Assembly (NCBI GenBank): GCA_963698535.1 | Contig: CAVORD010000001.1 | Span: 1,895,823 to 1,959,822, forward strand | DNA: 64,000 nucleotides | Source of the DNA: an uncultured Bacteroidales bacterium | GTDB lineage: Bacteria > Bacteroidota > Bacteroidia > Bacteroidales > VadinHA17 | Direction of reading: 5' to 3' | Shown: piece by piece, positions 1 to 64,000 of the stretch | Layout: every line of letters starts with the position of its first letter | Position numbering within the stretch: the stretch's first letter is position 1 | The notes under the pieces: model-generated | Database searches by the model: none | Told to the model about the DNA's origin: nothing | Seen by the model: only the letters and a program-made list of their open reading frames with translations | Program-made: the position numbers and the translations under genes

Positions 1-1023
1 TAACTGAAGGATTTCAGAACCTCTTGCCCTCAGATGCCATACCTGTCTATTTCATATTCCTGGAAACCGATCCGGCCACCATTGATGTAAATATACACCC
101 CACCAAAACAGAGATTAAGTTTGAAGAAGAGAGGGCGATATGGCAGATAGTACTGGCATCGGTAAGGGAGGCACTTGGTAAATTCAGCATTGTACCGCCA
201 ATGGATTTCGATGTGGAGGGATATCTTGATTTCCCGGTCAGGTCAGGCACATCGGTTCCCCCTCCTCCTGCCATTGAGATCAATACCTCCTTTAACCCAT
301 TTGGAAACGATTCAGTATATAACAGGTCATCGATCAGGTTTGACCAGAACGGCAGGTCAAAGAATGAGGGATGGGAAAACATATATCCCCCTTCCAGGGC
401 GAACAGGTAGTGGCGATGATGATGCAAAGGGACTGGATATTCCCAACAATGATATCGTCCGCCGATTTATGCAACTAAGGAACAAGTACATCCTATGCCC
501 GGTTAAATCGGGGCTCATGGTAATAGACCAGAAGAGAGCACATCAGCGTGTCCTTTACGAAAAATTTGCAGGTATACTTACGGAGAAAGGCAAATCATCG
601 CAGACAACCCTGTTCCCGGTTACAATAGACCTTAGTGCAGGTGATATGCTGGTTGTAGAAGAGATAAGCGACGCACTGGTTTCGCTGGGATTTGAGATAA
701 GACAACTTGGCAAAAACGAAATATCAGTAACAGGTATACCTGCCGATTCATGGAACCCCGACCCGGCAGAAATGGTAAAGATCCTGATAGAGGAATACAG
801 AGCATCCGACGGCAACAACGAAATGGGAACATTGGAAAGAGCTGCTGCATCTCTGGCAATGGCTTCATCGATCAATCATGGAACAGAACTCTCCCTTGAG
901 GAGATGTCAACGCTCTTTGACTCTCTTTTTGCCTGCAGCAACCCTAATTATTCGCCTTCAGGAAAACCAATAATTAATATTATTAGTACTGCTGAGTTGG
1001 AAAAGAGACTGGATAACCCGTGA
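1..1023 (+). pseudogene. mutL: DNA mismatch repair protein MutL, 3' portion (5' end outside window), interrupted by one frameshift
   Basis: Frame 3 from nt 3 reads ...ATIDVNIHPTKTEIKFEEE... (MutL transducer domain) and stops at TAG 408-410. Frame 1 then reads ...MQLRNKYILCPVKSGLMVIDQKRAHQRVLYE...CSNPNYSPSGKP (MutL C-terminal dimerisation domain) to TGA 1021-1023. The switch must lie between about 385 and 408, where there is a C5 run (387-391). Confidence 0.75.
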
Positions 1024-1103
1024 CAATTTGGCGGAATTACGATATTAAACGAACAGTGGTCCGCAAATTGTTGTTATAAGCAATAGCATAAAATTCATAA
1101 ACT

Positions 1104-1847
1104 ATGAACTATTATACCAGGGGCTTCACATCCCTCCCTCCGGTAGTAAAAAACCTGATTTTAATTAATCTGCTTGTTCTTCTGGCATATTATGTAGCCA
1201 GATTTGCATTGGACATAGACCTGAACACCATTTTGGGTATCTATTTCCCAAAATCGGAGATGTTCCAGCCCTTTCAGATCGTAACTCACATGTTTGCACA
1301 TGGCGGGGTGTGGCATCTTTTCTTTAACATGTTCGCCCTTTTTATGTTCGGGAGAGTACTGGAGACAGTCTGGGGACCGAAACGGTTCCTGATCTACTAT
1401 TTAGTGACCGGACTGGGAGCTGCACTGGTTCACGAAACAGTAATGGCCATTCAGTATACCAATGTAATGGCTCAGATCTCACCGGAACAGCTTCAGCATG
1501 TACTGGATTCAGGAGCACTTGCCATTTCACAGAACAGCAATTTCGTTGATCCTGTAATGGCAAAACTGAACCATTTACTTAATGTTCCTACAGTTGGAGC
1601 CTCAGGTGCAGTCTTTGGGATTCTGCTTGCCTTTGGCGTACTCTTCCCAAATACCCAGCTTATGCTGCTTCTTCCTCCAATACCTATAAAGGCTAAATAC
1701 TTTGTGATCATCTACGGAGCAATAGAGCTTTACCTTGCTGTTACCCAGCCTGGCAGCAATATCGCTCATGCGGCACACCTGGGGGGAATGCTCTTTGGTT
1801 ACATCCTGATAAGGATATGGAGAAAAACAACTAAAACACTTTACTAA
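1104..1847 (+). CDS. rhomboid family intramembrane serine protease
   Basis: Multi-TM ORF with rhomboid motifs HMFAHGGVWHLFFNM, GASGAVFG (catalytic Ser) and AHLGGMLFG (catalytic His). Confidence 0.9.
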   Translation: MNYYTRGFTSLPPVVKNLILINLLVLLAYYVARFALDIDLNTILGIYFPKSEMFQPFQIVTHMFAHGGVWHLFFNMFALFMFGRVLETVWGPKRFLIYYLVTGLGAALVHETVMAIQYTNVMAQISPEQLQHVLDSGALAISQNSNFVDPVMAKLNHLLNVPTVGASGAVFGILLAFGVLFPNTQLMLLLPPIPIKAKYFVIIYGAIELYLAVTQPGSNIAHAAHLGGMLFGYILIRIWRKTTKTLY

Positions 1848-2728
1848 TGAGCCTCTGGCAAGAGATAAAAAAAGGCTTTACATCAGGAACGACCCTTAAC
1901 AGGCTTATATATATCAATGCGGCCGTTTTCCTGGTTATCAAGGTGGTGGAGATGGTATCGGTGCTCCTCTCCAATGATGCTCTGGCTGCAGGTGCTCTAA
2001 GGATTCTTGCACTGCCTGCAGATCCCGGCTCCTTTATATCGAGGCCATGGACTATTATTACCTATATGTTCCTCCACCAGGGATTCTTCCATATTATCTT
2101 CAATATGCTCTGGCTTTATTGGTTTGGAAAGATATTTCTTGATTATCTGGACCCCAAAAAACTGGTTTCTGTATATATTCTTGGAGGACTGACCGGCGGA
2201 CTATTATATATGCTGTCCTACAATATATTCCCTGCATTTGCAGGCGTTACGGCTGAGTCTATTGCTATTGGCGCCTCAGCCTCTGTTATGGCTATTGTAA
2301 TAGCAACAGCAGCATATGTCCCCGAATACACCGTATATCTCTTCCTCTTCGGAAAGGTAAAGATCAAGTATCTGGCAATAATTATATTTGTCCTTACATC
2401 AGTCGTCGATTTCTCTGTAAACACAGGTGGGAAGATTGCTCATATCGGAGGAGCACTGTGGGGCTTCCTTTACATTCTTAACCTAAGGAAAGGAAGAGAT
2501 CTGGGACGAGGCCTGAATAAAGTGCTTGATGCTATCTTTACCCTCTTCAAGCCTGCTAAAAAGTTAAAGGTAACATACAGGAAACCGACCGATGACTATG
2601 AGTACAATAAGGTAAAAAAAGAGAAACAGGTTGAAGTGAACAGAATACTTGAAAAGATATCCAAAGGTGGATACGATAGCCTGACAAGGGATGAGAAGGA
2701 TTTTCTTTTCAATGAGAGCCAGAAATAA
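1847..2728 (+). CDS. rhomboid family intramembrane serine protease (second paralogue, basic C-terminal tail)
   Basis: Motifs FLHQGFFHIIFNM, GASASVMA, AHIGGALWG. The start overlaps the upstream stop in TAATG (1845-1849). Confidence 0.9.
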   Translation: MSLWQEIKKGFTSGTTLNRLIYINAAVFLVIKVVEMVSVLLSNDALAAGALRILALPADPGSFISRPWTIITYMFLHQGFFHIIFNMLWLYWFGKIFLDYLDPKKLVSVYILGGLTGGLLYMLSYNIFPAFAGVTAESIAIGASASVMAIVIATAAYVPEYTVYLFLFGKVKIKYLAIIIFVLTSVVDFSVNTGGKIAHIGGALWGFLYILNLRKGRDLGRGLNKVLDAIFTLFKPAKKLKVTYRKPTDDYEYNKVKKEKQVEVNRILEKISKGGYDSLTRDEKDFLFNESQK

Positions 2729-2820
2729 CCTGATTATAATAAGACACTCTCACAAGATAAAATTGTTTCAAAATCACTACCTTATAAATTACAACCGGTT
2801 GTTCGGAAGAAAAGAGAGAA

Positions 2821-3909
2821 GTGCGGAAATTTATTAAGAAAATAGTACTACTGTTTAATCTAGCTTTTGCTATTGCACTGCTAATATCCTACCTCTCGGT
2901 AAGGATCAGTCCTGCCATATTTGTTTTCCCTGCTTATTTCGGACTTGCCTACCCATACCTTTTGATTATTAATGTTCTTTTCGGACTTCTATGGCTCTTC
3001 AGACTGAATCCGGAATTCCTTATCTCAGCCATAGCCATCTTCATCGGAGTTACACACCTTCAGAATAGCATCAAGGTTCACCGGCACAAAAGCCGATAGC
3101 TCAGAAAACTCATATAGTGTCGTAAGCTACAATCTCAGGCTTTTCAACCTTCTTGAAGGGTTCCTCTGCTGACTCCTCAGAGAAAGGGGTGCTCGATTTT
3201 CTGAAGGCTGAAAATGCCTCTGTTATTTCGCTGCAGGAATATTTCGTACAGGGGAGTACCGACTCTTAAGATTGCCGGTCTTAAAAAACACTTTGGCAGG
3301 GGAACATATACACATCAGAAATTCATCAAGGGACGTGACGGGAGGAATTATGGCAATATTATGATCTCCAGATTCCCGTCGTAAAAGAGGGGAAATAAAT
3401 TTCCCCGGATCATCATCAATTGCAATATATGCCGATCTTAAGATAAACGGTGATACAATACGGTTCTACAATATACACTTGCAATCATTCAGACTGAGGC
3501 GTATTGAAAACTCTTTCCTTGAGGAGATGACACTCGTTGAGCAGGATCAGTTTTACAGTGAGATCACTGACCTCTATGCAACACTTAAAAGAGGATTTGT
3601 AAAACGAGCAGAACAGTCACGAGATTCTGATGACACACATAGCCGGCTCTCCTTACCCTGTTATTGTTGCCGGCGACTTTAACGATACGCCGGTTTCATA
3701 CACATATCATAATCTCCGGCACAACCTCAATGATACTTTTGTGGATAACGGCCGTGGTCATTGGTTATACCTACAAAGGGAAATATCCGCCAAACAGAAT
3801 AGACTATATACTATATTCAGGCAAGCTTAAAAATACTGGCTTTACGATCCTCCGTGAGAAGTTCTCAGATCACTTGCCCATAAAGGCATCATTTAGTCGT
3901 GCTGACTAA
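2821..3909 (+). pseudogene. endonuclease/exonuclease/phosphatase (EEP) family protein with N-terminal TM segments, degraded by about 6 frameshifts
   Basis: EEP-like pieces occur in successive frames 1>2>0>1>2>0>1. They are a TM N-terminus (2821-3099), SYNLRLFN, ISLQEYF, NIMISRFP, IRFYNIHLQS, PVIVAGDFNDTP and NRIDYILYS...SDHLP. Each piece ends in a stop. Confidence 0.8.
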
Positions 3910-4849
3910 AGGGAAGTCTTCTGAAATCGATATTACCACCGGATATTATTATCCCTATTCTTTTACCCTTAAAGCGATCTTTGTTCTCCATTACCGATGC
4001 AAGAGCGACTGCCGACGATGGTTCAATTATTATCTTCATCCTTTCCCAAACCAGTAACATGCAATCTATTATCGACTGCTCCCCTACAGTAATAATATCA
4101 CTTACATTTTCCTTGATTATGCTGTAGGTCAATGGACTCAGGGATGTTCTCAATCCATCGGCTATTGTATCCGGACTTATTACCGGCTCCAGAATACCTG
4201 ATTTAAATGATCTGTATGCGTCATCGGCCTTTTGCGGCTCCGCAGCTATCACCTCAATTGTTGGCTTCAGGGCCATTGCGGCAATGGAAGTACCGCTAAT
4301 AAGACCTCCGCCGCCAACAGGGGCAATTATAACATCCAGGTCGCTAACATCCTCCAAAAGTTCAATGGCGGCTGTGCCCTGACCGGAGATGACCATGAAA
4401 TTATCATATGGATGGATGAATGTAGCTCCGGTTTTGTTAACTACATTAGCAAGAGTCTCCTCTCTTGCCTTAAGTGTTGACTCACAAAATGTTATCTCCG
4501 CTCCATAACCGAGTACCGCAGCCTTTTTAACCGAGGGTGAGTTGTCGGGCATTACAATATATGACCGTGAATTGTTCATGGCTGCAGCAAGAGCAAGGGC
4601 TGCAGCATGATTGCCAGATGAGTGTGTGGCAACGCCCCTTTCCAGCTCCTCCAGGGTTAACGACCTTACGGCGTTGGTTGCACCCCGGAATTTAAATGCC
4701 CCCACTTTCTGGAAGTTCTCACATTTAAAGTAAAGCTCGCATCCAGCCATTTTGTTTATCTGAGAGGAACTCATGACCGGTGTGCGATGTACTACATCCT
4801 TTATCCTTTCGTGAGCTTGCCTGATATCGGAAATGGTTGGTCTATTCAT
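3893..4849 (-). CDS. PLP-dependent threonine/serine dehydratase family enzyme
   Basis: 318 aa. Carries the PLP-lysine motif FKCENFQKVGAFKFRGA, SSGNHAAA, and the glycine loop PVGGGGLISG. Confidence 0.85.
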   Translation of the reverse strand: MNRPTISDIRQAHERIKDVVHRTPVMSSSQINKMAGCELYFKCENFQKVGAFKFRGATNAVRSLTLEELERGVATHSSGNHAAALALAAAMNNSRSYIVMPDNSPSVKKAAVLGYGAEITFCESTLKAREETLANVVNKTGATFIHPYDNFMVISGQGTAAIELLEDVSDLDVIIAPVGGGGLISGTSIAAMALKPTIEVIAAEPQKADDAYRSFKSGILEPVISPDTIADGLRTSLSPLTYSIIKENVSDIITVGEQSIIDCMLLVWERMKIIIEPSSAVALASVMENKDRFKGKRIGIIISGGNIDFRRLPFSQHD

Positions 4850-4969
4850 AACTTATATCATTAAATATTTATAAAGATAATAAAGATGTAACTTTAAATT
4901 TGTGCCTTGTATATCTATGATTAATTAATCAGGGTACAACTAACTTTAATCAATAATTATTATCAGGAA

Positions 4970-5581
4970 ATGTGGTCAGAAAAGAATAAAACAGTATTAA
5001 GTAAACTTAATTCACCATTCCTTATTCAGGAATTTCTCGATTCAATAGCCTACAATCCTGCTCCTGAGTGTAATTCCCCGGAAAAGGTCATTTCAAAAAG
5101 GAAGGCACATTGTTTCGAGGGTGCGCTATTTGCGGCTGCCTGCCTTCGCTTCAATGGAGAAGAGCCCCTTATTGTAGATCTAAGGGCTGAGAACGATGAT
5201 GATCACGTTATTGCAGTTTATCGCAGAGGCAATTACTGGGGAGCCATAGCTAAGTCGAACTTCACAACTCTGCGGTATCGTGAGCCTGTATACCGCTCAC
5301 TGAGAGAGTTGGCAATGTCCTATTTCGACTTTTACTTCAACACCAATGGCGATAAATCGCTGAGAAGCTATACCAGAGCTCTCAACTTAAAGATGTATGA
5401 CCCCAGGAACTGGGAGTTTACCGATGATGATCTGGAGTTTATCGGTGATAAACTGAATGAGATGCATCATTATGAACTTCTCGAACAGGGTGCAAAAGAG
5501 AAACTAAAAAGGGTGCCCGGTTATATGCTTCAGGCAGGCATGCTTGGAAGCAATCCGGATGGACTTTTTAAACCGAAATAA
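4970..5581 (+). CDS. hypothetical protein, possible transglutaminase-like Cys/His fold
   Basis: Clean 203-aa ORF. Candidate catalytic pattern KAHCFEGALF ... DDDHVIAVY. Family not recognised with certainty. Confidence 0.45.
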   Translation: MWSEKNKTVLSKLNSPFLIQEFLDSIAYNPAPECNSPEKVISKRKAHCFEGALFAAACLRFNGEEPLIVDLRAENDDDHVIAVYRRGNYWGAIAKSNFTTLRYREPVYRSLRELAMSYFDFYFNTNGDKSLRSYTRALNLKMYDPRNWEFTDDDLEFIGDKLNEMHHYELLEQGAKEKLKRVPGYMLQAGMLGSNPDGLFKPK

Positions 5582-5597
5582 CCTGAAATAGAAAGAA

Positions 5598-5631
5598 GGG
5601 GCATAGTTTAATGACTATGCCCCTTTTTTTT
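5598..5631. terminator. bidirectional Rho-independent terminator between convergent genes
   Basis: Stem GGGGCATAGT (5598-5607), loop TTAATG, stem ACTATGCCCC (5614-5623), then T8 (5624-5631). The opposite strand is also T-rich after the stem. Confidence 0.8.
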
Positions 5632-5651
5632 ACGACTGCTATTAGTTAACT

Positions 5652-7940
5652 CTAAAACAGACTGTATGTTATGGTAAGGCCTGCCATTACAACAGAAACC
5701 ATTGTCATAAGCTTGATAAGGATATTAAGTGATGGTCCCGAAGTATCCTTGAATGGGTCACCAACGGTGTCTCCTACTACACTGGCTTTATGAGCCTGAC
5801 TTCCTTTTCCGCCATAGTTTCCTTTTTCAATATACTTCTTGGCATTATCCCATGCTCCGCCGGAGTTGTTTAGCATACTGGCCAGTGTGAAACCGGTTGT
5901 AAGGCCTCCAACAAGAAGACCAATAACACCGGGAACACCAAAAATAAGTCCGGTTGCAACCGGGACGGCTATAGCAAGAAGTGATGGAAGAAGCATCTCT
6001 CTTTGTGCTCCTTTGGTAGATATCTCAACGCACCTTGCATAGTCTGGTTTGCCCTCGCCTGTCATAATTCCCTTAATTTCACGGAATTGGCGACGAACCT
6101 CATCAACCATTGCTCCTGCAGCACGTCCCACAGCTTTCATTGTCATTGCAACAAAGACAAATGCCATCATTGCTCCGAGGAAAATACCTGCCAGAAGCAG
6201 TGGGTTGAATACTGAAAGGTCGTATGCCTGCGAAAAGTCTCTTATTGTTGCTGTGGCAAGATTGATGGCTTCCTGACCTTCCTGAACAGCGGGTTCAACA
6301 CCTTTATAGAAAAGGACTTCACCTACCTGTTTAAAGCCATCAACACTCTTATCAGCGACCTTGCCTAACCATAGTCTGACCTCTTCCATATAAGCAGCAA
6401 GAAGAGCCAAAGCAGTAAGGGCAGCAGAGCCGATAGCAAATCCTTTTCCTGTTGCAGCGGTAGTGTTACCAAGCATATCAAGTGCATCGGTTCTCTCTCT
6501 TACTTCATGAGGTAGTTTTGCCATCTCGGCATTTCCTCCAGCATTGTCAGCGATTGGTCCGAAAGCATCTGTTGCAAGGGTTATACCCAATGTTGAAAGC
6601 ATACCTACTGCTGCAAAACCGATACCGTAAACACCCATTGAGAAATTAGTGAATCCACCTGCCGAACCATAAGCGGCAATAATTCCAATTACAATTGTAA
6701 CAACAGGGATCCATGTTGAATACATGCCTACCGCAATACCGTCAATAATGGTTGTTGCAGGACCCTGCAATGCCTGTTTGGCAATACCTCTGGTTGGTGA
6801 ATACTCATCAGAGGTAAAGTATTCTGTACCCTGGCCAATAATAACACCTGCTGCCAAACCGGCAACAACTGAGCCAAAGACACCCCATGTTATCCATCCC
6901 AATGCTGCCAGACCGGCAATTGCGATAAGTATTAAAACCGAACTTCCACCTGTTCCTATGAGAAGGGCGTTAAGAAGATTTTTCTGAGTTGCAGACTCTT
7001 TTGTCCTCACCATGTAAACCCCCACAATTGACAATAGTATTCCAATTGCGGCAACGATCATTGGTGCAATTATCGCTCTTATCTGCAGATCGCCGGTTAA
7101 CCCGGGGATTGCTGCACCAAGTGCGGCCGTTGCAAGAATTGATCCTGCGTACGACTCATAAAGGTCAGCTCCCATACCGGCCACATCACCAACGTTGTCA
7201 CCAACGTTATCGGCTATTGTTGCAGGGTTACGCGGATCATCTTCAGGAATGTCAGCCTCTACCTTGCCAACAAGGTCAGCACCAACGTCAGCTGCTTTGG
7301 TGTATATACCACCGCCAACACGTGCAAAAAGAGCCTGTGTTGAAGCACCCATACCGAATGTAAGCATGGTAGCTGTTATTTCAATGAATTTAGTGTGATC
7401 GTTTGTTCCTGCATGAACAAATGTAAGACCGAGGAAGTGCATACCGGCTTCCATGTGCTCAGGAGTGAAAATAACGTTATTAAGAAGAACGAACCAAAGA
7501 GCTATATCGAGCAACCCAAATCCAACAACGACCATCCCCATAACTGCACCACTTCGGAACGCCACCTTTAATCCGCGATTAAGCGAATGAGAAGCGCCAT
7601 AAGCCGTACGGGCAGATGCATATGTTGCTGTTTTCATACCCAGGTAACCACAAAGTCCCGAGAAGAAACCTCCTGTCAGGAATGCAATAGGTACAAACGG
7701 GTTCTGTACGCCCAGATACGCCAGAAAAGCCAGCAGAATTACAAGTACTACAAATACCATCGCTACAACTTTGTACTGACGGGTGATGTAAGCCATCGCT
7801 CCCTCCCTTACATATTGCGCAATCTCTTTCATCTTGTCGTTTCCTTCCGACTCTTTCATCATGCCCTTAAAGAAGATCCAGGCAAAAATAAGTGCCGTGA
7901 CCGCCGCGAAAGGAACAATCCAGAATAAGCTGTTAATCAT
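5652..7940 (-). CDS. hppA: membrane-bound ion-translocating pyrophosphatase
   Basis: 762 aa, polytopic. Signature motifs GGIYTKAADVGADLVGKVE, DNVGDNVGD, GDTVGDPFKDTSGPSLN. Confidence 0.95.
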   Translation of the reverse strand: MINSLFWIVPFAAVTALIFAWIFFKGMMKESEGNDKMKEIAQYVREGAMAYITRQYKVVAMVFVVLVILLAFLAYLGVQNPFVPIAFLTGGFFSGLCGYLGMKTATYASARTAYGASHSLNRGLKVAFRSGAVMGMVVVGFGLLDIALWFVLLNNVIFTPEHMEAGMHFLGLTFVHAGTNDHTKFIEITATMLTFGMGASTQALFARVGGGIYTKAADVGADLVGKVEADIPEDDPRNPATIADNVGDNVGDVAGMGADLYESYAGSILATAALGAAIPGLTGDLQIRAIIAPMIVAAIGILLSIVGVYMVRTKESATQKNLLNALLIGTGGSSVLILIAIAGLAALGWITWGVFGSVVAGLAAGVIIGQGTEYFTSDEYSPTRGIAKQALQGPATTIIDGIAVGMYSTWIPVVTIVIGIIAAYGSAGGFTNFSMGVYGIGFAAVGMLSTLGITLATDAFGPIADNAGGNAEMAKLPHEVRERTDALDMLGNTTAATGKGFAIGSAALTALALLAAYMEEVRLWLGKVADKSVDGFKQVGEVLFYKGVEPAVQEGQEAINLATATIRDFSQAYDLSVFNPLLLAGIFLGAMMAFVFVAMTMKAVGRAAGAMVDEVRRQFREIKGIMTGEGKPDYARCVEISTKGAQREMLLPSLLAIAVPVATGLIFGVPGVIGLLVGGLTTGFTLASMLNNSGGAWDNAKKYIEKGNYGGKGSQAHKASVVGDTVGDPFKDTSGPSLNILIKLMTMVSVVMAGLTITYSLF

Positions 7941-8000
7941 AAAATTTAGGATTTAGGTTATACAATTTTGACTATTTTTTCTTTCAGAAAGTAATGGATG

Positions 8001-8008
8001 CAAAACTA
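8001..8008 (-). promoter_or_regulatory. candidate Bacteroidetes -7 promoter box for hppA
   Basis: The minus strand reads TAGTTTTG (matches TAnnTTTG) 61 nt upstream of the hppA ATG, with a TTTG 22 nt further upstream. Confidence 0.3.
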
Positions 8009-8065
8009 ATTTAGTTTTCCTTTTGTGCAACAAAAATAGCATAAAAATGACTTTTGACATGTTTT

Positions 8066-8093
8066 CAAATAAAAAGAGCGGCAAATGCCGCTC
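8066..8093 (-). terminator. Rho-independent terminator downstream of the S9 peptidase gene
   Basis: Stem GAGCGGC/GCCGCTC (8076-8093) with loop AAAT, followed on the minus strand by TTTTTATTTG. Confidence 0.7.
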
Positions 8094-8117
8094 CTTTTCT
8101 AATCGTTTAAAAACAGA

Positions 8118-10547
8118 CTATTTCTTATTTTTTACATACTTATCCAGCCATTGGACAAACTCCCAATGCATGTGCAGTGCTGACTCTCTGGCTGCATATC
8201 CGTGGCTTTCGTAAGGGAGCATCACAAGCCTTGTTGTTGCTCCAAATCCCTTAAGGGCAGCAAAGTAGCGCTCACTCTGAATAGGGAATGTTCCGCTGTT
8301 ATTGTCGGCCATTCCGTGAATAAGCATCAACGGATCTTTTACTTTGTCAGCATTCATGAAAGGACTCATGGTGTTATAAATATCAGGGGCTTCCCAGTAG
8401 CTTCTTCTCTCATTCTGGAAACCGAATGGTGTCAATGTCCTGTTATATGCACCACTTCGGGCGATACCGGCAGCAAATAATCTGGTGTGTGAAAGGAGGT
8501 TGGCTGTCATAAAAGCACCGTATGAGTGACCACTTACAGCTACCCTGTTCCTGTCGGTTACACCCATCTCTACAGCCTTGTCGATCGCGGCCTCAGCATT
8601 GGCAACCAGTTGTTCCACGAATGTATCATTGGACTCCTGTCCATCAGCACCCACAATCGGGAATGCTGCATCGTTAAGGACTGCATATCCTTCTGTTACA
8701 TATACAAGTACCGATAAAATTGAAACGCGGGTGAAGGTATAGGGAGATCCGCTAACCTGACCTGCTGCATCGGCATCATTGAACTCCCGTGGATAAGCCC
8801 ATAGGATAGTAGGAAGCGGACCGTCTTTCTCCTTGTTGTATCCTGCAGGCAGGTACAGTGTGAAAGAGAGGTCTATGCCATCCTTGCGCTTGTAAGTTAC
8901 CAGCTCCTTGGTTACACCAGCCATCCCCGGATAGGGGTTTGTAAAATCAGTAACCATGGTCAGTTTACCGCTCTTGAGATCACGAATAAAATAGTTGGGA
9001 GGATCGTTTACCGACTGTCTGTTCGTAAGGATCAAACCTTTTTCTATGTTAAGTATCTCATCAACATTCTCAAAGTAGGGAGCTTCCGATCTCCACATTC
9101 TGGTGATCTTACCATCAGCAACCCTGTATTTATCGAGGAAGGGACGGTCGCCTTCAGACGAAGCACCCTGACCTGTCAGGAAAAGAGATTTTCCTTTGTC
9201 GGCAAAGAAGAGAACATTTCTGCCATAATTATTTCTTTCCATAATGAACCTTCCGGGGTTGTTGTACCGGTCGTCCATTTTGTTTTCAAATATCTTCTTA
9301 ACGGTCCCCTCAGGTTTTGAAGGGTTAAAAGAGCTTACAACTCCAACTCTTGTCTTCTGCAAACCTTCATTGATCAATGCAAAATCCTCTTTGCCCCATG
9401 TAATACCCTGGTATCTCATTGTGGTAGCAATAAACTTTGCAGGTGTTCCTGTGAATGGTGCATCGAGGGTATAAACCTGATCGTGATATTCCATCTCCTT
9501 GCTGTAATCACCGCCATCAAGAGCCTCAACCCAGTAAAGGGTGGATGGCCTGTCTGGTCGCCATGAATATGATCTTGGACCCGGATAAACCATGTCGTAA
9601 CCTCTGGGGAGATTCTCCCTTAGCGGCTCTGTTAAAAGGGTCTTAACCTTTTCTCCTGTTACATTCCATATTTCAGTGGTTCCTCCAAAGTAGCTATAGG
9701 GAACAATATATGAGAAGGGACGGGTCTTCTTTTCAACAACAAGGTACTTACCGTCGGGTGATATATTAATATCGGTATACATGGCAGGAGTACCAAGCTT
9801 TATTACACTGGTACCGTTCCATATAGATACCTCGCTTGTTCCAAAATACTCAAAAAGAGCCTCATCGGTAGGATCCTGAAGCATATCCTGGAAAGTTCTG
9901 GACTGACCGAGCTTGCCCATATTTTCCTGAACAACCGGACCTTTCGGAACCAGGCTGCGAACGGGCCGGGGCCCCCTGTTTGCAGGTATTGAAAGAAATA
10001 TTAAACTCTTATTGTCGGGAAGCCATGTTGCACCTCCTCTGAATCTTGAACCGAACAGGGTATTTAACCCTTTGGCTATAAGGTCAACCTTAAGAGATGC
10101 CACATCTCCTGTATAGAGGTCGATCGACTCTGCCCCAATAACAGTTACTGCTATCTTCTTGCTGTCGTCCGAGAAGCTAACCGACCCGATCTTGACATCG
10201 GCAGGGAACCCGGTAATATTACCTATCTCCTCACCGGTAATTTTTCTAACAATAATACCGGTACCATATGATTGCCTGCTTGGTCCGTTTATTGAAGGAT
10301 CAATTCTTAAACCGGCGAGCCTTAACTCATCAATTGCCAGGTCAGCGATTGTTGGTATACCCGGACGTGTCATTAGGAGCATCATCTGTTTGTCGGGGCT
10401 GATTATCACCATCGGAGTCAGTGGAGCATCGACAATATCAATTATTGCTTTTGAGGGCAATTTATAATTCAATGCACCCTGGCCATACGCTGAAGGTATG
10501 AGCAATGGAAGGCAAAGAATCAGGGTAAGTAGTGACCTTGTTTTCAT
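8118..10547 (-). CDS. S9 (prolyl oligopeptidase family) serine peptidase with N-terminal beta-propeller, secreted
   Basis: Carries the GHSYGAFMT nucleophile elbow and the C-terminal alpha/beta hydrolase His region (YESHGY). Signal peptide MKTRSLLTLILCLPLL from ATG 10547; the listed ORF start at 10583 is TTG. Confidence 0.85.
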   Translation of the reverse strand: MKTRSLLTLILCLPLLIPSAYGQGALNYKLPSKAIIDIVDAPLTPMVIISPDKQMMLLMTRPGIPTIADLAIDELRLAGLRIDPSINGPSRQSYGTGIIVRKITGEEIGNITGFPADVKIGSVSFSDDSKKIAVTVIGAESIDLYTGDVASLKVDLIAKGLNTLFGSRFRGGATWLPDNKSLIFLSIPANRGPRPVRSLVPKGPVVQENMGKLGQSRTFQDMLQDPTDEALFEYFGTSEVSIWNGTSVIKLGTPAMYTDINISPDGKYLVVEKKTRPFSYIVPYSYFGGTTEIWNVTGEKVKTLLTEPLRENLPRGYDMVYPGPRSYSWRPDRPSTLYWVEALDGGDYSKEMEYHDQVYTLDAPFTGTPAKFIATTMRYQGITWGKEDFALINEGLQKTRVGVVSSFNPSKPEGTVKKIFENKMDDRYNNPGRFIMERNNYGRNVLFFADKGKSLFLTGQGASSEGDRPFLDKYRVADGKITRMWRSEAPYFENVDEILNIEKGLILTNRQSVNDPPNYFIRDLKSGKLTMVTDFTNPYPGMAGVTKELVTYKRKDGIDLSFTLYLPAGYNKEKDGPLPTILWAYPREFNDADAAGQVSGSPYTFTRVSILSVLVYVTEGYAVLNDAAFPIVGADGQESNDTFVEQLVANAEAAIDKAVEMGVTDRNRVAVSGHSYGAFMTANLLSHTRLFAAGIARSGAYNRTLTPFGFQNERRSYWEAPDIYNTMSPFMNADKVKDPLMLIHGMADNNSGTFPIQSERYFAALKGFGATTRLVMLPYESHGYAARESALHMHWEFVQWLDKYVKNKK

Positions 10548-10683
10548 AATATTCCCTTTTTTTGATTTAATGTTATACTTCAAAGATATTGTATCTGATG
10601 AATTTCAATTATAAATCAGGCATTTGTAACATTTTTTAACATAACCGATTATTGTTTACTTTGTCTCAGGAAATTATAATGAT

Positions 10684-11502
10684 ATGGATCAGGATCTTTC
10701 AAAAATCGTAAATGAGGCGTGGGAAAACAGAGAACTCCTAAAGGACTCAGCTGTTCGTCGTGTTATACGGGATGTAATTGAGTTACTGGATAAGGGCACT
10801 GTAAGAGTTGCTGAACCTGACGGTGATGGGTGGAAGGTAAACCAATGGGTAAAGAAAGCCGTTATTCTCTATTTCCCTATCCAGAAAATGGAAGTAATTG
10901 AATCCGGGGCCTTTGAATTCCATGATAAGATACCTGTAAAAAAGGATTTCGGATCTCTGGGAGTAAGAGTGGTACCACAGGCAATTGCACGGTTTGGCTC
11001 ATACCTTGCCCCCGGTGTGATCCTTATGCCTTCGTATGTAAATATTGGTGCATGGGTGGATGAGGGAACCATGGTTGATACATGGGCAACCGTCGGATCA
11101 TGCGCACAGGTGGGTAAGTATGTCCATCTAAGCGGTGGTGTTGGAATAGGAGGCGTTCTGGAACCGGTCCAGGCGGCACCGGTGGTTATAGAGGATAACT
11201 GTTTTATCGGATCACGAAGCATTGTTGTTGAAGGGGCCAGGATCTGTTCAGAAGCCGTCCTTGGAGCAAATACCGTTATTACCGGCTCAACAAGGATCAT
11301 TGATGTCTCTTCGTCCGTTCCTGTAGAGTATAAAGGATTTGTTCCTCCCAGATCAGTTGTAATACCTGGTACCGTCGCAAAAAAATTCCCGGCAGGAGAA
11401 TATGGTGTTCAATGTGCACTCATCATTGGGAAAAGAAAAGAATCAACAGATAAGAAAACATCACTTAATGACGCCCTGAGGGAGTATGATGTTCAGGCCT
11501 GA
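10684..11502 (+). CDS. dapD: 2,3,4,5-tetrahydropyridine-2,6-dicarboxylate N-succinyltransferase
   Basis: 272 aa. Left-handed beta-helix hexapeptide repeats and a typical DapD N-terminus (NEAWENRELL...). Confidence 0.85.
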   Translation: MDQDLSKIVNEAWENRELLKDSAVRRVIRDVIELLDKGTVRVAEPDGDGWKVNQWVKKAVILYFPIQKMEVIESGAFEFHDKIPVKKDFGSLGVRVVPQAIARFGSYLAPGVILMPSYVNIGAWVDEGTMVDTWATVGSCAQVGKYVHLSGGVGIGGVLEPVQAAPVVIEDNCFIGSRSIVVEGARICSEAVLGANTVITGSTRIIDVSSSVPVEYKGFVPPRSVVIPGTVAKKFPAGEYGVQCALIIGKRKESTDKKTSLNDALREYDVQA

Positions 11503-11509
11503 AACAGTC

Positions 11510-12127
11510 TCAGCCTACTATAGTCCGCTCCGATACTGAACAATCCCACTCTTTTACCGGTTCGTTCCAGTTGCCATATTTAGCACGAAGATATGCCTTA
11601 TGGTCGGCAGGAACACTATACAGCCTTCCACGATATTCAACCAGGTCGAATCCCAAATAGTGTTTTTCGGGAACACGCATTAGCTTGCCCTTTGCCATCC
11701 AATATGCGTATCCTCCATGATAATATTTTATAAATATGTCGGCTGTGAGTAGCGACCCTTTAAGAAATGGCAGAATTTTGGAGGCAAGAGAGTAAAAAAG
11801 TGGCTTTATCCTAATAACTCTCATTTCTACAGGAGAAGCAGGTTCTGGCTTTGTACTATAGTTCAGTACCCTGGTTCGATATCCGTATGAACGGAGTGCC
11901 TTGAGTACACCGGGTATCTTGTCGGCGTCGTCAGACATGATCGAAAGATCAATATCATGGTCCCATTCAAGAAACTCCCGGTCGCGAACAAATCCCAGCA
12001 GAGTTCCTCCTTCAAGGTGATATCTGATCTTATTCTCATCAAGCAAACCAACAATGATCGTTAGTAAGCTTCTGGCTTTTTCAAGCTTTCTGTCGCTGGT
12101 AAATTGCTTTGCTGCCATAATATTCAA
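11510..12127 (-). CDS. LicD family phosphotransferase (phosphocholine/phospho-alditol transfer)
   Basis: Carries the LicD signature LEGGTLLGFVRDREFLEWDHDIDLSI. Confidence 0.75.
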   Translation of the reverse strand: MNIMAAKQFTSDRKLEKARSLLTIIVGLLDENKIRYHLEGGTLLGFVRDREFLEWDHDIDLSIMSDDADKIPGVLKALRSYGYRTRVLNYSTKPEPASPVEMRVIRIKPLFYSLASKILPFLKGSLLTADIFIKYYHGGYAYWMAKGKLMRVPEKHYLGFDLVEYRGRLYSVPADHKAYLRAKYGNWNEPVKEWDCSVSERTIVG

Positions 12128-12294
12128 TTGTGCGAAAATATCACCTTTTTACTTAAAAATATAAGGAAGGTTGAATTTATCATCTCAAACCTGTCTAATG
12201 AAGCACCCAAACTTTCATCATCCTGCAACCTGAAAGTTGATCGAATCACTATCTTTGCAACTCATACAGATGTTTCATTAAATATTTTTTACCG

Positions 12295-12984
12295 GTGAAA
12301 ATAGTAATTCTTGCAGCAGGCATTGGTTCCAGACTAGGAAACCCGTTTCCCAAACCTCTTACACCACTTAAAAACGGCAAGTCTATTATGGCCCGCCAGA
12401 TATCCAATATCTCCGGGTTTTTTAACCCCTCCGATATTGCTGTCGTTGTAGGCTTTAAAAAGGACCTTATTATGGAGTCCTTCCCGGATCTTCTCTATAT
12501 TTATAACCCGCAATTCGACCAGACCAATACATCAAAAAGCCTCTTGCGAGCATTGAAAAAATTCAAAAATGAACCTGTATTATGGCTTAACGGTGATGTC
12601 GTATTCGACAGTGAGATCCTTGGCAAACTGACTCCCCTTGTTGATAAAAACCAGTCGTTTGTTGCCGTAAACAACAGCGAAGTGGCCGAGGAAGAGGTTA
12701 AGTATTCTATCGATAAAAATGGTTTCATTAAAGATATCAGCAAGAAGGTGAAACCTGCCCTGGGAGAAGCTGTTGGTATCAATTTTATATCCTCATCAGA
12801 CATAGAGCTGTTTATCAGGCATCTTGAGAAATGCGGAGACAATGACTATTTCGAGAGAGGACTTGAGACAGCTATAGCGGAAGACGGGCTAAGGATCCTC
12901 CCTGTTGACATTTCCGAAATGAGGTGTATTGAGGTTGACTTTGAAGAAGATCTGAATAATGCCAATAATTTATTTAGCGAATAG
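12295..12984 (+). CDS. sugar/alcohol-phosphate nucleotidyltransferase (LicC/TarI-like cytidylyltransferase)
   Basis: GTG start. N-terminal NTP-transferase loop KIVILAAGIGSRLG...PKPLTPL. 229 aa. Confidence 0.75.
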   Translation: MKIVILAAGIGSRLGNPFPKPLTPLKNGKSIMARQISNISGFFNPSDIAVVVGFKKDLIMESFPDLLYIYNPQFDQTNTSKSLLRALKKFKNEPVLWLNGDVVFDSEILGKLTPLVDKNQSFVAVNNSEVAEEEVKYSIDKNGFIKDISKKVKPALGEAVGINFISSSDIELFIRHLEKCGDNDYFERGLETAIAEDGLRILPVDISEMRCIEVDFEEDLNNANNLFSE

Positions 12985-12992
12985 GTCATTAA

Positions 12993-14039
12993 ATGAAGTA
13001 TCTCCTCTTTGTACAGCATCCTTATGCGCTGGGAATATTAAAACCCATCGCTATTGAGCTTGAGAAGTTGAAAGAGGAGTATATGTGGTTCATTCCCGAA
13101 GGCTTAGCCTCAGGTTTTGGAAATAACCACCCTGGTTCATTCTCCTCAGACCTGGAAATTATATACAGATGGTCGCCTTCAATAATATTTTGTCCGGGCA
13201 ATGAAGTCCCCTACTGGATGCCCGGACTTAAGGTTCAGATATTTCACGGACTGGCAGGGGAGAAGAAAGGTCACTTCAGAATAAGGCACTATTTCGACCT
13301 CTATCTCACACCCGGACCATGGTTCACTTCCCGGTTCAACGATCTTGCCCTGAAACATGGCAACTTTGCGGTTAAAGAGACCGGATGGAGCAAACTCGAC
13401 GTCCTCTTCAGTGATTTAAAAGATGATGCCGGCATAAGATCATTAAAGGATAAAGGAGATGGATACAGCGGTATAATACTCTATGCTCCTACCTTCTCCC
13501 CTTCCCTCACTTCTGCTCCTGCTCTCAGGGAGGAGATTTTCAATGTGGCTTCCCGACTAAACTTATTCCTTATCATTAAGTTCCACGATCTTACCGATAA
13601 GAGTATCGTCAGTGAATACAAAGAAAAGATAGAAAGGCGTAGTAATTGTGTGCTTTATGAAGGTAAGAATATTTTACCTGCCATGCATGCATCCGATATT
13701 ATGGTTAGTGATACCTCTTCTGTTATTTACGAATTTATGCTTCTTGACAAACCGGTAGTTACCCTAAACACGCGTAGTGGGAATCCTCTTTGGTATGATC
13801 TTAATGATCCTGCTGAACTTCCTGGTGCAGTTGAGAAGAGTATTACAGATGATCCCTTCAAGCCGGGTCGGAAATGGTACCTTGATAATTACCACCCTTA
13901 CACCGATGGCAAGTCGTCGGAGCGAATAATAAAAGCAGCGAGGGAACATGCCGAAAAGTCCGGTGTCCCCCCTGAAAGAGATCTAAGCTGGTTCAGACGC
14001 ATTAAGATAAACAGGATGTTTGGCCGAAAACCAGATTAA
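12993..14039 (+). CDS. CDP-glycerol/ribitol glycerophosphotransferase (TagB/TagF) family protein
   Basis: TagF-type motifs ILYAPTFSP, KFHDL and MVSDTSSVIYEFMLLDKPVV. Confidence 0.75.
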   Translation: MKYLLFVQHPYALGILKPIAIELEKLKEEYMWFIPEGLASGFGNNHPGSFSSDLEIIYRWSPSIIFCPGNEVPYWMPGLKVQIFHGLAGEKKGHFRIRHYFDLYLTPGPWFTSRFNDLALKHGNFAVKETGWSKLDVLFSDLKDDAGIRSLKDKGDGYSGIILYAPTFSPSLTSAPALREEIFNVASRLNLFLIIKFHDLTDKSIVSEYKEKIERRSNCVLYEGKNILPAMHASDIMVSDTSSVIYEFMLLDKPVVTLNTRSGNPLWYDLNDPAELPGAVEKSITDDPFKPGRKWYLDNYHPYTDGKSSERIIKAAREHAEKSGVPPERDLSWFRRIKINRMFGRKPD

Positions 14040-14058
14040 AATATCGTATAGGATCCTT

Positions 14059-14754
14059 TTATTTCGATCTGACCCTTCCCGAGCCGCTTACAGTGGCATC
14101 GATACGTGGTTCGCCATCGTAAATTATGCTCCCGCTACCGGATACCCTGGCTGTTAGTTTTTCAGAAACATTACATCTGCTGCTTCCGCTGCCCGAAATA
14201 ACAAAGGCCGATGTCATTGTCTGCACATTTTCAGCATAGTAACCACCCGAACCGCTTATTTTTACTTCAGCGCTGGCAACGCTTCCCGGTCCCTCAACTT
14301 TTATATTTCCTGAGCCTGAAATTATACTCTCCATACTCTCATATTTTACCTGAGCAAGGATTATATTTCCACTCCCGCTTATCACCAGAGATAGATCACT
14401 CCCTTTCATATCCGATTTTGAATATATGTTCCCCGATCCGGAAACAGCGAGTCCCTTAACCTCCGGCATAGTAATTTTAACTACCAGTTTTCCTGTCATC
14501 CGTCTGTTCCATGAGGTGCTGGAGATCATAAGTTTTTCTCCCTTTACTACTGTAGTAATCTCTTTGATAAGATCTTTGTTCCCTTCGAGGACTACGCTGT
14601 ATTTGTCTCCAATGGTAACATATACATCCCCCGAAACGCCGAAAGCAACATAATTGAAACCACTGACATCTCTCTTTTCGCTAAAACTGTCTTGCGCAAT
14701 GGCAAAGCCGCTTAGCATGAATAGTGCCAGCGTAAATGATAATACTCTTTTCAT
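14059..14754 (-). CDS. DUF2807 / head-GIN (putative adhesin head) domain protein, secreted
   Basis: Signal peptide plus about 7 iterations of the (V/I)SGSG(N/S)I beta-helix motif. Confidence 0.75.
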   Translation of the reverse strand: MKRVLSFTLALFMLSGFAIAQDSFSEKRDVSGFNYVAFGVSGDVYVTIGDKYSVVLEGNKDLIKEITTVVKGEKLMISSTSWNRRMTGKLVVKITMPEVKGLAVSGSGNIYSKSDMKGSDLSLVISGSGNIILAQVKYESMESIISGSGNIKVEGPGSVASAEVKISGSGGYYAENVQTMTSAFVISGSGSSRCNVSEKLTARVSGSGSIIYDGEPRIDATVSGSGRVRSK

Positions 14755-14818
14755 GATTTGGTTTAAATTGATACAGGTTAAAGACGAGGCTTTATATTCA
14801 CCGCTGCATCAATTCCGG

Positions 14819-15337
14819 TCAGTTATTGATGTCGACCAGCCCCTCCGGGATCCTTAAAACTATCTCTCTCTTCTCCTCATCGAAATTAACAACCAGATCC
14901 TCATGAAAGGGAATAAGTATTTCCCTGCCATTAAATTCTGCCTGAAGTATGAGCTGAAACCCGGTATCGATGAATCCGGTTATTACCGACTTGACCATGC
15001 CGTCATCTGACAAGAGCATAAACCCCTTAAGAATTTCGGGTGAGAGATGTTTCTCCTTCGATCTGTCTGATGTTACCTGGCAGAGGATTTTACAACCTAC
15101 AAACTCCGTCATCGATCCGGTTGAATCGTAGCCATCGAATTTAATGATGAGTGTTGCTCCTGCACCATCGACCCATTCCGGAAAAAAAGGAACCGGCTTC
15201 CCCTCAACTTCAAGGAATACCGGTTCATCTTCTATAATCTTATCTGCCAACCAACTCTCTGCCTTTACAACTACTGCTCCCTCAAACCCATGGGTTTTAA
15301 GGATAGTACCTCCGGAAATCAGGTTTTCAGATTTCAT
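14819..15337 (-). CDS. rimM: 16S rRNA processing protein RimM
   Basis: 172 aa. N-terminal GTILKTHGFEGAV motif, located directly downstream of rpsP. Confidence 0.85.
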   Translation of the reverse strand: MKSENLISGGTILKTHGFEGAVVVKAESWLADKIIEDEPVFLEVEGKPVPFFPEWVDGAGATLIIKFDGYDSTGSMTEFVGCKILCQVTSDRSKEKHLSPEILKGFMLLSDDGMVKSVITGFIDTGFQLILQAEFNGREILIPFHEDLVVNFDEEKREIVLRIPEGLVDINN

Positions 15338-15357
15338 TTCAACTTTTGAAGAGAGAG

Positions 15358-16032
15358 CTACTCTTTGGGAGCCTCTTCAGTTGTCTCTTCCGCGGTTGTT
15401 TCTTCAGCAGGTGTCTCAGCAACAGGCTCTTCAGCTACTACTTCTGTAACTGCCTCTTCAGCAACTGCCTCAACTACTGATTCTTCAGCAACCTCTGCTG
15501 CCACTTCTTCTGCCTCATCTTCGGTATCAGGAGTAATTGCTTCAACTGCTGCTGCTGCTTCAGCTGCAACAAGTGCTGATCTTTTCCTGGCGATCTCGGC
15601 AATACGTTTTTCGTTTATTGACTTTTCAGCCTCAATGCGCTTCTTCTTGTCATCTTCGCTCTCCTTCTCAAGACCTGATTTTTTGGATTCGATCTTGTTC
15701 TCTTTCTCCTTCATCCAGTCGTTGAAACGTTTTTCAGCTTCTTCTTCATTGAAAGCGCCTTTTTTAACACCATCGAGGAGGTGTTTCTTCATCATAACGC
15801 CTTTGTATGAAAGGATCGCCCTGCAAGTATCTGTAGGTTGCGCCCCTTTCATCAGCCAATCCAACGCCTTATCGAAATTGAGGTCGATAGTAGCCGGATT
15901 GGTAAGAGGGTTGTAAACACCGATCTTCTCGATGTACCTGCCATCGCGTGGCGCCCTGCTGTCTGCTACCACCACGTGGTAGATGACTTTCTTCTTACGG
16001 CCTTTTCTGGCCAGTCTGATTTTAGTTGCCAT
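15358..16032 (-). CDS. rpsP: 30S ribosomal protein S16 with long Glu/Ala/Lys-rich C-terminal extension
   Basis: N-terminus [42 protein letters not shown], followed by about 140 aa of low-complexity tail. Confidence 0.95.
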
Positions 16033-16143
16033 TTAGTTGTAAATCTTTAACTATTAGTTTATAAAAATGTGGCTGCAAAGATATATTATTATTGTTTAAG
16101 AGACAAGAAGAAAACTTAAAATGGAATTTAATTAGAGTGAAGC

Positions 16144-16746
16144 CTAAAGGGTTAACCCAATGTAAACTGCGAAGCACCTGTTTTTTAAAGTCTCTCTTGT
16201 GCTGGATGAGATATTATTCAGTCCATTGCTATAATTAATGCCAAACTTTATAACATCCACTTCAAATGCGAACCCCAGATTAAATCCATAATCTAAAAGT
16301 TTAAGTTCTCCTTCATCATTTCCAAAATTGATTTTTGTAGTACTATCGTCTGATTTTGATTTCGCCGAAACTCCTATCCCGAAGTAAGGTCCGGCCTCAA
16401 AGGTCATCCAGAAGTCCTCCAGATCAAATTTATACCGGAGATTCGCAGGAAGACTCAGATAGTTGACTCTCAAAGTGAAGTCACTCAGATTTACAGTATC
16501 TGCCTTTATAAGGAATCCTTTATTGATGAAGTCTGACCCTATGCTAAGATAAAAATTTTCAGCCAGTTCAAATTCGCTATCGAGCCCGATCAGAAACCCG
16601 GCTTTCTTATTTGGTTCAATGCTTACAGTATCAATAAAAAACTGCACATTGGATACTGATAATCCGCTGTGAAGCGTAAATTTCTGTCCATACATCGAAG
16701 TGAATGATGCAATCATAAATGCATATACCAAGAATAATTTTTTCAT
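16144..16746 (-). CDS. small outer-membrane beta-barrel (porin family) protein
   Basis: Signal peptide, alternating beta-strand pattern, C-terminal aromatic-rich strand. Visibly lower GC than its neighbours. Confidence 0.65.
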   Translation of the reverse strand: MKKLFLVYAFMIASFTSMYGQKFTLHSGLSVSNVQFFIDTVSIEPNKKAGFLIGLDSEFELAENFYLSIGSDFINKGFLIKADTVNLSDFTLRVNYLSLPANLRYKFDLEDFWMTFEAGPYFGIGVSAKSKSDDSTTKINFGNDEGELKLLDYGFNLGFAFEVDVIKFGINYSNGLNNISSSTRETLKNRCFAVYIGLTL

Positions 16747-16830
16747 ATAAACAAAAAGGATATTCTGATTAAATAGTATATAAAACTAACTTGAAAAAGC
16801 TTAAAAGCATAATTATATCTTCAAAAACAA

Positions 16831-16866
16831 ATAAAATAAAAGGAGGCTGATTCCCTCAGCCTCCTT
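16831..16866 (-). terminator. Rho-independent terminator after the SusD-like gene
   Basis: Stem AGGAGGCTGA/TCAGCCTCCT (16841-16865) with loop TTCCC. The minus strand continues TTTATTTTAT. Confidence 0.75.
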
Positions 16867-16887
16867 TTATTGAATCAAATAGAAATA

Positions 16888-18369
16888 CTAGTAACCTGTG
16901 TTTTGCACCAAATTAGGATTAACATCTATTTCCCTTTGAGGTATAGGATAGACCATTCTCGGGTCATCCCATGGAATGGATTCACCTGCATAAGATGATC
17001 CTGATGGAGCCACAACACTTCCACCCCATCTTTTTAGATCGTGCAGTGCATGGCCTTCGAAGCATAGTTCCTTATATCGGTCCATTTTAATAAGGTCGAT
17101 AGTAATATCTCCGGCTCCCGCAATAAGTGAAGCCTTAGCTCTGGCCCTGATCAGGTTCAAGTCGTTAAGCGGAGTATCTCCTATTGGTGCACCAACGTTC
17201 ATGAAGTTAGCTTCCGCCCTTGTAAGGTACATCTCGGCCAGTCTGATTACGTTAATATAGGCATCATATCGTCCCCACTTAGTGGTCCTTCTGCGGCCCG
17301 CCCTGGTACCGTAACCCCAATAGTACATCTTTGAGATTTCATTTATGACCTTGGCTTCCGGGTTATCCTCAAGGCCTCCCCTCAGATCACCAGCCTCAAA
17401 AAGTGCGATCTGAGCAGACTGAATCCTGACATCGCCCCGGCCATAACCTGGCATACTTGCAAAAAAGGTACCTATACCATTATTTGAAGATCCTGCATTG
17501 CTATACAAATTCTGGCGTATCATGAAGACATCCTCAGAAGTATACCCAGGGTTGTTAAAGCAGGCTCTCGGTGTTACATTAAGAGCCTCGGGTCCAAATT
17601 CATTAATTACTATTGTTGCTTCGGTAGCAGTGTTTACCCAGTCCTTCATAGAGAAATATACTCTTGCAAGGAAAGCACTTGCATTTGTAGAGGTTGCAAG
17701 GCCTCTGCTCGAGCCAGCTTTACCGGGAGAAAGCAAAGCCTTAGCATCCCCCAGATCATTCAGAATTTGAGTATACACAGCTCCAACGTTAGCTCTTGAT
17801 GGTTCCGTAACATCATCAAAAACCATAACTGGAGTCAAAACAATAGGGACACCAAGATGGGTGTTACCAGGTGTATATCCATATGGTTGAGCAAAGAACC
17901 TGACCAGTTCAAAGTAGAGGATTCCGCGAATAAACTTAGCTTCGCCCTCCACCCTGTCTCTTTCCGAAGCTGAACTAATAATTGAGAGGTTTGCAAGTAC
18001 ATTATTGCAAACATTTATTGCCTCGTAAGCATCGTTCCACTTTGCAGCAATTGTTCCTTCATTTGGATTAAGCATCTTCCTGTACATGTTTCTCCAACCC
18101 ACAAATGTTCCATCCCAAACAAGGTAAGTAGAACTATTGGCTGCGAGAAGATCGGATTGAAATATGCTTGTCCCTGCATACAAATTAGCCCCTCCAAGGT
18201 TATTATATGCTCCGTCCAGCGCGAGTTTAACGCCTTCTTCAGTAGTATAAACCTGATCGTAATCGATACCTAACTCAGGATCAAGGTCAAGATATTTTTC
18301 GCAGGCTGTAAGCAAGGTTATTATCCCAACAGCCCCAAGTAATATGAAATATTTTATTGTTCTCATCAT
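16888..18369 (-). CDS. RagB/SusD family nutrient-uptake outer-membrane lipoprotein
   Basis: 493 aa. Lipobox LLTAC, SusD-like TPR-rich fold, immediately downstream of the SusC gene. Confidence 0.9.
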   Translation of the reverse strand: MMRTIKYFILLGAVGIITLLTACEKYLDLDPELGIDYDQVYTTEEGVKLALDGAYNNLGGANLYAGTSIFQSDLLAANSSTYLVWDGTFVGWRNMYRKMLNPNEGTIAAKWNDAYEAINVCNNVLANLSIISSASERDRVEGEAKFIRGILYFELVRFFAQPYGYTPGNTHLGVPIVLTPVMVFDDVTEPSRANVGAVYTQILNDLGDAKALLSPGKAGSSRGLATSTNASAFLARVYFSMKDWVNTATEATIVINEFGPEALNVTPRACFNNPGYTSEDVFMIRQNLYSNAGSSNNGIGTFFASMPGYGRGDVRIQSAQIALFEAGDLRGGLEDNPEAKVINEISKMYYWGYGTRAGRRRTTKWGRYDAYINVIRLAEMYLTRAEANFMNVGAPIGDTPLNDLNLIRARAKASLIAGAGDITIDLIKMDRYKELCFEGHALHDLKRWGGSVVAPSGSSYAGESIPWDDPRMVYPIPQREIDVNPNLVQNTGY

Positions 18370-18402
18370 CTTTAGAGTTTTTTAATTAATAGTTCCTCTA
18401 GA

Positions 18403-21400
18403 TTAGAATCCAAGCTGAACTCCGCCAGTGATCGTTCTTGGTTGAGGAGTGGTGTAGAAATCATATCCTTGCCTTAAATTGGAAGTTTGAGCTGATGGTC
18501 CGGTTCCAACAAAGTTGGCTTCAGGATCCCATCCGGGATAATTTGTAAAAGTAAGTACATTCAATGCCTTTACAAAAACTCGCACACTGTTTAGTCCATA
18601 ATTTGCAAGTTTATTCGACTTTAGCGTATAACCAAGAGTCATGTCTTTCAGCCTGATGTATGATCCATCAAATACTAGCATAGACGAAACACCATATCCA
18701 TTTCCTTCAAGGAATCGAGGTTGGGGATATTTAGAGTTATCACCAGGTTCCTTCCAGTAGTTTTCATAGAATTCTACAGTCTGGTTGTCAAACCATGAAA
18801 GGCCATCAGCCTGCCATTGACGACCACCATTGAAGATTTCATTTCCATAGACAAACTGGAACGTAAATCCAAAATCAATTCCCTTAAAACCAAAATTATT
18901 GGAGAGTCCTCCAACAAAGTCTGGATTAGGATCACCTGCAATCTGAAAATCGGCAGCACCAATATTCCATGTAGTAGTTGTTTTGGTATCATCTTCATAA
19001 AAAAGAGCATCGCCATTAGCCGGGTCAACTCCGGCATAGACTGGCATCCAGAATACACCAAGAGGTTGTCCTTCCATGGCTCTCCAGTTACCAACTTGAA
19101 TAACCTGACCATTAAGATTTGTTACCTTGTTTTTATTGAATGAGATATTGAAACTGGTATTCCATGTAAAATCTCCTGTGAAATTAGCAGTGTTTAGCAT
19201 AAACTCCCATCCCTTGTTTTCAAGGTCTCCAATATTCTGTACCAGGCTTCTGAATCCTGATGTAGAAGGAATATTAACAGACAGAAGCAGATCTGTAGTA
19301 TTCTTTACATAGTAGTCAACTTCCCCGGTTATACGATTATCGAAGAACCCGAAATCAAGACCCACGTTTAATTGGGTAGTAGTTTCCCATTTGAGTCCAT
19401 CCCACGGAAGACTAACAGGGACGAGGCCTGAATAACCTGCATAGTTACTGGCAGAATATAGCCCTCGTGAAGCAAAGTTCCCTATTTCCGCGTTACCTGT
19501 AACACCCCAGCTAACTCTGGGTTTCAGAAAACTAAGGAAGGTTAAGCCCTTCATGAATTCTTCATTAGTCATAATCCATGCAGCTGAACCGGCCGGGAAG
19601 AAACCAAATTGATTATCCTGTCCGAATCTTGAGGAGCCATCATAACGTCCGCTTAAGGAGAAAAGGTACTTGTCGGCCACCTTAAAGTTGCCACGGAGAA
19701 AATAGGATAGGAAACTATAGCCTGTACCAGAACCTGTTGCCCCGCTTGGTTCAGAGGCGCTGGAAATTCTCTTAAAATAATCACTCGGGAAATTCTCGGC
19801 TCCATTAAACTGAGTATCAATATATGAATCCTCATATATCATACCCCCAACCATATTCATATCAAGTCTGCCAAGTGATTTGTCAAAGGTGAAGTAGTTG
19901 TTAACGGTATAATTCAGAAGGGTCACTGTTCTTTCTTCCGCACTTCCGTACGGCCCTCCGTCATTGGTCAACCTGCCCCAATAGCCCTTCTCCTTCTGGT
20001 TCGTCTGGTCAAAACCAAATTCTGACCTGAAAAACAAACCTTTCATCAGATTAAACTGAGCAAAAAGGCTGCCAATATTTCTGAATGTCTCTGTATTGAA
20101 ACTGTTGTATTTAGCAGGGCTCAAGCCGTTTTCATATTGTGTCAGTGTATTTATCTCGTTGGTTCCCGGAACATATGCCGGATCGAGTGGTGAAAGCGCA
20201 ACCATTTGGAGCGGCGTTGAGAATCCATTATCATTAGCAACCCGGAAACTCCGCGATCTTATGGGGTTTATGGTCATGCCAAAGGACACAAAGTCGCTGG
20301 CTTTATGATCAAGAGTAATTCTTGCACTTAACCTGTCAAAATTATTCTTTATCAGAACAGCTTCCTGACTGGCCCATCCCAACGATGCGAAGAATCTGGT
20401 TTTTTCAGTTCCGCCTGATGCAGAAAGGTCATATTGTTGTGTAGATCCTGTTCTGAAAGCATTATCCTCCCAGTTCTCGTCTGGACCTTTGGTTAAGTCA
20501 TTTGGATCATCTGGATCTCTCCAATAAGGGAAAGCGTCATCTAAAATAGTCTCCCATGTGTCACCAGGTCCGAGGCCCCACCATCCATATGCGTCTTGAA
20601 CGGTTCCATAAATATCCACAACATTGTTGAATCCTTCCTCCACAAGAGCAAGATATTGCTGCCTGTTAAGGAATCCCACTTTATTAGCAGGTACACTTAT
20701 ACCACTCTGTGCTGTAAAGTTAAATTTGGTTTGACCTTCTTTCCCTCTCTTAGTGGTGATGATAACAACTCCATTTGCCGCACGAGCTCCATAAATAGCA
20801 GCAGCTGAGGCATCCTTAAGGATCTGGATTGTCTCTATATCGGCAGGATTAAGGTCAGCCATCGGATTCATAGGCTCGTTACCTGCTGTCCCAATATTAT
20901 TGGTATTCACTGGAATTCCATCAATAACGTACAGCGGCTGGTTGTCAGCGGAGATAGATGAAGAACCACGAACCCTGACTTTTATTGCCTGTCCGAGTTT
21001 TCCGCTACCACCCTGAACATATACACCGGATGCCTTACCTTGAAGGGCCGATTCAAAACTCGGCTGAGTAGTGTTGAGGATATCGGCCGAACGAATCTGC
21101 GAAATAGAACCTGTAAGTTCCGATTTTAATCGGGTTCCATATCCAACAACAACAACTTCATCAAGTTTGAGAAGATCTGGATCAAGAGTTACGTCAATAA
21201 TAGAGGAAGTCCCAACTGGTATTTCCTTTGTTGTGTAACCCACAAAGCGGAAAACAAGAATCGCGCCTTCTTCGACCGCGATACTGTATTTCCCATCCAT
21301 ATCAGTAGCAACACCCACTGATGTTCCTTTGATTTGAACTGTAGCCCCGATCACAGGCAGACCATCATCAGAGGCTTTAATAACCCCAGAGACAGTTCTT

Positions 21401-21465
21401 TGCTGAGCCGTAGCCGCAATAACAAAACCAAAGAAGACTAAACTAATCACTAGTAGTTTTCTCAT
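18403..21465 (-). CDS. SusC/RagA family TonB-linked outer-membrane transporter
   Basis: 1020 aa. N-terminal CarboxypepD_reg-like domain (VSGVIKASDDGLPVIGATVQIKGT), plug region (IQILKDASAAAIYGARAANGVVIITTKRG), C-terminal barrel ending in F. Confidence 0.95.
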   Translation of the reverse strand: MRKLLVISLVFFGFVIAATAQQRTVSGVIKASDDGLPVIGATVQIKGTSVGVATDMDGKYSIAVEEGAILVFRFVGYTTKEIPVGTSSIIDVTLDPDLLKLDEVVVVGYGTRLKSELTGSISQIRSADILNTTQPSFESALQGKASGVYVQGGSGKLGQAIKVRVRGSSSISADNQPLYVIDGIPVNTNNIGTAGNEPMNPMADLNPADIETIQILKDASAAAIYGARAANGVVIITTKRGKEGQTKFNFTAQSGISVPANKVGFLNRQQYLALVEEGFNNVVDIYGTVQDAYGWWGLGPGDTWETILDDAFPYWRDPDDPNDLTKGPDENWEDNAFRTGSTQQYDLSASGGTEKTRFFASLGWASQEAVLIKNNFDRLSARITLDHKASDFVSFGMTINPIRSRSFRVANDNGFSTPLQMVALSPLDPAYVPGTNEINTLTQYENGLSPAKYNSFNTETFRNIGSLFAQFNLMKGLFFRSEFGFDQTNQKEKGYWGRLTNDGGPYGSAEERTVTLLNYTVNNYFTFDKSLGRLDMNMVGGMIYEDSYIDTQFNGAENFPSDYFKRISSASEPSGATGSGTGYSFLSYFLRGNFKVADKYLFSLSGRYDGSSRFGQDNQFGFFPAGSAAWIMTNEEFMKGLTFLSFLKPRVSWGVTGNAEIGNFASRGLYSASNYAGYSGLVPVSLPWDGLKWETTTQLNVGLDFGFFDNRITGEVDYYVKNTTDLLLSVNIPSTSGFRSLVQNIGDLENKGWEFMLNTANFTGDFTWNTSFNISFNKNKVTNLNGQVIQVGNWRAMEGQPLGVFWMPVYAGVDPANGDALFYEDDTKTTTTWNIGAADFQIAGDPNPDFVGGLSNNFGFKGIDFGFTFQFVYGNEIFNGGRQWQADGLSWFDNQTVEFYENYWKEPGDNSKYPQPRFLEGNGYGVSSMLVFDGSYIRLKDMTLGYTLKSNKLANYGLNSVRVFVKALNVLTFTNYPGWDPEANFVGTGPSAQTSNLRQGYDFYTTPQPRTITGGVQLGF

Positions 21466-21665
21466 AGTTAAATTAGATTTAGGTTAAAGAATAGCGAGAT
21501 GTTAATCTCGATTTTACTGTCATAATTCTTTTTTAAAATGTCATGGCTATAACAAATTTAAACAAAGCCTTTCTCTTTATACAATAAAATGTAGAACATT
21601 TTCTGCCCCTTAGAGGAGTATAATTTGTATTTTTGTCTCTTCTCAATCACTTTTATCTTATTCTT

Positions 21666-24600
21666 ATGTCCAAGTTTGTACATCTGCATGTTCATAGCCA
21701 GTATTCGATACTGGATGGCGCATCCAATATTAAAGCACTGGTTAACAAGGTTAAAGAACTGGGCATGGATTCTATAGCTCTCACCGACCACGGAAATATG
21801 TTCGGTGCAAAGGAGTTCCATAACGCTGCCACTGCCGTTGGAATAAAGCCTATAATCGGTTGTGAGGTATATGTTGCAAAAAGAGGCATGAGCGAGTCGA
21901 CTGAAAAAGAGGATCGCTCAGGAGATCATCTTATACTCCTTGCACGCGACCTCAGGGGCTATCATAATCTTATTAAACTTATCTCCTCGGCATGGACAAA
22001 AGGATTCTATTACAAACCACGCATAGACAAGACACTTCTGGCAGAATACAGTGAGGGAATAACGGCAACATCAGCATGCATTGCCGGAGAAATAGCATCA
22101 AATGTTCTCAATGGAAATATTGAGGCAGCCGAAGAGACACTTCTTCAGTATAAGGAGATCTTTGGCGACAACTTCTACCTGGAGGTACAACGACATAAGA
22201 CAACAGACCCGCTGGCAGACAGGGAACTATTGCCCCTCCAACAGAAAGTAATTGAAGCATACAAAAAACTGTCGGTAAAGCATGATGTCAAAATTATCGC
22301 CAGCAACGATGTCCATTTCGTCAACGAGGAAGATGCCGAAGCACACGACCGACTTATATGCCTTAATACAGGGAAGGATTTTGATGATCCCGACAGGTTA
22401 AGATATTCAAAACAAGAGTATCTGAAGAGCATACCAGAGATGGAGGCTCTGTTTGCCGACAACCCTGAGTTCCTTGAGAACAGTGTAGAGCTGGCATCAA
22501 ATGTGGAGCATTATTCTCTTAACAGAGAGCCTGTTATGCCCGACTTTACCATTCCGGAGGGGTATACCGACAAGGATGACTACCTGAAATTTCTAACATA
22601 TAAAGGTGCCGAATCGAGATGGCCCGACATGAGTCCTGAAATTAGGGAGAGAATAGATTTTGAACTGGAGACCATAAGGAAAATGGGCTTCCCCGATTAC
22701 TTCCTCATCGTTCAGGACTTTCTCAATGCTGCACGCGATATGGATGTGGCCGTTGGTCCCGGAAGAGGATCTGCCGCCGGATCGGCTGTGGCATACTGCC
22801 TGAGGATCACTGATATCGACCCGATAAAATATGGTTTGCTGTTTGAGCGTTTCCTGAATCCCGACAGGATATCACTTCCGGATATCGATATCGACTTCGA
22901 TGAGGACGGCAGAGAGGATGTCCTTAACTATGTTGTTAAGAAGTATGGACAGGAAAGAGTTGCTCATATCATTACATTCGGTACCATGGCGGCCAAGATG
23001 GCAATACGGGATGTTGCACGTGTACAAAAACTGCCCCTTCCCGATGCCGACAGGCTGGCAAAAATGATCCCTGAACGACCCGACATTACAATTGCGGCTG
23101 CCTATAATGAGGTGCCGGAATTCCTTAAGGAGAAAAACTCCGACAACCCACTGATAGCGCAGACACTTAAGTATGCAGAGGTCCTTGAGGGATCAATACG
23201 CCAGACAGGTGTACATGCCTGCGGGATCATCATTGGAAAGGAGAATCTCGATGAGTATATCCCCCTGTGTACTGCCAAGGATACGACACTCAATGTTACC
23301 CAGTTCGATGGCGGTTATGTTGAGGAGGTGGGACTACTGAAGATGGACTTCCTGGGACTGAAGACCCTTTCAATAATCAAGGATGCGATAAAGAATATAA
23401 AGAAATCCAAAGGGGTGGAGATCGTCATCGACGATATTCCGTTTGATGATGAGAAGACTTACGATCTTTTCAGCAATGGTGAGACTACCGGTCTGTTTCA
23501 GTTTGAATCAGCGGGAATGAAAAGGTATCTCCGGGAACTTAAACCAAACAGGTTTGAGGACCTGATTGCTATGAATGCCCTATACCGTCCGGGTCCAATG
23601 GAGTACATCCCGACTTTCATCAACAGGAAGCATGGAAGAGAACCGATAGAATATGCCATTCCTGAGATGAGCTTTTATCTGCAGGATACATACGGCATTA
23701 CTGTTTACCAGGAGCAGGTGATGCTTCTCTCACAGGTACTTGCAGGCTTTACCAAGGGCCAGGCCGACTCCCTTCGGAAGGCAATGGGTAAGAAGAAGAA
23801 GGATATAATGGATGAGATGAAGGCCAAATTCGTTGAAGGATGCACACAAAACGGTTACGAGGCCCGCAAAGTGGAGAAGATCTGGACCGATTGGGAGGCC
23901 TTTGCACAGTATGCCTTCAATAAATCGCACTCTACCTGCTATGCACATATAGCTTATCAGACAGGCTATCTCAAGGCAAACTATCCGGCCGAGTATATGG
24001 CCGCCGTACTGAGCCGCAATATAAATGACATAAAGAAGATAACCCTCTTCATGGATGAGACCAGAAGAATGGGTATTCAGGTACTTGGTCCCGATGTTAA
24101 TGAGAGTGAAGTAAAGTTCACCGTCAACAAGGATGGTAATATACGCTTCGGACTGGGAGCCATCAAAGGCGTTGGGGAAGGAGCAGTTATACAGATCATC
24201 GAAGAGAGAGAGGCTAATGGACCATTCTCATCAATAAATGATTTTTTCGAACGGGTAAATATGGGTTCCCTAAACAGGAAAACCCTCGAATCCATGATAT
24301 ACGGAGGCAGCTTCGACAGCTTCGAAGGTGTTACCAGGGCGAAATTCTTTGCACTCGACAGCAAAGGTGTGAGCTTCATTGAAAATCTTATACGATATGG
24401 AGTAAACGCCCGTACTCTCAGGGATTCAACACAGGCATCCCTTTTCGGTGGCGACAGTGGCTTCGATATTGTTAAACCAACACCTCCTAACTGCCCGGAG
24501 TGGCCTAAGCTGGAGAAACTTCAGAAAGAGAAGGAGCATATAGGTATTTATCTCTCCTCACATCCACTCGATGATTTCCTTCTGGAGATCGACACTTTCT

Positions 24601-25151
24601 GCACTGCTACAATGGCCGACCTGCAAAATCTGGCTGATTATAAGAACAGAGATGTGGTGGTTGCAGGAATGGTCATTGAATCGCGGGATGCCATAAGCAA
24701 AAACGGGAAACCTTACGGCAGGATGACTGTTCAGGACTACTCCGACTCATATACTTTCATGCAATTCGATAAGGAGTTTGTTGAGAACAGAAAATATTAT
24801 AACCCCGGATACTTCCTGCTTATCAAAGGAAAAGTTCAGGAGAGAAAATACCGGGAGAACGAACTGGAATTTAAGATCAACAAGATCCACCTGCTTACAA
24901 GTGTAAAAGAGGAACTGATGAAATCTCTGACCCTCAAGATCAGATCATCGGAGGTTAACCAGGAGATGATAAAGGAACTGCTTGAGATAACCAGGGAGAA
25001 TCCGGGTGATAAAGAGCTGCGGTTCATGATACTGGAACCGGAGGAGAAGATAGCTGTACCTCTCTTCTCAAGGGCAATGAGGGTAGGTATCACAAAGAAT
25101 CTGATTTCCTTCATAGAGGACCATCCGGCAATTGACTTTAAAGTTAATTAA
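21666..25151 (+). CDS. dnaE: DNA polymerase III alpha subunit
   Basis: PHP domain start MSKFVHLHVHSQYSILDGA, followed by polymerase core and OB-fold regions. ATG at 21666 is preferred over the TTG-extended ORF start at 21633. Confidence 0.95.
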   Translation: MSKFVHLHVHSQYSILDGASNIKALVNKVKELGMDSIALTDHGNMFGAKEFHNAATAVGIKPIIGCEVYVAKRGMSESTEKEDRSGDHLILLARDLRGYHNLIKLISSAWTKGFYYKPRIDKTLLAEYSEGITATSACIAGEIASNVLNGNIEAAEETLLQYKEIFGDNFYLEVQRHKTTDPLADRELLPLQQKVIEAYKKLSVKHDVKIIASNDVHFVNEEDAEAHDRLICLNTGKDFDDPDRLRYSKQEYLKSIPEMEALFADNPEFLENSVELASNVEHYSLNREPVMPDFTIPEGYTDKDDYLKFLTYKGAESRWPDMSPEIRERIDFELETIRKMGFPDYFLIVQDFLNAARDMDVAVGPGRGSAAGSAVAYCLRITDIDPIKYGLLFERFLNPDRISLPDIDIDFDEDGREDVLNYVVKKYGQERVAHIITFGTMAAKMAIRDVARVQKLPLPDADRLAKMIPERPDITIAAAYNEVPEFLKEKNSDNPLIAQTLKYAEVLEGSIRQTGVHACGIIIGKENLDEYIPLCTAKDTTLNVTQFDGGYVEEVGLLKMDFLGLKTLSIIKDAIKNIKKSKGVEIVIDDIPFDDEKTYDLFSNGETTGLFQFESAGMKRYLRELKPNRFEDLIAMNALYRPGPMEYIPTFINRKHGREPIEYAIPEMSFYLQDTYGITVYQEQVMLLSQVLAGFTKGQADSLRKAMGKKKKDIMDEMKAKFVEGCTQNGYEARKVEKIWTDWEAFAQYAFNKSHSTCYAHIAYQTGYLKANYPAEYMAAVLSRNINDIKKITLFMDETRRMGIQVLGPDVNESEVKFTVNKDGNIRFGLGAIKGVGEGAVIQIIEEREANGPFSSINDFFERVNMGSLNRKTLESMIYGGSFDSFEGVTRAKFFALDSKGVSFIENLIRYGVNARTLRDSTQASLFGGDSGFDIVKPTPPNCPEWPKLEKLQKEKEHIGIYLSSHPLDDFLLEIDTFCTATMADLQNLADYKNRDVVVAGMVIESRDAISKNGKPYGRMTVQDYSDSYTFMQFDKEFVENRKYYNPGYFLLIKGKVQERKYRENELEFKINKIHLLTSVKEELMKSLTLKIRSSEVNQEMIKELLEITRENPGDKELRFMILEPEEKIAVPLFSRAMRVGITKNLISFIEDHPAIDFKVN

Positions 25152-25198
25152 GTATATTTGGCAGAATTTTCTTGGTACACAATACAAAACAAAAAGTT

Positions 25199-25516
25199 AT
25201 GGCAATTCACGTTGATGATGCAAATTTCGAAGAGAAGGTAGAAAAAGCCGCTCTTCCTGTTATGGTTGATTTTTGGGCAGAATGGTGCGGACCATGCCGA
25301 ATGATCGCTCCTATTGTTGAAGAACTTTCGGGTGAATACGAGGGTAAGGCTATCATTGCAAAATGCGATGTTGACAGCAGTAGTGCGGTGGCCCGTAAAT
25401 TCGGAATCAGGAATATTCCAACAATCCTTTTCTTTAAAGGTGGTACTGTTGTCGACAAACAGGTAGGCGCAGTTCCCAAGAATGTTCTTGCAGCCAAGCT
25501 TGACGCAATTCTTTAG
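25199..25516 (+). CDS. trxA: thioredoxin
   Basis: 105 aa from ATG 25199. Active site WAEWCGPC. Confidence 0.95.
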   Translation: MAIHVDDANFEEKVEKAALPVMVDFWAEWCGPCRMIAPIVEELSGEYEGKAIIAKCDVDSSSAVARKFGIRNIPTILFFKGGTVVDKQVGAVPKNVLAAKLDAIL

Positions 25517-25537
25517 TAAAAACAGATACTATTCAAA

Positions 25538-25564
25538 GGCCGATTATAATCTGATCGGCCTTTT
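25538..25564 (+). terminator. Rho-independent terminator after trxA
   Basis: Stem GGCCGAT/ATCGGCC followed by TTTT. Confidence 0.65.
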
Positions 25565-25581
25565 GCTTAATTAACAACATT

Positions 25582-26157
25582 ATGAATATTTGTATTTTTG
25601 CGGGGTCAAGCAGCAAATCTGATGACTCCTTCAGCAAGGAAGCTGCTGCTCTCGGTGTAGAGGTGGCCAGAGGGGGACATACACTTTTATACGGTGCCGG
25701 CGGAATAGGATTGATGGGTGCCGCAGCTGACGCAGCCCTAAATGCAGGAGGGAAGGTAACAGGTGTGATCCCTGAGTTCATGGTAAAAGAAGGCTGGGCT
25801 CATCCTGGCATTACCAAGACTTATGTTACAAAGGATATGGGAGGTCGCAAGGCCAAATTATTTGAACTTGCCGATGCTATTATTTCCCTGCCCGGTGGTA
25901 TTGGCACCCTGGAGGAACTAACTGAAGCAATGACACTTAAACAACTGGGACAGTTTAATGGAGCTATAATTATACTTAACTATAACGGGTTCTACAATAA
26001 GTTCCTCGAACTGCTGGATCACATGGCTCAAAACAGATTCTTCCGTAAAGAGCATATGAACATGTTCCGTGTGGCAACCACCGCAGCAGAGGCTGTCGAA
26101 ATGGCCACTGAAAATATAGGATGGATAGAGAATCCTATAAGTAAAGCACGTATATAG
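25582..26157 (+). CDS. LOG family (TIGR00730) nucleotide 5'-monophosphate nucleosidase
   Basis: 191 aa. Motifs GAGGIGLMG and PGGIGTLEEL. Confidence 0.85.
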   Translation: MNICIFAGSSSKSDDSFSKEAAALGVEVARGGHTLLYGAGGIGLMGAAADAALNAGGKVTGVIPEFMVKEGWAHPGITKTYVTKDMGGRKAKLFELADAIISLPGGIGTLEELTEAMTLKQLGQFNGAIIILNYNGFYNKFLELLDHMAQNRFFRKEHMNMFRVATTAAEAVEMATENIGWIENPISKARI

Positions 26158-26159
26158 TG

Positions 26160-29100
26160 CTAAACTACACGATGACCAATAAAGAGTATGTCATCGATCT
26201 GTTTATTTTCACCCTTCCACTCCATAAGCTCTTCGGCCAGGATCTTTTTCTGCTCCTCAATTGGTTTTGACCATATCCTGAGAACAATATTCTTAATAGC
26301 CACGGTCTTCATCTTCTTCAGGTCAGGACCACCAAACTGGTCAGCATAACCGTCAGAGAAGAGATATACCATATCACCTTTCCTTAGCTGGAAATCCTGA
26401 CTGGTGAAATTGGTTCTGTTTTCCATCGATGCCATACCAATCGGGAATCTGTCGGCCTTAAGAACAGTAAGTTCACCTTCCCTCACTATAAATGCCGGGT
26501 TGTAAGCACCGGCGTAACTCATCATCAGACTCTTCTTGTCTATTACACTGAGTGATAGATCCATACCATCATTTACAACATTTTCATGCTGCTGAAGCAA
26601 TGACTTAACAACCTCCTCATGGAGGCGATCCAGTATTTTTCCGGATATATTCACCTTCTCCTCTTTTACAATACGGTTCAGTGAGTTATAGCCGATAATC
26701 GACATAAATGCACCAGGCACACCATGACCGGTACAGTCGACAGCAGAGATAAAAATCTTCTGGGTTGTTTCATGCAGCCAGTAGAAGTCACCACTTACTA
26801 TATCCTTCGGCATAAAGAGTATGAAAGTATCCTTAAAGCTATCTTCCGGCGGAAGCATCGCTCTCTGTATCCTTTCGGCATAACGGATGGAGGCGGTAAT
26901 ATCCCTGTTCTTTTCCTCGATCTCATGGCTCTTTAAAACAACTTCCGCTGTTCGTTCTTCCACCTTCTCTTCCAGTATCTTCTTCTCCACAACCAGTTTG
27001 TATTCCCTCATCCGTATATACAATATCACTGCCAATATTAAGAGTATCGCAACTGACGTTATGAACCAGGGGGTGAGATAGAATGGCGGACGAATAGTAA
27101 AAGAGTAGGTAACCGGCTCCTCGTTCCAGTAACCGGTACTGTTGGAAGCCTTTACCATGAAAGTATATTTCCCGGGAGTAAGGGCGGAATATATAGCCCT
27201 GGTCTGAGCTGTAACCGGACGCCATGTTGATTCTGCTCCCTCCAGCATTACCATATAACGTACCGATTTAGGATTATCGAGACATACACTGTAATAGTCA
27301 AAAGCTATGGCTCTCTCTTTATAGTTCAGCTTCATACCATCGGTCATATGACGAGGCTGGTAATTGATCAGCATCCTCCTGATATGAGTTGCCGGACTCG
27401 TTCTAACCGGGGGAAACAGTTCTGTATCCAACCTGGTCACTCCGTTGGCAGTACCAAACCATAGCCTGCCCCTGGAGTCAATAAATGAGGCATGATTCCT
27501 TGCTTCAATGCCGGTAAATCCGTTCTCCTCAGTAAAGGTAGAGATCACCTCTGTTCCTGCCTCAAGCCTGTTAAGACCCTGGTTAGATCCGATATACAAA
27601 TTCCCGGAAGGATCGGAAATGAGTGAGGTTATATTATTTGATAACAGTCCATTTTCAGCAGTGTAATGACCTGCGATTGTATCTTTGTCAAGGACCTTAA
27701 GACCGCTTGTTGACCCTACCCAGATCCTTCCGTCAGGTGTTTCGGTAATTATTTTGGGAATATGTCCCTCTCCGATATCAACAATAACAAACTTGTCTTT
27801 AGCATTATCATAGCGGGTGATCCCAACAGCTCTTTCCGTTCCGATCCAGGTATCGCCATTGCTGTCACAGAACAGGGAGATAACGCCATTTCCCGAAAGG
27901 CCGTCGCCCTGTGTATATCTTCTTCCGGCTCCTTCTTTAATGCTCCATCGAACAACTCCGTCATTTGTCCCAACCCAAAGGATACCATTCTTGTCAATAT
28001 CAAGGGCTTTGATAACTCCATCGGAATATAGAAGAGAGTTCAAATGAGTATCATATATGAATTTACCTGTTCCCGGCGTAAACATGAATAGCCCGTCGCC
28101 GTCTGTCCCAAGCCATATTTCGCCATTCAAACCCTTTTTGAGAAACCTCACTTTATTGCCAATAATATATTTGGGTTCATTGAAGAATTTAGGTGTAATC
28201 ATCTCAGCATCGGGATTAAAAAAGGACAAGCCCTTATTTGTCCCGAACCAGAATCCCCCGTTATTATCTTCTTCAATAGCCCAAACATTGTTGTCAGGCA
28301 GAACCGATTCACCCGTATAGGTTTTAAAATGATCTCCCTTGTATATTCTTAATCCGACATAGTTATCGGTAATGAGTATGTTGTTTTCATGATCCTGCAA
28401 TATACTCTGCACAAAAAGAGCATCAAGCCCGTTGGAAAGACCAAAAGAGTGTATCTCCTTACCACGGATAACGGATACTCCTCCACCCCATGTTCCAACC
28501 CATATATCTCCTCGATAATCTTCTGTAATACAGGTAACCCAGTTTTTAGCCAGTCCGTCCCTCTTGTCAAAGACATTATACAGTTCACCTTGAGGCGATA
28601 GCTTATACAAACCTCCGTTGTAGGTGCCGAACCAAAAGTTATTGTTACTGTCCTCAAACATCGATATTACAGCAAAATATTTTGTAAGTCCCGCTGGCAG
28701 ATATGTCTCAAATCTGTCTGATAATTCGACATATTTTCTTATTCCCAGATCGGCAAGGCAATAGAGGTTGCCCTGGCTGTCAACAAATGAATTATGCACC
28801 TGATCGCTGAGTCCTTCTGCTCCGGCATATTGATTTCCAACCAGCAGATTATCTTCCATTCCGGGATTGCCAAATCTGAAGACCCCGTTACCGGAGGTAG
28901 TAACCCAAATATAACTTCCTGCTTGTCGAATAGAGGTAATGTCTCCTGTTAGTTTGAAATTATCAACTTCCATCCTGTGGAAGAGATCACCGTCGAATAG
29001 CGAAATACCACCATTGAGGTGCCCAAACCAAACTCTTCCCTCATCATCCAGAGACATGCATTTTACTCCCCCGACGGAAATCCCGTCTTCAAAGGAATAA

Positions 29101-29333
29101 TTCTCGAAATTTATCCCGTCAAACCTCGACACACCGCTCTCTGTACCAAGCCAAATGTTATCTCTTTGGTCCTGAAGGGAACAATAGACCTTAGAAGAAC
29201 CAAGCCCTTCTTCTGCCCCGTATTTGCTGAAATGGGTTGTCTGGGCATGGAGTAATAAGCCCGTAAAACAAAAGGCAAGGCATAACATTAAGTATGCCCG
29301 GCCTCCTTTTTTCAATCTTAATATGATTCCCAT
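26160..29333 (-). CDS. transmembrane sensor: periplasmic two-component-regulator propeller repeats + Y_Y_Y domain + TM + coiled coil + PP2C/SpoIIE phosphatase
   Basis: Repeated W(F/V)GT..G(L/V) propeller blades. Y_Y_Y block VRYMVMLEGAESTWRP...YTFMVKASN, then a TM helix. SpoIIE motifs SGDFYW, DCTGHGVPGAFMS, DGMD, FSDGYADQFGG. The probable ATG at 29333 follows the upstream stop by 2 nt. Confidence 0.85.
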   Translation of the reverse strand: MGIILRLKKGGRAYLMLCLAFCFTGLLLHAQTTHFSKYGAEEGLGSSKVYCSLQDQRDNIWLGTESGVSRFDGINFENYSFEDGISVGGVKCMSLDDEGRVWFGHLNGGISLFDGDLFHRMEVDNFKLTGDITSIRQAGSYIWVTTSGNGVFRFGNPGMEDNLLVGNQYAGAEGLSDQVHNSFVDSQGNLYCLADLGIRKYVELSDRFETYLPAGLTKYFAVISMFEDSNNNFWFGTYNGGLYKLSPQGELYNVFDKRDGLAKNWVTCITEDYRGDIWVGTWGGGVSVIRGKEIHSFGLSNGLDALFVQSILQDHENNILITDNYVGLRIYKGDHFKTYTGESVLPDNNVWAIEEDNNGGFWFGTNKGLSFFNPDAEMITPKFFNEPKYIIGNKVRFLKKGLNGEIWLGTDGDGLFMFTPGTGKFIYDTHLNSLLYSDGVIKALDIDKNGILWVGTNDGVVRWSIKEGAGRRYTQGDGLSGNGVISLFCDSNGDTWIGTERAVGITRYDNAKDKFVIVDIGEGHIPKIITETPDGRIWVGSTSGLKVLDKDTIAGHYTAENGLLSNNITSLISDPSGNLYIGSNQGLNRLEAGTEVISTFTEENGFTGIEARNHASFIDSRGRLWFGTANGVTRLDTELFPPVRTSPATHIRRMLINYQPRHMTDGMKLNYKERAIAFDYYSVCLDNPKSVRYMVMLEGAESTWRPVTAQTRAIYSALTPGKYTFMVKASNSTGYWNEEPVTYSFTIRPPFYLTPWFITSVAILLILAVILYIRMREYKLVVEKKILEEKVEERTAEVVLKSHEIEEKNRDITASIRYAERIQRAMLPPEDSFKDTFILFMPKDIVSGDFYWLHETTQKIFISAVDCTGHGVPGAFMSIIGYNSLNRIVKEEKVNISGKILDRLHEEVVKSLLQQHENVVNDGMDLSLSVIDKKSLMMSYAGAYNPAFIVREGELTVLKADRFPIGMASMENRTNFTSQDFQLRKGDMVYLFSDGYADQFGGPDLKKMKTVAIKNIVLRIWSKPIEEQKKILAEELMEWKGENKQIDDILFIGHRVV

Positions 29334-29337
29334 AATT

Positions 29338-31681
29338 CTACTTCTTAAGGATAAAGAAGAACGTTCCATCTTCATCCTTAAGCCCGGTAATCTTGCCGAA
29401 TTTTGGTTTCTGCAGATTATTCCCGCCAACAGCACCTGAAACTTTGGTAACTATCTCCTCAATTGGGATACATGCATTTGGATTATTTGCGAGCGAATTG
29501 GCAAAGGTCCTCGTAAACTGGCTGTCGTCCAGCGCAAGTTCGTAGCCGGCTGATGAAAAGACCTGCGACGACTTGAACTGTGTTGATTGCCAGTCGTCAC
29601 AACTACGCTGCTTTATCTCCGATCTCATTGCCTGGTAAAAACTTGGCCCCGACTCGCAGGCATCTGTAACTACCAGGGTATGTGTCAGATAGTTCACATA
29701 AGGTTCCATCGAGGCCCGTAAACCTCCAATATTGTAATATGTAAATTCATCGTCCCTTTTCGCATCGACAGGGATCCAGTAACCAACATCATTGATAAAT
29801 TTTCCATGGCCTGCATACCATATCAGCAGTGACTTAACCTGATTTGCTTTAATAAGGTCGCGAAGCTCTATCGAGAAGAACTTCTCCATCTCATCCTTCT
29901 TCATATCCTTCTTGTGGATGATATTATGGATCTCATAATTAGTCAGGGCTCTCTTCATCAGGTTAATATCTTTAATCGGACCGTCGAGACTGGCAAAGGT
30001 CGAGTAGTTGGAATTTTCAATAAAGACAACCCATGTCTTACCCATTGGGTTGCTTTCTGAAAGGACTGCACCCTCCCTGTTTAATGTGAACTCGGTACTT
30101 TTCTTGTTACCGTAAATATCCTCTGCAATAACCGCAATTTTATTTTTATTCATTACATCGATGGTTGCCGTAAACCCCGGATTGAGATCATTCATCGAAT
30201 AGCTTGCTGTAACTCCTTCAATGAAAATTGTCTTAATCCGGCTCTCATCCGACACTTTACCTTCAATAAAGATATTGGGGTTGTTGTTGTTCAGATATAT
30301 CTGACCGTCGTCGGAAGCATAAGGAGTGAGTATGGTAACCTTTGGCGGATTGACCTCAGTACGGTTCATCCCCAACTTAATGACCTTCTCATTCTTATAT
30401 ACATCACGGGCGATAATGTTAACAGAATTTGTACCCTCGGTTGATACTGTAGCAAGAAATTCATATTCATCACCTTTCCGTCTCAAAATGAACATCCTTG
30501 TCGTTTATCCTGAAAGATTCCAGATCACTTTTCTCCCTTATTTTTCCGGCAATCAGAAAATCCTTTGCATCACCGCGAACTTCAATTACATTTTCTGAAG
30601 GAATCGGAGAGGACAGAATTATTTCGGGTGGTACACTTTCTCTGTTTATCTCGAAAAGTCGCTTCCTTGCCTCAGCCAGGTTCTTTCTTGCCTTCATATC
30701 GAATTCCGACAGCTCCGTTATCTTTTCATAATCGGCCGCAGCAAGGGCAAAGTTCATCGTCTCTTCATTCGATTTTGCTCTGGCAAAATATGCGTCAGGA
30801 TCATTGGGCCTCAGCTGGATCACCTTATTGAAATCGTTAATAGCATTGCCATGCTGATTGAACCTCTGATAATAAGTGCCTCTCAGGAAATAGTGGGCAG
30901 GATTATCAGGCTCAATAAGAATGTTTTTTGAAACATCATTTATGGCATTCGGGAAATCCATACTGTTGACATAGATACGGCTTCGGGTGGAATATGCGGC
31001 GACATTCTTGTCGTTAGCCTCTAAAACTGTATTGCAATGACCAAGAGCCTCGCCCAGTTTACCCTCCCTGATAAGTATTTCGGCAAGTTCCAGTCTGGCA
31101 CTGTGCATTGTTTTCTCCTTAGAGAGAGCCTTCTCGAACTCTTTCTTCCCCATGATATCATTATTCAGGAGTACGTATACTCTCCCTTTCATGAAGAGGT
31201 TTTCAGCCGACTCCTTGAATAATATTGCAGTATCTGCAGTGCGCAATGCCTGGTCGTACTTCTGAAGTCCGATCATGGCAATTACCTTCTCCGGGTATAC
31301 TGCACCATTTCTTTTGTCAACCGACGATGCTGTGTTAAGCCTTAGAAGAGCCTCGTCGAATTTACCCAGCTTATTGCATACCCTTCCCAGTCCGAGCATT
31401 ATGTCTGACTCATTAGGATCAAAAACCAGGGCTTTTTCAAAATCGGCATATGCGAGCTCCATCTGACCTCCATTCTCATAGGCAATAGCCCTTGACACAT
31501 AACCTTCGGATTTGGTAGGCTCCATCTCAATGGCCTTTGAGTATTCTGCAGCGGCCTCATTGTATTTCTCACTCTTGAGAAGCGCATCACCCGCCTTAAG
31601 AAACTTTTTGGCACTTTGTCCCTCAGCAATGAGTGATACCGATGTTACAAACAGAAGGAAAAATATTAATCGCTTTTTCAT
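29338..31681 (-). pseudogene. secreted TPR-repeat / tandem Ig-like repeat / caspase-like (peptidase C14) protein, split by one +1 frameshift near 30470-30495
   Basis: ORF 30470-31681 has a signal peptide plus about 8 TPR repeats. ORF 29338-30495 has the caspase His/Cys dyads LIWYAGHG and VVTDACESG. A roughly 90-aa repeat (PPEIILSS... / PPKVTILT...) straddles the ORF junction, so both ORFs derive from one reading frame. Confidence 0.7.
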
Positions 31682-31790
31682 AGTATTGTATTTTTATCCT
31701 TATAGAAAGATTCCTTACTAAAATCCCTGTCCCCCGGACAGTATAAAATCAAATTTACGAATATTTGTTTCTTATTCAAATAATAAGTCC

Positions 31791-32843
31791 CTAACGAAAT
31801 GGGAGGAATAGAGATAATGTGCTCTTTTCAAATTCTCTCCGTTCAACGAGGTTCGCATTTATAGATGGCGCGGGCACACCTGCACCGAATCTTTTCTTTC
31901 CGGCAAAAACCCTGGCTTCATCCCATATTCCAGCCTGTAGGAACTGATTGATTATTGAAGAACCTCCTTCAATCAATATTGATGATATACCTCTGCATGA
32001 AGCTCCGAACATACTGGCTTTACATAGGTGTTCACCAGGTTCGAGCCCTGCATAATCAATATTATCACACTCCTCTCCCCGGCTGTTTGTGAATAGGATA
32101 ACTCTCTCACCTGAGGTAAAAACCGAAGAAGCCATATCCAGTTCACCCCTTCCGGAAACGATAACCTTAACCGGATCTTTTCCGTCCCAATACCTTACAT
32201 TGAGCGACGGGTTATCCTTTCTTATTGTTTCGGCCCCGACAAGTATTGCATCTTCCTGTGAGCGCCACTTATGAACCAGCACCCTCTCCTCGTCACCCGT
32301 TATCCACCATGGTTCCCTCGGGTGACCGGGAGGCCGGATAATATCAATATACCCATCAGCGCTGGCTGCCCACTTAAGAATAATATACGGCCGTTGTTTC
32401 TCATGAAAAGTGAAAAATCTCCTGTTTATCCATCTCGACTCCTCCTCAAGAACCCCGGTTATAACTTCAACACCGTTACTGCGTAATCTTTCAATCCCTC
32501 TTCCTGCAACCTTGGCACTGGTGTCTGTTGCCCCGATAACAACCTTTGGAATCCCTTTCTCCAGAATAAGATCGGCACATGGTGGTGTTTTGCCATGGTG
32601 TGAGCAAGGCTCAAGATTTACATAGAGTGTCGAGTCACCTAATAACCGATGATCTTTTACGGATTCAATGGCGTTTACTTCGGCGTGGGGCATCCCTGCA
32701 GAATGATGATACCCTTCACCAATTATTTTGCCATCGTAAACAATTACTGAACCAACCATCGGATTTGGGCTGGTATATCCTTCGGCCTTGGCAGCAAGAA
32801 CCAGGCATCGCTTGATATATCTTTTATGGTCTGAATTATTCAA
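31791..32843 (-). CDS. ribD: bifunctional riboflavin biosynthesis deaminase/reductase
   Basis: Deaminase zinc motifs HAEVNAI and PCSHHGKTPPC, plus a C-terminal reductase domain. Confidence 0.9.
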   Translation of the reverse strand: MNNSDHKRYIKRCLVLAAKAEGYTSPNPMVGSVIVYDGKIIGEGYHHSAGMPHAEVNAIESVKDHRLLGDSTLYVNLEPCSHHGKTPPCADLILEKGIPKVVIGATDTSAKVAGRGIERLRSNGVEVITGVLEEESRWINRRFFTFHEKQRPYIILKWAASADGYIDIIRPPGHPREPWWITGDEERVLVHKWRSQEDAILVGAETIRKDNPSLNVRYWDGKDPVKVIVSGRGELDMASSVFTSGERVILFTNSRGEECDNIDYAGLEPGEHLCKASMFGASCRGISSILIEGGSSIINQFLQAGIWDEARVFAGKKRFGAGVPAPSINANLVERREFEKSTLSLFLPFR

Positions 32844-32869
32844 TGCCTTTAAATTACTAATTTTGATTT

Positions 32870-33736
32870 ATGAAGTGGCACTCAAACAATATCAAAGATA
32901 TCAGGAATTATTTTACAAGTAATCTTGTAAGACTTTATGATAAGAGAGAGGCTAATTCAATTGCCGGCCTTGTTATAAGGCATCTTGCTGAGAAAGAGAA
33001 TGCTTCAGAATTTGAATTAAGGAGTATTGAAATACCCTCCGCGAAGATTACCGAAGCAGAAGAGATCCTGAAGAAACTTACCGGAGGTATGCCTGTTCAG
33101 TATGCCCTGGGCTATACCTGGTTCTATGGTTTAAGATTCATGCTGAACGAGGCAACTCTTATCCCAAGGGGAGAGACCGAAGAACTTGTTCAAATGATAA
33201 TAAAGGATAACGGGGAGAGAAGCGGCGAAATACTTGATATAGGAACAGGCAGCGGTTCAATAGCAATATCACTGGCAGCCAATCTGCCTTTGATGAATCT
33301 ATTTGGATGGGATATTTCAGCCCCAGCACTTGAGATAGCTGCAAAAAACAGTCAGGCAAACGACCAGCATGTTAAATTTGAAATGGTTGATATCCTTTCA
33401 GATGAAATACCGGAAAGTGCCAAATTTGATATCATAGTCAGTAATCCTCCCTACATAACGGAAAGTGAGAAGCTGATAATGCTGCCGAATGTTGTTGACT
33501 ATGAGCCCCATCTTGCCCTTTTCGTTCCCGACAATGATCCCCTGTTGTTTTATCGCAATATTCTGGAGAAATCGCAAAAAATACTCAAGGGTAATGGGTT
33601 GATCTATTTTGAGATCAATGAAGAAATGGGTAGCGAAATGAGATCCCTCTCCCTCAGTCATGGATTCAAAAACCTATCATTAATTAAGGATATAAACGGA
33701 CGTGAAAGGTTTCTAAAACTCAGTAAGGATGAGTAA
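32870..33736 (+). CDS. prmC: release-factor glutamine N5-methyltransferase
   Basis: SAM motif ILDIGTGSG and catalytic IVSNPPYI. Confidence 0.9.
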   Translation: MKWHSNNIKDIRNYFTSNLVRLYDKREANSIAGLVIRHLAEKENASEFELRSIEIPSAKITEAEEILKKLTGGMPVQYALGYTWFYGLRFMLNEATLIPRGETEELVQMIIKDNGERSGEILDIGTGSGSIAISLAANLPLMNLFGWDISAPALEIAAKNSQANDQHVKFEMVDILSDEIPESAKFDIIVSNPPYITESEKLIMLPNVVDYEPHLALFVPDNDPLLFYRNILEKSQKILKGNGLIYFEINEEMGSEMRSLSLSHGFKNLSLIKDINGRERFLKLSKDE

Positions 33737-34208
33737 GGAAATATTATTTAAAGATGCTGTTTCAAGGCTTTCAAGAATAGCAGGACAAAGAGAAATATGC
33801 ATCTCTGAAGGCGAGGCAAGGCTAAGATCGTGGGGAATAGATGATGAAAAAATGATCACAGATGTGATTAAAAACCTGACAGACAATGGTTTTATAAACC
33901 ATCAAAGATATGCCAGAGCGTTTGTAAATGATAAATTCAAATATAATGGCTGGGGAAGGATAAAGATAACGGTGCAGTTACGATTTAAGAAGATCGAAGA
34001 CAATATCATTTCAGAAGCAATCGCTGATCTTGATGAAGATGAGTACCGTGAAAAGGTAAGGAAGATCGCATTTTCATTTTTGAAATCGGCAAAAGCAAAA
34101 AATCGTTACGAACTTAAATCAAAACTGGTAAGGCATATCAGTTCGAAGGGATTCGAGTCGGATTATGCCTTCTCTGCCTTCAGTGAATATTTCAATTCAG
34201 AAAAGTGA
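33729..34208 (+). CDS. recX: recombination regulator RecX
   Basis: 159 aa with three-helix repeats; carries YARAFVNDKFKYNGWGRIKI. Overlaps the prmC stop by 8 nt. Confidence 0.75.
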   Translation: MSKEILFKDAVSRLSRIAGQREICISEGEARLRSWGIDDEKMITDVIKNLTDNGFINHQRYARAFVNDKFKYNGWGRIKITVQLRFKKIEDNIISEAIADLDEDEYREKVRKIAFSFLKSAKAKNRYELKSKLVRHISSKGFESDYAFSAFSEYFNSEK

Positions 34209-34635
34209 TACAAAGAGATATCGGAAATAAGGGTAAAATGTAAGGAGGAACATTATTGAGGAGATTGTGATGTCGGCGATCACCAATCTTTTTCGATCGT
34301 CGACAGGCGATGCCCAGCCAGTAAACGGTAAGGACGATACGTAACAACAAAGCTCCGGCGAAAAAAACAAATAACCTCAGAGAGTAACCATTCCATAGTA
34401 GTGCCGATTCAAGATCGCCCCGAATTAAATAGCTGAAACTGTGTGACATTCCGCACGAGGGGCACTCCATCCCTGTAGTCAGTTCATAAGTACACTGTAC
34501 CGGGTAGTTGTTTTTGTCGGGATTATAAAAGCCGGAGTAAATGAAAATGATCATTACTACTCCGGCAAGAACAAGATTGATCGTTACATAGGGAGCTTTA
34601 AGTGAATCAGAAAACCCCTTTTGCAATAATCTCAT
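34192..34635 (-). CDS. DUF2752 family membrane protein
   Basis: CPSCGMSHSF motif plus TM helices. Its 3' end overlaps the recX 3' end by 17 nt (convergent). Confidence 0.7.
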   Translation of the reverse strand: MRLLQKGFSDSLKAPYVTINLVLAGVVMIIFIYSGFYNPDKNNYPVQCTYELTTGMECPSCGMSHSFSYLIRGDLESALLWNGYSLRLFVFFAGALLLRIVLTVYWLGIACRRSKKIGDRRHHNLLNNVPPYILPLFPISLCITFLN

Positions 34636-35126
34636 TTTTTTATCTCTACCTTAATGGTATCCTCTTCCACCACTCCCTCAAGTATTTCCAGCTTTTTTTC
34701 GAGGTCTTTCCTGTTGGCAGAGGTGTTTATCTCAACAACATCATCACCACTCTGTATCTTAATCGATACATCGGCATTATCAAGTTCCTTGAAGATATCT
34801 TTCCTGGCTTCCTCGATAGCTTTCTCCAGATCTCCTTTCCATCCATTGTTTTCTGTAGCAATCTTTGCTGCAACAATATATTGTGATATGGAGATCATGG
34901 ATGCTACCACACCAATTATAAGGGCCGCCACCATCATCCCCCTGGGTGCATTTACCCTGTTAGCCTGTGAGATAGCTACTGCTGCAAGAACAATAGCAAT
35001 GATCCCGGGTATAATGGCAATCATTCCAACACAGGGGATAATGGCCATTACTATAGTTATGATTGCTGTAATGAGTGCTGCCACTCCCAGTCCGTGACCT
35101 GCATTCCTGTTTTCAATATTTTCCAT
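34632..35126 (-). CDS. small membrane protein (DUF4190-like N-terminus, charged C-terminal domain)
   Basis: Two Gly/Ala/Ile-rich TM helices. ATGA overlap with the downstream DUF2752 gene. Confidence 0.5.
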   Translation of the reverse strand: MENIENRNAGHGLGVAALITAIITIVMAIIPCVGMIAIIPGIIAIVLAAVAISQANRVNAPRGMMVAALIIGVVASMISISQYIVAAKIATENNGWKGDLEKAIEEARKDIFKELDNADVSIKIQSGDDVVEINTSANRKDLEKKLEILEGVVEEDTIKVEIKK

Positions 35127-35130
35127 GGTG

Positions 35131-35658
35131 TTATTCTTTATCGTTATTTACATCTCTGGTAAGGATTATAACCAAATCCCGTTCTAAAGACGTTTCAGGA
35201 TACTCAATGATGCGTCCAACTTCATTTTTGTTTCTAAAAATAATGAATGTGGGCACCTTAAGGATACCAAGTTCCTCGTAGTTACCCAGGGGTGCCTTTT
35301 TCTGACTGTCGACACCAACAAATCTGATCTTTTCCTGAGGAAATCCCCATGCAGCCATTAGTTTCATAAAACGTGGTACTTCTCTCCTGCTATCAGGACA
35401 CCACGTCCCCATAACAATTGTAATAGTAATATCCTCCTTGCTTAGTGATAGAAGTGCCCCAAGGTCTGACTGGGAGGGAGAATATTCATCAAATCCCTGG
35501 TTGAACCACTGCATATGAGGCTCTTTGATTAACATATCCATCGATATTTCTCCCAGCAGCCATGTTGAAGGGTCGTGATAATTGGTCTGGGCATTTGCGG
35601 GCATAGCTGCAAGAAGCAGGACCACCATGACAATAGTTTGAACAACAGATCGTATCAT
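35131..35658 (-). CDS. thioredoxin-like fold protein, secreted
   Basis: Signal peptide and a thioredoxin-like region with a single Cys (GTWCPDSRREVP). Confidence 0.6.
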   Translation of the reverse strand: MIRSVVQTIVMVVLLLAAMPANAQTNYHDPSTWLLGEISMDMLIKEPHMQWFNQGFDEYSPSQSDLGALLSLSKEDITITIVMGTWCPDSRREVPRFMKLMAAWGFPQEKIRFVGVDSQKKAPLGNYEELGILKVPTFIIFRNKNEVGRIIEYPETSLERDLVIILTRDVNNDKE

Positions 35659-35743
35659 ATGCTGTGATATAGAATTATAAACTCACCACAAAATAATACA
35701 ATTTATCCGAATAGAATATGGTCTGCCCCTCAGAAATAAAAAT

Positions 35744-37885
35744 CTATTCCAGTGTCTGTAACAATATCTGCAGTATCTGTTTGCCGGCTCTGGCCACTGA
35801 TGTTCCGGGCCCAAATATTGCGACAACGCCTGCTTTATAGAGAAAGTCATAATCCTGGGCAGGGATAACACCGCCTGCAATAACAAGTATATCCTCCCTG
35901 CCAAGCTTTTTCAGTTCAGCTATTACCTGAGGCACCAGAGTCTTGTGTCCTGCGGCAAGGCTCGAAACACCCAGTATGTGAACATCATTCTCCACTGCCT
36001 GTTTGGCTGCCTCAGCCGGTGTTTGAAATAGTGGCCCTATATCGACATCAAATCCGATATCGGCATAGCCTGTTGAGACAACCTTTGCGCCGCGGTCATG
36101 ACCATCCTGTCCCATTTTAGCTATCATTATCCTTGGCTGTCGTCCCTCTTTTTCGGCGAACTGAGTTGCAAGAAGCTGAGCCTCTTCGAACTCCTTATCG
36201 GACTTATATTCCGATGAGTATACTCCTGAAATTGATCTTATCACGGCTTTGTACCTCCCGACTATAGTTTCACATGCATATGATATCTCTCCAAGTGTTG
36301 CCCTTTTACTGGCTGCATCTACTGCTAGTTCCAGCAGGTTACCCTCACCTGTTTTAACACATCTCGTAATGGCTGCCAGAGATTTCTGACACTCCTCTTC
36401 GTTGCGCTCGGCCCTTAATTTGGCCAGCCTCTTCAACTGCGACTCCCTAACGGTAGTATTGTCAACTTCAAGTATCTCCAGCGGATCTTCTATCGCCAGC
36501 CTGAAGCGGTTTGTCCCAACTATCACCTGTTGTCCGCTATCGATACGAGCCTGAGTTCTTGCCGCAGCCTCCTCTATTCTCATCTTGGGCACTCCCGACT
36601 CGATAGCCTTTGCCATACCACCAAGGCTCTCAACCTCTTCAATCAGCTTCCATGCCTTTTCGGCTATCTCCTTCGTAAGCGATTCAACATAATACGACCC
36701 CGCCCATGGATCTATCGACCTGCATATATTGGTCTCTTCCTGCAGATAGATCTGTGTATTCCGTGCTATCCTTGCCGAAAATTCGGTAGGTAATGCAATT
36801 GCTTCGTCGAGTGCATTGGTATGGAGACTCTGTGTATGTCCTAATGCCGCACCCATAGCCTCTATACATGTCCTTCCAACATTATTGAACGGATCCTGTT
36901 CTGTTAGACTCCAGCCCGACGTCTGTGAATGGGTCCTCAACGCAAGCGACTTGGGATTCTTAGGGTTGAACTGACTAACAAGTTTTGCCCAGAGCATTCT
37001 TGCAGCCCTCATCTTGGCAATCTCCATGAAGTGATTCATCCCTATTGCCCAGAAAAATGATAAGCGAGGGGCGAATGCATCAACATCGAGACCTGCCCTG
37101 ATGCCTGTCCGCAAATATTCCAGTCCGTCGGCCAGAGTATATGCAAGCTCTATATCGCATGTAGCTCCTGCCTCCTGCATATGATATCCCGAAATGCTTA
37201 TTGAATTGAATTTGGGCATATTCTTTGAAGTATAGGCGAATATATCGGCAATAGCCCTCATCGAAAACTCAGGGGGATAGATATAGGTGTTACGGACCAT
37301 GAACTCCTTAAGAATATCATTCTGTATTGTACCTGACAGCTCTTCCAGCTTTGCTCCCTGTTCCAGCGCCGCAACTATATAAAATGCCAGCACCGGAAGT
37401 ACGGCCCCGTTCATGGTCATCGAAACAGACATCTTGTTGAGAGGTATCTGGTCGAAAAGGATATTCATGTCAAGAATGGAGTCCACAGCTACGCCTGCTT
37501 TGCCTACATCACCAACAACCCTTTCGTGGTCGGAATCATATCCCCTGTGTGTCGCCAGGTCAAAGGCTACCGATAATCCTTTCTGTCCGGCAGCCAGATT
37601 TCTCCGATAGAAAGCATTTGACTCCTCCGCTGTCGAGAAACCGGCATATTGCCTCACCGTCCAGGGCATCATAGCGTACATGCCTGAATATGGCCCCCGC
37701 AGATAGGGTGGCAGACCTGCGGCATAATTCAGATGCTCAAGTCCTGCCAGGTCATCGGCAGTATAATATTTCTTTACCGGTATCAGTTCAGAAGTGATCC
37801 ACTCCTCACCCTTAGCTCCTTCAGCACCCTTCTTAACCGTTTGCTTCAGGCTCTTAAGATCGTCATATTTGAATTTTGGTCTCAT
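35744..37885 (-). CDS. methylmalonyl-CoA mutase large (catalytic, B12-binding) subunit
   Basis: 713 aa. Carries [22 protein letters not shown] and the C-terminal B12 motif [11 protein letters not shown]. Confidence 0.95.
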
Positions 37886-37903
37886 CTCTTTCTAATCAAT
37901 ATT

Positions 37904-39736
37904 TTAACCCTTGATAAGGGCGGTAAATGTCCTCATTGTCTCAAGTACGTTCGATCGCATACTTATAAAATACTTTATACCAGCCTCCTGCAACATTGGT
38001 GCCGATGCCGGTGCCCCTGCTATAACAAGATGAGCTTTACCATTCAGCAGTTTATAAGCCTCAGGCCCTGCTGTTTCATACTCATCATCAGAGCTGCATA
38101 AAACCACAAAATCAGCTCCGGCAGCAGCTTTTACTCCCTCCTCAATGGTTGCAAAACCATTAGTGTCGATCACACGGAATCCGGCCGTGTTGAAGAAATT
38201 CTGTGAGAACTGAGCCCTGGCCTTACGCATGGCAAGATTACCATAGGTGAGAAGGAAGACAACAGGCTGTTTGGGAAGGGCTGATACCTCCAAACGTAGT
38301 TTTTCAAACTCCTCAGCACCCCTGAATATTCTCACCGGAGTAACTTTAACGCCTTCTCCTGCGGCTACCGGTTCAGTGGTTGATGGTGCAGCAGCTATTT
38401 TTTCCTTGTCATCGGCATATTGATTGGTCCCAAGCAGTATTTCCCTTTTGAAGGCAATATCCGATACTCTTTTGGAGGATGTTCCGGATACTCTCTTCTG
38501 AACTTCGCCCTCAGTAAGCTGTTTCAGGAAGCCACCCTTGTCCTCCGTTTCAACAAATAGTTTCCATGATTCTGCCGACAGTGATGATGTAAGGTTCTCA
38601 ATGTAGTATGAGCCTGCTGAAGGGTCAATCACCTTATCAAAGTGAGCTTCTTCCTTTAGAAGAAGTTGCTGGTTGCGTGCTATCCTCTCCGAAAACTCGC
38701 CAGGTTTTCTGAATACCTTATCGAAAGGGTCAACAGTAAGTGAATCGGTACCACCCAGAGTGGCCGACATGGCTTCTGTTTGTGTGCGCAGCATGTTAAC
38801 ATAAGGGTCAAAAACAGTTTTGTTCCATTCCGACGTCTCACAGTGAATGTTCATGCAGACATCTGTGCCGTAGCTCCTGGTTACCATTGCCCACAATACC
38901 CTTGCTGCTCTCAGCTTGGCTATCTCCATGAAATAGTTGGAGCCTATTGCAAAGGTGAATCCCATGCCGCGTGCAGCTTCTTCTGCATCGATCCCACGTG
39001 TTGTAAGTGCATGCATATACTCCGAGCCAAGCGATATTGCAAATCCTATCCCGGTCACTATATCGGCACCTGCATTGTTAAAAGCCGTAGCCTGTATCTG
39101 CAGCTTCCTTAAGGATGTGAACTCCTTACCTGCTTTATAAAGATCGGCAACATAGTCGAATGCTTTGTCGGTGGTCGTGCACAGCGATCCGTTGACCATA
39201 AGCTTTGTAAGCGGATCGGCCTCTATTGATCCTCTTACTGAAGCAGGATCTGTTCCTCTTTTTTTAATGATACTCTTTAGTGCTTCAAGCAGCTCGAGCG
39301 CCTTCCCTTTAACGGAAAAATTCAACTCTATGCTCTCGGTTTCGATATCAGTGAGCAGTACTTCAAGGTTTTTTTCTGAAACAGAATCAGGATCGGTAAT
39401 CTCAAAACATAAAGAATCGACACCTCTCATCAGTATATCCAGAGCCTTGGCATTGGCTGCTCTGTAATCAGTTACTTTAATATCCTGCCTTATGAACCAG
39501 CTGTTGTCATCCTTTTTACCGCTCCTTACATATGGCCATTGGCCAGGCAGAGAGTCGGGATGATTAAGCCCTTCAAGGTCCTCGCTCCTGTAAAACGGAT
39601 TAACACTGAATCCCTCATTGGTTTTCCACACAAGCCTCTTTTCGAAGTCGGCACCTTTAAGGTCGGTGGTGATCTTCTCCATCCACTTCTCAGTAGATAT
39701 CGGTGGAAATTTTTCAAACAATCTTTGTCCTGCCAT
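37904..39736 (-). CDS. methylmalonyl-CoA mutase small subunit
   Basis: 610 aa. MCM-like TIM-barrel region without the DxHxxG B12 motif, directly upstream of the large subunit. Confidence 0.85.
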   Translation of the reverse strand: MAGQRLFEKFPPISTEKWMEKITTDLKGADFEKRLVWKTNEGFSVNPFYRSEDLEGLNHPDSLPGQWPYVRSGKKDDNSWFIRQDIKVTDYRAANAKALDILMRGVDSLCFEITDPDSVSEKNLEVLLTDIETESIELNFSVKGKALELLEALKSIIKKRGTDPASVRGSIEADPLTKLMVNGSLCTTTDKAFDYVADLYKAGKEFTSLRKLQIQATAFNNAGADIVTGIGFAISLGSEYMHALTTRGIDAEEAARGMGFTFAIGSNYFMEIAKLRAARVLWAMVTRSYGTDVCMNIHCETSEWNKTVFDPYVNMLRTQTEAMSATLGGTDSLTVDPFDKVFRKPGEFSERIARNQQLLLKEEAHFDKVIDPSAGSYYIENLTSSLSAESWKLFVETEDKGGFLKQLTEGEVQKRVSGTSSKRVSDIAFKREILLGTNQYADDKEKIAAAPSTTEPVAAGEGVKVTPVRIFRGAEEFEKLRLEVSALPKQPVVFLLTYGNLAMRKARAQFSQNFFNTAGFRVIDTNGFATIEEGVKAAAGADFVVLCSSDDEYETAGPEAYKLLNGKAHLVIAGAPASAPMLQEAGIKYFISMRSNVLETMRTFTALIKG

Positions 39737-39856
39737 AATGCTAAATTCTTACGCCCTGCAAATTAAGGCTATATATAAACAGTAATAAATGCGATTTGTC
39801 ATTATTAGATCCAAATAAAAGGATTAGAAACTCAGACAGATATGATTTTTAACGGT

Positions 39857-40946
39857 TTACAAAGCCCCGAATTCCATCAGGAATGCCTTGATAAATCCGT
39901 TAAGCCCCCCGTCAAGTACTGCCTGAACATTACCAGTTTCGTAACCTGTACGCAGATCCTTTATCATCTTGTATGGATGAAGCACGTATGACCGTATCTG
40001 TGAGCCCCACTCGATCTTCTTCTTCGCACCTTCAATTATTGCCTGCTCCTCCATTCTCTTGCGCAATTCAAGCTCATAAAGGTGCGACTTGAGGATACGT
40101 AAAGCATTATCCTTGTTTTTCATCTGAGAACGGGTCTCCTGGTTCTCAATAACAAGCCCCGATGGCTGATGCCGGAGCCTTACCGCCGTCTCCACCTTAT
40201 TAACATTTTGTCCCCCTGCGCCACTCGACCTGAATGTCTCCCATGTAATATCGGCAGGGTTGATCTCTATTTCGATAGCATCATCCACCAGGGGAGATAC
40301 AAATACTGAAGCAAAGGTGGTCTGTCGCTTGCCCTGCGCATTGAAAGGAGAGATCCTTACCAGACGGTGTACGCCATTCTCACTTTTTAGATAGCCATAT
40401 CCCTTTTCCCCATCAAATTCAAGGGTTACCGACTTGATACCCACTTCATCGCCCGGCTGGAAATCCAGCTCCTTCACCTTATAACCGTTCGTCTCTCCCC
40501 ACCGGATATACATACGCATAAGCATGTCGGCCCAATCGTTGCTCTCGGTGCCCCCTGCTCCGGCATTTATCTTCATTATGGCACCCAGCTGATCTTCTTC
40601 CTTCCGGAGCATATTCCTTATCTCCAGATCACCAAGTATCGTCAGGGCTTTTTCATACTGCTCCTCGACCTCCTTTTCTGTTCCCTCGCCTTCCTTCCAG
40701 AACTGGAAGAGAACATTCATATCCTCTGTCGCACTTAGTAACTTATCGTATGATCCCGTCCAGCTCTTAAGTCCTGATATCTCCTTAAGCAACTCCTCAG
40801 CTGCCGGCGGGTCGTTCCAGAAGTCAGGCTCCCGGGTTATTTTCTCCTTCTCACTTATCTCCTTCTCTTTGCCGTCGATGTCAAAGATACCTCCTTAACG
40901 CATCCCGGCGCTCAATAATTTCCCTTATCTGCTCTATTGTAACCAT
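39857..40946 (-). CDS. prfB: peptide chain release factor 2 (programmed +1 frameshift)
   Basis: Frame 0 reads MVTIEQIREIIERRDALRRYL then TGA (40881-40883). The +1 frame continues DIDGKEKEISEKE... through SPF (NAQGKRQTTFASV) and GGQ (SSGAGGQNVNKVETAV) to 39857. Confidence 0.95.
40880..40895 (-). promoter_or_regulatory. RF2 autoregulatory +1 frameshift site
   Basis: The minus strand reads AGGAGG TAT CTT TGA C: an internal SD-like element, a CUU slippery codon and an in-frame UGA. Confidence 0.9.
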
Positions 40947-41038
40947 AGTCGAAGAAATTTCCTGCAAAATTACTCAATATCGTCGGGCTTAACAAGTGGG
41001 CGGGATGAGGACACGATTTTTTATATTAAATTCGTTCT

Positions 41039-41423
41039 ATGATAAACAAACTCTTTAACCTCCTGCTGCGATGCAGGCCGGCGGCAAAGTATTTGCTCGC
41101 CTTATGGATCATTACCATCCTGATCCTCTCATCGCTTCCATCATCAGCATTCCCTCTATTAAGATCGAAAGAATTATCGTCAGGATCGACCACCTGGTCC
41201 ACTTTATTGAGTATAGCATACTTTCATGGCTTACCTTTTATACATTTTGCCAGCATAAGATTAACATATACCTTAAGAAAGCTGATCATAATTTTTTCGG
41301 CCCTGGCTACTCTTTTCGATCGCCGATGAATCTCATCAATTGCTTATCCCCAGCAGGTCATTCAGCTTATACGACCTGTTAGCTGATTTCTAGGGTTATT
41401 GTTGGGATTCATCTTTCGTCTAA
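41039..41423 (+). pseudogene. VanZ family membrane protein, degraded (about 3 frameshifts plus an in-frame TAG)
   Basis: VanZ-like pieces occur in frames 2,1,2,0: YLLALWIITILILSSLP; IDHLVHFIEYSILSWL; LIIIFSALATLF; ADESHQLLIPSRSFSLYDLLADF-TAG(41391-41393)-GYCWD. Confidence 0.65.
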
Positions 41424-41666
41424 TGAACACCGGTTATAGAATTGCTTCCTCCTCTCCTGAAATAATTGTCGTATTAAAAAATTTCCCGTTCTGAAGTCAG
41501 AACATCCCTTCTCCTGTCTAATTACAGGCCGGAAATTTTATCTTATAACATTGTCCTCAGCGTTTAGATTGACGTTACAACAATGTATCATTAATGTAAC
41601 CGATCTGTAACCGGCTTTCGGCAGGAGTTACTTCATCTTTGCCCGGAAACAATTGAAAAATCAAAA

Positions 41667-42191
41667 ATGAAAGCAGTTATAAATTCAATAATCCTGATAA
41701 TAATTTTCTCAACCAATTCTGTAATAGCCCAGACCGGTAAAATTGAAGGAATTGTAATTGATCAGGAAAGTGGTATCACACTTGTGGGCTCAACAGTAAC
41801 TATCGACGGAACTACAATAGGAACAACAACTGATATAGATGGTAGATTCTCTCTAAACAATATTGCCCCGGGTACCTATAAGGTTAAAATCAGCTTTGTT
41901 TCATATTCCCCGGTATTAATCGACAGTGTTATCGTTGAGGCAGGTAATGTGAGTTTGTTACAAACAATCGGACTGGTAGAAAACATGGTTTCCGCCGGTG
42001 ACATTACAGTATCCGCAATCCGGAAGACAAATACCGACATGTCGGTTATAAGTATAATTAGAAGCGCACCCAATGTTGCATCGGGTATCTCCAGTCAGCA
42101 GATTTCGAGGACTCTCGACAAGGATGCATCAGAAGTAATAAGGCGAATACCCGGTATTACCATACAGGATGATGATTTGTCAAAGACCTAA
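41667..42191 (+). pseudogene. TonB-dependent receptor, N-terminal stump only (CarboxypepD_reg domain + start of plug)
   Basis: Signal peptide, GKIEGIVIDQESGITLVGSTVTIDGT...DGRFSL, then IRRIPGITIQDD, where the ORF ends after 174 aa. The next gene starts inside its last codons. Confidence 0.7.
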
Positions 42192-42195
42192 CCAA

Positions 42196-43734
42196 ATGAT
42201 CATGAAAAACAGGAATTCACTTCTAGCTTTGGGAATCATTTTTCTCTCATTCATTCCACTTGCTGCTAATTCACAGGATCCATCATCACAGGTGCTCCTG
42301 GGAAAGGCTGACCAGTATAAGGCAAAGAAAATAGCACTCGACTACCTTTCAGAAGATAAGGCACTCGAATTGTACGGATCTGTCTCCGACAGCATCTGGA
42401 ATTTTGCCGAGCTCGGTATGCAGGAGTTCAGGTCTTCGGCTCTGCTGATATCTCTTCTTGAAGCTGAAGGATTTACAGTCGAAAAGAATATAGCAGGCAT
42501 ACCCACTGCCTTCATAGCCTCATGGGGTAGCGGCAAACCCGTAATAGGTGTTCTGGGAGAGTACGATGCCCTGCCGGGAATATCACAGAAACCCCTTACG
42601 ACGGTTAAAGATCCTATTGTCATCGGCGGACCGGGCCATGGCTGCGGTCATAATATGATGGGAACCGCCGGTGTAGCTGCAGTAATTGCCGTTAAGAAGG
42701 CCATGGAGAAAGAGAAGATCGCGGGAACAATAAGGTTTTATGGCTCACCGGCTGAAGAGACTGTGATAAGCAGACCTTATATGGTTAGAGCGGGGGTGTT
42801 TAAAGATGTCGACGTTGTAATTGACAACCACGCTTCATCCGATTTTGGAACAGGTTACGGAGTAAGTGGCAATGCAGTTATTTCAGTGCTCTTCACATTC
42901 GAAGGAAGAACGGCCCACTCAGCAGGAGCTCCCTGGGCAGGAAGAAGTGCCCTTGATGCCGTTGAAATAATGAATGTCTCTGCCAACTACCTGCGCGAAC
43001 ATCTTCACTATACTCATCGCCTGCACTATGTTATTACCGACGGCGGACAGGCACCCAATGTTGTACCCGACGCAGCTACTGTATGGTATTACGTCAGAAA
43101 CACTGATGACCGTATCGAGGATATGTATGAAAGAGTTGTTAACTGTGCGAAAGGTGCGGCCCTGGCAACAGGAACACAACTGACAGATATAAGGGTACTT
43201 ACAGGTGTCCATCAGAGACACTCTAACCAAACGGTGGCAGAACAACTTCAGCGCAATATTGAACTGATAGGACTGCCCCAATGGACAGAGGAAGAGAACA
43301 ATTTCGCCATAGGATTGCAGTCATCACTGGAAGCCAAGGAGAAGGGCTATCCTGTAAAAGTAAACGGTATCCGCCAGCGTCCGGAGATACAAGTTGGAGG
43401 AGGATCATCTGATGTTGGAGATGTTACCCTTGTAGCACCCACGGCAACCGTCAACTTCCCCGGCGGTGTTCCCGGCGCTATTGGTCACCACTGGTCGGCT
43501 GTAAGCTCATACTATGGTTCAGCTGCCCGCAAAGGAGTGATAGCCGGAGCAAAGGTGATGTCGGCAACGGCCCTGGATTATCTTACCAATAAACCGTTGC
43601 TTGAAAAAACAAGAAAAGAGTTTGAGGAGTACAGCAAAACACATCCGTACAAATCATTTCTCCCTGAGGATGCAATGCCTCCACTCGACCTCAACAGGGA
43701 CATAATGCAGAAGTTCATCAATTCGAATAGGTAA
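42196..43734 (+). CDS. M20 family amidohydrolase/peptidase (AbgB-like), secreted
   Basis: Signal peptide plus metal-binding motifs GGPGHGCGHN and GSPAEE. Confidence 0.8.
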   Translation: MIMKNRNSLLALGIIFLSFIPLAANSQDPSSQVLLGKADQYKAKKIALDYLSEDKALELYGSVSDSIWNFAELGMQEFRSSALLISLLEAEGFTVEKNIAGIPTAFIASWGSGKPVIGVLGEYDALPGISQKPLTTVKDPIVIGGPGHGCGHNMMGTAGVAAVIAVKKAMEKEKIAGTIRFYGSPAEETVISRPYMVRAGVFKDVDVVIDNHASSDFGTGYGVSGNAVISVLFTFEGRTAHSAGAPWAGRSALDAVEIMNVSANYLREHLHYTHRLHYVITDGGQAPNVVPDAATVWYYVRNTDDRIEDMYERVVNCAKGAALATGTQLTDIRVLTGVHQRHSNQTVAEQLQRNIELIGLPQWTEEENNFAIGLQSSLEAKEKGYPVKVNGIRQRPEIQVGGGSSDVGDVTLVAPTATVNFPGGVPGAIGHHWSAVSSYYGSAARKGVIAGAKVMSATALDYLTNKPLLEKTRKEFEEYSKTHPYKSFLPEDAMPPLDLNRDIMQKFINSNR

Positions 43735-43784
43735 TTCTTATATTGGCACTATCTTTGTGCCATAAAAGCCAAATACCTATTCCT

Positions 43785-44237
43785 ATGACAAAGAAAGTTC
43801 TGTTGACCGTTCTTATATCCGGACTTATACTTCTTTCAGCCTGTAAGGGCTTCAAATACCACGTCTATGGGTTCGAGTTTACCAATGAAACCGACCGCGA
43901 TGTGTCTGTATCGTTCCTTGTTAAGACAGGATCACCTTATACTGCCAGTCTTAAACCAGGGGCCGACACAATATTCTATCAGGAGCGTCGTATGGCAAAA
44001 GACTTCGACAATCCTGTATCGATGTTCAGGGAGTATTTCAGGGAGGTAAAGATATTCTTCAGCGGAATAACTCCTTATGTAAAGTTTGAAGAGGGTTACG
44101 ACCCCCTTAACTTCAATCCGGAATATGATATCTTCGAGCTGACAAAAGCATGGGAATTCGCAATCAGGGACATGGACAATCCCGCCGGCAGGATGGGATC
44201 CGGAGCTATATATCTATACCCTGCGCATCAAACCTGA
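43785..44237 (+). CDS. hypothetical lipoprotein
   Basis: ATG 43785 gives MTKKVLLTVLISGLILLSAC (lipobox). No recognisable family. Confidence 0.5.
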   Translation: MTKKVLLTVLISGLILLSACKGFKYHVYGFEFTNETDRDVSVSFLVKTGSPYTASLKPGADTIFYQERRMAKDFDNPVSMFREYFREVKIFFSGITPYVKFEEGYDPLNFNPEYDIFELTKAWEFAIRDMDNPAGRMGSGAIYLYPAHQT

Positions 44238-44341
44238 AAATGTGCTGATCCAGCTTAAATAAAGTCAAACTCATTTCACACATTTTTATCTCTTATTGAC
44301 CAGGCTATTTTACAATTTTAAGAAATTTGTAATTTAGCTGT

Positions 44342-44887
44342 ATGTCTCGCGGCTATAGGATTACTGACCAACATGGCCTGTACTTTCTGACTTTTCAGGT
44401 TGTCGACTGGATAGACCTTTTCAGCCGCAAGAATTATCGTGACATTATAATTGACTCACTGAAGTATTGCATTGATAACAAGGGATTGCAGCTTTTCGCA
44501 TATGTTATTATGACCAACCACATCCATCTGATCGCAAACTGTCCTGAAGGCAATTTAAGCGATGTTATACGGGATTTCAAGAAATTCACTTCTAAAAGTT
44601 TTCTGGACATCGCGATCACAGTCACAGAAAGCCGCCGTAGCTGGATGATCGACAGATTCAGAGCACATGCTGCGTCACATAAACGCAATGAAAATTTTCA
44701 GATCTGGACACACGAAAACCACCCGATAGAACTCTATTCAGGTAAGTTTGTCAGTCAAAAACTTAATTATATTCACAATAATCCTGTAAAGGCAGGCATT
44801 GTTGAAAAACCGGAAGACTATCAATATTCAAGTGCAAGAAACTATGCCGGATTGGATGCAAAAATTGAAGTTACCTTGTTGTTTTAA
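44342..44887 (+). CDS. REP-associated tyrosine transposase (RAYT; IS200/IS605 Y1 HUH family), solitary
   Basis: HUH motif MTNHIHLIA and C-terminal NPVKAGIVEKPEDYQYSSARNY. No TnpB gene and no inverted repeats seen. Confidence 0.8.
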   Translation: MSRGYRITDQHGLYFLTFQVVDWIDLFSRKNYRDIIIDSLKYCIDNKGLQLFAYVIMTNHIHLIANCPEGNLSDVIRDFKKFTSKSFLDIAITVTESRRSWMIDRFRAHAASHKRNENFQIWTHENHPIELYSGKFVSQKLNYIHNNPVKAGIVEKPEDYQYSSARNYAGLDAKIEVTLLF

Positions 44888-45005
44888 TCTGAATAGTTGT
44901 TTTTTAAACAATATGCAATTATTGGATAGATGATGTGTCTTGCCGTACTCTGCAGATGTTCATAATCAATTAACTAAGCTGCTGACTATATTTGATAGCA
45001 AAGCT

Positions 45006-45028
45006 GTTCGTAGTCTGAGACTACGAAC
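45006..45028. repeat. perfect 10-bp-stem palindrome (REP-like hairpin) between convergent genes
   Basis: GTTCGTAGTC-TGA-GACTACGAAC. No U-tract on either strand. Contains a GTAG tetranucleotide. Confidence 0.6.
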
Positions 45029-45063
45029 TACCGCATAATAACTAAACTATCAATATTAGATCT

Positions 45064-46347
45064 CTAATAAACACGGTACCCTGAAAATGAGCCGGTACCT
45101 GATTCAGACGAGGAACCAGTGTTAATCCGAACTGTTACATACTGACCTGCATTAAGCTTAATTGTAATAGAGCGATGCAAAAGCATGCCTTGATTAATAC
45201 CTGTTTGAAGTGTTTCGTATAAAAACCCGTCAACATAGACATACAATTTCCTTACATCGCCGATACCTGTAGCATTAAATCCAATATTAAAGGTGTAAAT
45301 TCCGGCTAAAGGTGCTGTAAATCTTCCAGTATTGGGATCATAAGATAAAGAACTGTCATACTCTTCCCCGTCAGCAATGAAATCATAATCAGTAACAAAA
45401 CTCAACCCGGTTACTGAGACAGTCCTCTTCGCCCTAAACGCCACCATATTGCTACTCAGGTTAACACTTTTCGTAACACCTCCCTCAACGATTTCGAGGT
45501 TTGTTCCGTTTACTCTGACATCTGTAATTGCTTCATTTGTAGGATCAGCATCAGCATCATTTTTCAGCTCCGACAGGTCGATCTTAGCCGTCGAATTACT
45601 TATCCCTATCAGCCTGTTTCCTGCGTCCCAGTTAAGGGTCTGGTTATAAGGATTGAGATTAATTGAGTCCGGAGAAGCCAATTTGGTTACCTTAAGATAA
45701 TGGTTAACGAGTTTCAGGTCCTGTAACTCATTCGTCGGGTCAAAGTCAGCATCATTCTTAAGTGATGTAAGGTCGACCTCATTGATTTTTATTCCGCCAA
45801 TCTTACTTAATATTGATAATATGTTACCATCAAACGACAGTGCCTGATCATCAGTGGCAGGATCTCCCGGATCTCCCTTCGGCCCTGCCGGTCCAGGTGT
45901 TCCCGGTATTCCCTGCGGTCCTGGTTCCAGCGACTTTAAAGCATAGAGAGCATAGGGGACAGCCATGAACTGCATGGTCCCCATCTCCAGGAAATCATTG
46001 GCAAATTTTATCTCAACCTTCAGATAGTGGTTCAGACTGCCCCAGTCGATCTGGCCAAATGTTACCGATCCGCCAGTGGGCGTGCCCTTACCCACTATAA
46101 GGGAGAATACTCCATATTTCGAGGTCTTGACACCGGAATGTAACTCCTCATAGACCACCGTTCCCAGGGGACTGCCGGAGAGGATCGTAAACTTTACCGA
46201 AAGGTCCTTGTCTGCAAGCTCCCTGCCCGTATTATCTCTGGCCACAGCCTGATAGTGTATCCCGGCAGGTACATTTTGTGCTTCCAATATTCCCGGGACT
46301 GCGGAGAACAACAGTACTGCTAATAATATGGAGAATAACCTTTTCAT
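45064..46347 (-). CDS. secreted protein with collagen-like Gly-X-Y stretch and C-terminal C1q/TNF-like jelly-roll domain
   Basis: Signal peptide. GPQGIPGTPGPAGPKGDPGDP (7 G-X-Y triplets). Two NDAD.DPTNE repeats. C-terminus ...GRFTAPLAGIYTFNIGF...YVTVRIN... Confidence 0.65.
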   Translation of the reverse strand: MKRLFSILLAVLLFSAVPGILEAQNVPAGIHYQAVARDNTGRELADKDLSVKFTILSGSPLGTVVYEELHSGVKTSKYGVFSLIVGKGTPTGGSVTFGQIDWGSLNHYLKVEIKFANDFLEMGTMQFMAVPYALYALKSLEPGPQGIPGTPGPAGPKGDPGDPATDDQALSFDGNILSILSKIGGIKINEVDLTSLKNDADFDPTNELQDLKLVNHYLKVTKLASPDSINLNPYNQTLNWDAGNRLIGISNSTAKIDLSELKNDADADPTNEAITDVRVNGTNLEIVEGGVTKSVNLSSNMVAFRAKRTVSVTGLSFVTDYDFIADGEEYDSSLSYDPNTGRFTAPLAGIYTFNIGFNATGIGDVRKLYVYVDGFLYETLQTGINQGMLLHRSITIKLNAGQYVTVRINTGSSSESGTGSFSGYRVY

Positions 46348-46358
46348 AATGACAGGTA

Positions 46359-46865
46359 TTACATTTTTTCAATCTTAAAAACACGGTCGATCCGGCCATC
46401 ATCACCGATAACCCTTACCAGATAAATCCCTTTACTGAAATTCGACATATCCACGATCTCCTCAATAAAATGCTGATCAGAGAATCCGCACTTATCTGAG
46501 TAGACAAGGGTGCCGCTGAAACTATAAATATGTATGACGTACGATGCTGCTGCATCGCCATAAAAAAGAATTTTCAACTCACGTGTAACCGGATTGGGAT
46601 AGGCATTTACTCCCGTTCCTTTCGGTTTGCTGACAAACACATCTTTAACTCTGGGCTGCTGAAAACCTTGAGTAAGTGCAAACGATGATATATCAAAAAG
46701 AACAACCGCTGTCTCACCAACGGTCTGTGAAACGGAATATCCCTGAACTGTAGTCACTGATGCTGCCGGCAAAAATACCTGATGTGAAACCTGCTGCCCT
46801 GAGGTCTGGGCAAGGGACAAAAATAAACTTACTAAAAACAGATATGTTTTACTGCTTTTGGTCAT
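46359..46865 (-). CDS. small T9SS type A sorting (C-terminal) domain protein
   Basis: Signal peptide, LTQGFQQP motif, and a C-terminal domain YPNPVTRELKI...GIYLVRVIGDDG. Confidence 0.7.
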   Translation of the reverse strand: MTKSSKTYLFLVSLFLSLAQTSGQQVSHQVFLPAASVTTVQGYSVSQTVGETAVVLFDISSFALTQGFQQPRVKDVFVSKPKGTGVNAYPNPVTRELKILFYGDAAASYVIHIYSFSGTLVYSDKCGFSDQHFIEEIVDMSNFSKGIYLVRVIGDDGRIDRVFKIEKM

Positions 46866-47012
46866 AAATGAAATTTAACCTCCAAAAATATAAAAAAAAT
46901 TCATCTGACCTAACCATTTAATGCCATAATGGTAATTAAGGATAAGATGAAAAAGCAATTCCATGGAGGTAATTATTAAGGAATTTTTAGAAAAAAGCAG
47001 TAAATATGTATT

Positions 47013-47615
47013 ATGTCACTACTTAATTGTTTTAAAGAGGGAGTTTGTGAGGCCGGCATTGATGAAGCCGGAAGAGGAGCACTGGCAGGTCCTGTGGCTG
47101 CTGCTGCTGTTATACTGCCTCCGGGCTATTCAAACCCATACCTTAACGACAGCAAGAAGCTCAAAGCAACCGACAGATACAAACTCCGTGAAGAGATAAC
47201 GGAGAGTGCCCTGGCATGGGCTGTAGCCTTTATCACAAACAAGGAGATAGACCAGATCAACATTCTGCGTGCCACATTTAAAGCGATGCACCATGCCATT
47301 GATGGACTGGAGAGTGAACCGGAAATGTTACTTGTCGATGGGCACCTCTTTTTACCCTTTAAAAAGATACCGTGGAAAACGATAGTTAAGGGTGACGGAA
47401 TTTATCAGTCCATCGCTGCCGCCTCGGTAATTGCCAAAACATATCGCGACGATATGATGAAGAGCATCGCCCTCGAGTATCCCGGCTATGGTTGGGAGAG
47501 AAACATGGGTTACGGCACCATAGAACATCGCAATGCAATTCTGAGGTCAGGCCATACCCCCTATCATCGTCTCACTTTCAGGTTGACCGATCCACAGATA
47601 AAGCTTCCTTTTTAA
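47013..47615 (+). CDS. rnhB: ribonuclease HII
   Basis: Carries GIDEAGRGALAGPV and DSKKL. Confidence 0.9.
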   Translation: MSLLNCFKEGVCEAGIDEAGRGALAGPVAAAAVILPPGYSNPYLNDSKKLKATDRYKLREEITESALAWAVAFITNKEIDQINILRATFKAMHHAIDGLESEPEMLLVDGHLFLPFKKIPWKTIVKGDGIYQSIAAASVIAKTYRDDMMKSIALEYPGYGWERNMGYGTIEHRNAILRSGHTPYHRLTFRLTDPQIKLPF

Positions 47616-47698
47616 CTTCCTTTCCTTTGGCTCTTTAAAGAGAGAAATCTATCTTTGACTATTCTTGTAATATTCAATTAAAAACTAATACTTCAAAA

Positions 47699-49849
47699 AT
47701 GAGAAGACTATTATCACTGCTTATCATCTTTATGCTAAGCCTTTCCTTTCAGGCCCGTGCCGACGAAGGTATGTGGCTGCTGCCACTGTTAGAGAAGCTC
47801 AACATGGGCAAAATGACCGAGTTGGGACTTAAGCTTAGTGCCGAAGAGATCTACAGTCTTAACCAACCAAGCATCAAAGATGCAATTGTTATTTTCGGTG
47901 GCGGTTGTACAGGGGAGATCGTATCTTCCAAAGGCCTGCTCCTTACCAACCACCATTGCGGTTACGGAGCTATCCAGTCCCATAGTTCAGTGGAACACGA
48001 CTACCTTACAAATGGTTTCTGGGCTAAGGATCAATCAGAAGAATTACCAAACCAGAGGTTGTCGGTTACATTTTTAGTTAGCATAGAGGACGTTACCGGT
48101 AAGGTTCTTGCAGGTGTAACAGACGGCATGAATGAAGAAGAATTCAATAAAGTGACCGGTGCCGCAAGAATGGCAATAGCCTCCGAAGCTACAAAAGACA
48201 ACCATTACAGGGCACAAGTGGCTTCCTTTTATGGCGGAAACAACTTCTACCTTCTTGTTTATGAGATCTACAGCGATGTAAGGCTCGTTGGTACTCCTCC
48301 GAACTCGATCGGTAAATTTGGTCACGACACCGACAACTGGGAATGGCCAAGACATACAGGCGACTTTTCCGTTTTCAGGGTTTATATGAGTCCCGATGGT
48401 AAGCCTGCAGGATATTCAAAGGATAATGTTCCCTTGAAGCCACGTCACTATCTTCCTGTTTCTATTAAAGGTGTAGAAAAGGATGATTTCGCCATGGTAA
48501 TGGGCTATCCCGGTGGTACACAGAGATATATGACCTCTTTCGAGATCGACGAGGTACAGAATATTACACACCCCAACAGGATCAAGATACGTGGTGCCCG
48601 TCAGGAGATACTTATGGCCGATATGATGGCTGACCCTAAAGTCAACATACAGTACGCCAGCAAATATTCAGGTTCATCGAACTACTGGAAATTCTCAATA
48701 GGCCAGAAGGGCGGACTCGAGAGACTAAAAGTAAAAGAAGATAAACTCAATATCGAGAAGAAATTCTCAGAGTGGATGAAAGCCGATCAGTCGAGGGTTG
48801 ATAAGTACGGTACTGCACTGGATCTTATTAAAACATCCGTCGAGGCAAGAGCCGAATACCTGAACGCTCAGCAATACCTGGGTGAATGTCTGCGCACAGG
48901 ATCTGAACTCATCTCCTTTGCAGGGAGATTTAACAGCCTGAAGACAGCTCTCGAAAGTGGTGATGCCAAGAAAATAGAGGATACTGCCAAGAACCTTAAG
49001 GATATGGCCGAAGGATTCTACAAGGACTATAACGCTCCTACCGACCTGAAGTCAAGTAAAGCAATGCTTGCAATGTTCAAAGCTGATGTACCTCAGAAGT
49101 TCCACCCATCTTTCTATCAGGTGGTAGACAAGAAATTCAAGGGTAATGCAGGTGCTTTTGTGGATGACATGTTCGCAAAGTCTGTATTTGCAAGTGAAGC
49201 CAAGTTGAATGCTTTCCTGGCAAACCCAAGCCTCAAGGTATTATTGAAAGACCCTGCCTTCATTGCAGGTTTGTCGGTAGGTGAAAAAAATCAGGAACTG
49301 TTTACAGCATCTGCCAAATTTGATCTCGACCTGCAAAGAGGCCGGAGACTATGGATTGCAGGACTTAAGGAGATGATGCCTGATCAGACCCTTTACCCTG
49401 ACGCCAATTTTACAATGCGTCTCTCCTATGGTACCGTACAGGATTATGAGCCACGCGACGGTGTTATTTATAAATACTATACTACACTTAAGGGTGCTGC
49501 CGATAAATATAAGCCTGGTGATTATGAATTCGACCTGCCTGAAAGGCTCCTCGAACTGGAGAAAGCCAAGAATTACGGCCGGTACGCTTCTAAGAATGGT
49601 GATCTTGTCACATGCTTCATCACCAATAATGATATCACCGGAGGAAACTCAGGAAGCCCCGTTATCAACGGTAACGGCGAACTTATAGGACTCGCCTTTG
49701 ACGGAAACTGGGAAGCAATGAGCGGAGATGTTGCATTCTCACCGGCGCTCCAAAGGACGATCATTGTGGATATAAGATATGTATTGTGGGTTATCGATGT
49801 CTACTCAGGAGCAGGACATCTTGTTGATGAGATGACGATCCGTGAATAA
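47699..49849 (+). CDS. S46 family dipeptidyl-peptidase (DPP7/DPP11-like)
   Basis: Signal peptide followed by DEGMWL, catalytic TNHHCG, and GGNSGSPV. Confidence 0.9.
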   Translation: MRRLLSLLIIFMLSLSFQARADEGMWLLPLLEKLNMGKMTELGLKLSAEEIYSLNQPSIKDAIVIFGGGCTGEIVSSKGLLLTNHHCGYGAIQSHSSVEHDYLTNGFWAKDQSEELPNQRLSVTFLVSIEDVTGKVLAGVTDGMNEEEFNKVTGAARMAIASEATKDNHYRAQVASFYGGNNFYLLVYEIYSDVRLVGTPPNSIGKFGHDTDNWEWPRHTGDFSVFRVYMSPDGKPAGYSKDNVPLKPRHYLPVSIKGVEKDDFAMVMGYPGGTQRYMTSFEIDEVQNITHPNRIKIRGARQEILMADMMADPKVNIQYASKYSGSSNYWKFSIGQKGGLERLKVKEDKLNIEKKFSEWMKADQSRVDKYGTALDLIKTSVEARAEYLNAQQYLGECLRTGSELISFAGRFNSLKTALESGDAKKIEDTAKNLKDMAEGFYKDYNAPTDLKSSKAMLAMFKADVPQKFHPSFYQVVDKKFKGNAGAFVDDMFAKSVFASEAKLNAFLANPSLKVLLKDPAFIAGLSVGEKNQELFTASAKFDLDLQRGRRLWIAGLKEMMPDQTLYPDANFTMRLSYGTVQDYEPRDGVIYKYYTTLKGAADKYKPGDYEFDLPERLLELEKAKNYGRYASKNGDLVTCFITNNDITGGNSGSPVINGNGELIGLAFDGNWEAMSGDVAFSPALQRTIIVDIRYVLWVIDVYSGAGHLVDEMTIRE

Positions 49850-49867
49850 TAAAACTGTTTTAAAGTT

Positions 49868-49896
49868 AAAGGCTGCTCTTCGGGGCAGCCTTTTTT
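49868..49896 (+). terminator. Rho-independent terminator after the S46 peptidase gene
   Basis: 8-bp stem GGCTGCTC/GGGGCAGCC closing a TTCG tetraloop, followed by T6. Confidence 0.8.
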
Positions 49897-49990
49897 ATAT
49901 CTCTGTCTGAACAAATCATTTCTCAAGCACCTATTGACTGCAACCTTTTATCTTCAATCAAATCGCTACCTTTGTACCAAAATCAGTTCG

Positions 49991-50575
49991 ATGAACCTTA
50001 GCCTGAAAGAGATATTTGCAACCTTCATGGTTCTTTTTGCAATAATCGATATTCCCGGATCGATCCCTATTATATTGGATATCAAGTCAAAAACAGGAAA
50101 TATCCAGCCTGCAAAAGCAACACTGGTGGCTCTCGGTATTTTCCTGGCTTTCCTTTTTATAGGCGCCCCACTACTGAGAATCTTTGGTATCGATGTCTCC
50201 TCATTCGCCATTGCCGGCTCATTTATCATTTTTATTCTTGGAACAGAGATGGTGATGGGGATTGAGCTCTTCAAACATGATGCTCCCGGAGGTGGAACAA
50301 TAGTACCTATTGCATTCCCACTGATAGCAGGAGCCGGCTCTATTACAACGATCCTGTCACTCAAAGCCGACTACCAGACAGAGAATATACTTATCGGGCT
50401 TCTTCTCAATATGGGCGTGGTCTACCTTGTCCTCCGTATGACATCCACTTTTGAAAAAATACTGGGAGAAGCCGGACTGCATATTCTGAGAAAATTCTTT
50501 GGTATAATACTGCTTGCCATCGCAATAAAACTGTTCACGTCAAACACTGGCATACAACTGGGCGATGGCAATTGA
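49991..50575 (+). CDS. MarC family (UPF0056) integral membrane protein
   Basis: Six TM helices. ATG 49991 gives [26 protein letters not shown]. Confidence 0.8.
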
Positions 50576-51048
50576 TGTTATACTATATACCGATGGTGCT
50601 GCCAGTGGAAATCCCGGACCGGGTGGTTACGGACTGGTGCTTATTTCGGGCAAGCACAGGCTGGAAAAATCAGGCGGGTTTCGACTTACAACCAACAACA
50701 GAATGGAACTGTTGGCGGTTATTGAAGGACTCGAATCGCTTAAAGTAAAGGGACTGCAATGTGACCGTTTACACCGACTCAAAATATGTTTCCGAAGCGG
50801 TGAACCAGGGCTGGCTCTTTGGTTGGGAGAAAAAGGGCTTTGCCAAAAAGAAAAACCCCGATCTCTGGAAAAGATTCCTGATCTCATACAGGAAGCATAC
50901 TGTTAAGTTTATATGGATAAAAGGCCATTCCAACATCCCTGAGAATGAAAAATGCGACAGGCTTGCAGTAGAAGCATACCATAAAAGTGATCTCCCAGAT
51001 GACGCCGGCTACGACCCTAATACCGATAAAGGTGACCTCTTCGCCTGA
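50565..51048 (+). pseudogene. rnhA: ribonuclease HI interrupted by one +1 frameshift (about 50749-50761)
   Basis: N-terminal half in one frame ([17 protein letters not shown]...[18 protein letters not shown]). C-terminal half in the +1 frame ([10 protein letters not shown]...IWIKGHSNIPENEKCDRLA). No homopolymer at the junction. Confidence 0.75.
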
Positions 51049-51147
51049 ATTTTCATAAAGTAATCCTTCTTTCTCTGGTTACTTTATACATTCTCCGATT
51101 ATCGAATCTCGTCTTTTTTATATATTTACACATTATAAAATTAAATT

Positions 51148-51561
51148 ATGCAACCGTTACATATAGCTCCCTCTGCATATACCCCTGAAATTGATTTTAA
51201 CCCCGAAGGCGGACTGCTTAGCATTAGCGGGCACTCATCTCCTGAAGATGTAAGAAGCCTTTACAATCCTGTCATAGACTGGTTAAGGGGGTTTCATCAA
51301 CAGATCACGGAAAAAGAGTACTGCTTCAATAAAGAGAAACCTCTTATTATGAAGGTCGACCTGAGCTACTTCAACAGTTCATCTGCAAAATTTCTGTTCG
51401 ACATAATTAATGAGATCAAGAAAATACGGGAAACAGGGAACCGTGTTGTTATACAGTGGATCTACGACAGAGAAGATACTGACATGAAAGAGGCCGGCAA
51501 GGATATTGCCTTGCTTGTCAATATGGATTTCGAATACATCCCGAAGAATGAAGTTGAATAA
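51148..51561 (+). CDS. DUF1987 (SiaC-like) regulatory protein
   Basis: 137 aa. Carries TPEIDFNPEGGLLSISGHSSPED and LSYFNSSSAKFLFDI. Confidence 0.75.
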   Translation: MQPLHIAPSAYTPEIDFNPEGGLLSISGHSSPEDVRSLYNPVIDWLRGFHQQITEKEYCFNKEKPLIMKVDLSYFNSSSAKFLFDIINEIKKIRETGNRVVIQWIYDREDTDMKEAGKDIALLVNMDFEYIPKNEVE

Positions 51562-52055
51562 TGAGGGGTCAGCCTGAATTATACAAGCTCCTGGAATCGA
51601 TCGGAATAAAGTTTGAGTATCACGAGCATCCCCCCGTACCAACTATAGAAGAAGCACTGAAATACTGGGTGAACCTTAACTCGGGAAGATGCAAAAACAT
51701 CTTTTTCCGAAACCACAAAGGCAACAGACATTATCTTGTAATACTTGACTACAAAGCCGAGCTTAATATTCATGATCTTGAGAAACGCCTTCAACAGGGC
51801 AAGCTTACCTTTGCTTCAGAAAAACGACTGCTGAAGTATCTTGGACTTACCCCCGGCTCTGTATCTCCGTTCGGACTGATAAACGATAAGGAGAACCATG
51901 TACACCTCTTCATCGATGAGAATCTCAGCCAAGAGGAGAGACTTGCCTTCCATCCTAATATCAACACTGCTTCATTAGTTATATCCCAATCCGATTTCAC
52001 GAAGTTCCTCCGACAATCGGGCAATACCTGGGAATTCCTAAAACTGTACGATTAA
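51561..52055 (+). CDS. YbaK/ProX-type aminoacyl-tRNA editing domain protein
   Basis: 164 aa. Carries KNIFFRNHKG and PGSVSPFGLIND. TAATG overlap with the upstream gene. Confidence 0.75.
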   Translation: MRGQPELYKLLESIGIKFEYHEHPPVPTIEEALKYWVNLNSGRCKNIFFRNHKGNRHYLVILDYKAELNIHDLEKRLQQGKLTFASEKRLLKYLGLTPGSVSPFGLINDKENHVHLFIDENLSQEERLAFHPNINTASLVISQSDFTKFLRQSGNTWEFLKLYD

Positions 52056-52293
52056 CCGGTTCTCTTCTGTTAATGATCCTTAACATTAAAGATTCTGCTA
52101 TTATAAAACAATAACAAGCAGGAATCTGGCATTGTCAAACAGCTCATTTAGTGATATTTAGCAATGGTGTTGAGTGTATAATCTACTACTTACTGCTATT
52201 GTAACACTAAATATTTCAGGGTTTAGAAAGGGTTTAAGTGCAACAAACAGGTCACTTAATCGTCATTAAATCGCAAACTAACTTAACCTGAAG

Positions 52294-54926
52294 ATGAAAA
52301 AGCTAACAGCCCTGCTGATTCTGTTACTAACCATTACATCGTTATGGGGGCAAACAACCAAGAAGAGATACAAAATAGAGCGCACCGATACACCCCCTTC
52401 GATAGATGCTATTCTCGACGACGCAGCATGGGAAAAAGGAAACTGGTCGGGTGACTTCTGGCAATTTGAGCCCTACGATAACCTCCCACCGTCGCAACCA
52501 ACAGAATTCAAACTCCTTTATGATGATTCATTCATCTATTTCGCCGTTAAATGTTATGATTCCTCACCCGACAGTATCATTAACAGGATGACCAGGCGCG
52601 ATAATGTTGAAGGTGACTTTGTTGGTGTAATGTTCGACAGTTATCACGACCTTAGAACCAGTTTTTCATTTTTTGTCAGCTCTTCAGGGGTTAAAATGGA
52701 TATTATCCACTCCAGCAACGGTCAGAGCGAAGATCCCACATGGGATCCTATCTGGATGGTTAAAACTCAGATCTACGACTGGGGATGGGTTGCGGAAGCA
52801 AAGATCCCGTTTACCCAGTTAAGGTTCAACTCAAGTTCACGGGAAGTATGGGGCTTTGAAGTAACCAGAATGATCTACCGCTTCAATGAAATGAGTATTT
52901 GGAACCCTATTCCCAATACAGCGCCGGGATTTGTTCATATGTTCGGAGAACTTGATGGACTTCAGGGTGTTAAGCCAAGGAAGCAACTCGACCTTACACC
53001 GTTTGTAGTTGCCGGATTCGACAAATACGAGAAGGAAGATGGGAACCCATTTGCCACAGGTTTCGACTTCAAACGCAATATAGGACTTGACGGCAAAATA
53101 GGGATAACAAACAACCTAACACTCGACTTTACGATCAGTCCCGACTTTGGGCAGGTGGAGGCCGACCCCTCGGAAGTTAACCTCAGTGCGTTTGAAACAT
53201 TCTACGAGGAGAAGAGACCATTCTTTATTGAAGGGAAAAACATTACCAGCTTCAAGACAGGTATTGGCGATGGTGATATCGGTAACGATAATCTGTTTTA
53301 CTCACGCAGGATCGGGCGCAGACCATGGGGATACCCCGATCTTAATTCCGGGGAGTATGCTGATGTCCCTACCCAAACAAGTATTATTGGTGCAGCCAAA
53401 TTAACCGGGAAAACAGAGAACGGATGGTCGATAGGTGTAATTGAGAGTGTTGCAGCTGAGGAATTCGCCAAAATCGACAATAACGGTACGGTAAGAAAAG
53501 AATCGGTAGAGCCCCTCACAAACTATTTTGTGGCACGACTGCAGAAGGATGCAAACAAAGGAAATACAATTATCGGGGGTATGTACACAAATACCCTGCG
53601 CGATCTCGATACAGTAAGTGTTGATTATCTTCACAAAACGGCACATACCGGAGGAATTGACTTTTCACAGTTCTTCAAGGATAAAAACTATGTCTTCCAG
53701 GCTAATATGGCTGTCAGTAAGGTGTATGGTTCAGAAGAGGCCATCGACAGGACCCAGAAATCATCAAGAAGGTATTTTCAGCGACCCGATAATGATTATG
53801 TCGATTATGATCCTGCCAAGAACCTCACTTTCTGGACATGGCGGAAATATCTCAATTTGGAAAATAGGTGGCAACTGGAACTTTATGATTTTCAACCTTT
53901 GGAAATCACCCGGATTTGAACTAAATGATCTTGGCTACCTAAGAGATGCCGACCAGATACTTAATGTTGTGTGGTCGGGATATAACATTAACCAGCCTTT
54001 CAGTATATTCAGGAATATGCGGTTTAATTTCAACTTGTGGAACGGATGGGATTTCGGAGGGGTATATCATGGTATCGGTGGTAACATTAACATTAATACA
54101 CAGTTCAAGAACTACTGGAGATTAAGTACCGGAATCAACCGCGATGGAGAATCACTCGTTAACGGTTTCCTGAGAGGAGGACCGGCAATGCTGCATCCGG
54201 GAGGTAGCAATTATAATATTTTCCTGGGAACCGACGACAGGAAGAAATTAAACTTCACTATTAATTCCAATTTTAACAAAACCGATGATGATGCCGGTGA
54301 ATCGCTGAGGTTAGGATTAGGAATTACCTACAGGCCTGTCAATACACTCAGGATAAGTCTGAATCCGGCCTATTCCAGATCATCATCTGAACTACAATAT
54401 ATTACAGATCTATCCTTTGGTTCGGATGATAGGTACATCTTCGGGGCTATTGACCAGAAAGTTCTTAGCATGTCGCTCAGGATAAACTATAATCTGACCC
54501 CCGATCTTACAATCCAGTATTGGGGTCAGCCCTTCATTGCAAGCGGGAAATATTCAAGAATAAAGATGATAACAAATACCCCACAGGCTGAAAGTTTCGG
54601 CGACAGATTCTATACTTTTTCCGGTACTGAAATAGGATATGACGCAGGGGCGGGGGAATATCTTATTGACGAAGACAACAATGGCTCTACAGATTACAGA
54701 GTGGAGAATCCAAACTTCAACGTCAGTGAGTTCCTCTCCAACTTTGTGGTCAGATGGGAGTTTGTTCCGGGATCCACTGTTTACCTGGTATGGTCGCAGA
54801 CGCGAGGAGCATAGCAACGATTCAGGCATTATGAAGTTTGGCGACGATATCGACGATCTTTTCTCGGTAAATAAACCTTACAACACCGTCCTGCTGAAAT
54901 TCTCATACCGGTTTGGATTGAGATAA
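52294..54926 (+). pseudogene. DUF5916 / CBM9-like outer-membrane-associated protein, two +1 frameshifts (about 53825 and about 54805)
   Basis: Three consecutive ORFs in frames 1>2>0 continue one protein: ...DYDPAKNLT | LSGHGGNISIWKIGG... and ...VYLVWSQTR | EEHSNDSG.... Confidence 0.7.
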
Positions 54927-55319
54927 GGGGATTTGTAATCAAATATCACCTGGTCCGTCGAGATATCCGTTATGTTCGCAATGAGCTGTTTATCCATTTT
55001 TTATCTTTGCGATCTTTGCCTTAACTTGGCGTACTTTGCGGTTAAAATGAACTTCTGAGGCACCCTCTTACCTTAATTAATTAAGGAAGTCTTCAGCAAA
55101 GATAACGCTCCTCTATGTTTGTAAATATCAGTAGTTTAACCACCCTGAATATAATCCATATGATATGGAACAAATCTCCTATCCCTATTTAGAAGTGTTA
55201 TAAAAATCACATATAATGTGTATTTTCTTCAACAAATCTTATATTTGTTTGGTACAATAATTGCAATCTAAGTTTTAGATGTTATTATAAAAACAGTAAT
55301 TAACCAAAAAAGGATAGAC

Positions 55320-55850
55320 ATGTTTATAAAGAAAACAACCCTGCTGATCGCCCTGATAGTAATGATGGGAGCAACTGTATCAGCACAGACATTTAAGTAC
55401 ATCGGTGCTGACAAGTGTAAAATGTGTCACAACAAACCAGCAACCGGTGAACAGTACAAAAAGTGGACAGAGGAGAGCCATTCAAAGGCTTTAAAATCTC
55501 TCTCCAACCCTGCTTCTCTGGAGTATGCAAAGAAGAACGGTATTGCCGATCCAGCAAAAGAGCAGAAGTGTCTTAAGTGCCACTCCACTTTCCATTCAAT
55601 TGATGCAAAACTTCAGGGAGGAATCCTGCCTTACGAAGGTGTTTCATGCGAATCATGCCATGGACCAGGCAGTGCTTACAAGGCTCCAACAATTATGAAA
55701 GACCAGGCTCTATCAATTAAGAATGGCCTTATAGTACCAACCAAGGAGACTTGCGTTGCATGCCACAATAAAGAGAATCCTTTCTACAAGGAGTTTAACT
55801 ATGAGGCAGCTCTGAAGAAAATCGCTCATCCTAATCCTGCTGCCAAGTAG
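55320..55850 (+). CDS. secreted tetraheme c-type cytochrome
   Basis: Signal peptide and four CxxCH motifs (CKMCH, CLKCH, CESCH, CVACH) in 176 aa. Confidence 0.85.
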   Translation: MFIKKTTLLIALIVMMGATVSAQTFKYIGADKCKMCHNKPATGEQYKKWTEESHSKALKSLSNPASLEYAKKNGIADPAKEQKCLKCHSTFHSIDAKLQGGILPYEGVSCESCHGPGSAYKAPTIMKDQALSIKNGLIVPTKETCVACHNKENPFYKEFNYEAALKKIAHPNPAAK

Positions 55851-55874
55851 TATTAGCTTAAGATATAAGATAAA

Positions 55875-55911
55875 GAACCCCATAACCGAAAGGTTACGGG
55901 GTTCTTTTTTT
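55875..55911 (+). terminator. Rho-independent terminator after the cytochrome gene
   Basis: 13-bp stem (one mismatch) GAACCCCATAACC/GGTTACGGGGTTC with a GAAA loop, followed by T7. Confidence 0.85.
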
Positions 55912-55952
55912 GTGCAAAGAATGGTCTTTACCAGTCCCTGAAAGGTTAATGT

Positions 55953-56132
55953 CTACTTTTTCCAGTCGGCAATTATTATTTTATCACCAACCAGCTTAAC
56001 ATCAAGTTTTTGCTTGGCTCTCCACCCCAATTTTACAATATATTCCCTGGGTATGGTAAGGGCATAGCTGCTCCCGCCGGCTGTTTTCTGCAGACTGCGG
56101 ATGTTTCGCTCTTCAGATTTCCTGTTTGCCAT
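55953..56132 (-). CDS. AbrB/MazE/SpoVT-type DNA-binding domain protein (59 aa; below the ORF-track cutoff)
   Basis: My own translation: MANRKSEERNIRSLQKTAGGSSYALTIPREYIVKLGWRAKQKLDVKLVGDKIIIADWKK*. This is the swapped-hairpin pattern (GGSSYALTIP...LG...L.V...GD.III). Confidence 0.6.
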   Translation of the reverse strand: MANRKSEERNIRSLQKTAGGSSYALTIPREYIVKLGWRAKQKLDVKLVGDKIIIADWKK

Positions 56133-56160
56133 AGTTTAATAATTATGTAATTAATTATAT

Positions 56161-56196
56161 AGTTAACTACTGAGTTAATTACTGAGATAACTACTG
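56161..56196. promoter_or_regulatory. three tandem 12-bp direct repeats (candidate operator)
   Basis: AGTTAACTACTG / AGTTAATTACTG / AGATAACTACTG. Lies 29-64 nt upstream of the AbrB-like ATG and 40 nt downstream of the MerR/B12 gene stop. Confidence 0.5.
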
Positions 56197-56235
56197 CAAT
56201 TTAAGACTTTTATCCTGATAAGAAACAGGGTATTG

Positions 56236-57111
56236 CTACGAAAGAATGGATTTAAGTTCTTCAAAGGAGCCCGATCCGCTTTTCATGTCTGATCCTGACC
56301 CTGAGAAAGATAGTCTCAGGATGCCTCCTGCCAGGATCTTTTTCCCCTTGAATTTTGTTGTCAGCTCTTCTGAGATCCTCTCAGGATCAATCTGCCGGGA
56401 GGGAGATAAAACATATGTAACAACAATATCAGGGTTCCAGGAAGTGCTGGCAGCCACTGCGGATTCAAATGGAGTATTAGCCCCGAGGTAGAGAGTATTA
56501 TGACCCCACTTGCGTATAAAGTAGTTGTAACAGAGCAGAGGAATCTCATGGTATTCATTTTCAGGCAGGAAAAGAAGGACCTTTTTGCTTCCTGCACTCT
56601 TCTCCAGTGGCAAAGAATCGATCGCAGAAATGATCTTCTGCCTGATTATATTAGTTGCAAAATGCTCCGTCGCTATCCCTGCAGAACCTGTCTGCCACAT
56701 TATACCTATCCTCCTTAGGAAGGGGAAAATTAATCCCGATATGGTGAATTCAAAACCCTTTTCCATCACCGATCTTACAAGGATTCTGTTAATCTCCGAC
56801 TCATCATGAGACAATGTGGCAACAACAAGTGCATCGGTCTGGGTATCCTTATTAAAAAGCTCCCTCGAGATGAAAGAGACCTTCTCATCTATCTCATCGC
56901 CGGTGAGGGTCGCTATCCTGGAGATCTTAAACCCGTTACGTTTCAGGATGGCAATGTTTATTATCATCCTTAACTGGTCGTCTCCGTAAAGCCTCCTGTT
57001 TGTCTCTGTCCTTTCGGGATTGATAAAACTGTAACGACGCTCCCATACACGTATTGTATGAGCATTTATTCCCGACAGTATTTCCAGGTCCTTTATTGAG
57101 TACTTCTCCAT
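56236..57111 (-). CDS. MerR family regulator with C-terminal cobalamin-binding-like domain (CarH/LitR-like)
   Basis: N-terminal MerR HTH YSIKDLEILSGINAHTIRVWERRY. C-terminal Rossmann-like region with ENEYHEIPLL (ExHxx, Pro in place of the usual Gly), LGANTP and LAGG. Confidence 0.7.
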   Translation of the reverse strand: MEKYSIKDLEILSGINAHTIRVWERRYSFINPERTETNRRLYGDDQLRMIINIAILKRNGFKISRIATLTGDEIDEKVSFISRELFNKDTQTDALVVATLSHDESEINRILVRSVMEKGFEFTISGLIFPFLRRIGIMWQTGSAGIATEHFATNIIRQKIISAIDSLPLEKSAGSKKVLLFLPENEYHEIPLLCYNYFIRKWGHNTLYLGANTPFESAVAASTSWNPDIVVTYVLSPSRQIDPERISEELTTKFKGKKILAGGILRLSFSGSGSDMKSGSGSFEELKSILS

Positions 57112-57162
57112 CTTTTCTTCTCTATTCTAAATATAATTAATAATAATGAGAGGGGTAAAGTA

Positions 57163-57192
57163 TGTGATAAATAAAAAAAATCTGCAACAATA
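57163..57192 (-). terminator. Rho-independent terminator after the fasciclin gene
   Basis: Stem ATCTGCAA/TTGCAGAT. The minus strand is followed by T8. Confidence 0.75.
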
Positions 57193-57225
57193 ATTGCAGA
57201 TTTTTCTTTCGGTGGGATATGAATA

Positions 57226-58152
57226 TTACTTAGCGGGAGATGCCGGCAAAAGTACCTTGTCTATTGCGTGAACGACACCATTTGTTGCCTGTACATCGGT
57301 TACAATTATGTCAGCATCAATATTTATTGCTGGTGATGGACTTAATGTGACCTCTATCGGACCGTTAAGTGTCTGAACGGTACCTGCTGAGAGCTGTGCA
57401 GCCCTTACATTGCCGCTTACAACGTGATACTGAAGGATCGGAATGAGCTGCTCCTTTGTCAGTTGTGCAATACCTGTTACTCCAAGTTCAGTAAAGAGGG
57501 CTTCAAAAGCTGCATTTGTCGGTGCAAATACCGTGAAAGGTCCGGCTCCTTTGAGTGTTTCAACCAGTTCAGCTTTTACAACAGCCTCCACCAGAATGCT
57601 GAATGAACTGTTGGCAATAGCCTGGTCAACTACTGTTGGCGGGAGAAGAACCTTATCAATTGCGTGTATGACACCATTCTTGACATCCACATCAGCAATA
57701 ACAACAGTTGAGCTGTTGTTGATCTTAACATTCATGCCAACATTGATATTCATACTTATTGCATCGTTATTTCTCTTACTCAGGGAATTGAAATAACCTG
57801 TAGAGAGCATGGCTGCCTTTTTCTCCTCTCCTAATACGTGGTATAAGAGAATAGGTGTAAGGGCCTCAGCTGAAAGATCGGCAACACCCGAAACACCAAG
57901 CTGACTGAATAGAGCTGTGAATGCGTCGTTTGTTGGTGCAAACACAGTAAAGTTTCCCTCTCCGTTGAGAACATCAACCAGATCAGCTTTAGTTAAAGCA
58001 TCAACCAGAATTGAGAAGTTGTTGTTTGAGACTGCGTACTCAGCAATTGTCATATCCATTACTGATTTCTCTTTTTCCTCTTTTTCGCATGATGCAAAAA
58101 TTAGTGTGGAAAAAATCATAAATACCGTAAAAATAGTTCCTAGCTTTTTCAT
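57226..58152 (-). CDS. fasciclin (FAS1) domain lipoprotein, two FAS1 domains
   Basis: Lipobox FASC. Duplicated FTVFAPTN(D/A)AF ... NGV(I/V)HAIDKVLLP. Confidence 0.9.
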   Translation of the reverse strand: MKKLGTIFTVFMIFSTLIFASCEKEEKEKSVMDMTIAEYAVSNNNFSILVDALTKADLVDVLNGEGNFTVFAPTNDAFTALFSQLGVSGVADLSAEALTPILLYHVLGEEKKAAMLSTGYFNSLSKRNNDAISMNINVGMNVKINNSSTVVIADVDVKNGVIHAIDKVLLPPTVVDQAIANSSFSILVEAVVKAELVETLKGAGPFTVFAPTNAAFEALFTELGVTGIAQLTKEQLIPILQYHVVSGNVRAAQLSAGTVQTLNGPIEVTLSPSPAINIDADIIVTDVQATNGVVHAIDKVLLPASPAK

Positions 58153-58500
58153 GAGTTCTGTTTTTTATTTGGTTTATGAAGAAGAAACATCATGAAGATT
58201 ATTTTGTTCATATTTTTGTTCGTTTATTTAGTCATTTATACTGCTAAACAGGTTCTATAGTGGCTTATTCTATACCATATATACTTGATTATTTGTCTAT
58301 TACAGTATGTTAAAAAAATTTATATTATTTTATATTTTTTTCTGTATTTTTATTCATTTGTCATATTGACATCATAAATTCCACCTTGTTTTACAGGGTC
58401 ATTACCCCTCGTAATCTTCTTTATTCTCTTTTTCCCTACGGCTGAAGCCAGTGGAATTTGTATTAAAATATTAAAAGGGCATTAGCCCAATATATAAGTG

Positions 58501-58568
58501 GTGGTGGATTAGCTTCGGTGATCCTGGAGGGGGTGATCAATAAACAATAGCCCGTTAGTGCCTGCGGG
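58501..58568. repeat. diverged copy A of an approximately 66-bp repeat family (GGATTA..CGGTGATCC...GCCCGTTAGTGCCTGCGG)
   Basis: Aligns with 58678-58746. An 18-nt identical core at 58550-58567 matches 58727-58744, offset exactly 177 bp. Confidence 0.6.
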
Positions 58569-58677
58569 GATTTTCTTTCCAGCCGGTCGCAAATTTCTTG
58601 TATAGTCAAATGCCGTTGGCTTAAGCCAATGGCATAAGTGTTGTGATGTTAAGAGGACTTCAGTCCAATAAATATGT

Positions 58678-58746
58678 AACGCGGATTACCTCCGGTGATC
58701 CGGTCTGGGGTGGCCATTCAACAAAAGCCCGTTAGTGCCTGCGGCA
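58678..58746. repeat. copy B of the same approximately 66-bp repeat family
   Basis: See copy A. Its 5' motif GCGGATTACCT recurs at 59344-59354. Confidence 0.6.
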
Positions 58747-58836
58747 CTTCGCGGGTTTGTTTCATTGCCCGCTCATGCAAGCATGGCGGGCATGAAATAA
58801 AAAACCCGCCAGCGAAGCTGAACGGGCTTTTGTTGA
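58718..58836 (-). other. approximately 120-nt rod-like nested hairpin immediately 3' of tRNA-Cys
   Basis: Outer perfect 16-bp stem: 58718-58733 pairs with 58821-58836. Middle stem CTTCGC+GGGTTT pairs with AAACCC+GCGAAG. Inner stem GCCCGC/GCGGGC. Apex CATGC-AA-GCATG. Confidence 0.55.
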
Positions 58837-58906
58837 GGTCGGTGGCGGATTCGAACCGCCGTACCTGGTTTTGCAGACCAATGCCTAGCCACTCGGCCAA
58901 CCGACC
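58836..58906 (-). tRNA. tRNA-Cys (anticodon GCA)
   Basis: Minus-strand 71 nt. Acceptor stem GGTCGGT/ACCGACC, anticodon stem TTGGT/ACCAG, loop CTGCAAA, T-arm GGCGG-TTCGAAT-CCGCC. No encoded CCA. Confidence 0.9.
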
Positions 58907-59263
58907 CTGATTATATAACTCTTGTACATTAAAGAACATCTTCTTCACCCCCTTGGGTGGCGGATTGCTCATCATCTCCTTCAGACATGCTTCGCGAGCT
59001 CTCTCCTTTCAGTCGTTCGGTTCGAACCGCCTTTGCCACTCCTGTCCGCCGAAGCTTTAGCGAAGGCGGGCGGCCAACCGACCCTGATTATATAACTCTT
59101 GTACATTAAAGAACATCTTCTTCACCCCCTTGGGTGGCGGATTGCTCATCATGTCCTTCAGACATGCTTCGTGAGCTCTCTCCTTTCAGTCGTTCGGTTC
59201 GAACCGCCTTTGCCACTCCTGTCCGCCGAAGCTTTAGCGAAGGCGGGCGGCCAACCGACCCTG
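58895..59263 (-). repeat. 177-bp tandem repeat (2 full units + 15-bp partial) derived from the tRNA-Cys gene and its upstream flank
   Basis: Units 58895-59071 and 59072-59248 differ at 2 positions (58976 C/G, 58995 C/T). Each unit carries the tRNA 5' end CGGCCAACCGACCC and both T-arm halves (GGTGGCGGATT ... TTCGAACCGCC), separated by a 53-nt insert. Confidence 0.85.
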
Positions 59264-59471
59264 TGCTCCGTAGCTCAAAGAGCGAAGGAGTACCATATAA
59301 TAGTTATCAAAAACTCAAAAGAACAATTCTGCCTCCCGCCCCGCGGATTACCTTGTCCCGTTTTACCGGGTCCTGGCAAACTTAACGTTCGAGGTGCAAA
59401 AATAACAAAAATCGGATAATAACAAGTCACAATTGATTGTTACAGATAATTACCGGGACAGGACCCTGATC

Positions 59472-59880
59472 CTACTTCTCCACAATGGTTAGACAATAAC
59501 AGGTTTCTCCGGCATACACATCTATCCAGTACTCCTTGCCTCCTTTCTTTAGCGTGAGTGTCGACTGGTTGCCGCCAAACTCATAAACCACTCTGCCTCC
59601 GGCACTCTTTATCATGCTTGCATGACTCTCAAGCACCTTCGAGGGAACAGTCTTTGTCGTCGACTCATAGTAGATGTAGGTCAAGACTACCCTCCACTTT
59701 GCTCGTAACATTGAGGCCGGTTTTAAACGCATGCTCACCGGGATCCTCATTGTAATAGTCGGTTATCGTGTAGCCTTTCATCCGACCAAACAGAACGTGA
59801 TCTTTACTTCCTTCCATGTCCTGTGCCCTGAGCACTAAGGGAAGAAAAATAACCAGCATAAAAATGATTGATCTTTTCAT
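59472..59880 (-). pseudogene. small secreted protein, split by one +1 frameshift (about 59690)
   Basis: ORF 59665-59880 has a signal peptide and ...GLNVTSKVEG. ORF 59472-59750 continues in the +1 frame as ...VVLTYIYYESTTK.... The junction lies at a GGG run. Confidence 0.55.
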
Positions 59881-59987
59881 GACTCAATTATTATGTAACA
59901 AGTAGCGTATACCTGACATAAATTTATGCAAAAAAAAGATGACCAAATGAATCTTTGATCATCTTTTAATGTGATAATATAACTGAC

Positions 59988-60338
59988 TTATCTGGTGATG
60001 GATACAGATACCGATCCTATCTTACCGCCCATGGGTGGGTTCATTTTTCTTATCTTTACTGTCGCCTTGCCTATACCAGGCATCTCACGGTGAAGTGAGT
60101 CAAGAATACGAGATGCAACATGTTCAAGAAGCTTCGAGGTTACTTTCATCTCATTGCTTACTACCCGGTAGGCAATCTGATAATCGGCAGCATCAGATAG
60201 TGCGTCGGAGAGAGCAGCCTTATCAGTGTCGGTCTCAAATTCCAGGTCAACAATGAACTTGTTGCCGGTGAGCTGCTCCTCCGCGAAATGGCCGTGCAGC
60301 GACTGAAACTCCATTCCTTCTATCCTTATTGTTCCCAT
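59988..60338 (-). CDS. folB: dihydroneopterin aldolase
   Basis: ATG 60338 gives MGTIRIEGMEFQSLHGHFAEEQLTGNKF..., about 116 aa. Confidence 0.85.
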   Translation of the reverse strand: MGTIRIEGMEFQSLHGHFAEEQLTGNKFIVDLEFETDTDKAALSDALSDAADYQIAYRVVSNEMKVTSKLLEHVASRILDSLHREMPGIGKATVKIRKMNPPMGGKIGSVSVSITR

Positions 60339-60466
60339 AAGTATTGAAAATAAAAGACTAAAGTACTTAAAGTGAGCCAAAGTTTAAAAAGTAAAAGGCT
60401 CCGTCCTCCGACATTGTCAGACGTAGCTTTAGCAAAATCTGAAGTTTTAACGAAGGAGGATTGCAA

Positions 60467-60539
60467 GTCGGAGATCCTGACCGACTGGAAGGAGTCGAAG
60501 ATCCTGACCGAGCTATGCGAGCGTCAGGGCGTCAGGGTT
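60467..60539 (+). repeat. left copy of a 73-bp perfect direct repeat
   Basis: Identical to 61529-61601. Contains hairpins GTCGG..CCGAC and CCTGAC..GTCAGG, a duplicated GATCCTGACCGA, and tandem GCGTCAGGG x2. Confidence 0.9.
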
Positions 60540-60643
60540 ACAGGTTGTAAGTTTAAAATGAAGGTTAAATAATTAAAATCTTTAAATATTTGGTTTATAT
60601 TATAAAGTAGTTTATATTTGCAAAGTGTTTAATAACTATTTCA

Positions 60644-61228
60644 ATGGAAAAAGATAATCTGACAAACGAAGAGAGCCTTAAGATCATTACAAGCATGATC
60701 AATCAGGCAAAAGTGAATGTAAGAAACAGCAGTTTTCATCTGCTATTCTGGGGATGGCTCATATTCATATGCAGCTTATCCGATTATATCCTCTACCAGT
60801 TTTTTGACTATACCAATTCATATTATGTCTGGCTATTCGTTGTCCCCGGTATCTTTGTATCAATGATATATGGATTCAGGAACGGACGCAAGAGCAGGAT
60901 ATCTACGTATGCCGACGGTTTGTATATGTGGCTATGGATCGCTTTTATGATAACAGCCATAATCCTTTTTGTCCTTATGATAGACCGTCCTCAGGCATTT
61001 GGTCCATTTATGCTTTTGCTTGCCGGCTTTCCAACATTTATGTCGGGCATAATCCTGAAGTTCAAACCACTGGTTATCGGAGGGCTTATTTTTTGGCTGC
61101 TGAGTCTCATTTCCGGCTTCCTTAGTCCGGAGATTGCCCCTCTTGCAATGCCCGTTGCTGTGATCACCGGTTATCTCGTTCCCGGATATCTTCTTAAAAT
61201 AAGAAATGGCCATGGCGACATTCAATGA
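60644..61228 (+). CDS. hypothetical integral membrane protein (about 5 TM)
   Basis: 194-aa hydrophobic ORF. Its 3' end overlaps the downstream wHTH gene by 23 nt. Confidence 0.6.
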   Translation: MEKDNLTNEESLKIITSMINQAKVNVRNSSFHLLFWGWLIFICSLSDYILYQFFDYTNSYYVWLFVVPGIFVSMIYGFRNGRKSRISTYADGLYMWLWIAFMITAIILFVLMIDRPQAFGPFMLLLAGFPTFMSGIILKFKPLVIGGLIFWLLSLISGFLSPEIAPLAMPVAVITGYLVPGYLLKIRNGHGDIQ

Positions 61229-61508
61229 TCTTGATCCCCTCCTCCACTCGCAGCTTAGACTTGCCATTATCTCTATCCTGGCAGGAGCGGAGGTGGCGGA
61301 TTTCACCTACATACAGGATAAAACCTCCGCAACAGCAGGTAATCTGAGCGTACAGATAAGCAAACTGAAGGATGCAGGCTATATTTCCGTGGAGAAGAAA
61401 TTCAGGGGCAACTATCCGGTTACCCTTTGCCACATCACACCTCTTGGGATGCAGAAATTCAGGGAGTATGTAGATGCGCTGAAGGATTATCTGAAGACGG
61501 GAGAGTAA
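61206..61508 (+). CDS. small winged-helix (HTH_34/MarR-like) transcriptional regulator
   Basis: 100 aa. Carries LHSQLRLAIISILA...ADFTYIQDKTSATAGNLSVQISKLKDAGYISVEK. Confidence 0.75.
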   Translation: MAMATFNDLDPLLHSQLRLAIISILAGAEVADFTYIQDKTSATAGNLSVQISKLKDAGYISVEKKFRGNYPVTLCHITPLGMQKFREYVDALKDYLKTGE

Positions 61509-61528
61509 GAGGCATTGTCAAGTTGCAG

Positions 61529-61601
61529 GTCGGAGATCCTGACCGACTGGAAGGAGTCGAAGATCCTGACCGAGCTATGCGAGCGTCAGGGCGTCAGGGT
61601 T
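61529..61601 (+). repeat. right copy of the 73-bp perfect direct repeat
   Basis: Identical to 60467-60539. Flanking similarity (TTGCAR before, ACAGGTTGYARGTT after) extends the element to about 95 bp. Confidence 0.9.
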
Positions 61602-61756
61602 GCAGGTCACAGGTTGCAGGTTATTATGTGAGAAGGTAATGGATTTTGGGGAAATTCTTTAAAAACTTAAGGACGGCAGTTACAATTCCCCTCCGGATCT
61701 GTTACTGCCTGGCCTGAGATTTTCCTGAATAAAATTAAATCAACTAAACACAAAAC

Positions 61757-61789
61757 AACTTGCAACCTGCAACTTGCAACCTGCAACTT
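61757..61789. repeat. AACTTGCAACCTGC tandem micro-repeat, inverted relative to the GCAGGT/CAGGTTGCAGGTT run at 61598-61622
   Basis: AACTTGCAACCTGCAACTTGCAACCTGCAAC. Its reverse complement matches the GTTGCAGGTT motif that ends the right 73-bp repeat. Confidence 0.7.
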
Positions 61790-61837
61790 TCTTTTGTTCC
61801 TTTTTCCTGCTACTTTTGTATTCTTATCAAATAACGT

Positions 61838-63535
61838 ATGAACAACGAATCAACAAAAGAGGGAGCAGGGGCACCGGTCAATTTTATTGAACAGATAATT
61901 ATTGACGATCTTAAGGAGGGAAAGAATGGAGGGACTCTAGTTACCCGATTCCCGCCGGAACCAAACGGATACCTCCATATTGGTCATGCCAAGGCTATAT
62001 GCCTCGATTTCGGAATGGCCCAAAAACACGGTGGTAAATGCAATCTTCGTTTCGATGATACCAATCCGGAAAAAGAAGACGTTGAGTATGTTGACTCAAT
62101 AAAAGAAGATATTAACTGGCTGGGATTCACCTGGGACGATCGTGAGTTTTATGCCTCCGACTACTTCGGGCGACTGTTTGAATTCGCCGTTGAACTTATA
62201 AACAAAGGAGCAGCATATGTCGATGATCAGCCGGCAGAAGAGATCTCCAGACAGAAAGGCACACCGGATAAGCCGGGGATTGAAAGTCCCTACCGCGAAC
62301 GCCCTGCAGGGGAAAGTCTCGATCTATTCATGAGAATGAATGCCGGTGAATTCAAGGAGGGAAGCCGTGTTTTAAGGGCTAAGGTCGATATGAGATCACC
62401 TAACATGCACATGCGTGATCCGATTATTTACCGCATCCTCGACACACCTCATCACCGTACAGGAACGAAATGGAAGGTATACCCCATGTACGATTTTGCC
62501 CACGGGCAGTCCGATTTTTTTGAAGGTGTGACACACTCTCTTTGTACTCTCGAATTCGAAGTTCACCGTCCGCTATACGACTGGTTCGTCGACCATCTTA
62601 AGGATAGTGACTACAGACCACGCCAGATCGAATTCAACAGGCTTAACCTGACATACACTGTTATGAGCAAGAGGAAACTCCTCGAACTTGTAAAAGGGAA
62701 ACTGGTAACCGGATGGGATGATCCGCGCATGCCTACACTGTGCGGATTGAGACGAAGAGGCTTCACCCCTGAGTCGATAAGAAATTTTGTGGACCTTATC
62801 GGTTATACCAAGGTTGAAGCAATTAACGATATCTCTCTGCTTGAATATGCAGTAAGAGAGGACCTTAATAAAAAAGCCCCCAGGGTTTTTGGGGTACTTG
62901 ATCCCGTTAAGCTCATTATAACTAATTATCCTGAAGGCAAAAGCGAGGAGGTTGAGATAATAAATAATCCTGAGGATGAATCGATGGGATCACGTATGGT
63001 TCCGTTCAGCAGGGAGATCTTCATTGAAAGAGATGATTTCATGGTCAGCCCGCCCCCTAAATATTTCAGGCTCTTCCCCGGTGGTGAAGTGAGGTTGAAA
63101 GGAGCATATATAATAAGGTGTACCGATGTTATAACAGACAGTACAAGCGGTGAGGTTTCGGAGATACACTGCACCTACGATCCGGAAACTATCAGCGGCG
63201 GACCCAATTCAGGCAAGAAGGTAAAGGGAACCCTGCACTGGGTTTCGGCACTTCATGCCGTTAATGCTGAAGTGAGGCTGTACGACAGATTGTTTAGTTG
63301 TGAGGACCCGCTGGATGACAGGGATGCCGATTACAAAGATTTTCTCAATCCGGAATCATTGAAGGTGCTGAATAACTGCAAGCTGGAGCCGTCACTGGCT
63401 AATGCCAACCCTCTTTTTGGTTATCAGTTCCAGCGTCTGGGATACTTCTGTGCCGACCCCGATTCAACAGCTGAAAAACCTGTTTTCAACAGAACCGTTT
63501 CTTTGAAGGATACCTGGTCGAAGATGAGCAAGTAA
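61838..63535 (+). CDS. glnS: glutamine--tRNA ligase
   Basis: Class I motifs HIGHAKA and VMSKRKL. 565 aa. Confidence 0.95.
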   Translation: MNNESTKEGAGAPVNFIEQIIIDDLKEGKNGGTLVTRFPPEPNGYLHIGHAKAICLDFGMAQKHGGKCNLRFDDTNPEKEDVEYVDSIKEDINWLGFTWDDREFYASDYFGRLFEFAVELINKGAAYVDDQPAEEISRQKGTPDKPGIESPYRERPAGESLDLFMRMNAGEFKEGSRVLRAKVDMRSPNMHMRDPIIYRILDTPHHRTGTKWKVYPMYDFAHGQSDFFEGVTHSLCTLEFEVHRPLYDWFVDHLKDSDYRPRQIEFNRLNLTYTVMSKRKLLELVKGKLVTGWDDPRMPTLCGLRRRGFTPESIRNFVDLIGYTKVEAINDISLLEYAVREDLNKKAPRVFGVLDPVKLIITNYPEGKSEEVEIINNPEDESMGSRMVPFSREIFIERDDFMVSPPPKYFRLFPGGEVRLKGAYIIRCTDVITDSTSGEVSEIHCTYDPETISGGPNSGKKVKGTLHWVSALHAVNAEVRLYDRLFSCEDPLDDRDADYKDFLNPESLKVLNNCKLEPSLANANPLFGYQFQRLGYFCADPDSTAEKPVFNRTVSLKDTWSKMSK

Positions 63536-63612
63536 CAAAAATTGCATCTGGCACTCTTTTTGTGGCTTTTATCTGTGTCGTTAATTTTTTGTTTAACCTA
63601 AAACCCGGCGAA

Positions 63613-64000
63613 ATGAAACGATCTCTCATTTTCTTCCGAATAATATTGGTTTCCCTTGCCGTTATGGCGATCTCCGCATGTGAGAAAACCGACATTAAAG
63701 ATAATCGCGACGGTGTGGCCGAGTTCTCAATGAACATGCAGGCCGATGCCTCTTCTCTTAAGTCGGCCATGGCTTCCGACAGTACAAAACTTTCATTCCA
63801 GATACTTCTTTCTGTAGAGGATATGCAGGGTAAGCCCGTTCTTACCGATGAGATGATTCCCCTCTATGCGTTCGGATCAGGATTCATAAGTGAAAGCGTC
63901 AAGCTCCTTCCTGGAGAATACAATCTTACCAAATTCATTGTTATAGATCCTTCCGGTGTTGCCGTATTTGCCTCTCCTTTGAAGGATTCTCCTCTTGCCT
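63613..64000 (+). CDS. hypothetical lipoprotein, 5' part (runs off the window)
   Basis: ATG 63613 gives MKRSLIFFRIILVSLAVMAISACEKTD (lipobox). The frame stays open to nt 64000. Not in the ORF track because no stop is reached. Confidence 0.55.
   Translation, partial: MKRSLIFFRIILVSLAVMAISACEKTDIKDNRDGVAEFSMNMQADASSLKSAMASDSTKLSFQILLSVEDMQGKPVLTDEMIPLYAFGSGFISESVKLLPGEYNLTKFIVIDPSGVAVFASPLKDSPLA

Follow-up and report, generated by a model that had tools for sequence, protein, structure and literature searches.

Frameshift alleles of mutL and mutS that produce a mutator state occur in clinical Pseudomonas, E. coli and Salmonella, where they have been confirmed by resequencing and by phenotype. 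Mismatch repair can also be switched on and off, by a 6-bp repeat within mutL in Salmonella and by excision of a prophage-like element at mutL in Streptococcus pyogenes. The mutL gene at the start of the window, by which we mean the whole 64-kb stretch of DNA analysed here, resembles both groups in outline. As in the clinical alleles, a frameshift at a G/C run would truncate MutL ahead of its dimerisation domain, and as in the two switches, the activity of a repair gene might in principle be toggled by a repeat within it. It differs from the clinical alleles in that it rests on one consensus sequence which carries other implausible frameshifts, and from the switches in that its run of five C residues (C5) is short, common and not conserved in the nearest relative. 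The match to natural mutator alleles and to repeat-based switches is superficial only.

Indel errors in long-read or poorly polished assemblies offer another comparison, and closed genomes built from long-read metagenomes are known to suffer from frameshift errors (bioRxiv 10.1101/2020.03.12.974238). As with such errors, conserved genes in the window are turned into adjacent ORFs while the genes are otherwise intact, and the breaks are private to the assembly; unlike them, the lesions here are clustered (0.4–3.8 kb and 50.7–54.8 kb) and not evenly spread. Homopolymer deletions are associated with nanopore consensus sequences, whereas the lesions described here are insertion-dominated, with such deletions in the minority. 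We find that the mutL split is probably a sequencing or assembly consensus error and not a mutation of the organism.

The frame switch in the mutL linker

The window begins within the last third of mutL; the rest of the gene, which would carry the N-terminal GHKL ATPase domain, lies upstream, outside the window. The mutL features are as follows.

3–410, + strand: end of the mutL transducer domain, frame 3 (translation, PF01119, and frame-3 HSPs from 79 orthologues)
387–402, + strand: interval holding the one extra base of mutL, net +1 (WExLY motif and register with the relative L081)
403–1023, + strand: mutL linker and complete MutL_C dimerisation domain, frame 1 (PF08676, stop TGA 1021–1023)
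526–561, + strand: MutL motif II, reading DQKRAHQRVLYE (alignment to orthologues and to 3gab)

The frame-3 piece matches PF01119 (DNA_mis_repair) over profile positions 62–118 of 119 and runs into a premature TAG at 408–410, the reading ending ...GWENIYPPSRANR. Frame 1 is open from 175 to the TGA at 1021–1023 and carries PF08676 (MutL_C) complete, over positions 2–142 of 142, with both Pfam matches above the cut-offs. PF01119 followed by PF08676 is present, and one continuous reading frame is absent. The source's own gene call for this region, P0001, is the frame-1 product, a protein of 219 residues that starts at ATG 364, is 100% identical to the window and is carried by a single contig of 2,148,961 bp, held in NCBI and ENA. 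Removal of one C from the CCCCC at 387–391 gives ...WENIYPLPGRTGSGDDDAKG... and restores a single ORF, exactly as had been predicted. The transducer and MutL_C domains are separated by one net +1 shift where the flexible linker begins. With mutL repaired in this way as the query, we recover ~3,000 MutL homologues at E ≤ 1e-3, the best non-self matches being ~53% identical over 99% of the query.

Eighty MutL orthologues from Bacteroidales reference genomes were aligned to the window by tblastn, and 79 of them give at least two HSPs on mutL. A colinear switch from frame 3 to frame 1 near position 400 is seen with 78 of the 80, the HSPs running in frame 3 to about 386 and in frame 1 from about 400–460. 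This alignment of both frames to orthologues, which the original prediction had named as a check, agrees with the Pfam matches in upholding the predicted split, with frame 3 read to TAG 408–410 and frame 1 onward. The frame switch is not due to chance, and a net +1 shift is present in the deposited sequence.

The position of the extra base can be bounded on both sides. Below, the conserved WE(N/K)(L/I)Y motif (WENIY in the window) ends at 386 and is followed by variable linker; above, the L081 linker, which is uninterrupted, matches the window in register from nucleotide 403 ('aCAGGTaGT'), and the extra base therefore lies within 387–402. The interval includes the C5 run at 387–391 as well as GGG at 397–399. 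We take C5 as the likeliest site because a random 16-nt interval overlaps a C/G run of five or more only ~1% of the time (our own estimate, from 40 such runs in 64 kb), with GGG 397–399 or a non-repeat base also possible; one orthologue, P0006 ('WENLYPPSG'), aligns slightly better with the shift after 395. The shift had been described as adjoining the C5 run, and this holds to the extent that the run falls within the interval; the placement itself is to 387–402, with C5 a candidate and not a proven site.

The relative that supplies the upper bound, L081 (ENA ERZ25039508 contig_70067, 5,980 bp; protein P0123), was found with the frame-3 fragment as query, in a search that did not return an N-terminal MutL ORF from the source itself. 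It has the gene order mutL–rhomboid–rhomboid–EEP in common with the window, where EEP denotes a gene of the endonuclease/exonuclease/phosphatase family, and the amino acid identities between the two are 88% for rhomboid 1, 80% for rhomboid 2, 66% for MutL and 64% for EEP. The L081 linker is uninterrupted and reads tac cat ggt atg gct at the C5-equivalent position, with no C run, and the proposed search of related genomes for variation in the run accordingly ends with a tract that is not conserved in the closest relative. L081 has nine frameshifts of its own between 838 and 3499, about six in mutL and three in rhomboid 1, mostly single-base insertions and with eight of the nine net +1, while its EEP gene and rhomboid 2 are intact; reciprocally, the window mutL and rhomboid 1 are intact at the positions of the L081 frameshifts. 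In these public assemblies of the clade, the breaks are private to each assembly, and L081 has the appearance of noisy long-read sequence. No same-species sequence emerged from scans of genomes and metagenomes or from protein searches, the nearest being 52–53% identical, apart from L081 (66% in MutL).

Conservation of MutL and its C-terminal motifs

On both sides of the shift, the window MutL is well preserved: among 77 full-length orthologues 41 columns are invariant, and it retains all but one of them. At columns conserved in 90% or more of the orthologues, there are 5 mismatches in 40 upstream of the shift and 4 in 53 downstream, mostly conservative ones. With 40 of 41 invariant columns kept, any inactivation of mutL would therefore be very recent, and purifying selection acted on the gene up to, at most, the very recent past.

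The sole invariant column that is missed is a Glu-to-Gln change in motif II (codon CAG, 544–546), and this Gln aligns with B. subtilis E468, a metal ligand. Across the 161 loci scanned, the position is Glu in 153 other loci in which the motif was found, and Gln in L081 (DQRRAHQRILFE, at about 2180–2215 of its contig) and the window only. We considered the change as a sign of decay and ruled this out, since L081, with a MutL that is 66% identical, shares the Gln. The comparison indicates that the motif-II Gln is an old, selected trait of the clade, neither an error nor a product of recent relaxation.

Endonuclease-type MutL proteins are defined by a motif II of the form DQHA(X)2E(X)4E and a motif V of the form C(P/N)HGRP, with metal ligands (PMC2965676). 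The frame-1 product aligns over its full length with the C-terminal domains (CTDs) of B. subtilis MutL (3gab/3kdk) and N. gonorrhoeae MutL (3ncv), with E values of 1e-18 and 1e-11, and shares the domain order of these endonuclease-type domains. It departs from them in the motifs themselves: where they have DQHA(X)2E(X)4E and CPHGRP, the window has DQKRAHQRVLYE and SPSGKP. In the 3gab alignment, the positions of B. subtilis H464, E468, C573, C604 and H606 are occupied by K, Q, A, S and S in the window MutL, and by K, E, A, S and a variable residue in the wider Bacteroidales MutL family. As a separate observation, the C-terminal domains of the Bacteroidales MutL proteins (loci L001–L161) read IDQKRAHERI(L)(F/Y)E and SPxGKP, and compared with the B. 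subtilis MutL-CTD the family is without H464, C573, C604 and H606, which are four of the five Zn ligands.

The C-terminal region had been labelled a dimerisation and endonuclease domain at the outset. The first half of that label stands, with a complete MutL_C dimerisation domain, while the second sits poorly with a Bacteroidales family that is without most of the canonical metal ligands. By domain content the window protein is a MutL, and its motif sequences place it outside the canonical endonuclease type.

Further frameshifts in the window

Broken genes were located by a codon-usage frame scan, Pfam and frameshift-aware protein-to-DNA alignments. Of the roughly 55 genes in the 64 kb, four (mutL, EEP, rnhA and a DUF5916 gene) are interrupted, in each case by frameshift alone, and beyond mutL we find at least 10 indel lesions in the other three conserved genes, which are located as follows.

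2821–3909, + strand: EEP-family gene, six net +1 frame changes (frameshift-aware alignments)
50565–51048, + strand: rnhA (RNase HI), frame 3 to frame 1, one extra base at about 50745–50754 (PF00075, alignment)
52294–54926, + strand: DUF5916/CBM9 gene in three ORFs, two extra bases (PF19313, alignment to 3 orthologues)

The EEP gene changes frame at about 3079, 3162, 3255–3258, 3375–3387, 3623 and 3760, that is, six times within 680 bp. It is nonetheless full-length and colinear with its orthologues, with no in-frame stop and no large deletion (6 orthologues and L081), it is identical to the intact L081 copy at 230 of 358 positions (64%), and it retains catalytic-region motifs, for example SPYPVIVAGDFNDTPVSY and YPPNRIDYIL. 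Every single-base repair was enumerated against the L081 protein. At three sites (3255–3258, g3623 and a3760) the best repair removes a base with a run length of 1, and at two further sites the removed base lies in a run of 1–2. The site at 3375–3387 is ambiguous, two 1-nt deletions scoring best, ahead of one 2-nt deletion and then one insertion. The total comes to seven indels in a gene that is otherwise undamaged. An old EEP pseudogene was considered and is ruled out by the absence of stops and deletions, by the retained motifs and by insertions at non-repeat sites.

In rnhA, PF00075 is split between profile positions 3–57 on one ORF and 59–139 on the next, in an A3/G3 context, and the region of the break was also aligned to E. 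coli RNase HI. The DUF5916 gene shifts from frame 1 to frame 2 at about 53815–53819 ('gccaaga') and from frame 2 to frame 3 at about 54803–54809 ('cgaggagc'), with PF19313 positions 4–233 and 225–526 on successive ORFs. In frameshift-aware alignments it is 53–58% identical to three orthologues across the aligned length, and P0125, a 309-aa gene call of the source, corresponds to one of its fragments. Just downstream of the DUF5916 gene, at 55320–55850 (+), lies a 176-aa multihaem cytochrome (c554/c7-like). Separately, two abutting ORF fragments at 59475–59883 (−), just downstream of folB (59991–60383), have coding potential in frames differing by +1 and no Pfam match, and may represent a further split gene.

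Many long reading frames in the window are unbroken, among them dnaE (1172 aa), a TonB-dependent receptor (1020 aa), a 1091-aa regulator, the H+-pyrophosphatase, both methylmalonyl-CoA mutase subunits and GlnRS/GluRS, and errors in the sequence are therefore not uniformly dense.

The lesions have a distinctive direction and context. Every one of the 10 frame changes, that in mutL among them, is net +1 (two-sided binomial probability ~0.002). At least three EEP insertions fall outside any homopolymer, and the other lesions are mostly insertions at runs of 1–3 bases. None of the 75 homopolymers of six or more bases in the window coincides with a mapped lesion, and the 40 C/G runs of five or more in the 64-kb window are nearly all inside intact ORFs. 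Indels of biological origin cluster in repeats and in bacteria are also biased towards deletion, and when mismatch repair is lost it is chiefly the longest runs that slip more often. Insertion sites outside repeats are not those favoured by slippage or by mismatch-repair loss, and the window lesions show no mutator-like excess of homopolymer slippage indels. What they do show is frameshifts, in one direction and at non-repeat sites, that recur in several conserved genes of this one sequence and are unlike biological mutation; the broken genes remain colinear with their orthologues and have neither in-frame stops nor large deletions. This spectrum, of one-direction insertions that are often outside repeats, with seven indels in one gene, is a consensus-error signature.

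Origin of the extra base in mutL

In the explanation we favour, the mutL split would stem from one base wrongly inserted into the assembled consensus, probably a C4 called as C5. Further single-base indels, for the most part insertions, would be scattered over the source contig and interrupt otherwise well-conserved genes, and the organism would encode one continuous MutL of about 600 aa. An assembly error is probable because three other conserved genes carry extra-base frameshifts of a kind rare in real mutation, and the mutL lesion would be part of the same error process as the other frameshifts in the window. The assembly-private breaks of L081 and the preserved invariant columns of MutL favour the same reading. 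Other observations count against it. Long ORFs in the window are unbroken, and the genome is small. The mutL lesion is isolated, as the EEP cluster is 2.7 kb away and the rhomboid genes in between (1.6 kb) are intact, and it coincides with a C5 run, which is also an expected site of genuine slippage, whereas several EEP lesions have no such coincidence. The original prediction had itself named assembly error as the case that would overturn it, and the other window frameshifts and their indel spectrum point there.

The same prediction had proposed that truncation of MutL makes this a mutator lineage. A real, recent C4-to-C5 slippage in the linker, leaving an ATPase/transducer fragment without the dimerisation domain and the organism a mismatch-repair-deficient natural mutator, is unlikely. 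It would be consistent with the C5 run in the lesion interval, a plausible slippage site found there by chance only ~1% of the time; with the small genome (2.15 Mb), as reduced genomes sometimes lose mismatch repair; with a MutL that may be functionally atypical, given the clade's Gln in place of an otherwise invariant motif-II Glu; and with the several other frameshifted genes in the window, as a mutator might show. Those accompanying frameshifts, however, are unlike the products of a mutator, with insertions outside repeats, a net change that is always +1 and long homopolymers that are untouched, and a mutator does not readily account for seven indels in one otherwise pristine gene, EEP. The retention of 40 of 41 invariant residues across both halves of MutL also argues against it, and the Glu-to-Gln change, being shared with L081, is an old trait of the clade and not decay. 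The mutator claim is thus undercut by at least 10 other indel lesions, with frame changes that are all net +1 and several sites outside repeats. It seems quite improbable that the frameshift is genuine, that MutL was recently lost in a Bacteroidales of the Gln clade with a 2.15-Mb genome, and that some of the other frameshifts are its consequence.

A functional split is very improbable. Here the break would be bridged by a ribosomal +1 shift, for example at AGG-TAG 405–410 or at the C run, or the gene would encode two cooperating proteins, the C-terminal one from ATG 364. The break coincides exactly with the beginning of the disordered linker, where MutL would suffer least from being cut; shifting by +1 on the stop codon yields a continuous ...PPSRANR-SGDDD; and ATG 364 opens a C-terminal ORF that a gene caller has used. 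MutL function, however, needs the N-terminal domains tethered to the C-terminal dimer. A conserved split is found in none of about 160 orthologous loci, all of which are continuous across the linker, and the L081 linker is likewise continuous, without a comparable site. The EEP shifts at 3623 and 3760 are far from the old-frame stop, so the window lesions have no common recoding signal. A general scheme in which all shifts occur at stop codons, as in +1 recoding of the Euplotes or prfB type, was also tried; it suits mutL and several EEP sites but fails at 3623 and 3760, because there the conserved sequence switches frame far upstream of the old-frame stop.

The suggestion that the C run is a phase-variable contingency locus, acting as a reversible mismatch-repair switch, is barely credible and can be set aside: a homopolymer does lie inside the lesion interval, but it is only five bases long where phase-variable tracts typically have at least 7–8 G/C, it is one of 40 C/G runs of five or more in the window and so neither long nor unusual for the genome, and it is not conserved in L081, where the linker is uninterrupted and the corresponding site has no tract.

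A genuine frameshift would identify a wild lineage deficient in mismatch repair, with a bearing on the evolution of mutation rate in small-genome uncultivated bacteria. On the consensus-error reading that we prefer, the main value of the locus is cautionary, as consensus indels would then interrupt conserved genes on the contig. Some of the gene calls made on it are fragments, among them the 219-aa 'MutL' P0001 and the 309-aa DUF5916 protein P0125, and inference of pseudogenes or of a mutator from this contig is unsafe before polishing.

Several other features of the window can be recorded. A stretch of 1.3 kb at 58165–59470 is nearly free of ORFs and contains only a tRNA-Cys (58835–58906, −), with nothing else from Rfam. 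At 55716–56135 (−), a 60-aa ORF of the MazE/AbrB antitoxin type (55956–56135) is followed by a 79-aa ORF without a family match, and the two may form a small toxin–antitoxin pair. Three adjacent genes at 26160–31681 (−) encode a TPR protein, a caspase-domain (Peptidase_C14) protein and a 1091-aa protein, which has Reg_prop, Y_Y_Y and SpoIIE-phosphatase domains, and a 427-aa protein with a C1q domain at its C-terminus is encoded at 45064–46347 (−).

What the first reader, a model, noticed from the sequence alone, without database searches (positions are those of the whole stretch)
45064..46865. Collagen-like/C1q-like secreted protein is co-transcribed with a small T9SS-sorted protein
The 427-aa protein combines several parts. 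It has a conserved N-terminal beta-rich domain and a short collagen triple-helix segment of seven G-X-Y triplets. It also has two NDAD.DPTNE linker repeats and a C-terminal domain whose strand pattern resembles C1q/TNF trimeric jelly-rolls. This is the architecture of fibre or adhesin tips. It lacks a T9SS C-terminal domain itself, but the gene 11 nt upstream encodes a 168-aa protein that has one. The small protein may therefore act as a carrier or anchor.
Basis: partly seen in the sequence, partly recalled or inferred. Interest (0 to 1): 0.55.

Follow-up and report, generated by a model that had tools for sequence, protein, structure and literature searches.

The report
T9SS-partnered collagen/C1q surface fibre cassette
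A Bacteroidales chromosome carries a strictly conserved two-gene unit: a tiny protein with a type IX secretion sorting signal, followed by a trimeric fibre with a swappable C1q-like head whose base domain matches that of the Bdellovibrio 'mosaic adhesive trimer' fibres. This makes the tiny protein a testable candidate for the unknown surface anchor of such fibres.

Summary
There is a 427-aa protein with a signal peptide, a β-rich N-domain, seven G-X-Y triplets, two NDAD.DPTNE motifs and a C-terminal C1q domain. The C1q domain scores above the Pfam threshold, and all top 50 Foldseek PDB hits are gC1q heads. Eleven nt upstream lies a 168-aa protein with a type A T9SS C-terminal domain.

New findings:
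1. The pairing is present in 80/80 loci from different Bacteroidales/Bacteroidia species (gap mode 11 nt), at a fixed chromosomal position next to rnhB.
2. The fibre's N-domain matches NCBIfam Bdello_MAT_N in 125/125 relatives tested. It heads a superfamily of more than 20,000 clusters with mosaic tips (C1q, Lcl_C, Peptidase_S74, YadA head and others).
3. The small protein's ~50-aa passenger (invariant TQGFQQP, matching no Pfam family) occurs only next to such fibre genes. It is fused to type A or type B T9SS sorting domains and is predicted not to fold on its own.
4. C1q tips are exchanged between lineages at the conserved junction motifs.

Best reading: the small protein is a T9SS-exported adaptor that tethers, and possibly carries, a CTD-less adhesive fibre. 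Binding and export are inferred, not shown. I class this as a new variant of a known kind.

The parts
46883..46890 (-). Candidate Bacteroidetes-type -7 promoter element TATTTTTG (TAnnTTTG), 17 nt upstream of the small gene's ATG
   Evidence: Read directly from the sequence. The consensus is from established knowledge of Bacteroidetes promoters. The sigma-70 scan was uninformative, with 5 sites found against 5.9 expected. Inferred only.
46359..46865 (-). Small gene (168 aa): signal peptide, PASS passenger, type A T9SS C-terminal domain
   Evidence: ORF. Por_Secre_tail and TIGR04183 score above their cutoffs. A homologue lies directly upstream of the fibre gene in 80/80 loci.
46797..46865 (-). 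Small protein signal peptide (residues 1-23). The predicted mature N-terminus is the invariant Gln24.
   Evidence: Hydrophobic h-region, modelled as helix 4-23. Q24 is invariant in 53 sequences. The cleavage site is inferred.
46638..46796 (-). PASS passenger module (residues 24-76), with invariant G50-E51 and T65-QGFQQP71
   Evidence: Conservation. pLDDT is 39-50 despite the conservation. No Pfam family matches it. Its profile hits only ORFs next to MAT_N-like genes.
46362..46610 (-). Type A T9SS C-terminal sorting domain (residues 86-168)
   Evidence: PF18962 scores 39.2 bits and TIGR04183 scores 35.8 bits. pLDDT is about 95. Foldseek hits are the PorU CTD, mirolase CTD 8qb1 (target-normalised TM 0.69) and PorZ.
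46348..46358 (-). 11-nt intergenic spacer between the small gene's stop and the fibre gene's start
   Evidence: The spacer is 10-12 nt in 48 of 76 related loci, with a mode of 11.
45064..46347 (-). Fibre gene (427 aa): signal peptide, MAT_N-like base, collagen, β-stalk, C1q head
   Evidence: ORF. More than 1,047 homologues share the architecture. Model m9833e8192de6.
46279..46347 (-). Fibre signal peptide (residues 1-23, ...ILEA|QN). It has no lipobox Cys.
   Evidence: Read from the sequence. Modelled as helix 2-15. Q24 is nearly invariant.
45928..46278 (-). MAT_N-like β-rich base domain (residues 24-140)
   Evidence: NF053851 Bdello_MAT_N scores E 3.1e-11 and 43.3 bits, below the curated cutoff of 60. 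40/40 orthologues and 85/85 distant relatives hit it. 21,842 representative clusters match at E<=1e-3. pLDDT is about 90. No PDB sequence relative.
45859..45921 (-). Collagen-like segment, seven G-X-Y triplets (residues 143-163)
   Evidence: Best PDB sequence hits are collagen heterotrimer peptides. The family shows 4-18 triplets.
45451..45858 (-). β-hairpin stalk (residues 164-299), starting at the invariant GDPA.D.Q.LS junction. Its length varies across the family.
   Evidence: Alignment. Strands in the model. Protein lengths range from 372 to 826 aa.
45727..45753 (-). Junction motif 1, DADFDPTNE (residues 199-207)
45532..45558 (-). Junction motif 2, DADADPTNE (residues 264-272). Tip-swap breakpoints fall at this position in related loci.
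   Evidence: Breakpoints fall directly after this motif in L031/L066 and L064/L067.
45067..45450 (-). C-terminal C1q-fold head (residues 300-427)
   Evidence: PF00386 scores 27.4 bits, above 23.7. Foldseek against the PDB returns gC1q heads for all top 50 hits. pLDDT is about 95.
45006..45028 (-). Perfect 10-bp hairpin (GTTCGTAGTC-tca-GACTACGAAC) 36 nt after the fibre stop codon. Probable terminator.
   Evidence: unique in the window, 0 expected by chance. It has no T-tract, so a terminator function is inferred.

Best explanation
The two genes form one operon that builds a cell-surface fibre.

Proposed mechanism:
1. The fibre protein is exported by Sec.
2. It trimerises through its C1q head, β-stalk and short collagen segment.
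3. It ends in a C1q-type ligand-binding head that lineages exchange by recombination at the conserved junction motifs (SLEPGP/GDPA.D.Q.LS and DADADPTNE.Q).
4. It has no T9SS sorting domain of its own. Its conserved MAT_N-like base is bound by the ~50-residue PASS segment of the small protein.
5. The small protein carries a type A T9SS C-terminal domain, so it is taken through the T9SS translocon and fixed to the outer surface. In model organisms this happens by CTD removal and attachment to anionic LPS.
6. The small protein would therefore tether the fibre to the cell surface, and may also carry it across the outer membrane as a hitchhiker.

Shown here: the domain identities, the invariant gene pairing, the exclusive co-occurrence of PASS with MAT_N-like genes, the fusion of PASS to T9SS sorting domains of both types, and tip swapping.

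Inferred: PASS binding to the base domain, the export route, surface location and what the head binds.
For: 1. Pairing. A full-length homologue of the small protein (E 1e-13 to 1e-43) lies directly upstream on the same strand in 80/80 loci from different species. The spacer is 10-12 nt in 48/76 loci.
2. Generality beyond the orthologues. In a sample of distant MAT_N-like genes with other tips, 35 of 56 loci with enough upstream sequence have an upstream PASS/CTD gene. Where both flanks are visible, 18 of 22 have a PASS gene. Partners precede fibres of 1,400-1,550 aa (L114, L159). They also precede fibres with MopE-like or Lcl_C tips (L161, L162).
3. Specificity. All 120 PASS hits in 1.5 Mb of fetched DNA lie next to a MAT_N-like gene.
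4. Link to T9SS. PASS always follows a signal peptide. It is fused to a type A CTD (PF18962) or, in L161, to a type B CTD (CHU_C) followed by PorP/SprF.
5. Partner-dependent folding. PASS is the most conserved part of the small protein (invariant TQGFQQP), yet it is modelled at pLDDT 39-50 while the CTD is at about 95.
6. The fibre lacks its own route. It has no CTD hit at E<=1 and no lipobox.
7. Expected role of the base domain. It matches the MAT N-domain. Caulton et al. propose that domain binds an unidentified surface element (PMC10769870).
8. Functional precedent. BclA, which is also collagen plus a C1q-like head, is attached through its N-terminal domain to the dedicated anchor protein BxpB (PMC10470788).
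9. Co-evolution. PASS and N-domain distances correlate after removing the RNase HII signal (partial rho 0.43, 0/500 permutations). This is somewhat more than for CTD and N-domain (0.31).
Against: - No interaction, export or localisation was tested. Co-folding could not be run with the permitted inputs.
- The co-evolution signal is weak and is confounded by shared locus history. The CTD also correlates with the N-domain.
- Four of 22 distant loci with both flanks visible had no PASS profile hit, and three of these (L125, L136, L151) have none within 650 nt. Several marine loci with tandem N-domain genes also show none in the available sequence. An adjacent partner is therefore not obligatory.
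- Bdellovibrio has MAT fibres on its surface (PMC10769870) but is not known to have a T9SS (own knowledge). The base domain can therefore reach the surface by another route.
- I found no published precedent for hitchhiking through T9SS.
- The match to the MAT_N model covers only profile positions 9-79 of 162 and is below NCBI's cutoff.
Confidence: 0.5

Rival explanations
1. The fibre reaches the surface on its own, by the same still unknown route that Bdellovibrio MAT fibres use. The small T9SS protein would be a co-regulated accessory of the same structure, for example a base spacer, cap or maturation factor, rather than the anchor or carrier.
For: - MAT fibres are displayed on the surface of Bdellovibrio (PMC10769870), an organism not known to have a T9SS (own knowledge).
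- Some distant MAT_N-like loci have no adjacent PASS gene.
- The co-evolution signal does not separate PASS from the CTD convincingly.
Against: - The invariant pairing (80/80) and the exclusive occurrence of PASS beside MAT_N-like genes demand a specific functional tie.
- After CTD removal the small protein would be only about 60 residues, and these are predicted unfolded alone. That leaves little room for any function other than binding something.
- PASS is attached to either type of T9SS sorting domain. This suggests that surface delivery of PASS is what is conserved.
Confidence: 0.25
2. The small protein is a periplasmic or secreted assembly chaperone or quality-control factor. It would hold the fibre base until trimerisation and then be removed through T9SS. 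It would not form part of the final structure.
For: - The passenger is conserved but intrinsically unfolded.
- Other trimeric fibres need dedicated chaperones. Peptidase_S74 chaperone domains occur in 8 of 85 distant relatives and in 13 of the 21 Bdellovibrio MATs.
- The short spacer is compatible with translational coupling, which would favour stoichiometric production.
Against: - A T9SS CTD is an export and anchoring signal, which is an odd feature for a purely periplasmic chaperone.
- Known fibre chaperones act at the C-terminal end, where trimerisation starts, not at the base. This rests on established knowledge of S74 and T4 gp57-type systems.
- PASS is also found fused to large multidomain surface proteins (L113, L114, L123).
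Confidence: 0.12
3. The pair is a remnant of a prophage or tailocin: a tail fibre with a C1q receptor-binding tip plus an accessory gene.
For: - Structural matches in the viral library are phage tail fibres and phage 'C1q domain containing' proteins.
- Distant relatives carry phage-type domains such as Peptidase_S74, Phage_depo_C and End_tail_spike.
Against: - tblastn found no match in 50,697 phage genomes.
- No phage genes flank the pair. It sits in a conserved housekeeping neighbourhood in most loci: rnhB in 74/80, then the S46 peptidase, MarC and RNase HI, with prfB on the other side.
- Both proteins have Sec signal peptides, and one has a T9SS CTD. These are features of cell-envelope proteins, not virion proteins.
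Confidence: 0.03

Closest known systems
Bdellovibrio bacteriovorus mosaic adhesive trimer (MAT) fibres (Caulton et al. 2024, PMC10769870), especially Bd2734 with its TNF/C1q-like tip
   Same: - Both have a signal peptide followed directly by a conserved β-rich domain of ~120-130 aa. This domain is detectably homologous to NCBIfam Bdello_MAT_N (E 3e-11 here, and 125/125 relatives hit it).
- Both have a trimeric fibre stalk and an independently folding, exchangeable C-terminal tip.
- Some MAT tips are TNF/C1q-like.
- The wider superfamily here shows the same tip mosaic, including Peptidase_S74.
   Different: - The organism is a non-predatory environmental Bacteroidales.
- There is a single copy at a fixed core-genome position, rather than a 21-member repertoire.
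- The protein is much shorter (427 aa, against roughly 600-1,150 for MATs).
- It has a collagen segment.
- The score is below the curated family cutoff (43 against 60 bits), and only the first half of the model is matched.
- It has a dedicated T9SS-sorted partner gene. No partner is known for the Bdellovibrio MATs, whose base-binding element is unidentified.
Bacillus anthracis exosporium filament BclA and its anchor BxpB (PMC10470788)
   Same: - Both are a collagen-like triple helix capped by a C-terminal C1q/TNF-like trimeric head.
- BclA is attached to the surface through its N-terminal region, which binds a dedicated small anchor protein. This is the logic proposed here.
- Collagen repeat number varies in both.
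   Different: - There is no sequence relationship at the base or the anchor.
- The BclA_C Pfam model does not hit this protein.
- BclA has a 38-residue N-terminal peptide, not a folded base domain.
- BxpB is itself a trimeric jelly-roll in a spore basal layer, not a T9SS cargo.
- BclA belongs to a Gram-positive spore, whereas this system belongs to a diderm outer membrane.
Type A T9SS cargo proteins (e.g. P. gingivalis gingipains, T. forsythia mirolase)
   Same: The small protein has a Sec signal peptide, a type A CTD scoring above the curated cutoffs, and a CTD fold matching solved CTDs.
   Different: - Its passenger is only about 60 residues and has no enzymatic or adhesive domain. It seems to exist only to present the PASS segment.
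- The functional 'cargo' would be a separate CTD-less protein. I found no description of that for T9SS.
Phage and giant-virus fibres with collagen repeats and C1q tips; Legionella collagen-like adhesin Lcl
   Same: - Both have a trimeric collagen or β-stalk with a globular lectin-like head used for attachment.
- Lcl_C tips occur on 10 of 85 distant relatives of the base domain.
   Different: - There is no sequence match to phage genomes.
- The genomic context is cellular.
- Lcl has no MAT_N-like base. It is a Legionella T2SS substrate (own knowledge).
Metazoan C1q family (C1q, C1QL, cerebellins, adiponectin, collagen VIII/X NC1)
   Same: - The C-terminal head has the same fold (target-normalised TM 0.7-0.8).
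- Both place a collagen segment before the C-terminal head.
   Different: - Sequence identity is only 15-24%.
- The collagen run is very short.
- A β-hairpin stalk and a bacterial base domain are interposed between the collagen and the head.
- Nothing connects it with complement.

Membership tests
C1q domain (Pfam PF00386) | Profile score at or above the Pfam gathering score | tested here: met
   27.4 bits against 23.7, residues 326-424. Most of the top 120 homologues carry a precomputed PF00386 hit.
C1q domain (Pfam PF00386) | Ten-strand jelly-roll fold of gC1q heads | tested here: met
   AF2 model pLDDT is about 95 for residues 300-427. All top 50 Foldseek PDB hits are gC1q domains, with E about 1e-8 and target-normalised TM 0.68-0.81.
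C1q domain (Pfam PF00386) | Assembly into a trimeric head | not testable with these tools
   Only monomer prediction was available. The adjacent G-X-Y run implies a trimer.
Mosaic adhesive trimer (MAT) fibres (NCBIfam NF053851; Caulton 2024) | Significant similarity of the post-signal-peptide domain to the MAT N-domain model | tested here: met
   E 3.1e-11, residues 22-92 against model positions 9-79. 40/40 orthologues and 85/85 distant relatives hit it, with best E of 4e-18.
Mosaic adhesive trimer (MAT) fibres (NCBIfam NF053851; Caulton 2024) | Score reaches NCBIfam's curated cutoff (60 bits), with the full-length domain matched | tested here: not met
   43.3 bits, with only about half of the 162-position model aligned.
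Mosaic adhesive trimer (MAT) fibres (NCBIfam NF053851; Caulton 2024) | Conserved base combined with exchangeable, diverse C-terminal tips | tested here: met
   The superfamily carries C1q, Collagen, Lcl_C, Peptidase_S74, YadA_head, Ice_binding, Laminin_G_3, LRR and Phage_depo_C tips. Within the orthologous locus, L031/L066 share 97% in the base but 35% in the tip.
Mosaic adhesive trimer (MAT) fibres (NCBIfam NF053851; Caulton 2024) | Surface-displayed trimeric fibre used for target recognition | not testable with these tools
   Requires microscopy or biochemistry.
T9SS type A cargo (small protein) | C-terminal sorting domain above the curated cutoffs (PF18962, TIGR04183) | tested here: met
   39.2 bits against 27, and 35.8 bits against 23.
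T9SS type A cargo (small protein) | β-sandwich CTD fold like solved CTDs | tested here: met
   pLDDT is about 95. Foldseek hits are PorU 6za2, the mirolase CTD 8qb1 (target-normalised TM 0.69) and PorZ 5m11.
T9SS type A cargo (small protein) | T9SS-dependent export, CTD cleavage by PorU and A-LPS attachment | not testable with these tools
   Needs mutants and proteomics. T9SS core genes were not looked for in this genome.
T9SS cargo (large fibre protein) | Own type A or type B C-terminal sorting domain | tested here: not met
   No Por_Secre_tail, CHU_C or TIGR04183 hit at E<=1. The profile built from the small family's CTD hits only the small gene in the window.
Bacterial collagen-like proteins (Pfam PF01391) | Collagen triple-helix repeat profile above the gathering score | tested here: not met
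   16.8 bits against 27.2. Seven perfect G-X-Y triplets are nevertheless present, and longer runs in homologues do reach PF01391.
BclA-type exosporium filaments (Pfam PF18573 BclA_C) | BclA C-terminal domain profile | tested here: not met
   There is no hit in this protein at E<=1. Three homologues have a precomputed hit.
Phage tail fibre | Sequence relatives in phage genomes, or a prophage gene context | tested here: not met
   tblastn found no match in 50,697 phage records. The housekeeping synteny is conserved. The only resemblance to phage C1q-tipped fibres is at the fold level.

The most novel reading that the evidence does not exclude
PASS would be a dedicated T9SS adaptor module. It would be a ~50-residue segment, exported and surface-fixed through a type A or type B sorting domain, that captures the MAT_N-type base of CTD-less trimeric fibres. 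That would be the first hitchhiker (hetero-oligomeric) cargo class for T9SS. It would also provide the first identified binding partner for the MAT fibre base, whose partner in Bdellovibrio is an acknowledged unknown. The system would then be a general plug-in display platform in Bacteroidota: one anchor, with interchangeable heads that are recombined or even DGR-mutated.
Probability: 0.4. Interest if true: 0.8.

Novelty: new variant of a known kind. Interest (0 to 1): 0.64.

Why it matters
1. It extends the mosaic-adhesive-trimer fibre design, described in 2024 for a bacterial predator, to a very large superfamily. More than 20,000 clusters at 50% identity match the base domain. Public annotation currently labels these proteins 'hypothetical' or 'C1q-like'.

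2. It offers a concrete, testable candidate for what the conserved fibre base binds. The MAT authors left that question open.

3. If the small protein carries or tethers a protein that has no sorting domain, T9SS substrate prediction based on CTDs alone misses a whole class of surface proteins. T9SS would also gain a hitchhiker mode like those known for Tat and peroxisomal import.

4. The swappable (and in one relative DGR-mutated) heads point to strong diversifying selection on what these uncultured anaerobic Bacteroidales attach to. The modular base, anchor and head could also be exploited for surface display.

Tried and rejected
- Co-folding of the small protein with the fibre base. I built 72 locus-paired fusion sequences but did not submit them.
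- Mirror-tree co-evolution. PASS and the N-domain correlate, but so do the CTD and the N-domain. I treat it as weak and non-discriminating.
- Homology search with a PASS alignment. It returned only 18 short PASS-only ORFs and said little about architectures. The contexts of two of them were informative.
- Look-up of the exact window protein's contig: not on record.
- Literature searches for C1q + T9SS, T9SS piggybacking and the TQGFQQP motif found nothing relevant.
- The sigma-70 promoter and terminator scan was at background level, as expected for Bacteroidota.
- Phage origin: rejected.
- A REP element explaining the downstream hairpin: rejected, because the hairpin is unique in the window.
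- An unrecognised CTD on the fibre: rejected.
- Saturation as the cause of the uncorrelated C1q distances: rejected. Near-identical bases carry 35%-identical tips, while 62%-identical bases carry 80%-identical tips.
Full report
**1. Observation**

The window carries two same-strand ORFs on the minus strand. One is 46359..46865 (168 aa) and the other is 45064..46347 (427 aa). They are separated by 11 nt, TAA-tacctgtcatt-ATG.

The 427-aa protein has these parts:
- A Sec-type signal peptide ending ...ILEA|QN, with no lipobox cysteine.
- A conserved domain at residues ~24-140.
- Exactly seven G-X-Y triplets, GPQGIPGTPGPAGPKGDPGDP, at residues 143-163.
- A β-hairpin stalk containing NDADFDPTNE (198-207) and NDADADPTNE (263-272).
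- A C-terminal domain at residues 300-427.

Pfam places the C-terminal domain in C1q at 27.4 bits, above the gathering score of 23.7. An AlphaFold2 model built on 40 homologues gives pLDDT of about 95 for this domain and about 90 for the N-terminal domain. The collagen segment is unmodelled, as expected for a monomer prediction. All top 50 Foldseek hits in the PDB are gC1q heads: Caprin-2, cerebellins, C1q A/B/C, C1QL1-3, CTRP5, adiponectin and the collagen VIII/X NC1 domains. Their E-values are about 1e-8 and target-normalised TM-scores are 0.68-0.81.

The large protein shows no T9SS sorting domain even at E<=1.

The small protein has a type A T9SS C-terminal domain. PF18962 scores 39.2 bits against a cutoff of 27, and TIGR04183 scores 35.8 against 23. 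Its modelled CTD matches the CTDs of PorU, mirolase and PorZ.

**2. The family and the locus**

The fibre protein has more than 1,047 database relatives sharing the whole architecture. The top hits are 37-55% identical. All that carry names come from Bacteroidales, Bacteroidia or Bacteroidota metagenome-assembled genomes, where they are called 'hypothetical', 'C1q-like domain-containing' or 'collagen-like'.

A scan of one genome per species found more than 512 encoding stretches, and I fetched 80 loci. In 80 of 80, a full-length homologue of the small protein (E 1e-13 to 1e-43) lies immediately upstream on the same strand. The spacer is 10-12 nt in 48 of 76 loci, with a mode of 11.

The pair sits at a fixed chromosomal place:
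- It is divergent from RNase HII in 74/80 loci.
- The S46 dipeptidyl-peptidase, MarC and RNase HI genes lie beyond that.
- Release factor 2 and methylmalonyl-CoA mutase lie on the other side.

There are no phage genes nearby and no tblastn match in 50,697 phage genomes. This is a vertically inherited core-genome cassette. It is single-copy in the window.

A TAnnTTTG-type element (TATTTTTG, 46883-46890) lies 17 nt before the small gene's ATG. A unique perfect 10-bp hairpin (45006-45028) follows the fibre gene. Co-transcription is an inference from this layout.

**3. The N-terminal domain is a MAT-type fibre base**

NCBIfam's Bdello_MAT_N model ('mosaic adhesive trimer family chimeric fiber protein') matches residues 22-92 at E 3.1e-11. 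All 40 aligned orthologues hit it. The score of 43 bits is below the curated cutoff of 60, and only model positions 9-79 of 162 align. This is therefore homology to the domain, not membership of the curated Bdellovibrio subfamily.

Caulton et al. (PMC10769870) described 21 MAT fibres in Bdellovibrio:
- Each has a conserved β-rich domain of ~130 aa right after the signal peptide, a trimeric stalk and a diverse tip. Some tips are TNF/C1q-like.
- The authors state that the N-domain has no structural homologue. [quoted passage not shown]

I likewise found no PDB sequence relative for the N-domain.

An exhaustive search of 1.84 billion cluster representatives with the 117-residue domain gave 21,842 hits at E<=1e-3 and 10,498 at E<=1e-10. 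Nearly all of the 150 listed start at residue ~20-30, in proteins of about 100 to over 1,000 aa.

I sampled 85 of these distant relatives:
- All 85 hit Bdello_MAT_N.
- Their C-terminal parts are mosaic: C1q (15), collagen (13), Lcl_C (10), Peptidase_S74 chaperone (8), YadA head, ice-binding, laminin-G, LRR, phage depolymerase, endosialidase and BclA_C.

The window protein is thus a compact member of a very large MAT-like superfamily that annotation does not yet recognise.

**4. Tip swapping**

I compared 52 loci in which all parts were complete:
- Distances for the base domain, the small protein's two halves and the neighbouring RNase HII all correlate with one another (Spearman 0.65-0.72).
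- C1q-head distances correlate with none of them (-0.06 to 0.03).

Concrete cases:
- L031 and L066 share 97% identity in the base and 93% in RNase HII, but 35% in the head.
- L046 and L050 share 62% in the base but 80% in the head.

Pairwise alignments place the breakpoints on the conserved junctions. In L031/L066 and L064/L067 they fall directly after DADADP.NEIQ. In L046/L050 the breakpoint is at SLEPGP, between base and collagen.

Collagen triplet number (4-18) and stalk length (372-826 aa overall) also vary.

In one distant relative (L162), the Lcl_C tip is the target of a diversity-generating retroelement. The variable repeat at 10808-10901 and the template repeat at 11492-11585 are 91% identical, and every mismatch is an adenine in the template.

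All of this points to a ligand-binding head under diversifying selection.

**5. The small protein**

It consists of a signal peptide, a ~50-residue passenger that I call PASS (residues 24-76), a short Gly-rich link and the CTD. Gln24, G50-E51, T65-QGFQQP71 and P90-N-P92 are invariant in 53 sequences. No Pfam family matches PASS, and the motif is absent from the searchable literature.

In the AF2 model the CTD has pLDDT of about 95. PASS is at 39-50 even though it is the most conserved segment. That is the signature expected of a segment that folds only on a partner.

A PASS profile gave these results:
- In the 80 genome loci (1.09 Mb) it hits only the gene directly upstream of the fibre.
- In 80 metagenomic loci holding distant MAT_N-like genes (0.40 Mb) it gives 40 hits. 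Thirty-seven lie within 150 nt of the fibre gene, and the other three at 405, 479 and 1,910 nt. None lies elsewhere.
- With at least 650 nt of upstream sequence available, 35 of 56 distant loci have the upstream partner.
- With both flanks visible, 18 of 22 loci have a PASS gene.

Partners precede fibres of 1,404 and 1,554 aa (L159, L114). In some marine loci PASS heads a larger protein downstream of tandem fibre genes (L113, L123, L137, L141).

In L161 (a Flavobacteriales genome), a 158-aa PASS plus type A CTD protein sits directly before a fibre with a MopE-like tip. The same cluster holds a PASS protein with a type B CTD (CHU_C), followed by PorP/SprF.

PASS is therefore a module that is delivered to the cell surface by either T9SS sorting route, and it is encoded only beside MAT_N-like fibres.

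**6. Mechanism**

The best-supported reading is that PASS binds the fibre base. The small protein's CTD takes it through the T9SS, where in model organisms the CTD is removed and the new C-terminus is linked to anionic LPS. The fibre is thereby tethered to the surface. It may also be carried across the outer membrane as a hitchhiker, since it has no sorting domain or lipid anchor of its own.

T9SS is known to translocate folded proteins through the 36-strand SprA barrel (PMC9251779). I found no description of hitchhiking through it.

The logic parallels BclA and BxpB in Bacillus spores. There, a collagen filament with a C1q-like head is fixed through its N-terminal region to a dedicated anchor protein (PMC10470788).

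Shown here:
- Domain identities.
- Invariant pairing of the two genes.
- Exclusivity of PASS to MAT_N-like gene neighbourhoods.
- Fusion of PASS to T9SS sorting domains of both types.
- Tip exchange.

Inferred:
- The PASS/base contact.
- The export route.
- Surface location.
- The ligand.

Weak points:
- The co-evolution test does not discriminate. The partial correlation for PASS and base is 0.43, against 0.31 for CTD and base.
- A few distant loci lack an adjacent partner.
- Bdellovibrio displays MAT fibres although it is not known to have a T9SS (own knowledge).

I put 0.5 on the anchor/carrier mechanism. I put about 0.9 on the weaker statement that the two proteins function together in one surface structure.

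**7. Rivals**

- An accessory role without anchoring (0.25).
- A transient assembly chaperone (0.12).
- A prophage or tailocin remnant (0.03). This is contradicted by the synteny, the signal peptides and the absence of phage matches.

**8. Novelty and verdict**

The components are known kinds: the C1q fold, bacterial collagen, the MAT-type base and the T9SS CTD.

What appears to be new:
- A MAT-like fibre is a conserved core-genome feature of hundreds of Bacteroidales species.
- It comes with a dedicated, previously unnamed T9SS-sorted partner module.
- Its C1q heads are exchanged at defined junctions.

I class it as a new variant of a known kind. Interest is 0.64. A T9SS or MAT specialist would find the partner module notable. 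It also turns an open question, namely what holds the MAT base, into a direct experiment. The central mechanistic claim is still untested.

Noticed in passing
L162:8843-13134 (JGI Ga0307990_1000040): A MAT_N-like fibre with an Lcl_C tip is followed by bAvd, GIY-YIG and a reverse transcriptase. The 94-nt variable repeat in the tip (10808-10901) and the template repeat (11492-11585) are 91% identical, and every mismatch is an A in the template. This is a diversity-generating retroelement acting on the fibre head.
   Followed up: yes
L161:5158-9503 (Flavobacteriales MAG JAHBUJ010000002.1): Three PASS-bearing genes lie in one cluster. A 158-aa PASS plus type A CTD gene sits directly upstream of a MAT_N-like fibre with a MopE-like tip. 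There is also a 79-aa PASS-only ORF. A 243-aa PASS plus CHU_C (type B CTD) protein is followed by PorP/SprF and an OmpA/TPR protein.
   Followed up: partly
window 41667-44887: A block of plus-strand genes lies between the cassette and prfB (39857-40792). It holds a truncated CarboxypepD_reg ORF overlapping the start of an M20 peptidase, a 164-aa hypothetical protein and an IS200-like Y1 transposase at 44342-44887. In most related genomes prfB lies about 1.5 kb from the fibre gene, so this block looks like an insertion.
   Followed up: partly
window 45006-45028: A perfect 10-bp palindromic hairpin lies 36 nt after the fibre stop codon and next to the IS200-like gene. It is unique in the window, so it is more likely a terminator than a REP element. 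It has no T-tract.
   Followed up: yes
protein P0196 (916 aa): One representative protein contains six tandem copies of the MAT_N-like domain, instead of a single copy at the N-terminus.
   Followed up: no
L162:6938-8371, and proteins P0323-P0340: Short PASS-only ORFs of 55-86 aa exist, some on long contigs. In L162 the PASS ORF is separated from a 349-aa Por_Secre_tail ORF by a single in-frame stop. That could be a pseudogene, an assembly error or read-through.
   Followed up: no
L112, L128, L133, L134, L139, L150 (marine metagenome contigs): These contigs carry tandem arrays of two or three MAT_N-like genes. They often start with a 162-aa base-only gene followed by a long fibre gene. No PASS gene is visible in the available flanks.
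   Followed up: partly
L009, L034, L075, L053, L057: In a few genomes the fibre gene is split by a frameshift or truncated before or within the C1q head. These may be assembly errors in MAGs or real pseudogenisation.
   Followed up: no
window 31976-32194 (-): A weak PASS-profile hit (E 0.0014, 13.8 bits) falls inside an unrelated reading frame. It is probably noise.
   Followed up: no

What the first reader, a model, noticed from the sequence alone, without database searches (positions are those of the whole stretch)
55953..58152. CarH-like MerR/B12 regulator lies beside a 3x12-bp direct-repeat array and an unlisted AbrB-like ORF
The MerR-HTH plus cobalamin-binding-like architecture is that of CarH/LitR light-responsive repressors. 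In characterised cases these bind tandem direct repeats as B12-dependent oligomers. Three phased 12-bp repeats (AGTTAACTACTG x3, 56161-56196) lie exactly between this gene and a 59-aa AbrB/SpoVT-type ORF that is too short for the ORF track. A two-domain fasciclin lipoprotein gene lies immediately upstream on the same strand. The B12 motif is atypical (ExHxxP instead of ExHxxG), so ligand use is uncertain.
Basis: partly seen in the sequence, partly recalled or inferred. Interest (0 to 1): 0.6.

Follow-up and report, generated by a model that had tools for sequence, protein, structure and literature searches.

The report
CarH-like gene beside unrelated AbrB operator
A B12-type (CarH-family) light-regulator gene is really here, but the 12-bp repeat array next to it belongs to the small AbrB-like gene that follows it. 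The regulator's own conserved binding site lies upstream of the neighbouring fasciclin gene instead.

Summary
The link it drew is not supported.

**The regulator.** The 291-aa protein is a CarH/LitR-family member. It has a MerR wHTH with RxWERRY, an intact Wx9EH and a B12 motif, and its best sequence and fold matches are T. thermophilus CarH. ExHxxP is not atypical: the CarH literature writes the motif as D/ExHx2G/P.

**The repeat array.** The array at 56161-56196 really runs 56137-56196, as four to five 8-bp palindromes every 12 bp. It is absent from 27 orthologous loci downstream of the CarH-like gene. It scores negative against the family's operator model. Arrays of the same design precede about 60-aa AbrB-like homologues in 80 metagenome loci, and none of those carries a CarH-like gene. 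The array is therefore most likely the AbrB-like gene's own operator (autoregulation is inferred).

**The likely CarH operator.** It lies at 58193-58240, upstream of the fasciclin gene. It consists of 12-bp-phased direct repeats with a TGAACA (TnnACA) core and is conserved across related Bacteroidales loci.

**Wider linkage.** Two-domain fasciclin genes and this CarH clade are reciprocally linked. In some lineages they sit beside crtI/crtB.

**Verdict.** This is a new variant of a known kind, of moderate interest.

The parts
58193..58240 (-). Probable CarH-type operator. Read on the minus strand, the 12-bp-phased direct repeats are TATAAATGACTA (58240-58229), AATAAACGAACA (58228-58217) and AAAATATGAACA (58216-58205), plus a weak fourth unit AAATAATCTTCA (58204-58193). 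The core is TGAACA, which fits TnnACA.
   Evidence: A 36-nt PWM trained on 18 related loci, not on the window, scores it 31.0. The next unrelated site in 128 kb searched scores 4-7. The same architecture lies upstream of fasciclin, or of the regulator gene itself, in related loci. TnnACA is the core of characterised CarH repeats (PMC9304148).
58175..58192 (-). Conserved block TGATGTTT..., whose family consensus is TGATGTTTAnTGTTCAAA. It starts 12 nt after the third repeat. It is presumed to be the core promoter of the fasciclin gene; the promoter type is not identified.
   Evidence: Alignment of 21 loci plus the window. Its role is inferred.
57226..58152 (-). Gene for a probable lipoprotein with two FAS1 (fasciclin) domains. 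It is the likely regulated target.
   Evidence: Pfam Fasciclin 190.7 bits, 2 domains. It lies directly upstream on the same strand as the regulator gene in 27 of 80 loci found through the regulator. In 5 of 5 look-ups made through the fasciclin protein, the regulator gene follows it.
57173..57201 (-). Hairpin ATCTGCAA-TTATTG-TTGCAGAT followed by T8. It is probably the terminator of the fasciclin transcript.
   Evidence: Read. The same ATCTGCA..TGCAGATTTTTT element is conserved between the fasciclin and regulator genes in most related loci. The consensus scan did not flag it.
57128..57135 (-). TATATTTA, which resembles the Bacteroidota -7 promoter box (TAnnTTTG). It ends 16 nt before the ATG of the regulator gene and is probably that gene's own promoter.
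   Evidence: 'tATATTTAtc' is conserved at the same place in related loci. The -7 consensus is from my own knowledge of Bacteroidota promoters.
56236..57111 (-). Gene for a CarH/LitR-family regulator of 291 aa. It has a MerR wHTH (IRVWERRY), a four-helix bundle with W139x9E149H150, and a Rossmann B12 domain with E186xH188xxP191...T232xV234...G262G263.
56137..56196 (-). Tandem array of 8-bp palindromes every 12 bp. A fourth unit is at 56149-56160 and a weak fifth at 56137-56148. It is proposed to be the operator of the AbrB-like gene that starts at 56132.
   Evidence: Family-wide 12-bp periodicity upstream of homologues is shown.
55953..56132 (-). Gene for a 59-aa stand-alone AbrB/MazE/SpoVT-type (swapped-hairpin) DNA-binding protein.
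   Evidence: Pfam match. 160 cluster representatives, mostly about 60 aa. AF2 pLDDT 85, and the best fold matches are MazE, AbrB-N, SpoVT and VapB.
55872..55907 (.). G+C-rich hairpin shared by the AbrB-like gene and the convergent cytochrome gene. It is terminator-like on both strands.
   Evidence: 16 pairs, 7 of them G-C.
55294..55304 (+). A single extra copy of the array unit, CAGTAATTAAC, ending 15 nt before the ATG of the multihaem cytochrome c554-like gene (55320-55850). It may be a second target site, or it may be chance.
   Evidence: This 11-mer occurs only twice in the window: here and inside the array.

Best explanation
Two independent regulatory modules happen to lie side by side.

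**Module 1: fasciclin gene and CarH-like gene.** The 291-aa CarH-family protein is made from its own small promoter. As a B12-bound oligomer it binds the 12-bp-phased direct repeats at 58193-58240, whose core TGAACA fits TnnACA. These repeats abut the promoter of the two-FAS1 lipoprotein gene, so binding represses that gene. Loss of the oligomer relieves repression. By analogy with CarH, the trigger would be photolysis of adenosylcobalamin. The architecture, motifs, fold, and the conservation and position of the operator are shown here. B12 binding, the light response and repression are inferred.

**Module 2: array and AbrB-like gene.** The 59-aa swapped-hairpin protein probably dimerises. It probably binds the four to five 8-bp palindromes spaced 12 bp apart at 56137-56196, directly upstream of its own start codon, and so autoregulates. 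The fold, the family-wide array design and the independence from CarH are shown here. Binding and autoregulation are inferred.

The array is not the CarH-like protein's operator.
For: **The regulator is CarH-like.**
- The best solved relatives are T. thermophilus CarH/LitR (3whp, 5c8d), E about 1e-22 over residues 4-246.
- The AF2 model has pLDDT 83. Its best fold matches are full-length CarH (E 2e-13) and the CarH and CtMerR B12-binding domains (TM 0.65-0.77).
- W139, E149, H150, E186 and H188 are invariant in 33 homologues.
- Wider family members sit next to crtI, and one next to a photolyase-like gene.

**The likely operator is upstream of the fasciclin gene.**
- The PWM outlier scores 31.0 at 58240-58205.
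- The same design recurs upstream of the first fasciclin gene. Where no fasciclin gene intervenes (L011, L016, L021), it lies directly upstream of the regulator gene.
- It also recurs in loci found through the fasciclin protein: L166 scores 26.7, and L170 and L171 score 23.1.
- The first and third repeats are the best conserved. This matches how one CarH dimer contacts two non-adjacent repeats (PMC9304148).

**The array belongs to the AbrB-like gene.**
- 80 of 80 metagenome loci with AbrB-like homologues lack MerR-B12, fasciclin and cytochrome genes.
- Their upstream regions show lag-12 self-similarity of 0.43 against a baseline of about 0.27, and a control region is flat.
- The units are near-palindromes such as CTACGTAG, ATACGTAT, TCACGTGA and TTACGTAA. 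Their sequence class tracks the protein lineage.
- The core motifs hardly occur elsewhere in those loci.
- L161 has TTCAGTAATTAA repeats, close to the window's CAGTAATTAACT.
- No toxin partner is present.

**Precedent.** MraZ, which has an AbrB-type fold, binds four phased boxes upstream of its own promoter (PMC12957436).
Against: - No binding, light or B12 data exist for either protein.
- The operator period is 12 bp, not the 11 bp of characterised CarH operators.
- The first repeat reads TGACT(A/C), not TnnACA.
- Three related loci have a diverged operator: L162 scores 5.9, L163 -2.4 and L168 6.5.
- A three-FAS1 paralogue with no adjacent regulator gene (L164) still has ATGAACA upstream and scores 15.3. 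So part of the signal may be a promoter element.
- One of four published light-response signature elements, GxxH, is not met; the window has N-E-Y-H (alignment).
- The His that follows the Trp in TtCarH is Gln here.
- Several related contigs carry anaerobe markers such as HydF. That makes a light signal less obvious.
- For the AbrB-like module, many of the 80 loci are close relatives, so there are far fewer independent lineages than loci.
- The transcription start of the AbrB-like gene is unknown, so the position of the array relative to +1 is not settled.
Confidence: 0.68

Rival explanations
1. The 3x12-bp array is the CarH-like protein's operator, and it puts the AbrB-like gene under B12/light control.
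For: - The array has the same 12-bp period as the family's operator.
- In the best register the units share T..AAC with the family consensus, 6 of 12 positions: CAGTAGTTAACT against ATATAATGAACA.
- The array lies immediately downstream of the regulator gene.
Against: - The PWM score is -12 or lower, against +31 for the site upstream of the fasciclin gene.
- No unit has ACA. The units are palindromes, which suits a symmetric dimer rather than CarH's asymmetric direct repeats.
- The array and the AbrB-like gene are absent from the orthologous loci.
- Arrays of the same design accompany AbrB-like genes in 80 loci without any CarH-like gene.
Confidence: 0.04
2. The array upstream of the AbrB-like gene is not a protein operator. 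It acts as RNA, with adjacent palindromes pairing into alternative 8-bp hairpins in the leader, or it is a lineage-specific promoter element.
For: - Adjacent palindromes separated by 4 nt can pair with each other (from the sequence).
- A TTG(C/T)A motif just upstream of many arrays would place the transcription start near the first unit, so the array may be transcribed (this is inference).
Against: - The predicted RNA fold is unremarkable: -13.2 kcal/mol, z = -1.6, and 13 of 200 shuffles fold as well.
- The array always precedes a gene for a DNA-binding domain.
- Its sequence class tracks that protein's lineage.
Confidence: 0.1
3. The CarH-like protein works like CarH on DNA but senses B12 availability or redox state rather than light. 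This would suit lineages that live mostly in the dark.
For: - Related contigs carry hydrogenase maturation genes.
- The GxxH signature element is missing, and the His after the Trp is Gln.
- In the window and in nearly all of the Bacteroidales loci examined (L162 is the exception), the regulon is not a carotenoid cluster.
Against: - Wx9EH, the motif that contacts the adenosyl group and marks photoreceptor CarH, is invariant.
- Relatives sit beside crtI, crtB and photolyase-like genes.
Confidence: 0.2
4. The TGAACA-containing repeats upstream of the fasciclin gene are mainly a promoter, a -35-like element plus an A-rich upstream region for some sigma factor. They are not the CarH-like protein's binding site.
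For: - The third repeat is the most conserved unit and sits 17 nt before a conserved TTTAAT-like stretch.
- Fasciclin paralogues without an adjacent regulator gene also have (T)TGAACA upstream (L164, L165).
Against: - The AATGACTC unit, conserved 24 bp upstream, and the 12-bp phasing are not explained by a promoter alone.
- The array precedes the regulator gene itself where no fasciclin gene is present (L011, L016, L021).
- In known CarH operators one repeat also contains the -35 element, so the two roles are compatible.
Confidence: 0.15

Closest known systems
CarH/LitR of Thermus thermophilus (PDB 5C8D/5C8E/3WHP), and CarH of Bacillus megaterium and the myxobacteria
   Same: - Three-part architecture: MerR wHTH with RxWERRY, a helix bundle with Wx9EH, and a Rossmann B12 domain with ExHxx(G/P).
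- It is the best sequence and fold match.
- The operator is built of tandem direct repeats with a TnnACA core next to the promoter, and the outer repeats are the best conserved.
   Different: - Only about 25% identity.
- The repeat period is 12 bp instead of 11.
- The first repeat reads TGACT(A/C).
- The His after the Trp is Gln, and the GxxH signature element is absent.
- The adjacent target is a fasciclin lipoprotein gene rather than a carotenoid operon.
- The regulator gene has its own promoter behind a terminator.
CtMerR B12-binding photoreceptor of Chloracidobacterium thermophilum (PDB 8JBS/8JBT)
   Same: MerR-type protein with a light-responsive B12-binding domain. The structural match to that domain has TM 0.64-0.66.
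   Different: A weaker match than TtCarH. Its DNA targets were not compared here.
MraZ
   Same: An AbrB/SpoVT-type fold that binds cooperatively to a phased array of short boxes upstream of its own promoter (PMC12957436).
   Different: - MraZ is larger, forms octamers, and heads the dcw operon.
- Its boxes are GTG(G/T) with 6-nt spacers, a 10-bp period.
- Here the protein is a single 59-aa domain, the units are 8-bp palindromes with a 12-bp period, and the gene stands alone.
MazE / VapB / AbrB-N swapped-hairpin DNA-binding domains
   Same: Pfam PF04014 match. The best fold matches are MazE 1ub4_C (TM 0.70, rmsd 1.6 Å) and then AbrB-N, SpoVT and VapB. These proteins autoregulate through operators in their own promoters.
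   Different: There is no C-terminal toxin-binding tail and no toxin gene nearby in the window or in the related loci. So it is not a toxin-antitoxin antidote.
AstaP, a carotenoid-binding FAS1 protein of green algae
   Same: A secreted FAS1-domain protein induced by photooxidative stress (PMC10147662, PMC7477208). Here a FAS1 lipoprotein gene is linked to a light-type regulator and, in some lineages, to crtI/crtB.
   Different: - Sequence similarity is only generic: E 2e-10, against 5e-44 for TGFBIp.
- A cyanobacterial AstaP homologue did not bind carotenoids.
- Carotenoid binding was not tested here.

Membership tests
CarH/LitR family | N-terminal MerR-type winged helix with the RxWERRY recognition helix | tested here: met
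   MerR_1 54.9 bits. I20-R-V-W-E-R-R-Y27 is present, and W23, E24, R25 and R26 are invariant in 33 homologues. The motif is defined in PMC9304148.
CarH/LitR family | Four-helix bundle with an intact Wx9EH motif, which distinguishes CarH from the B12-independent CarA | tested here: met
   W139-x9-E149-H150 aligns with the motif of TtCarH and is invariant in the family alignment. B12-binding_2 scores 28.8 bits, above its cut-off of 23.
CarH/LitR family | Rossmann-type B12-binding motif D/ExHx2G/P-x41-SxT/V-x22-27-GG | tested here: met
   The window has E186-Y-H188-E-I-P191, then 40 residues, T232-Y-V234, then 27 residues, G262-G263. Ser is replaced by Thr and the spacing is one residue shorter. 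Pfam B12-binding alone is below its cut-off (19.4 against 32.1), but the predicted fold matches CarH B12-binding domains.
CarH/LitR family | Published light-response signature GxxW, EH, GxxH, GxxxP (PMC11796333) | tested here: inconclusive
   G136xxW139, E149H150 and G210xxxP214 are present. GxxH is not: the window has N185-E-Y-H188, and the family consensus is also N. Three of four elements are met.
CarH/LitR family | Operator of three or more tandem direct repeats with a TnnACA core, overlapping the promoter | tested here: met
   The site at 58193-58240 has TGAACA and CGAACA units. It is conserved across loci and abuts a conserved promoter-like block. That the protein binds it is inferred.
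CarH/LitR family | 11-bp repeat period of the characterised operators | tested here: not met
   The period is 12 bp in the window and in most related loci. An 11-bp spacing occurs occasionally, as in L004.
CarH/LitR family | AdoCbl binding, dark-state oligomer, and disassembly and release from DNA on illumination | not testable with these tools
   This needs purified protein, spectroscopy, SEC and EMSA.
AbrB/MazE/SpoVT (swapped-hairpin) DNA-binding domain | Sequence and fold of the swapped-hairpin domain | tested here: met
   PF04014 31.9 bits against a cut-off of 24.7, and 37 of 41 homologues match. The family profile hits AbrB-N at E 0.005. The AF2 model has pLDDT 85 and its best fold matches are MazE, AbrB-N, SpoVT and VapB.
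Type II antitoxin (MazE/VapB type) | C-terminal toxin-binding extension and an adjacent toxin gene | tested here: not met
   The protein is 59 aa and consists of the domain only. A terminator follows the gene. Neighbouring genes in 17 related loci vary, and none is a consistent partner.
MraZ | Two tandem MraZ domains, first gene of the dcw cluster, GTG(G/T) boxes at a 10-bp period | tested here: not met
   The protein has a single 59-aa domain, there is no dcw context, and the units are palindromes at a 12-bp period.

The most novel reading that the evidence does not exclude
A Bacteroidota clade of CarH has a two-FAS1-domain surface lipoprotein as its main direct target, controlled through a 12-bp-phased operator in which the first and third repeats dominate. 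That FAS1 protein would be a light-induced carotenoid-binding or carotenoid-shuttling protein, a bacterial counterpart of algal AstaP. The fasciclin gene and the CarH-like gene are reciprocally linked. They lie next to crtI-crtB in one Bacteroidales MAG, and near crtI in Chitinophagaceae and in a Flavobacterium, where a photolyase-like gene is also nearby.
Probability: 0.2. Interest if true: 0.7.

Novelty: new variant of a known kind. Interest (0 to 1): 0.45.

Why it matters
**CarH biology.** CarH-type B12 photoreceptors have been studied almost entirely as repressors of carotenoid operons, acting through 11-bp repeats.
- If this reading holds, a large Bacteroidales clade uses the same protein design with a 12-bp operator.
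- It would control a secreted fasciclin lipoprotein. None of the five full-text searches on CarH/LitR, light-regulated or Bacteroidetes links to fasciclin returned a paper on it.
- That would give a concrete, testable handle on what bacterial FAS1 proteins do. One possibility is pigment handling under light, given the crtI/crtB neighbours and the AstaP precedent.
- It would also bear on whether anaerobic sediment and digester Bacteroidales sense light or B12.

**The AbrB-like module.** The work also defines a widespread mini-module: a gene for an AbrB-fold protein of about 60 aa, preceded by lineage-specific palindromes every 12 bp. It is a compact natural set of matched repressor-operator pairs.

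**For the scan.** Adjacency of a regulator gene and a repeat array is not evidence that they belong together.

Tried and rejected
- **Strict motif scan.** A scan for three TGAACA cores at one fixed spacing (each spacing from 8 to 15 bp tried) with at most 2 mismatches found nothing, because the middle repeat is degenerate. I replaced it with pair-distance histograms and a PWM.
- **Misleading peak.** The GAACA pair-distance peak at 36 bp was largely inflated by conserved coding sequence in Flavobacteriales loci. I did not use it as evidence.
- **Source lookup.** So the source is only inferred to be Bacteroidales-like, from homologues and synteny.
- **Locus search.** The 41-sequence AbrB-like alignment was too diverse for a locus search. 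An 8-sequence alignment worked.
- **Promoter and terminator scan.** The sigma-70 scan was uninformative: 7 hits against 7.6 expected. It also missed the A+T-rich terminator between the fasciclin and regulator genes.
- **RNA checks.** Rfam found only tRNA-Cys. The RNA fold of the array region is not significant.
- **Family libraries.** NCBIfam, PHROGs and PADLOC gave nothing useful for the AbrB-like protein.
- **Toxin-antitoxin reading.** I considered that the AbrB-like gene is half of a toxin-antitoxin pair and rejected it, because there is no partner gene and no tail.
- **Partition-site reading.** I considered that the array is a centromere or iteron of a partition system and rejected it. No ParA/ParM-type ORF stood out among the neighbours (judged from ORF sizes and N-terminal sequences, without a family search), and several loci appear to be chromosomal (neighbouring ORFs read as hisS- and ychF-like).
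- **AstaP-like reading.** Calling the fasciclin AstaP-like on sequence is not justified, since the similarity is only generic FAS1.
Full report
**Layout and check of the observation.** All four features lie on the minus strand, in this order:
- the fasciclin gene, 58152..57226;
- the MerR/B12 gene, 57111..56236;
- the repeat array;
- a 59-aa ORF, 56132..55953;
- a G+C-rich hairpin at about 55872-55907, shared with a convergent multihaem cytochrome c554-like gene at 55320-55850.

The three 12-bp units at 56161-56196 are as reported, but two of them carry one mismatch each (TRF score 58). The array is unique in the window, and none of 20 composition-preserving shuffles produces one. It is longer than reported. 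A fourth unit (core AATTAATT, 56149-56160) and a weak fifth (56137-56148) continue the 12-bp phase almost to the ATG. Each unit is an 8-bp palindrome (AGTTAACT) plus a 4-bp spacer. Pfam confirms the MerR_1, B12-binding_2, MazE/SpoVT-AbrB and double Fasciclin assignments.

**The regulator is a CarH/LitR-family protein.**
- Its best solved relatives by sequence are T. thermophilus CarH/LitR, E about 1e-22 over residues 4-246.
- An AlphaFold model built on 33 homologues has pLDDT 83. Its best fold matches are full-length CarH (E 2e-13) and the isolated B12-binding domains of TtCarH and CtMerR (TM 0.65-0.77).
- The recognition helix reads IRVWERRY.
- The Wx9EH motif (W139...E149 H150) and E186xH188 are invariant in the family alignment.
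Most homologues have Gly there, the closest ones have Pro, and others have Val or Ala.
- Some features differ. One of four published light-signature elements (GxxH) is missing. The His that follows the Trp in TtCarH is Gln here. NCBIfam's CarH equivalog model scores only 99 bits against a cut-off of 400.

**The array is not this regulator's operator.** I fetched 80 loci that encode relatives of the regulator.
- None encodes the AbrB-like ORF or the cytochrome.
- None of the 27 closest has a comparable array downstream of the regulator gene.
- The window is otherwise syntenic with these loci: S46 peptidase, SiaC, tRNA_edit, DUF5916 and FolB are shared. The window carries the cytochrome gene plus the array and AbrB-like gene where relatives carry ChaN, with or without TonB.

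**What is conserved instead.** TRF on the loci showed 12-bp-period repeats with an AATGAACA core upstream of fasciclin genes, or upstream of the regulator gene itself.
- GAACA pair distances peak at 12 and 24 bp.
- I trained a 36-nt weight matrix on 18 loci, excluding the window. It finds one outlier in the whole window: 58240-58205 on the minus strand, TATAAATGACTA AATAAACGAACA AAAATATGAACA, score 31.0.
- The site lies about 50 nt upstream of the fasciclin ATG. A block conserved across loci, TGATGTTTAnTGTTCAAA, follows it.
- TGAACA fits the TnnACA core of characterised CarH direct repeats. The pattern of strong outer repeats and a weak middle one matches how the TtCarH tetramer uses its operator.
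- The period differs from the known 11 bp: it is 12 bp.
- Between the fasciclin and regulator genes, the loci share a hairpin terminator and then a TATATTTA box (window 57201-57173 and 57135-57128). So the regulator gene appears to have its own promoter, and the fasciclin gene is the controlled unit.

**Strength and limits of the operator assignment.**
- In L011, L016 and L021, which lack a fasciclin gene, the repeats sit directly upstream of the regulator gene.
- In loci retrieved through the fasciclin protein, the site recurs in L166 (26.7) and in L170 and L171 (23.1). It is diverged in L162, L163 and L168, where the third repeat and the promoter block are kept.
- A three-FAS1 paralogue with no adjacent regulator gene (L164) also has ATGAACA upstream, score 15.3. 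So the third repeat may double as a promoter element, as the -35-containing repeat does in known CarH operators.
- Binding by the protein remains an inference.

**The fasciclin-regulator link is reciprocal and reaches carotenoid genes.**
- Fasciclin genes lie directly upstream on the same strand in 27 of the 80 loci.
- They are divergent in Chitinophagaceae, nearby in a Flavobacterium, and directly upstream in a deltaproteobacterial MAG.
- Starting from the fasciclin side, 5 of 5 look-ups of two-FAS1 orthologues of about 305 aa have the MerR/B12 gene immediately downstream. Neither of the 2 look-ups of three-FAS1 proteins of about 447 aa does.
- In L162, crtI-like and phytoene-synthase genes directly precede the fasciclin and regulator genes.
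- crtI homologues lie within 5 kb of the regulator gene in 12 further loci, and four of these also have a fasciclin gene.
- In L070 a gene with a photolyase FAD-binding domain is divergent from the regulator gene.
- This supports the CarH identity of the family. It also raises the possibility that these FAS1 proteins handle pigments, as algal AstaP does. The sequence similarity to AstaP is only generic.
- Neither CarH + fasciclin nor LitR + fasciclin returned a relevant paper, and neither did three broader searches on Bacteroidetes or light-regulated links.

**What the array is.**
- The 59-aa protein belongs to a family of mostly stand-alone proteins of about 60 aa: 160 cluster representatives at E ≤ 1e-3 among 1.84 billion proteins.
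- Of 41 members, 37 match PF04014. The family profile hits AbrB-N.
- The AF2 model has pLDDT 85. Its best fold matches are MazE (TM 0.70), AbrB-N, SpoVT and VapB.
- I fetched 80 metagenome loci with homologues of 57-72% identity. None has a MerR-B12, fasciclin or cytochrome gene.
- Nearly all have two to four tandem repeats ending 4-66 nt (typically about 15 nt) before the ATG.
- Across 63 distinct upstream regions, self-similarity is 0.43 at lag 12 and 0.36 at lag 24, against a baseline of about 0.27. A control region further upstream is flat.
- The units are near-palindromic 8-mers such as CTACGTAG, ATACGTAT, TCACGTGA and TTACGTAA. L161 has AATTAATT, and its repeat TTCAGTAATTAA resembles the window's CAGTAATTAACT. 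The sequence class follows the protein lineage.
- The core motifs almost never occur elsewhere in those loci.
- Neighbouring genes vary. Judged from their N-terminal sequences, some look like hisS, ychF and an ECF sigma factor, and others look like mobile-element genes. There is no toxin partner.
- The simplest reading is that dimers of the protein occupy their own phased palindromes and autoregulate. MraZ is a precedent for an AbrB-type fold acting on phased boxes upstream of its own promoter.
- An RNA-level role for the array is not supported by folding (z = -1.6), but it is not excluded.

**Verdict.**
- The CarH-like call is right, and the "atypical motif" caveat is unnecessary.
- The interesting remainder has three parts: a CarH clade with a 12-bp operator and a fasciclin target, occasionally next to crt genes; the open question of whether it senses light or B12 in these apparently anaerobic lineages; and a widespread AbrB-like gene with a palindrome array as a self-contained mini-module.
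- Every functional step (B12 binding, light response, repression, autoregulation) is inferred and needs the experiments listed.

Noticed in passing
window 55294-55304 (+): CAGTAATTAAC is 11 of the 12 bases of the array's middle unit. It occurs only twice in the window: inside the array and here, ending 15 nt before the ATG of the multihaem cytochrome c554-like gene. It may be a second site for the AbrB-like protein, or it may be chance. In related AbrB-like loci the core motifs hardly ever occur outside the array.
   Followed up: partly
window 52294-53919 and 53618-54814 (+): A CBM9/DUF5916 gene that is a single ORF of about 880 aa in related loci is split here into two overlapping ORFs in different frames (Pfam profile positions 4-233 and 225-526). 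This is a frameshift, so either a pseudogene or a sequencing error.
   Followed up: partly
window 58894-59247: A 177-nt unit is duplicated in tandem at 99% identity (58894-59070 and 59071-59247). The first copy begins inside the 5' end of tRNA-Cys (58835-58906, minus strand). Rfam finds nothing but the tRNA.
   Followed up: no
window 58506-58567 and 58683-58744: A second pair of 62-nt repeats at 82% identity is also spaced 177 nt apart, but out of phase with the duplication above. Both copies end in ...GCCCGTTAGTGCCTGCGG. This is unexplained.
   Followed up: no
L162 1284-3736 (Bacteroidales MAG contig_14894): crtI-like (PF01593) and phytoene synthase (PF00494) genes lie directly upstream, on the same strand, of the fasciclin and MerR/B12 pair. 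crtI homologues are also near the regulator gene in 12 other loci.
   Followed up: partly
L070 3691-4779 (Flavobacterium sp. Sd200): A gene with a photolyase FAD-binding domain is divergent from the CarH-like gene. crtI and a two-FAS1 fasciclin gene lie within a few kb.
   Followed up: partly
L152 3001-3201 and 4168-4374: The 3' part of the AbrB-like gene is present twice, about 1.2 kb apart. The two copies flank two small ORFs that resemble phage antirepressor/ORF6N-type proteins. This looks like an insertion into or next to the gene.
   Followed up: no
L086, L087, L089, L090, L100, L102 and many others, about 60-130 nt upstream of the AbrB-like gene: A conserved G+C-rich stretch...GGCATGTGCTGCA...AAAAGCATGACA...GAAGGGACGG..., precedes the array in many metagenome loci whose arrays and proteins otherwise differ. 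Its nature is unknown: it could be the end of a gene, an RNA, or the end of a mobile element.
   Followed up: no
window 58175-58192 and the equivalent positions in L002-L023: The conserved block after the operator, TGATGTTTAnTGTTCAAA, contains TGTTCA, the reverse complement of the repeat core TGAACA. It matches neither the sigma-70 -10 consensus nor the Bacteroidota -7 consensus well.
   Followed up: no

Follow-up and report, generated by a model that had tools for sequence, protein, structure and literature searches.

A tRNA-Cys-derived family of probable structured RNAs lying directly upstream of tRNA-Cys in Bacteroidales

The locus

The window, by which is meant the whole 64,000-nucleotide stretch of DNA from an uncultured Bacteroidales bacterium that was analysed here, contains a genuine tRNA-Cys gene which is preceded on its own strand by two further units derived from it. 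The features of the locus, all on the minus strand, are as follows.

58799-58831, minus: terminator-like hairpin and T run, AAAAGCCCGTTCAGCTTCGCTGGCGGGTTTTTT, after tRNA-Cys
58835/58836-58906, minus: genuine tRNA-Cys, anticodon GCA (ARAGORN; Rfam RF00005, 61.1 bits)
58907-59083, minus: unit 2 (tRNA-proximal), tRNA-Cys-derived, 177 nt (repeat and alignment analysis)
58956-59031, minus: T arm and T-loop insert of unit 2 (family model R1, 79.8 bits, E ~1e-16), with H1 at 59002-59016, J2 at 58996-59001 and H2 at 58967-58995
59044-59071, minus: hairpin module of unit 2, identical to that of unit 1
59084-59260, minus: unit 1 (distal), tRNA-Cys-derived, 177 nt (repeat and alignment analysis)
59133-59208, minus: T arm and T-loop insert of unit 1, a three-way junction (family model R1, 78.5 bits, E ~1e-16), with T stem GGCGG/CCGCC, H1 at 59179-59193, J2 (GAGCTC) at 59173-59178 and H2 at 59144-59172
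59221-59248, minus: hairpin module of unit 1 (GCCCGCC-TTCGC-TAAA-GC-TTC-GGCGGAC), placed after tRNA position 13
59263-59293, minus: leader hairpin module (GTACTCC-TTCGC-TCTTTGA-GC-TAC-GGAGCAC), immediately 5' of unit 1
59318-59373, minus: probable remnant of a third unit, internally deleted (local alignment)
59397-59404, minus: putative promoter, a Bacteroidetes sigma-A -7 box, TATTTTTG within TTGTTATTTTTGCA (motif match)

The tRNA-Cys at 58835-58906, for which CCA is not encoded, begins with GGTCGG at 58906. An earlier note on this DNA had described the two near-identical, tRNA-derived 177-bp units that precede it, and this description is confirmed. ARAGORN and Rfam both call the tRNA, Tandem Repeats Finder detects in 58894-59263 a 177-nt period (2.1 copies, 98% matches), a repeat search places the identity of unit 1 and unit 2 at 99%, and the two mismatches that had been counted among the 177 positions are exactly those at 59153/58976 and 59172/58995. 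Sub-segments of the units have no further occurrence within the window (chance expectation 0.00), and the homology of a downstream 177-nt repeat to the upstream units or to the tRNA is not significant. Some of the dimensions first given need adjustment. The 16 nt common to the units and the tRNA, CAGGGTCGGTTGGCCG, consist of 13 nt of tRNA together with 3 nt of its upstream flank and not of the first 14 nt of the tRNA, while the insert measures 54 nt (53 had been stated) and the 3' flank 48 nt (about 60 had been stated).

The leader hairpin next to unit 1 has the same module type and position as in several of the metagenome loci described below (L074, L083, L086, L091, L097 and L099), and its closing stem covaries. 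Beyond it lies what is probably the remnant of a third unit, made up of a hairpin, GGACCCGGTAAAACGGGAC, then AATCCGCGG, which is the 3' half of a T arm, and then the spacer motif GTTCTTT. A local alignment of this remnant with the unit tail and leader hairpin of L083 scores 39.5, the best of 200 shuffles reaching 33, where the support is modest because the adjoining leader hairpin gives most of the alignment score.

Near-identical short tandem repeats are prone to mis-assembly, such that the real locus might hold a single unit and the second copy be false. This is very improbable, since the copies differ at two positions, the independent assemblies of L089 and L074 also contain tandem copies, and an identical GlnRS on a 2.15-Mb contig suggests that the assembly is contiguous. 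Moreover, a single copy would still leave both the unit and its family standing.

A family across Bacteroidales metagenomes

The earlier note had suggested a search for the unit in related genomes, and such a search was fruitful. Metagenomes were scanned for a split T arm with the pattern GGCGGTTCGAA-N(38-68)-AATCCGCCACC; because this pattern fixed both T-arm halves and the ACC, their invariance is no evidence in itself, and the family may be broader than the loci returned, perhaps with members at other tRNA types. The scan returned 31 loci, 27 of which have a conserved insert and a common architecture, the other four being chance hits in coding sequence. All 27 family loci lie either immediately upstream of tRNA-Cys or at a contig end, with a true tRNA-Cys wherever the contig reaches, and the number of copies per locus runs from one to at least two. 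On model R1 the other copies score from 59 to 98 bits, a range which contains the two window units, and no copy was detected with this model in ~437 kb of unrelated Bacteroidales loci or in loci L101-L105.

The gene order glnS, orf194, folB, array and tRNA-Cys is the same in the window as in L086 and L100, and L085 has a looser version of it, with the array 3.4 kb from folB. The GlnRS proteins of these three loci are only 74-77% identical to that of the window. The loci have no conserved neighbouring protein gene in common except for folB, orf194 and glnS, which a subset of them share. In the loci of three GlnRS relatives, glnS and folB are present and the tRNA-Cys array is absent. The downstream synteny with a fasciclin gene was also followed; 69 loci have the fasciclin-MerR pair, none with tRNA-Cys there, and these loci are uninformative about the unit because tRNA-Cys is absent from them.

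The inserts of the other loci are on average 60% identical to that of the window copy, with the architecture kept. The neighbouring spacer is barely alignable between loci, with a conserved GUUCUUU motif inside it and a final 15 nt that are not conserved. This motif coincides with the end of a 19-codon open reading frame in the unit, which runs from an ATG at ~58988 to GTT CTT TAA, and a small protein could be imagined given that AGGAG stands upstream of the ATG in the window unit and that the frame ends in the conserved GTTCTTTAA. In other loci, however, this frame holds no open reading frame, or there is instead one of 11 codons in a different frame whose stop precedes the motif; of the two substitutions that separate the window copies, one is non-synonymous. 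With conservation absent across loci, the small open reading frame was rejected as a protein gene, and a coding function is scarcely conceivable.

A further possibility raised by the earlier note was a remnant of repeated integration and excision; the units would in that case be att-site repeats left by a mobile element that inserts site-specifically into tRNA-Cys. tRNA genes do commonly serve as integration sites, each unit is bounded by 16-nt direct repeats, and two tRNA-fragment-like strings, TAATCCGCG and TAATCCACCACC, lie downstream. Against this, what has been duplicated is the tRNA's 5' end, whereas integrases normally regenerate the 3' end. In addition, no integrase was found among the neighbouring genes examined, the units match no phage, plasmid or viral contig, the insert is conserved with compensatory changes, and the arrangement is both conserved and syntenic in distant lineages. 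This reading is therefore largely refuted and of very slight probability.

Transcription signals

The -7 consensus of Bacteroidetes promoters is TAnnTTTG, at positions -12 to -5 (PMC9723704). The match at 59397-59404 is likely to be the start of the transcription unit, its promoter role being assigned from the motif, and a second, weaker match, TAAGTTTG, occurs at 59377-59384. A TTATTATTTTTGCA-type motif stands before the array in 17 of the 17 loci with upstream DNA, at a distance from the first unit of 10-17 nt in most loci and of 51-136 nt where a leader hairpin intervenes, and in the window, as in 18 of 20 other loci tested, TAnnTTTG does not occur within the array. The hairpin and T run after tRNA-Cys likewise have analogues in most other loci. 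The window units lie between the TAnnTTTG box and the genuine tRNA-Cys on the same strand; a single -7 box before the array and a terminator after the tRNA suggest, in turn, a single precursor transcript.

The same evidence bears on whether the array is a duplicated promoter, as the earlier note had also proposed, which would mean that each unit provides a promoter (TTATATAAT) to the next copy or to the tRNA. An AT-rich, TATAAT-like string is indeed present at the end of the unit, 2 nt before the next copy. Nonetheless, a sigma-70 scan of the window unit flanks gave no promoter-like site, at that string or elsewhere in them, and the Bacteroidetes TAnnTTTG occurs once, upstream of the arrays, with none in the window spacers. 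The string itself falls in the last 15 nt of the spacer, which are not conserved across loci, and from a TATAAT whose end is 2 nt before G1, transcription would start within the tRNA. The proposal can thus be set aside as very unlikely.

Architecture of the units

Compared with the tRNA, the window units keep 33 of 57 tRNA positions with 0 mismatches among those kept, the remainder being deleted or replaced. A 39-nt hairpin-forming segment had been described as replacing both the D and the anticodon arms; the hairpin is real and the anticodon arm is gone, yet the D-loop sequence of the tRNA, GAGTGGC, survives within this segment. Members of the family differ in their D, anticodon and variable regions, which can be complete, missing or fitted with a hairpin module (stem-UUCGC-UAAA-GC-UUC-stem) that recurs at loop positions and whose closing stems covary.

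A further feature of the family is an insert of 40-60 nt in the T loop, after UUCGAA, at position 59/60. These positions are the one place in the T loop that is tolerant of insertions. With the insert, the T arm becomes a three-way junction from which the hairpins H1 and H2 extend, and both of them hold a symmetric YGAR/YGAR tandem G.A motif. The family consensus is a T stem GGCGG/CCGCC around UUCGAA-CCGA, followed by H1 (Y-GA-NN-GAA-NN-GA-R), GAGCUC, H2 (GC-GA-G...C-GA-GC) and AAU. The window units conform to the T-arm consensus and have an H1 with covarying pairs of their own, CG/UA instead of AU/CG.

The 3' strand of the acceptor is shortened to ACCG(A/G) in the family and to ACC only in the window units, such that the 7-bp acceptor stem, the discriminator base and a chargeable end cannot form. 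From this truncation it appears unlikely that a unit matures or is charged in the fashion of a tRNA. The window copies are the most reduced members of the family, in that the anticodon arm is gone and the distal acceptor pairing amounts to only 3 bp. Each of them also has one substitution that disrupts H2: an A at 59172 in unit 1, which gives an A.C mismatch at the H2 base, and a G at 58976 in unit 2, which gives a G.G mismatch within the H2 hairpin. As reduced and divergent members (~79 bits on model R1), the window copies may be decaying.

Covariation and the case for a conserved fold

The earlier note had offered, as one of three readings, a tRNA-derived structured RNA, and it is this one that the conserved family with its covarying hairpins upholds. 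Compensatory changes are found in all 13 of the 13 variable pairs of H1 and H2 (23-26 copies), and the G.A positions are invariant across the same 23-26 copies. The covariation score is 0.34 as against 0.08 or less for slid partners, with none of 500 shuffles reaching the observed score, although the shuffle statistics are inflated by the relatedness of the sequences and by the fitting of one alignment of the two (A4) to the model. RNAalifold's own alternative consensus fold has no covarying pair. At the H2 base, GC-GA-G/C-GA-GC was preferred to the register GCUCG/CGAGC, since it alone makes the C-to-U and G-to-A substitutions covary. Long-range base pairing between the purine tract AAGGAGC and GUUCUUU in the spacer was also considered; it fits the class-A and window copies, and was rejected because class-B copies fail to make it (GUUAUUU vs GAGAGAGC).

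The folding of one unit, by which the earlier note had hoped to check its reading, was less decisive. As a single sequence the window unit is no more stable than its shuffles (z = -0.79 and +0.19), and single-sequence folds differ from the structure backed by covariation, which comes instead from the alignment. The minimum free energy folds prefer, on thermodynamic grounds, an alternative in which the 5' acceptor strand pairs with AACCGAC at the start of the insert, and this pairing may be the real one.

It is in this context that a neutral origin must be weighed, according to which the units are functionless pseudogene copies of tRNA-Cys, made and homogenised by unequal recombination with the adjoining tRNA gene. 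The variable tandem copy number, the recombinant-looking units, the internally deleted copies (the first copy of L095 and the window remnant at 59318-59373) and the pair-breaking change in each window copy are all in keeping with it. So too is a precedent in E. coli, where 178-bp tandem repeats downstream of tRNA-Tyr at tyrT, each with a tRNA fragment, are attributed to unequal recombination. These resemble the units in their length of ~178 bp, in their tandem arrangement beside a tRNA gene and in the tRNA fragment that each carries. However, the tyrT repeats are found on the 3' side of their tRNA, whose 3' end they contain, whereas the units lie 5' and carry most of the tRNA; moreover, we know of no conserved, covarying structured domain described for the tyrT repeats, in contrast to the covarying inserted domain of the units, which is conserved across lineages. 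The tRNA has no T-loop insert, and recombination with it therefore cannot be what preserves the insert. The insert motifs are nevertheless kept, and all 13 variable pairs compensated, in lineages whose GlnRS is only 74-77% identical, while the adjoining spacer, unlike the insert, is barely alignable. Functionless by-products thus appear an improbable, if conceivable, account of the family.

Comparison with known RNA classes

The units are not tRNA genes, for which ARAGORN calls only 58835-58906 and Rfam gives no tRNA hit on the units at E<=10; they have only ACC as acceptor 3' strand, have lost the anticodon arm and carry 54 nt that interrupt the T loop. More generally, a cmscan against the 4227 families of Rfam, self-cleaving ribozymes, riboswitches and T-box leaders included, found nothing beyond chance on the units, the window locus giving no hit at E<=10 and four other loci none at E<=1. 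The literature searched contains no prior description of the family. In short, this is a family of tRNA-Cys look-alike RNAs that we could not find in Rfam or in the literature searched.

To our knowledge, few bacterial non-coding RNAs mimic tRNA, tmRNA and YrlA being such cases. Like the units, tmRNA combines an acceptor and T-arm mimic, without a decoding anticodon arm, with structured RNA between its tRNA-like halves. It differs in having a full acceptor stem, a chargeable CCA and a conserved tag open reading frame, which the units lack; ARAGORN finds no tmRNA here, the units are without a complete acceptor end and their small open reading frame is not conserved. The bacterial Y RNAs, among them YrlA, have a tRNA-like domain, are encoded beside Ro60 (rsr) and possess a Ro-binding helix with a GNCGAAN0-1G motif (PMC4201824). 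YrlA resembles the units in that it mimics the top half of tRNA (T arm, D-loop features and an acceptor-like stem), has the remainder swapped for another module and is not normally aminoacylated (PMC4201824). Whereas YrlA lies beside the Ro60 gene and has an ordinary T loop, the units lie upstream of their parent tRNA, are near-identical to it, have a three-way junction inside the T loop and are without TROVE/Ro60 among the open reading frames examined: Pfam scans of 20 window open reading frames, all immediate neighbours included, contain no TROVE domain (Ro60/rsr). Nor does Rfam give a Y-RNA hit on the window locus or on four other loci, and the units do not qualify as Y RNAs.

More distant likenesses can be drawn. 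Viral tRNA-like structures (TLSs) and eukaryotic transcripts of the mascRNA type are also cases of tRNA mimicry by a non-tRNA transcript, and RNase P frees mascRNA from a longer precursor, just as is proposed below for the tRNA-proximal end of the units. Both, however, belong to another domain of life, have no sequence relation to the units and are neither derived from nor beside a cognate tRNA gene; TLSs, in addition, can be aminoacylated. The 3'ETS-leuZ sponge of E. coli is a functional RNA derived from a spacer, a by-product of the processing of a polycistronic tRNA precursor. In this it is akin to what is proposed for the units, except that it is an unstructured, base-pairing sponge with no tRNA-like fold.

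Possible functions

Taken together, the units probably represent a conserved Bacteroidales family of structured RNAs, derived from tRNA-Cys and transcribed from the promoter through to tRNA-Cys, which, as regards function, would act as a non-chargeable tRNA-like mimic or scaffold released from a single precursor. The array and tRNA-Cys would be transcribed together from the -7 box at 59397-59404, and the RNase P cut at the 5' end of the tRNA would free the units. Each would then, as a mimic or scaffold, bind a protein or other factor, with the partner recognising either the top half of the tRNA or the G.A and hairpin modules. More tentatively, and with slightly more doubt than confidence, the family may constitute an undescribed class of bacterial tRNA mimic, made in a common precursor with tRNA-Cys, in which the T-loop junction with its G.A motifs and the modules recruit a specific partner. 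Candidates for the partner are proteins, RNase P or other factors that read the tRNA elbow, and a tRNA-Cys-specific enzyme or toxin, such that the mimic might control the maturation or use of tRNA-Cys, or protect it. Alternatively, the inserted domain may be a new small catalytic or ligand-binding RNA.

The close association with tRNA-Cys also accommodates another reading, which we judge unlikely but deserving of attention, namely that the unit is a cis-acting leader and not a trans-acting RNA, and controls the synthesis, folding or RNase P maturation of tRNA-Cys. It might do so as a switch, with the proximal AACCGAC, where the insert begins, and the distal ACCGA serving as alternative partners of the 5' acceptor strand GGUCGGUU. 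In accordance with this, the unit always shares a transcription unit with tRNA-Cys and lies directly 5' of it, each unit has two conserved copies of the acceptor 3'-strand sequence, the minimum free energy fold of L099 uses the proximal copy in an 8-bp helix, leader hairpins adjoin the RNase P site in several loci, and the spacer has its conserved GUUCUUU motif. On the other hand, the window has no terminator-like hairpin and U run between unit and tRNA, and the 5' strand is invariant; because it never varies, neither acceptor pairing is testable by covariation. A copy number of one to at least two would be odd in a tuned switch, and no precedent for a riboswitch-like leader of a tRNA gene was found in the literature searched.

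What would set the mimic or scaffold apart is its origin, in that it arises from, adjoins and is apparently co-transcribed with its parent tRNA, recombination keeping its likeness to that parent, and its conserved extra domain sits at the insertion-tolerant positions 59/60 of the T loop. If functional, the units would amount to an unrecognised, lineage-wide layer of tRNA-Cys biology in environmental Bacteroidales, be it regulation, protection or processing, and would give structural biologists and biochemists a new structured-RNA family to study, one with three tandem G.A modules. The locus is a clean natural case of the duplicate of a tRNA gene turned into a different RNA.

Probable homogenisation and recombination

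For the near-identity of the window copies, the best explanation is that the repeated 16-nt segments from the 5' end of the tRNA have recently undergone unequal crossing-over or slippage. The very recent duplication or gene conversion offered by the earlier note is a plausible account of this near-identity, with L089 and L074 behaving likewise: L089 has near-identical tandem copies, and unit b of L074 resembles a recombinant of the tRNA and unit a. A similar exchange with the adjoining tRNA gene would, in other lineages, keep the 5' half of each unit identical to that tRNA. Over the 57 positions compared, the 5' part of the unit agrees with its own tRNA at 52-57 in 12 of 14 other units and at 45 in L087 and L093. 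The homogenisation of unit and tRNA is not universal, because the unit of L087 mismatches its neighbouring tRNA variant; elsewhere, lineage-specific sequence states are common to the units and their own tRNA.

tRNA-Cys and its upstream units

A normal tRNA-Cys(GCA) is called by both ARAGORN and Rfam at 58835-58906 on the minus strand. Commensurate with the earlier note's claim that it is preceded by two near-identical 177-nt units, Tandem Repeats Finder gives 2.1 copies of a 177-nt period at 58894-59263, the copies being 99% identical in a repeat search. In the register of the tRNA the two copies, as assembled, mismatch solely at 59153/58976 and 59172/58995, that is at 2/177 positions. No further occurrence of any unit sub-segment is seen in the 64 kb, nor is one expected by chance. 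The features of the array, meaning the unit(s) between a promoter-like box and tRNA-Cys, are as follows.

59397-59404, minus: TAnnTTTG box (motif match)
59318-59373, minus: probable third unit, internally deleted, between box and unit 1
59263-59293, minus: leader hairpin, a copy of the hairpin module
59084-59260, minus: unit 1
58907-59083, minus: unit 2
58799-58831, minus: terminator-like site (hairpin and T run)
58931-58937, 59108-59114 and 59318-59324, minus: GUUCUUU motif

The five-part anatomy that the earlier note gave to each unit holds overall, with some small counts amended: the shared start is 16 nt (CAGGGTCGGTTGGCCG), made up of 13 nt of tRNA and 3 nt of flank rather than 14 nt of tRNA, and there are 54 nt in the T-loop insert and 48 nt in the trailing flank. 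Within the 39-nt segment said to replace the D and anticodon arms, the D-loop string GAGTGGC is still present. These units are the most reduced form of the family, in which the hairpin module follows position 13 and leads into GAGUGGCAAA, with no anticodon arm.

A conserved family of units

A metagenome collection was scanned for T arms interrupted by 38-68 nt (GGCGGTTCGAA...AATCCGCCACC), giving 31 loci, of which four are chance matches inside GC-rich or coding sequence. The remaining 27 have the conserved insert, with the consensus CCGA(CU/AC)GA-NN-GAA-NN-GA(A/G)-GAGCUC-GCGAG-[variable hairpin]-CGAGC-AAU, and a genuine tRNA-Cys lies 35-80 nt downstream of the unit wherever the contig continues. 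Since the scan pattern fixes the T-arm halves, their invariance is not evidence, and the breadth of the family is a lower bound. Together the loci show a family that is conserved, linked to tRNA-Cys and built with two kinds of covarying structural modules.

The 5' part of each unit is that of the neighbouring tRNA-Cys. Up to the T loop the unit matches its tRNA at 57/57 positions in L075, L077, L094 and L099 (loci compared with the window), where L075, L094 and L099 add nothing to the tRNA part and L077 has a 62-nt hairpin insertion in the variable region; units of L086, L085 and L091 have one or two differences from their own tRNA. Lineage-specific tRNA variants are common to a unit and its tRNA. 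The units of other lineages have inserted hairpins, which follow position 13 in the D loop, take the place of the anticodon loop or lie in the variable region. What is left of the acceptor strand beyond the T stem is ACCG(A/G) in most copies but only ACC in those of the window, a truncation which leaves the unit without a 7-bp acceptor stem, discriminator base or chargeable end. No unit is called a tRNA by ARAGORN or Rfam.

The units match no Rfam family, which sets them apart from the known ribozymes, riboswitches, T-boxes, Y RNAs and tmRNA; no similarity was found in phage records, plasmid records or viral contigs, nor any description of them in the literature searched. A 19-codon ORF in the window unit was rejected as coding, as other loci do not conserve it. 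Among published RNAs the nearest analogue is YrlA (PMC4201824), a Y RNA that is associated with Ro60 and has a tRNA-like domain. The units lack its defining features.

Structure of the T-loop insert

The insert follows UUCGAA, at T-loop positions 59/60, which we take to be the bulged, insertion-tolerant sites of T-loop motifs. We propose that it would form a three-way junction closed by the T stem. Both of its hairpins, H1 and H2, include a symmetric YGAR/YGAR tandem G.A motif, with a second such motif in many H2 hairpins, and the G and A of these motifs are invariant. The suggested folding of a single unit was uninformative; a covariation-based structure was obtained from alignments instead. 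Compensatory changes occur in 11/13 varying pairs of a MAFFT alignment (23 copies) and in 13/13 pairs of a model-based one (26 copies); in H1, for example, U-A is replaced by C-G and A-U by G-C or C-G, while at the base of H2 C-G is replaced by U-A. The pairs have a covariation score of 0.34, as against <=0.08 for slid partners, and 0/500 shuffles reach it. These statistics are generous: the copies are related by descent, and the 26-copy alignment was itself fitted to the model. An RNAalifold prediction from the same alignment gave no covarying pair. On the compensatory changes, then, the insert is a structured domain under selection.

R1, a covariance model of the T arm and insert, gives 79.8 and 78.5 bits for the window copies, as compared with 59-98 bits for the others, and finds no copy in ~437 kb of unrelated Bacteroidales loci or in L101-L105, relatives found through GlnRS. 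The window insert is ~60% identical to the others, with the same architecture and covarying pairs of its own. Each window copy has one pair-breaking change in H2 (A.C in unit 1, G.G in unit 2), such that constraint on these copies may be relaxed.

The hairpin module and other leader structures

The second module, stem-UUCGC-UAAA-GC-UU(A)C-stem, is the CCGCC-GAA-GC-TTTA-GC-GAA-GGCGG of the earlier note. It occurs three times in the window, all inside the array (once per unit and as the leader hairpin), and in other loci in the D loop, in the variable region, directly 5' of a tRNA(-like) start and within its own loop. Its closing stem has compensatory changes in five pairs (score 0.375, reached by 0/500 shuffles). 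In the variable-region insertions of L070, L077 and L093 the UUCGC-UAAA-GC-UUC module sits inside the loop of another copy with different closing stems; in other words, the module proliferates within the RNA.

Mini hairpins of the GGTCGATTGTCC-ACCATTTGGC-GGACAGTCATCGACTGG type lie ~45-50 nt 5' of each tRNA(-like) start in L075 (also L078, L084 and L098). They resemble the 5' acceptor strand of the tRNA together with a D-arm-like hairpin, closed by its own complement, and in one of them G6 to A is compensated by C to U; they look like a further kind of tRNA-fragment-derived leader structure. The motif GUUCUUU(A/U)A is conserved in the spacers of most loci, 20-30 nt before the next tRNA(-like) start, with GUUAUUUGAA in its place in class-B loci. 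It is neither a promoter box nor part of a conserved ORF, belongs to no supported pairing, and may be a processing site.

Transcription, origin and possible function

The Bacteroidetes sigma-A -7 box is TAnnTTTG, at positions -12 to -5 (PMC9723704). This box precedes the first unit in 17/17 loci with upstream sequence, usually at a distance of 10-17 nt from the first tRNA-like 5' end, which grows to 51-136 nt where a leader hairpin or remnant intervenes; in the window both the leader hairpin and the probable third-unit remnant do so. Inside the array it is found neither in the window nor in 18/20 other loci tested, and a hairpin and T run follow the tRNA. The motif matches show a single promoter-like box per array.

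One precursor RNA would therewith carry the leader, unit(s) and tRNA-Cys, and RNase P, in cutting at the tRNA 5' end, would free the units. We infer from the sequences that each would then act as a tRNA-like RNA, unable to be charged, presenting a tRNA top half together with G.A-motif and hairpin modules to a partner. Such an RNA might act in trans, as a mimic, decoy or scaffold, or equally in cis, on the maturation of tRNA-Cys. The acceptor 3'-strand sequence occurs twice per unit (AACCGAC at the insert start, ACCGA after the T stem), and either copy could pair with the 5' strand, which never varies; such an alternation would suit a cis switch.

A purely neutral origin of the units is unlikely, since the tRNA has no insert and exchange with it cannot preserve one. 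Unequal homologous exchange, unit-tRNA or unit-unit, explains the copy-number change, the refreshed 5' halves that track the tRNA, and the 2/177 mismatches between the window copies, whose homology with the tRNA is the 16-nt segment only. L074 has an older hairpin-laden unit and a second one that has the same 3' half but a pristine tRNA 5' half; in L089 the tandem copies, of 204-nt period, are near-identical.

Genomic context

The window (GC ~43%) is chromosomal, Bacteroidales-like DNA with genes for SusC/SusD, a fasciclin protein, a MerR/B12-binding regulator, FolB and GlnRS. A GlnRS identical to this one is on record on a single 2.15-Mb contig, and the next-best relative is 79% identical. 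Three loci (L085, L086/L100) have glnS, orf194 and folB upstream of the array, which directly follows folB in L086/L100, as in the window, and lies 3.4 kb from it in L085. Their GlnRS is just 74-77% identical to that of the window, which, with the common gene order, indicates that, in at least part of the group, the arrangement is old and has been inherited vertically. At the glnS/folB locus of L101-L105 tRNA-Cys is absent, though both genes are kept. No protein gene is consistently linked with the array across loci, and no integrase, Ro60/TROVE protein or reverse transcriptase is found among the neighbouring genes examined.

Just past the tRNA-Cys terminator, at 58391-58744 (minus), lies a second tandem repeat, also of 177-nt period, with two copies ~70% alike, in each of which an A-tract/U-tract hairpin precedes GGCCACCCC..CCGGATCACCGGAGGTAATCC. 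Related copies stand 3' of tRNA-Cys in L090, L091, L094 (three copies) and L083/L095. It is not significantly similar to either the tRNA or the upstream units, although its TAATCCACCACC resembles a T-arm 3' half.

At 59472-59750 (minus), between folB and the array, a 92-aa ORF without a Pfam family or a tblastn match in related loci may be spurious or lineage-specific. The fasciclin-domain gene and adjacent MerR/B12-binding (CarH-like) regulator at 56236-58152 (minus) are kept as a pair in ~65 Bacteroidales MAG loci (L001-L065), compared with which the array adjoins the pair in the window only. Overlapping ORFs at 52294-53919 and 53618-54814 (plus) match the N-terminal and C-terminal parts of DUF5916, respectively, and look like one frameshift-split gene, either a pseudogene or an assembly indel error. 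The 427-aa protein at 45064-46347 (minus) joins a C1q domain to a weak, below-cutoff collagen-like repeat match, a combination that is unusual for a bacterium.
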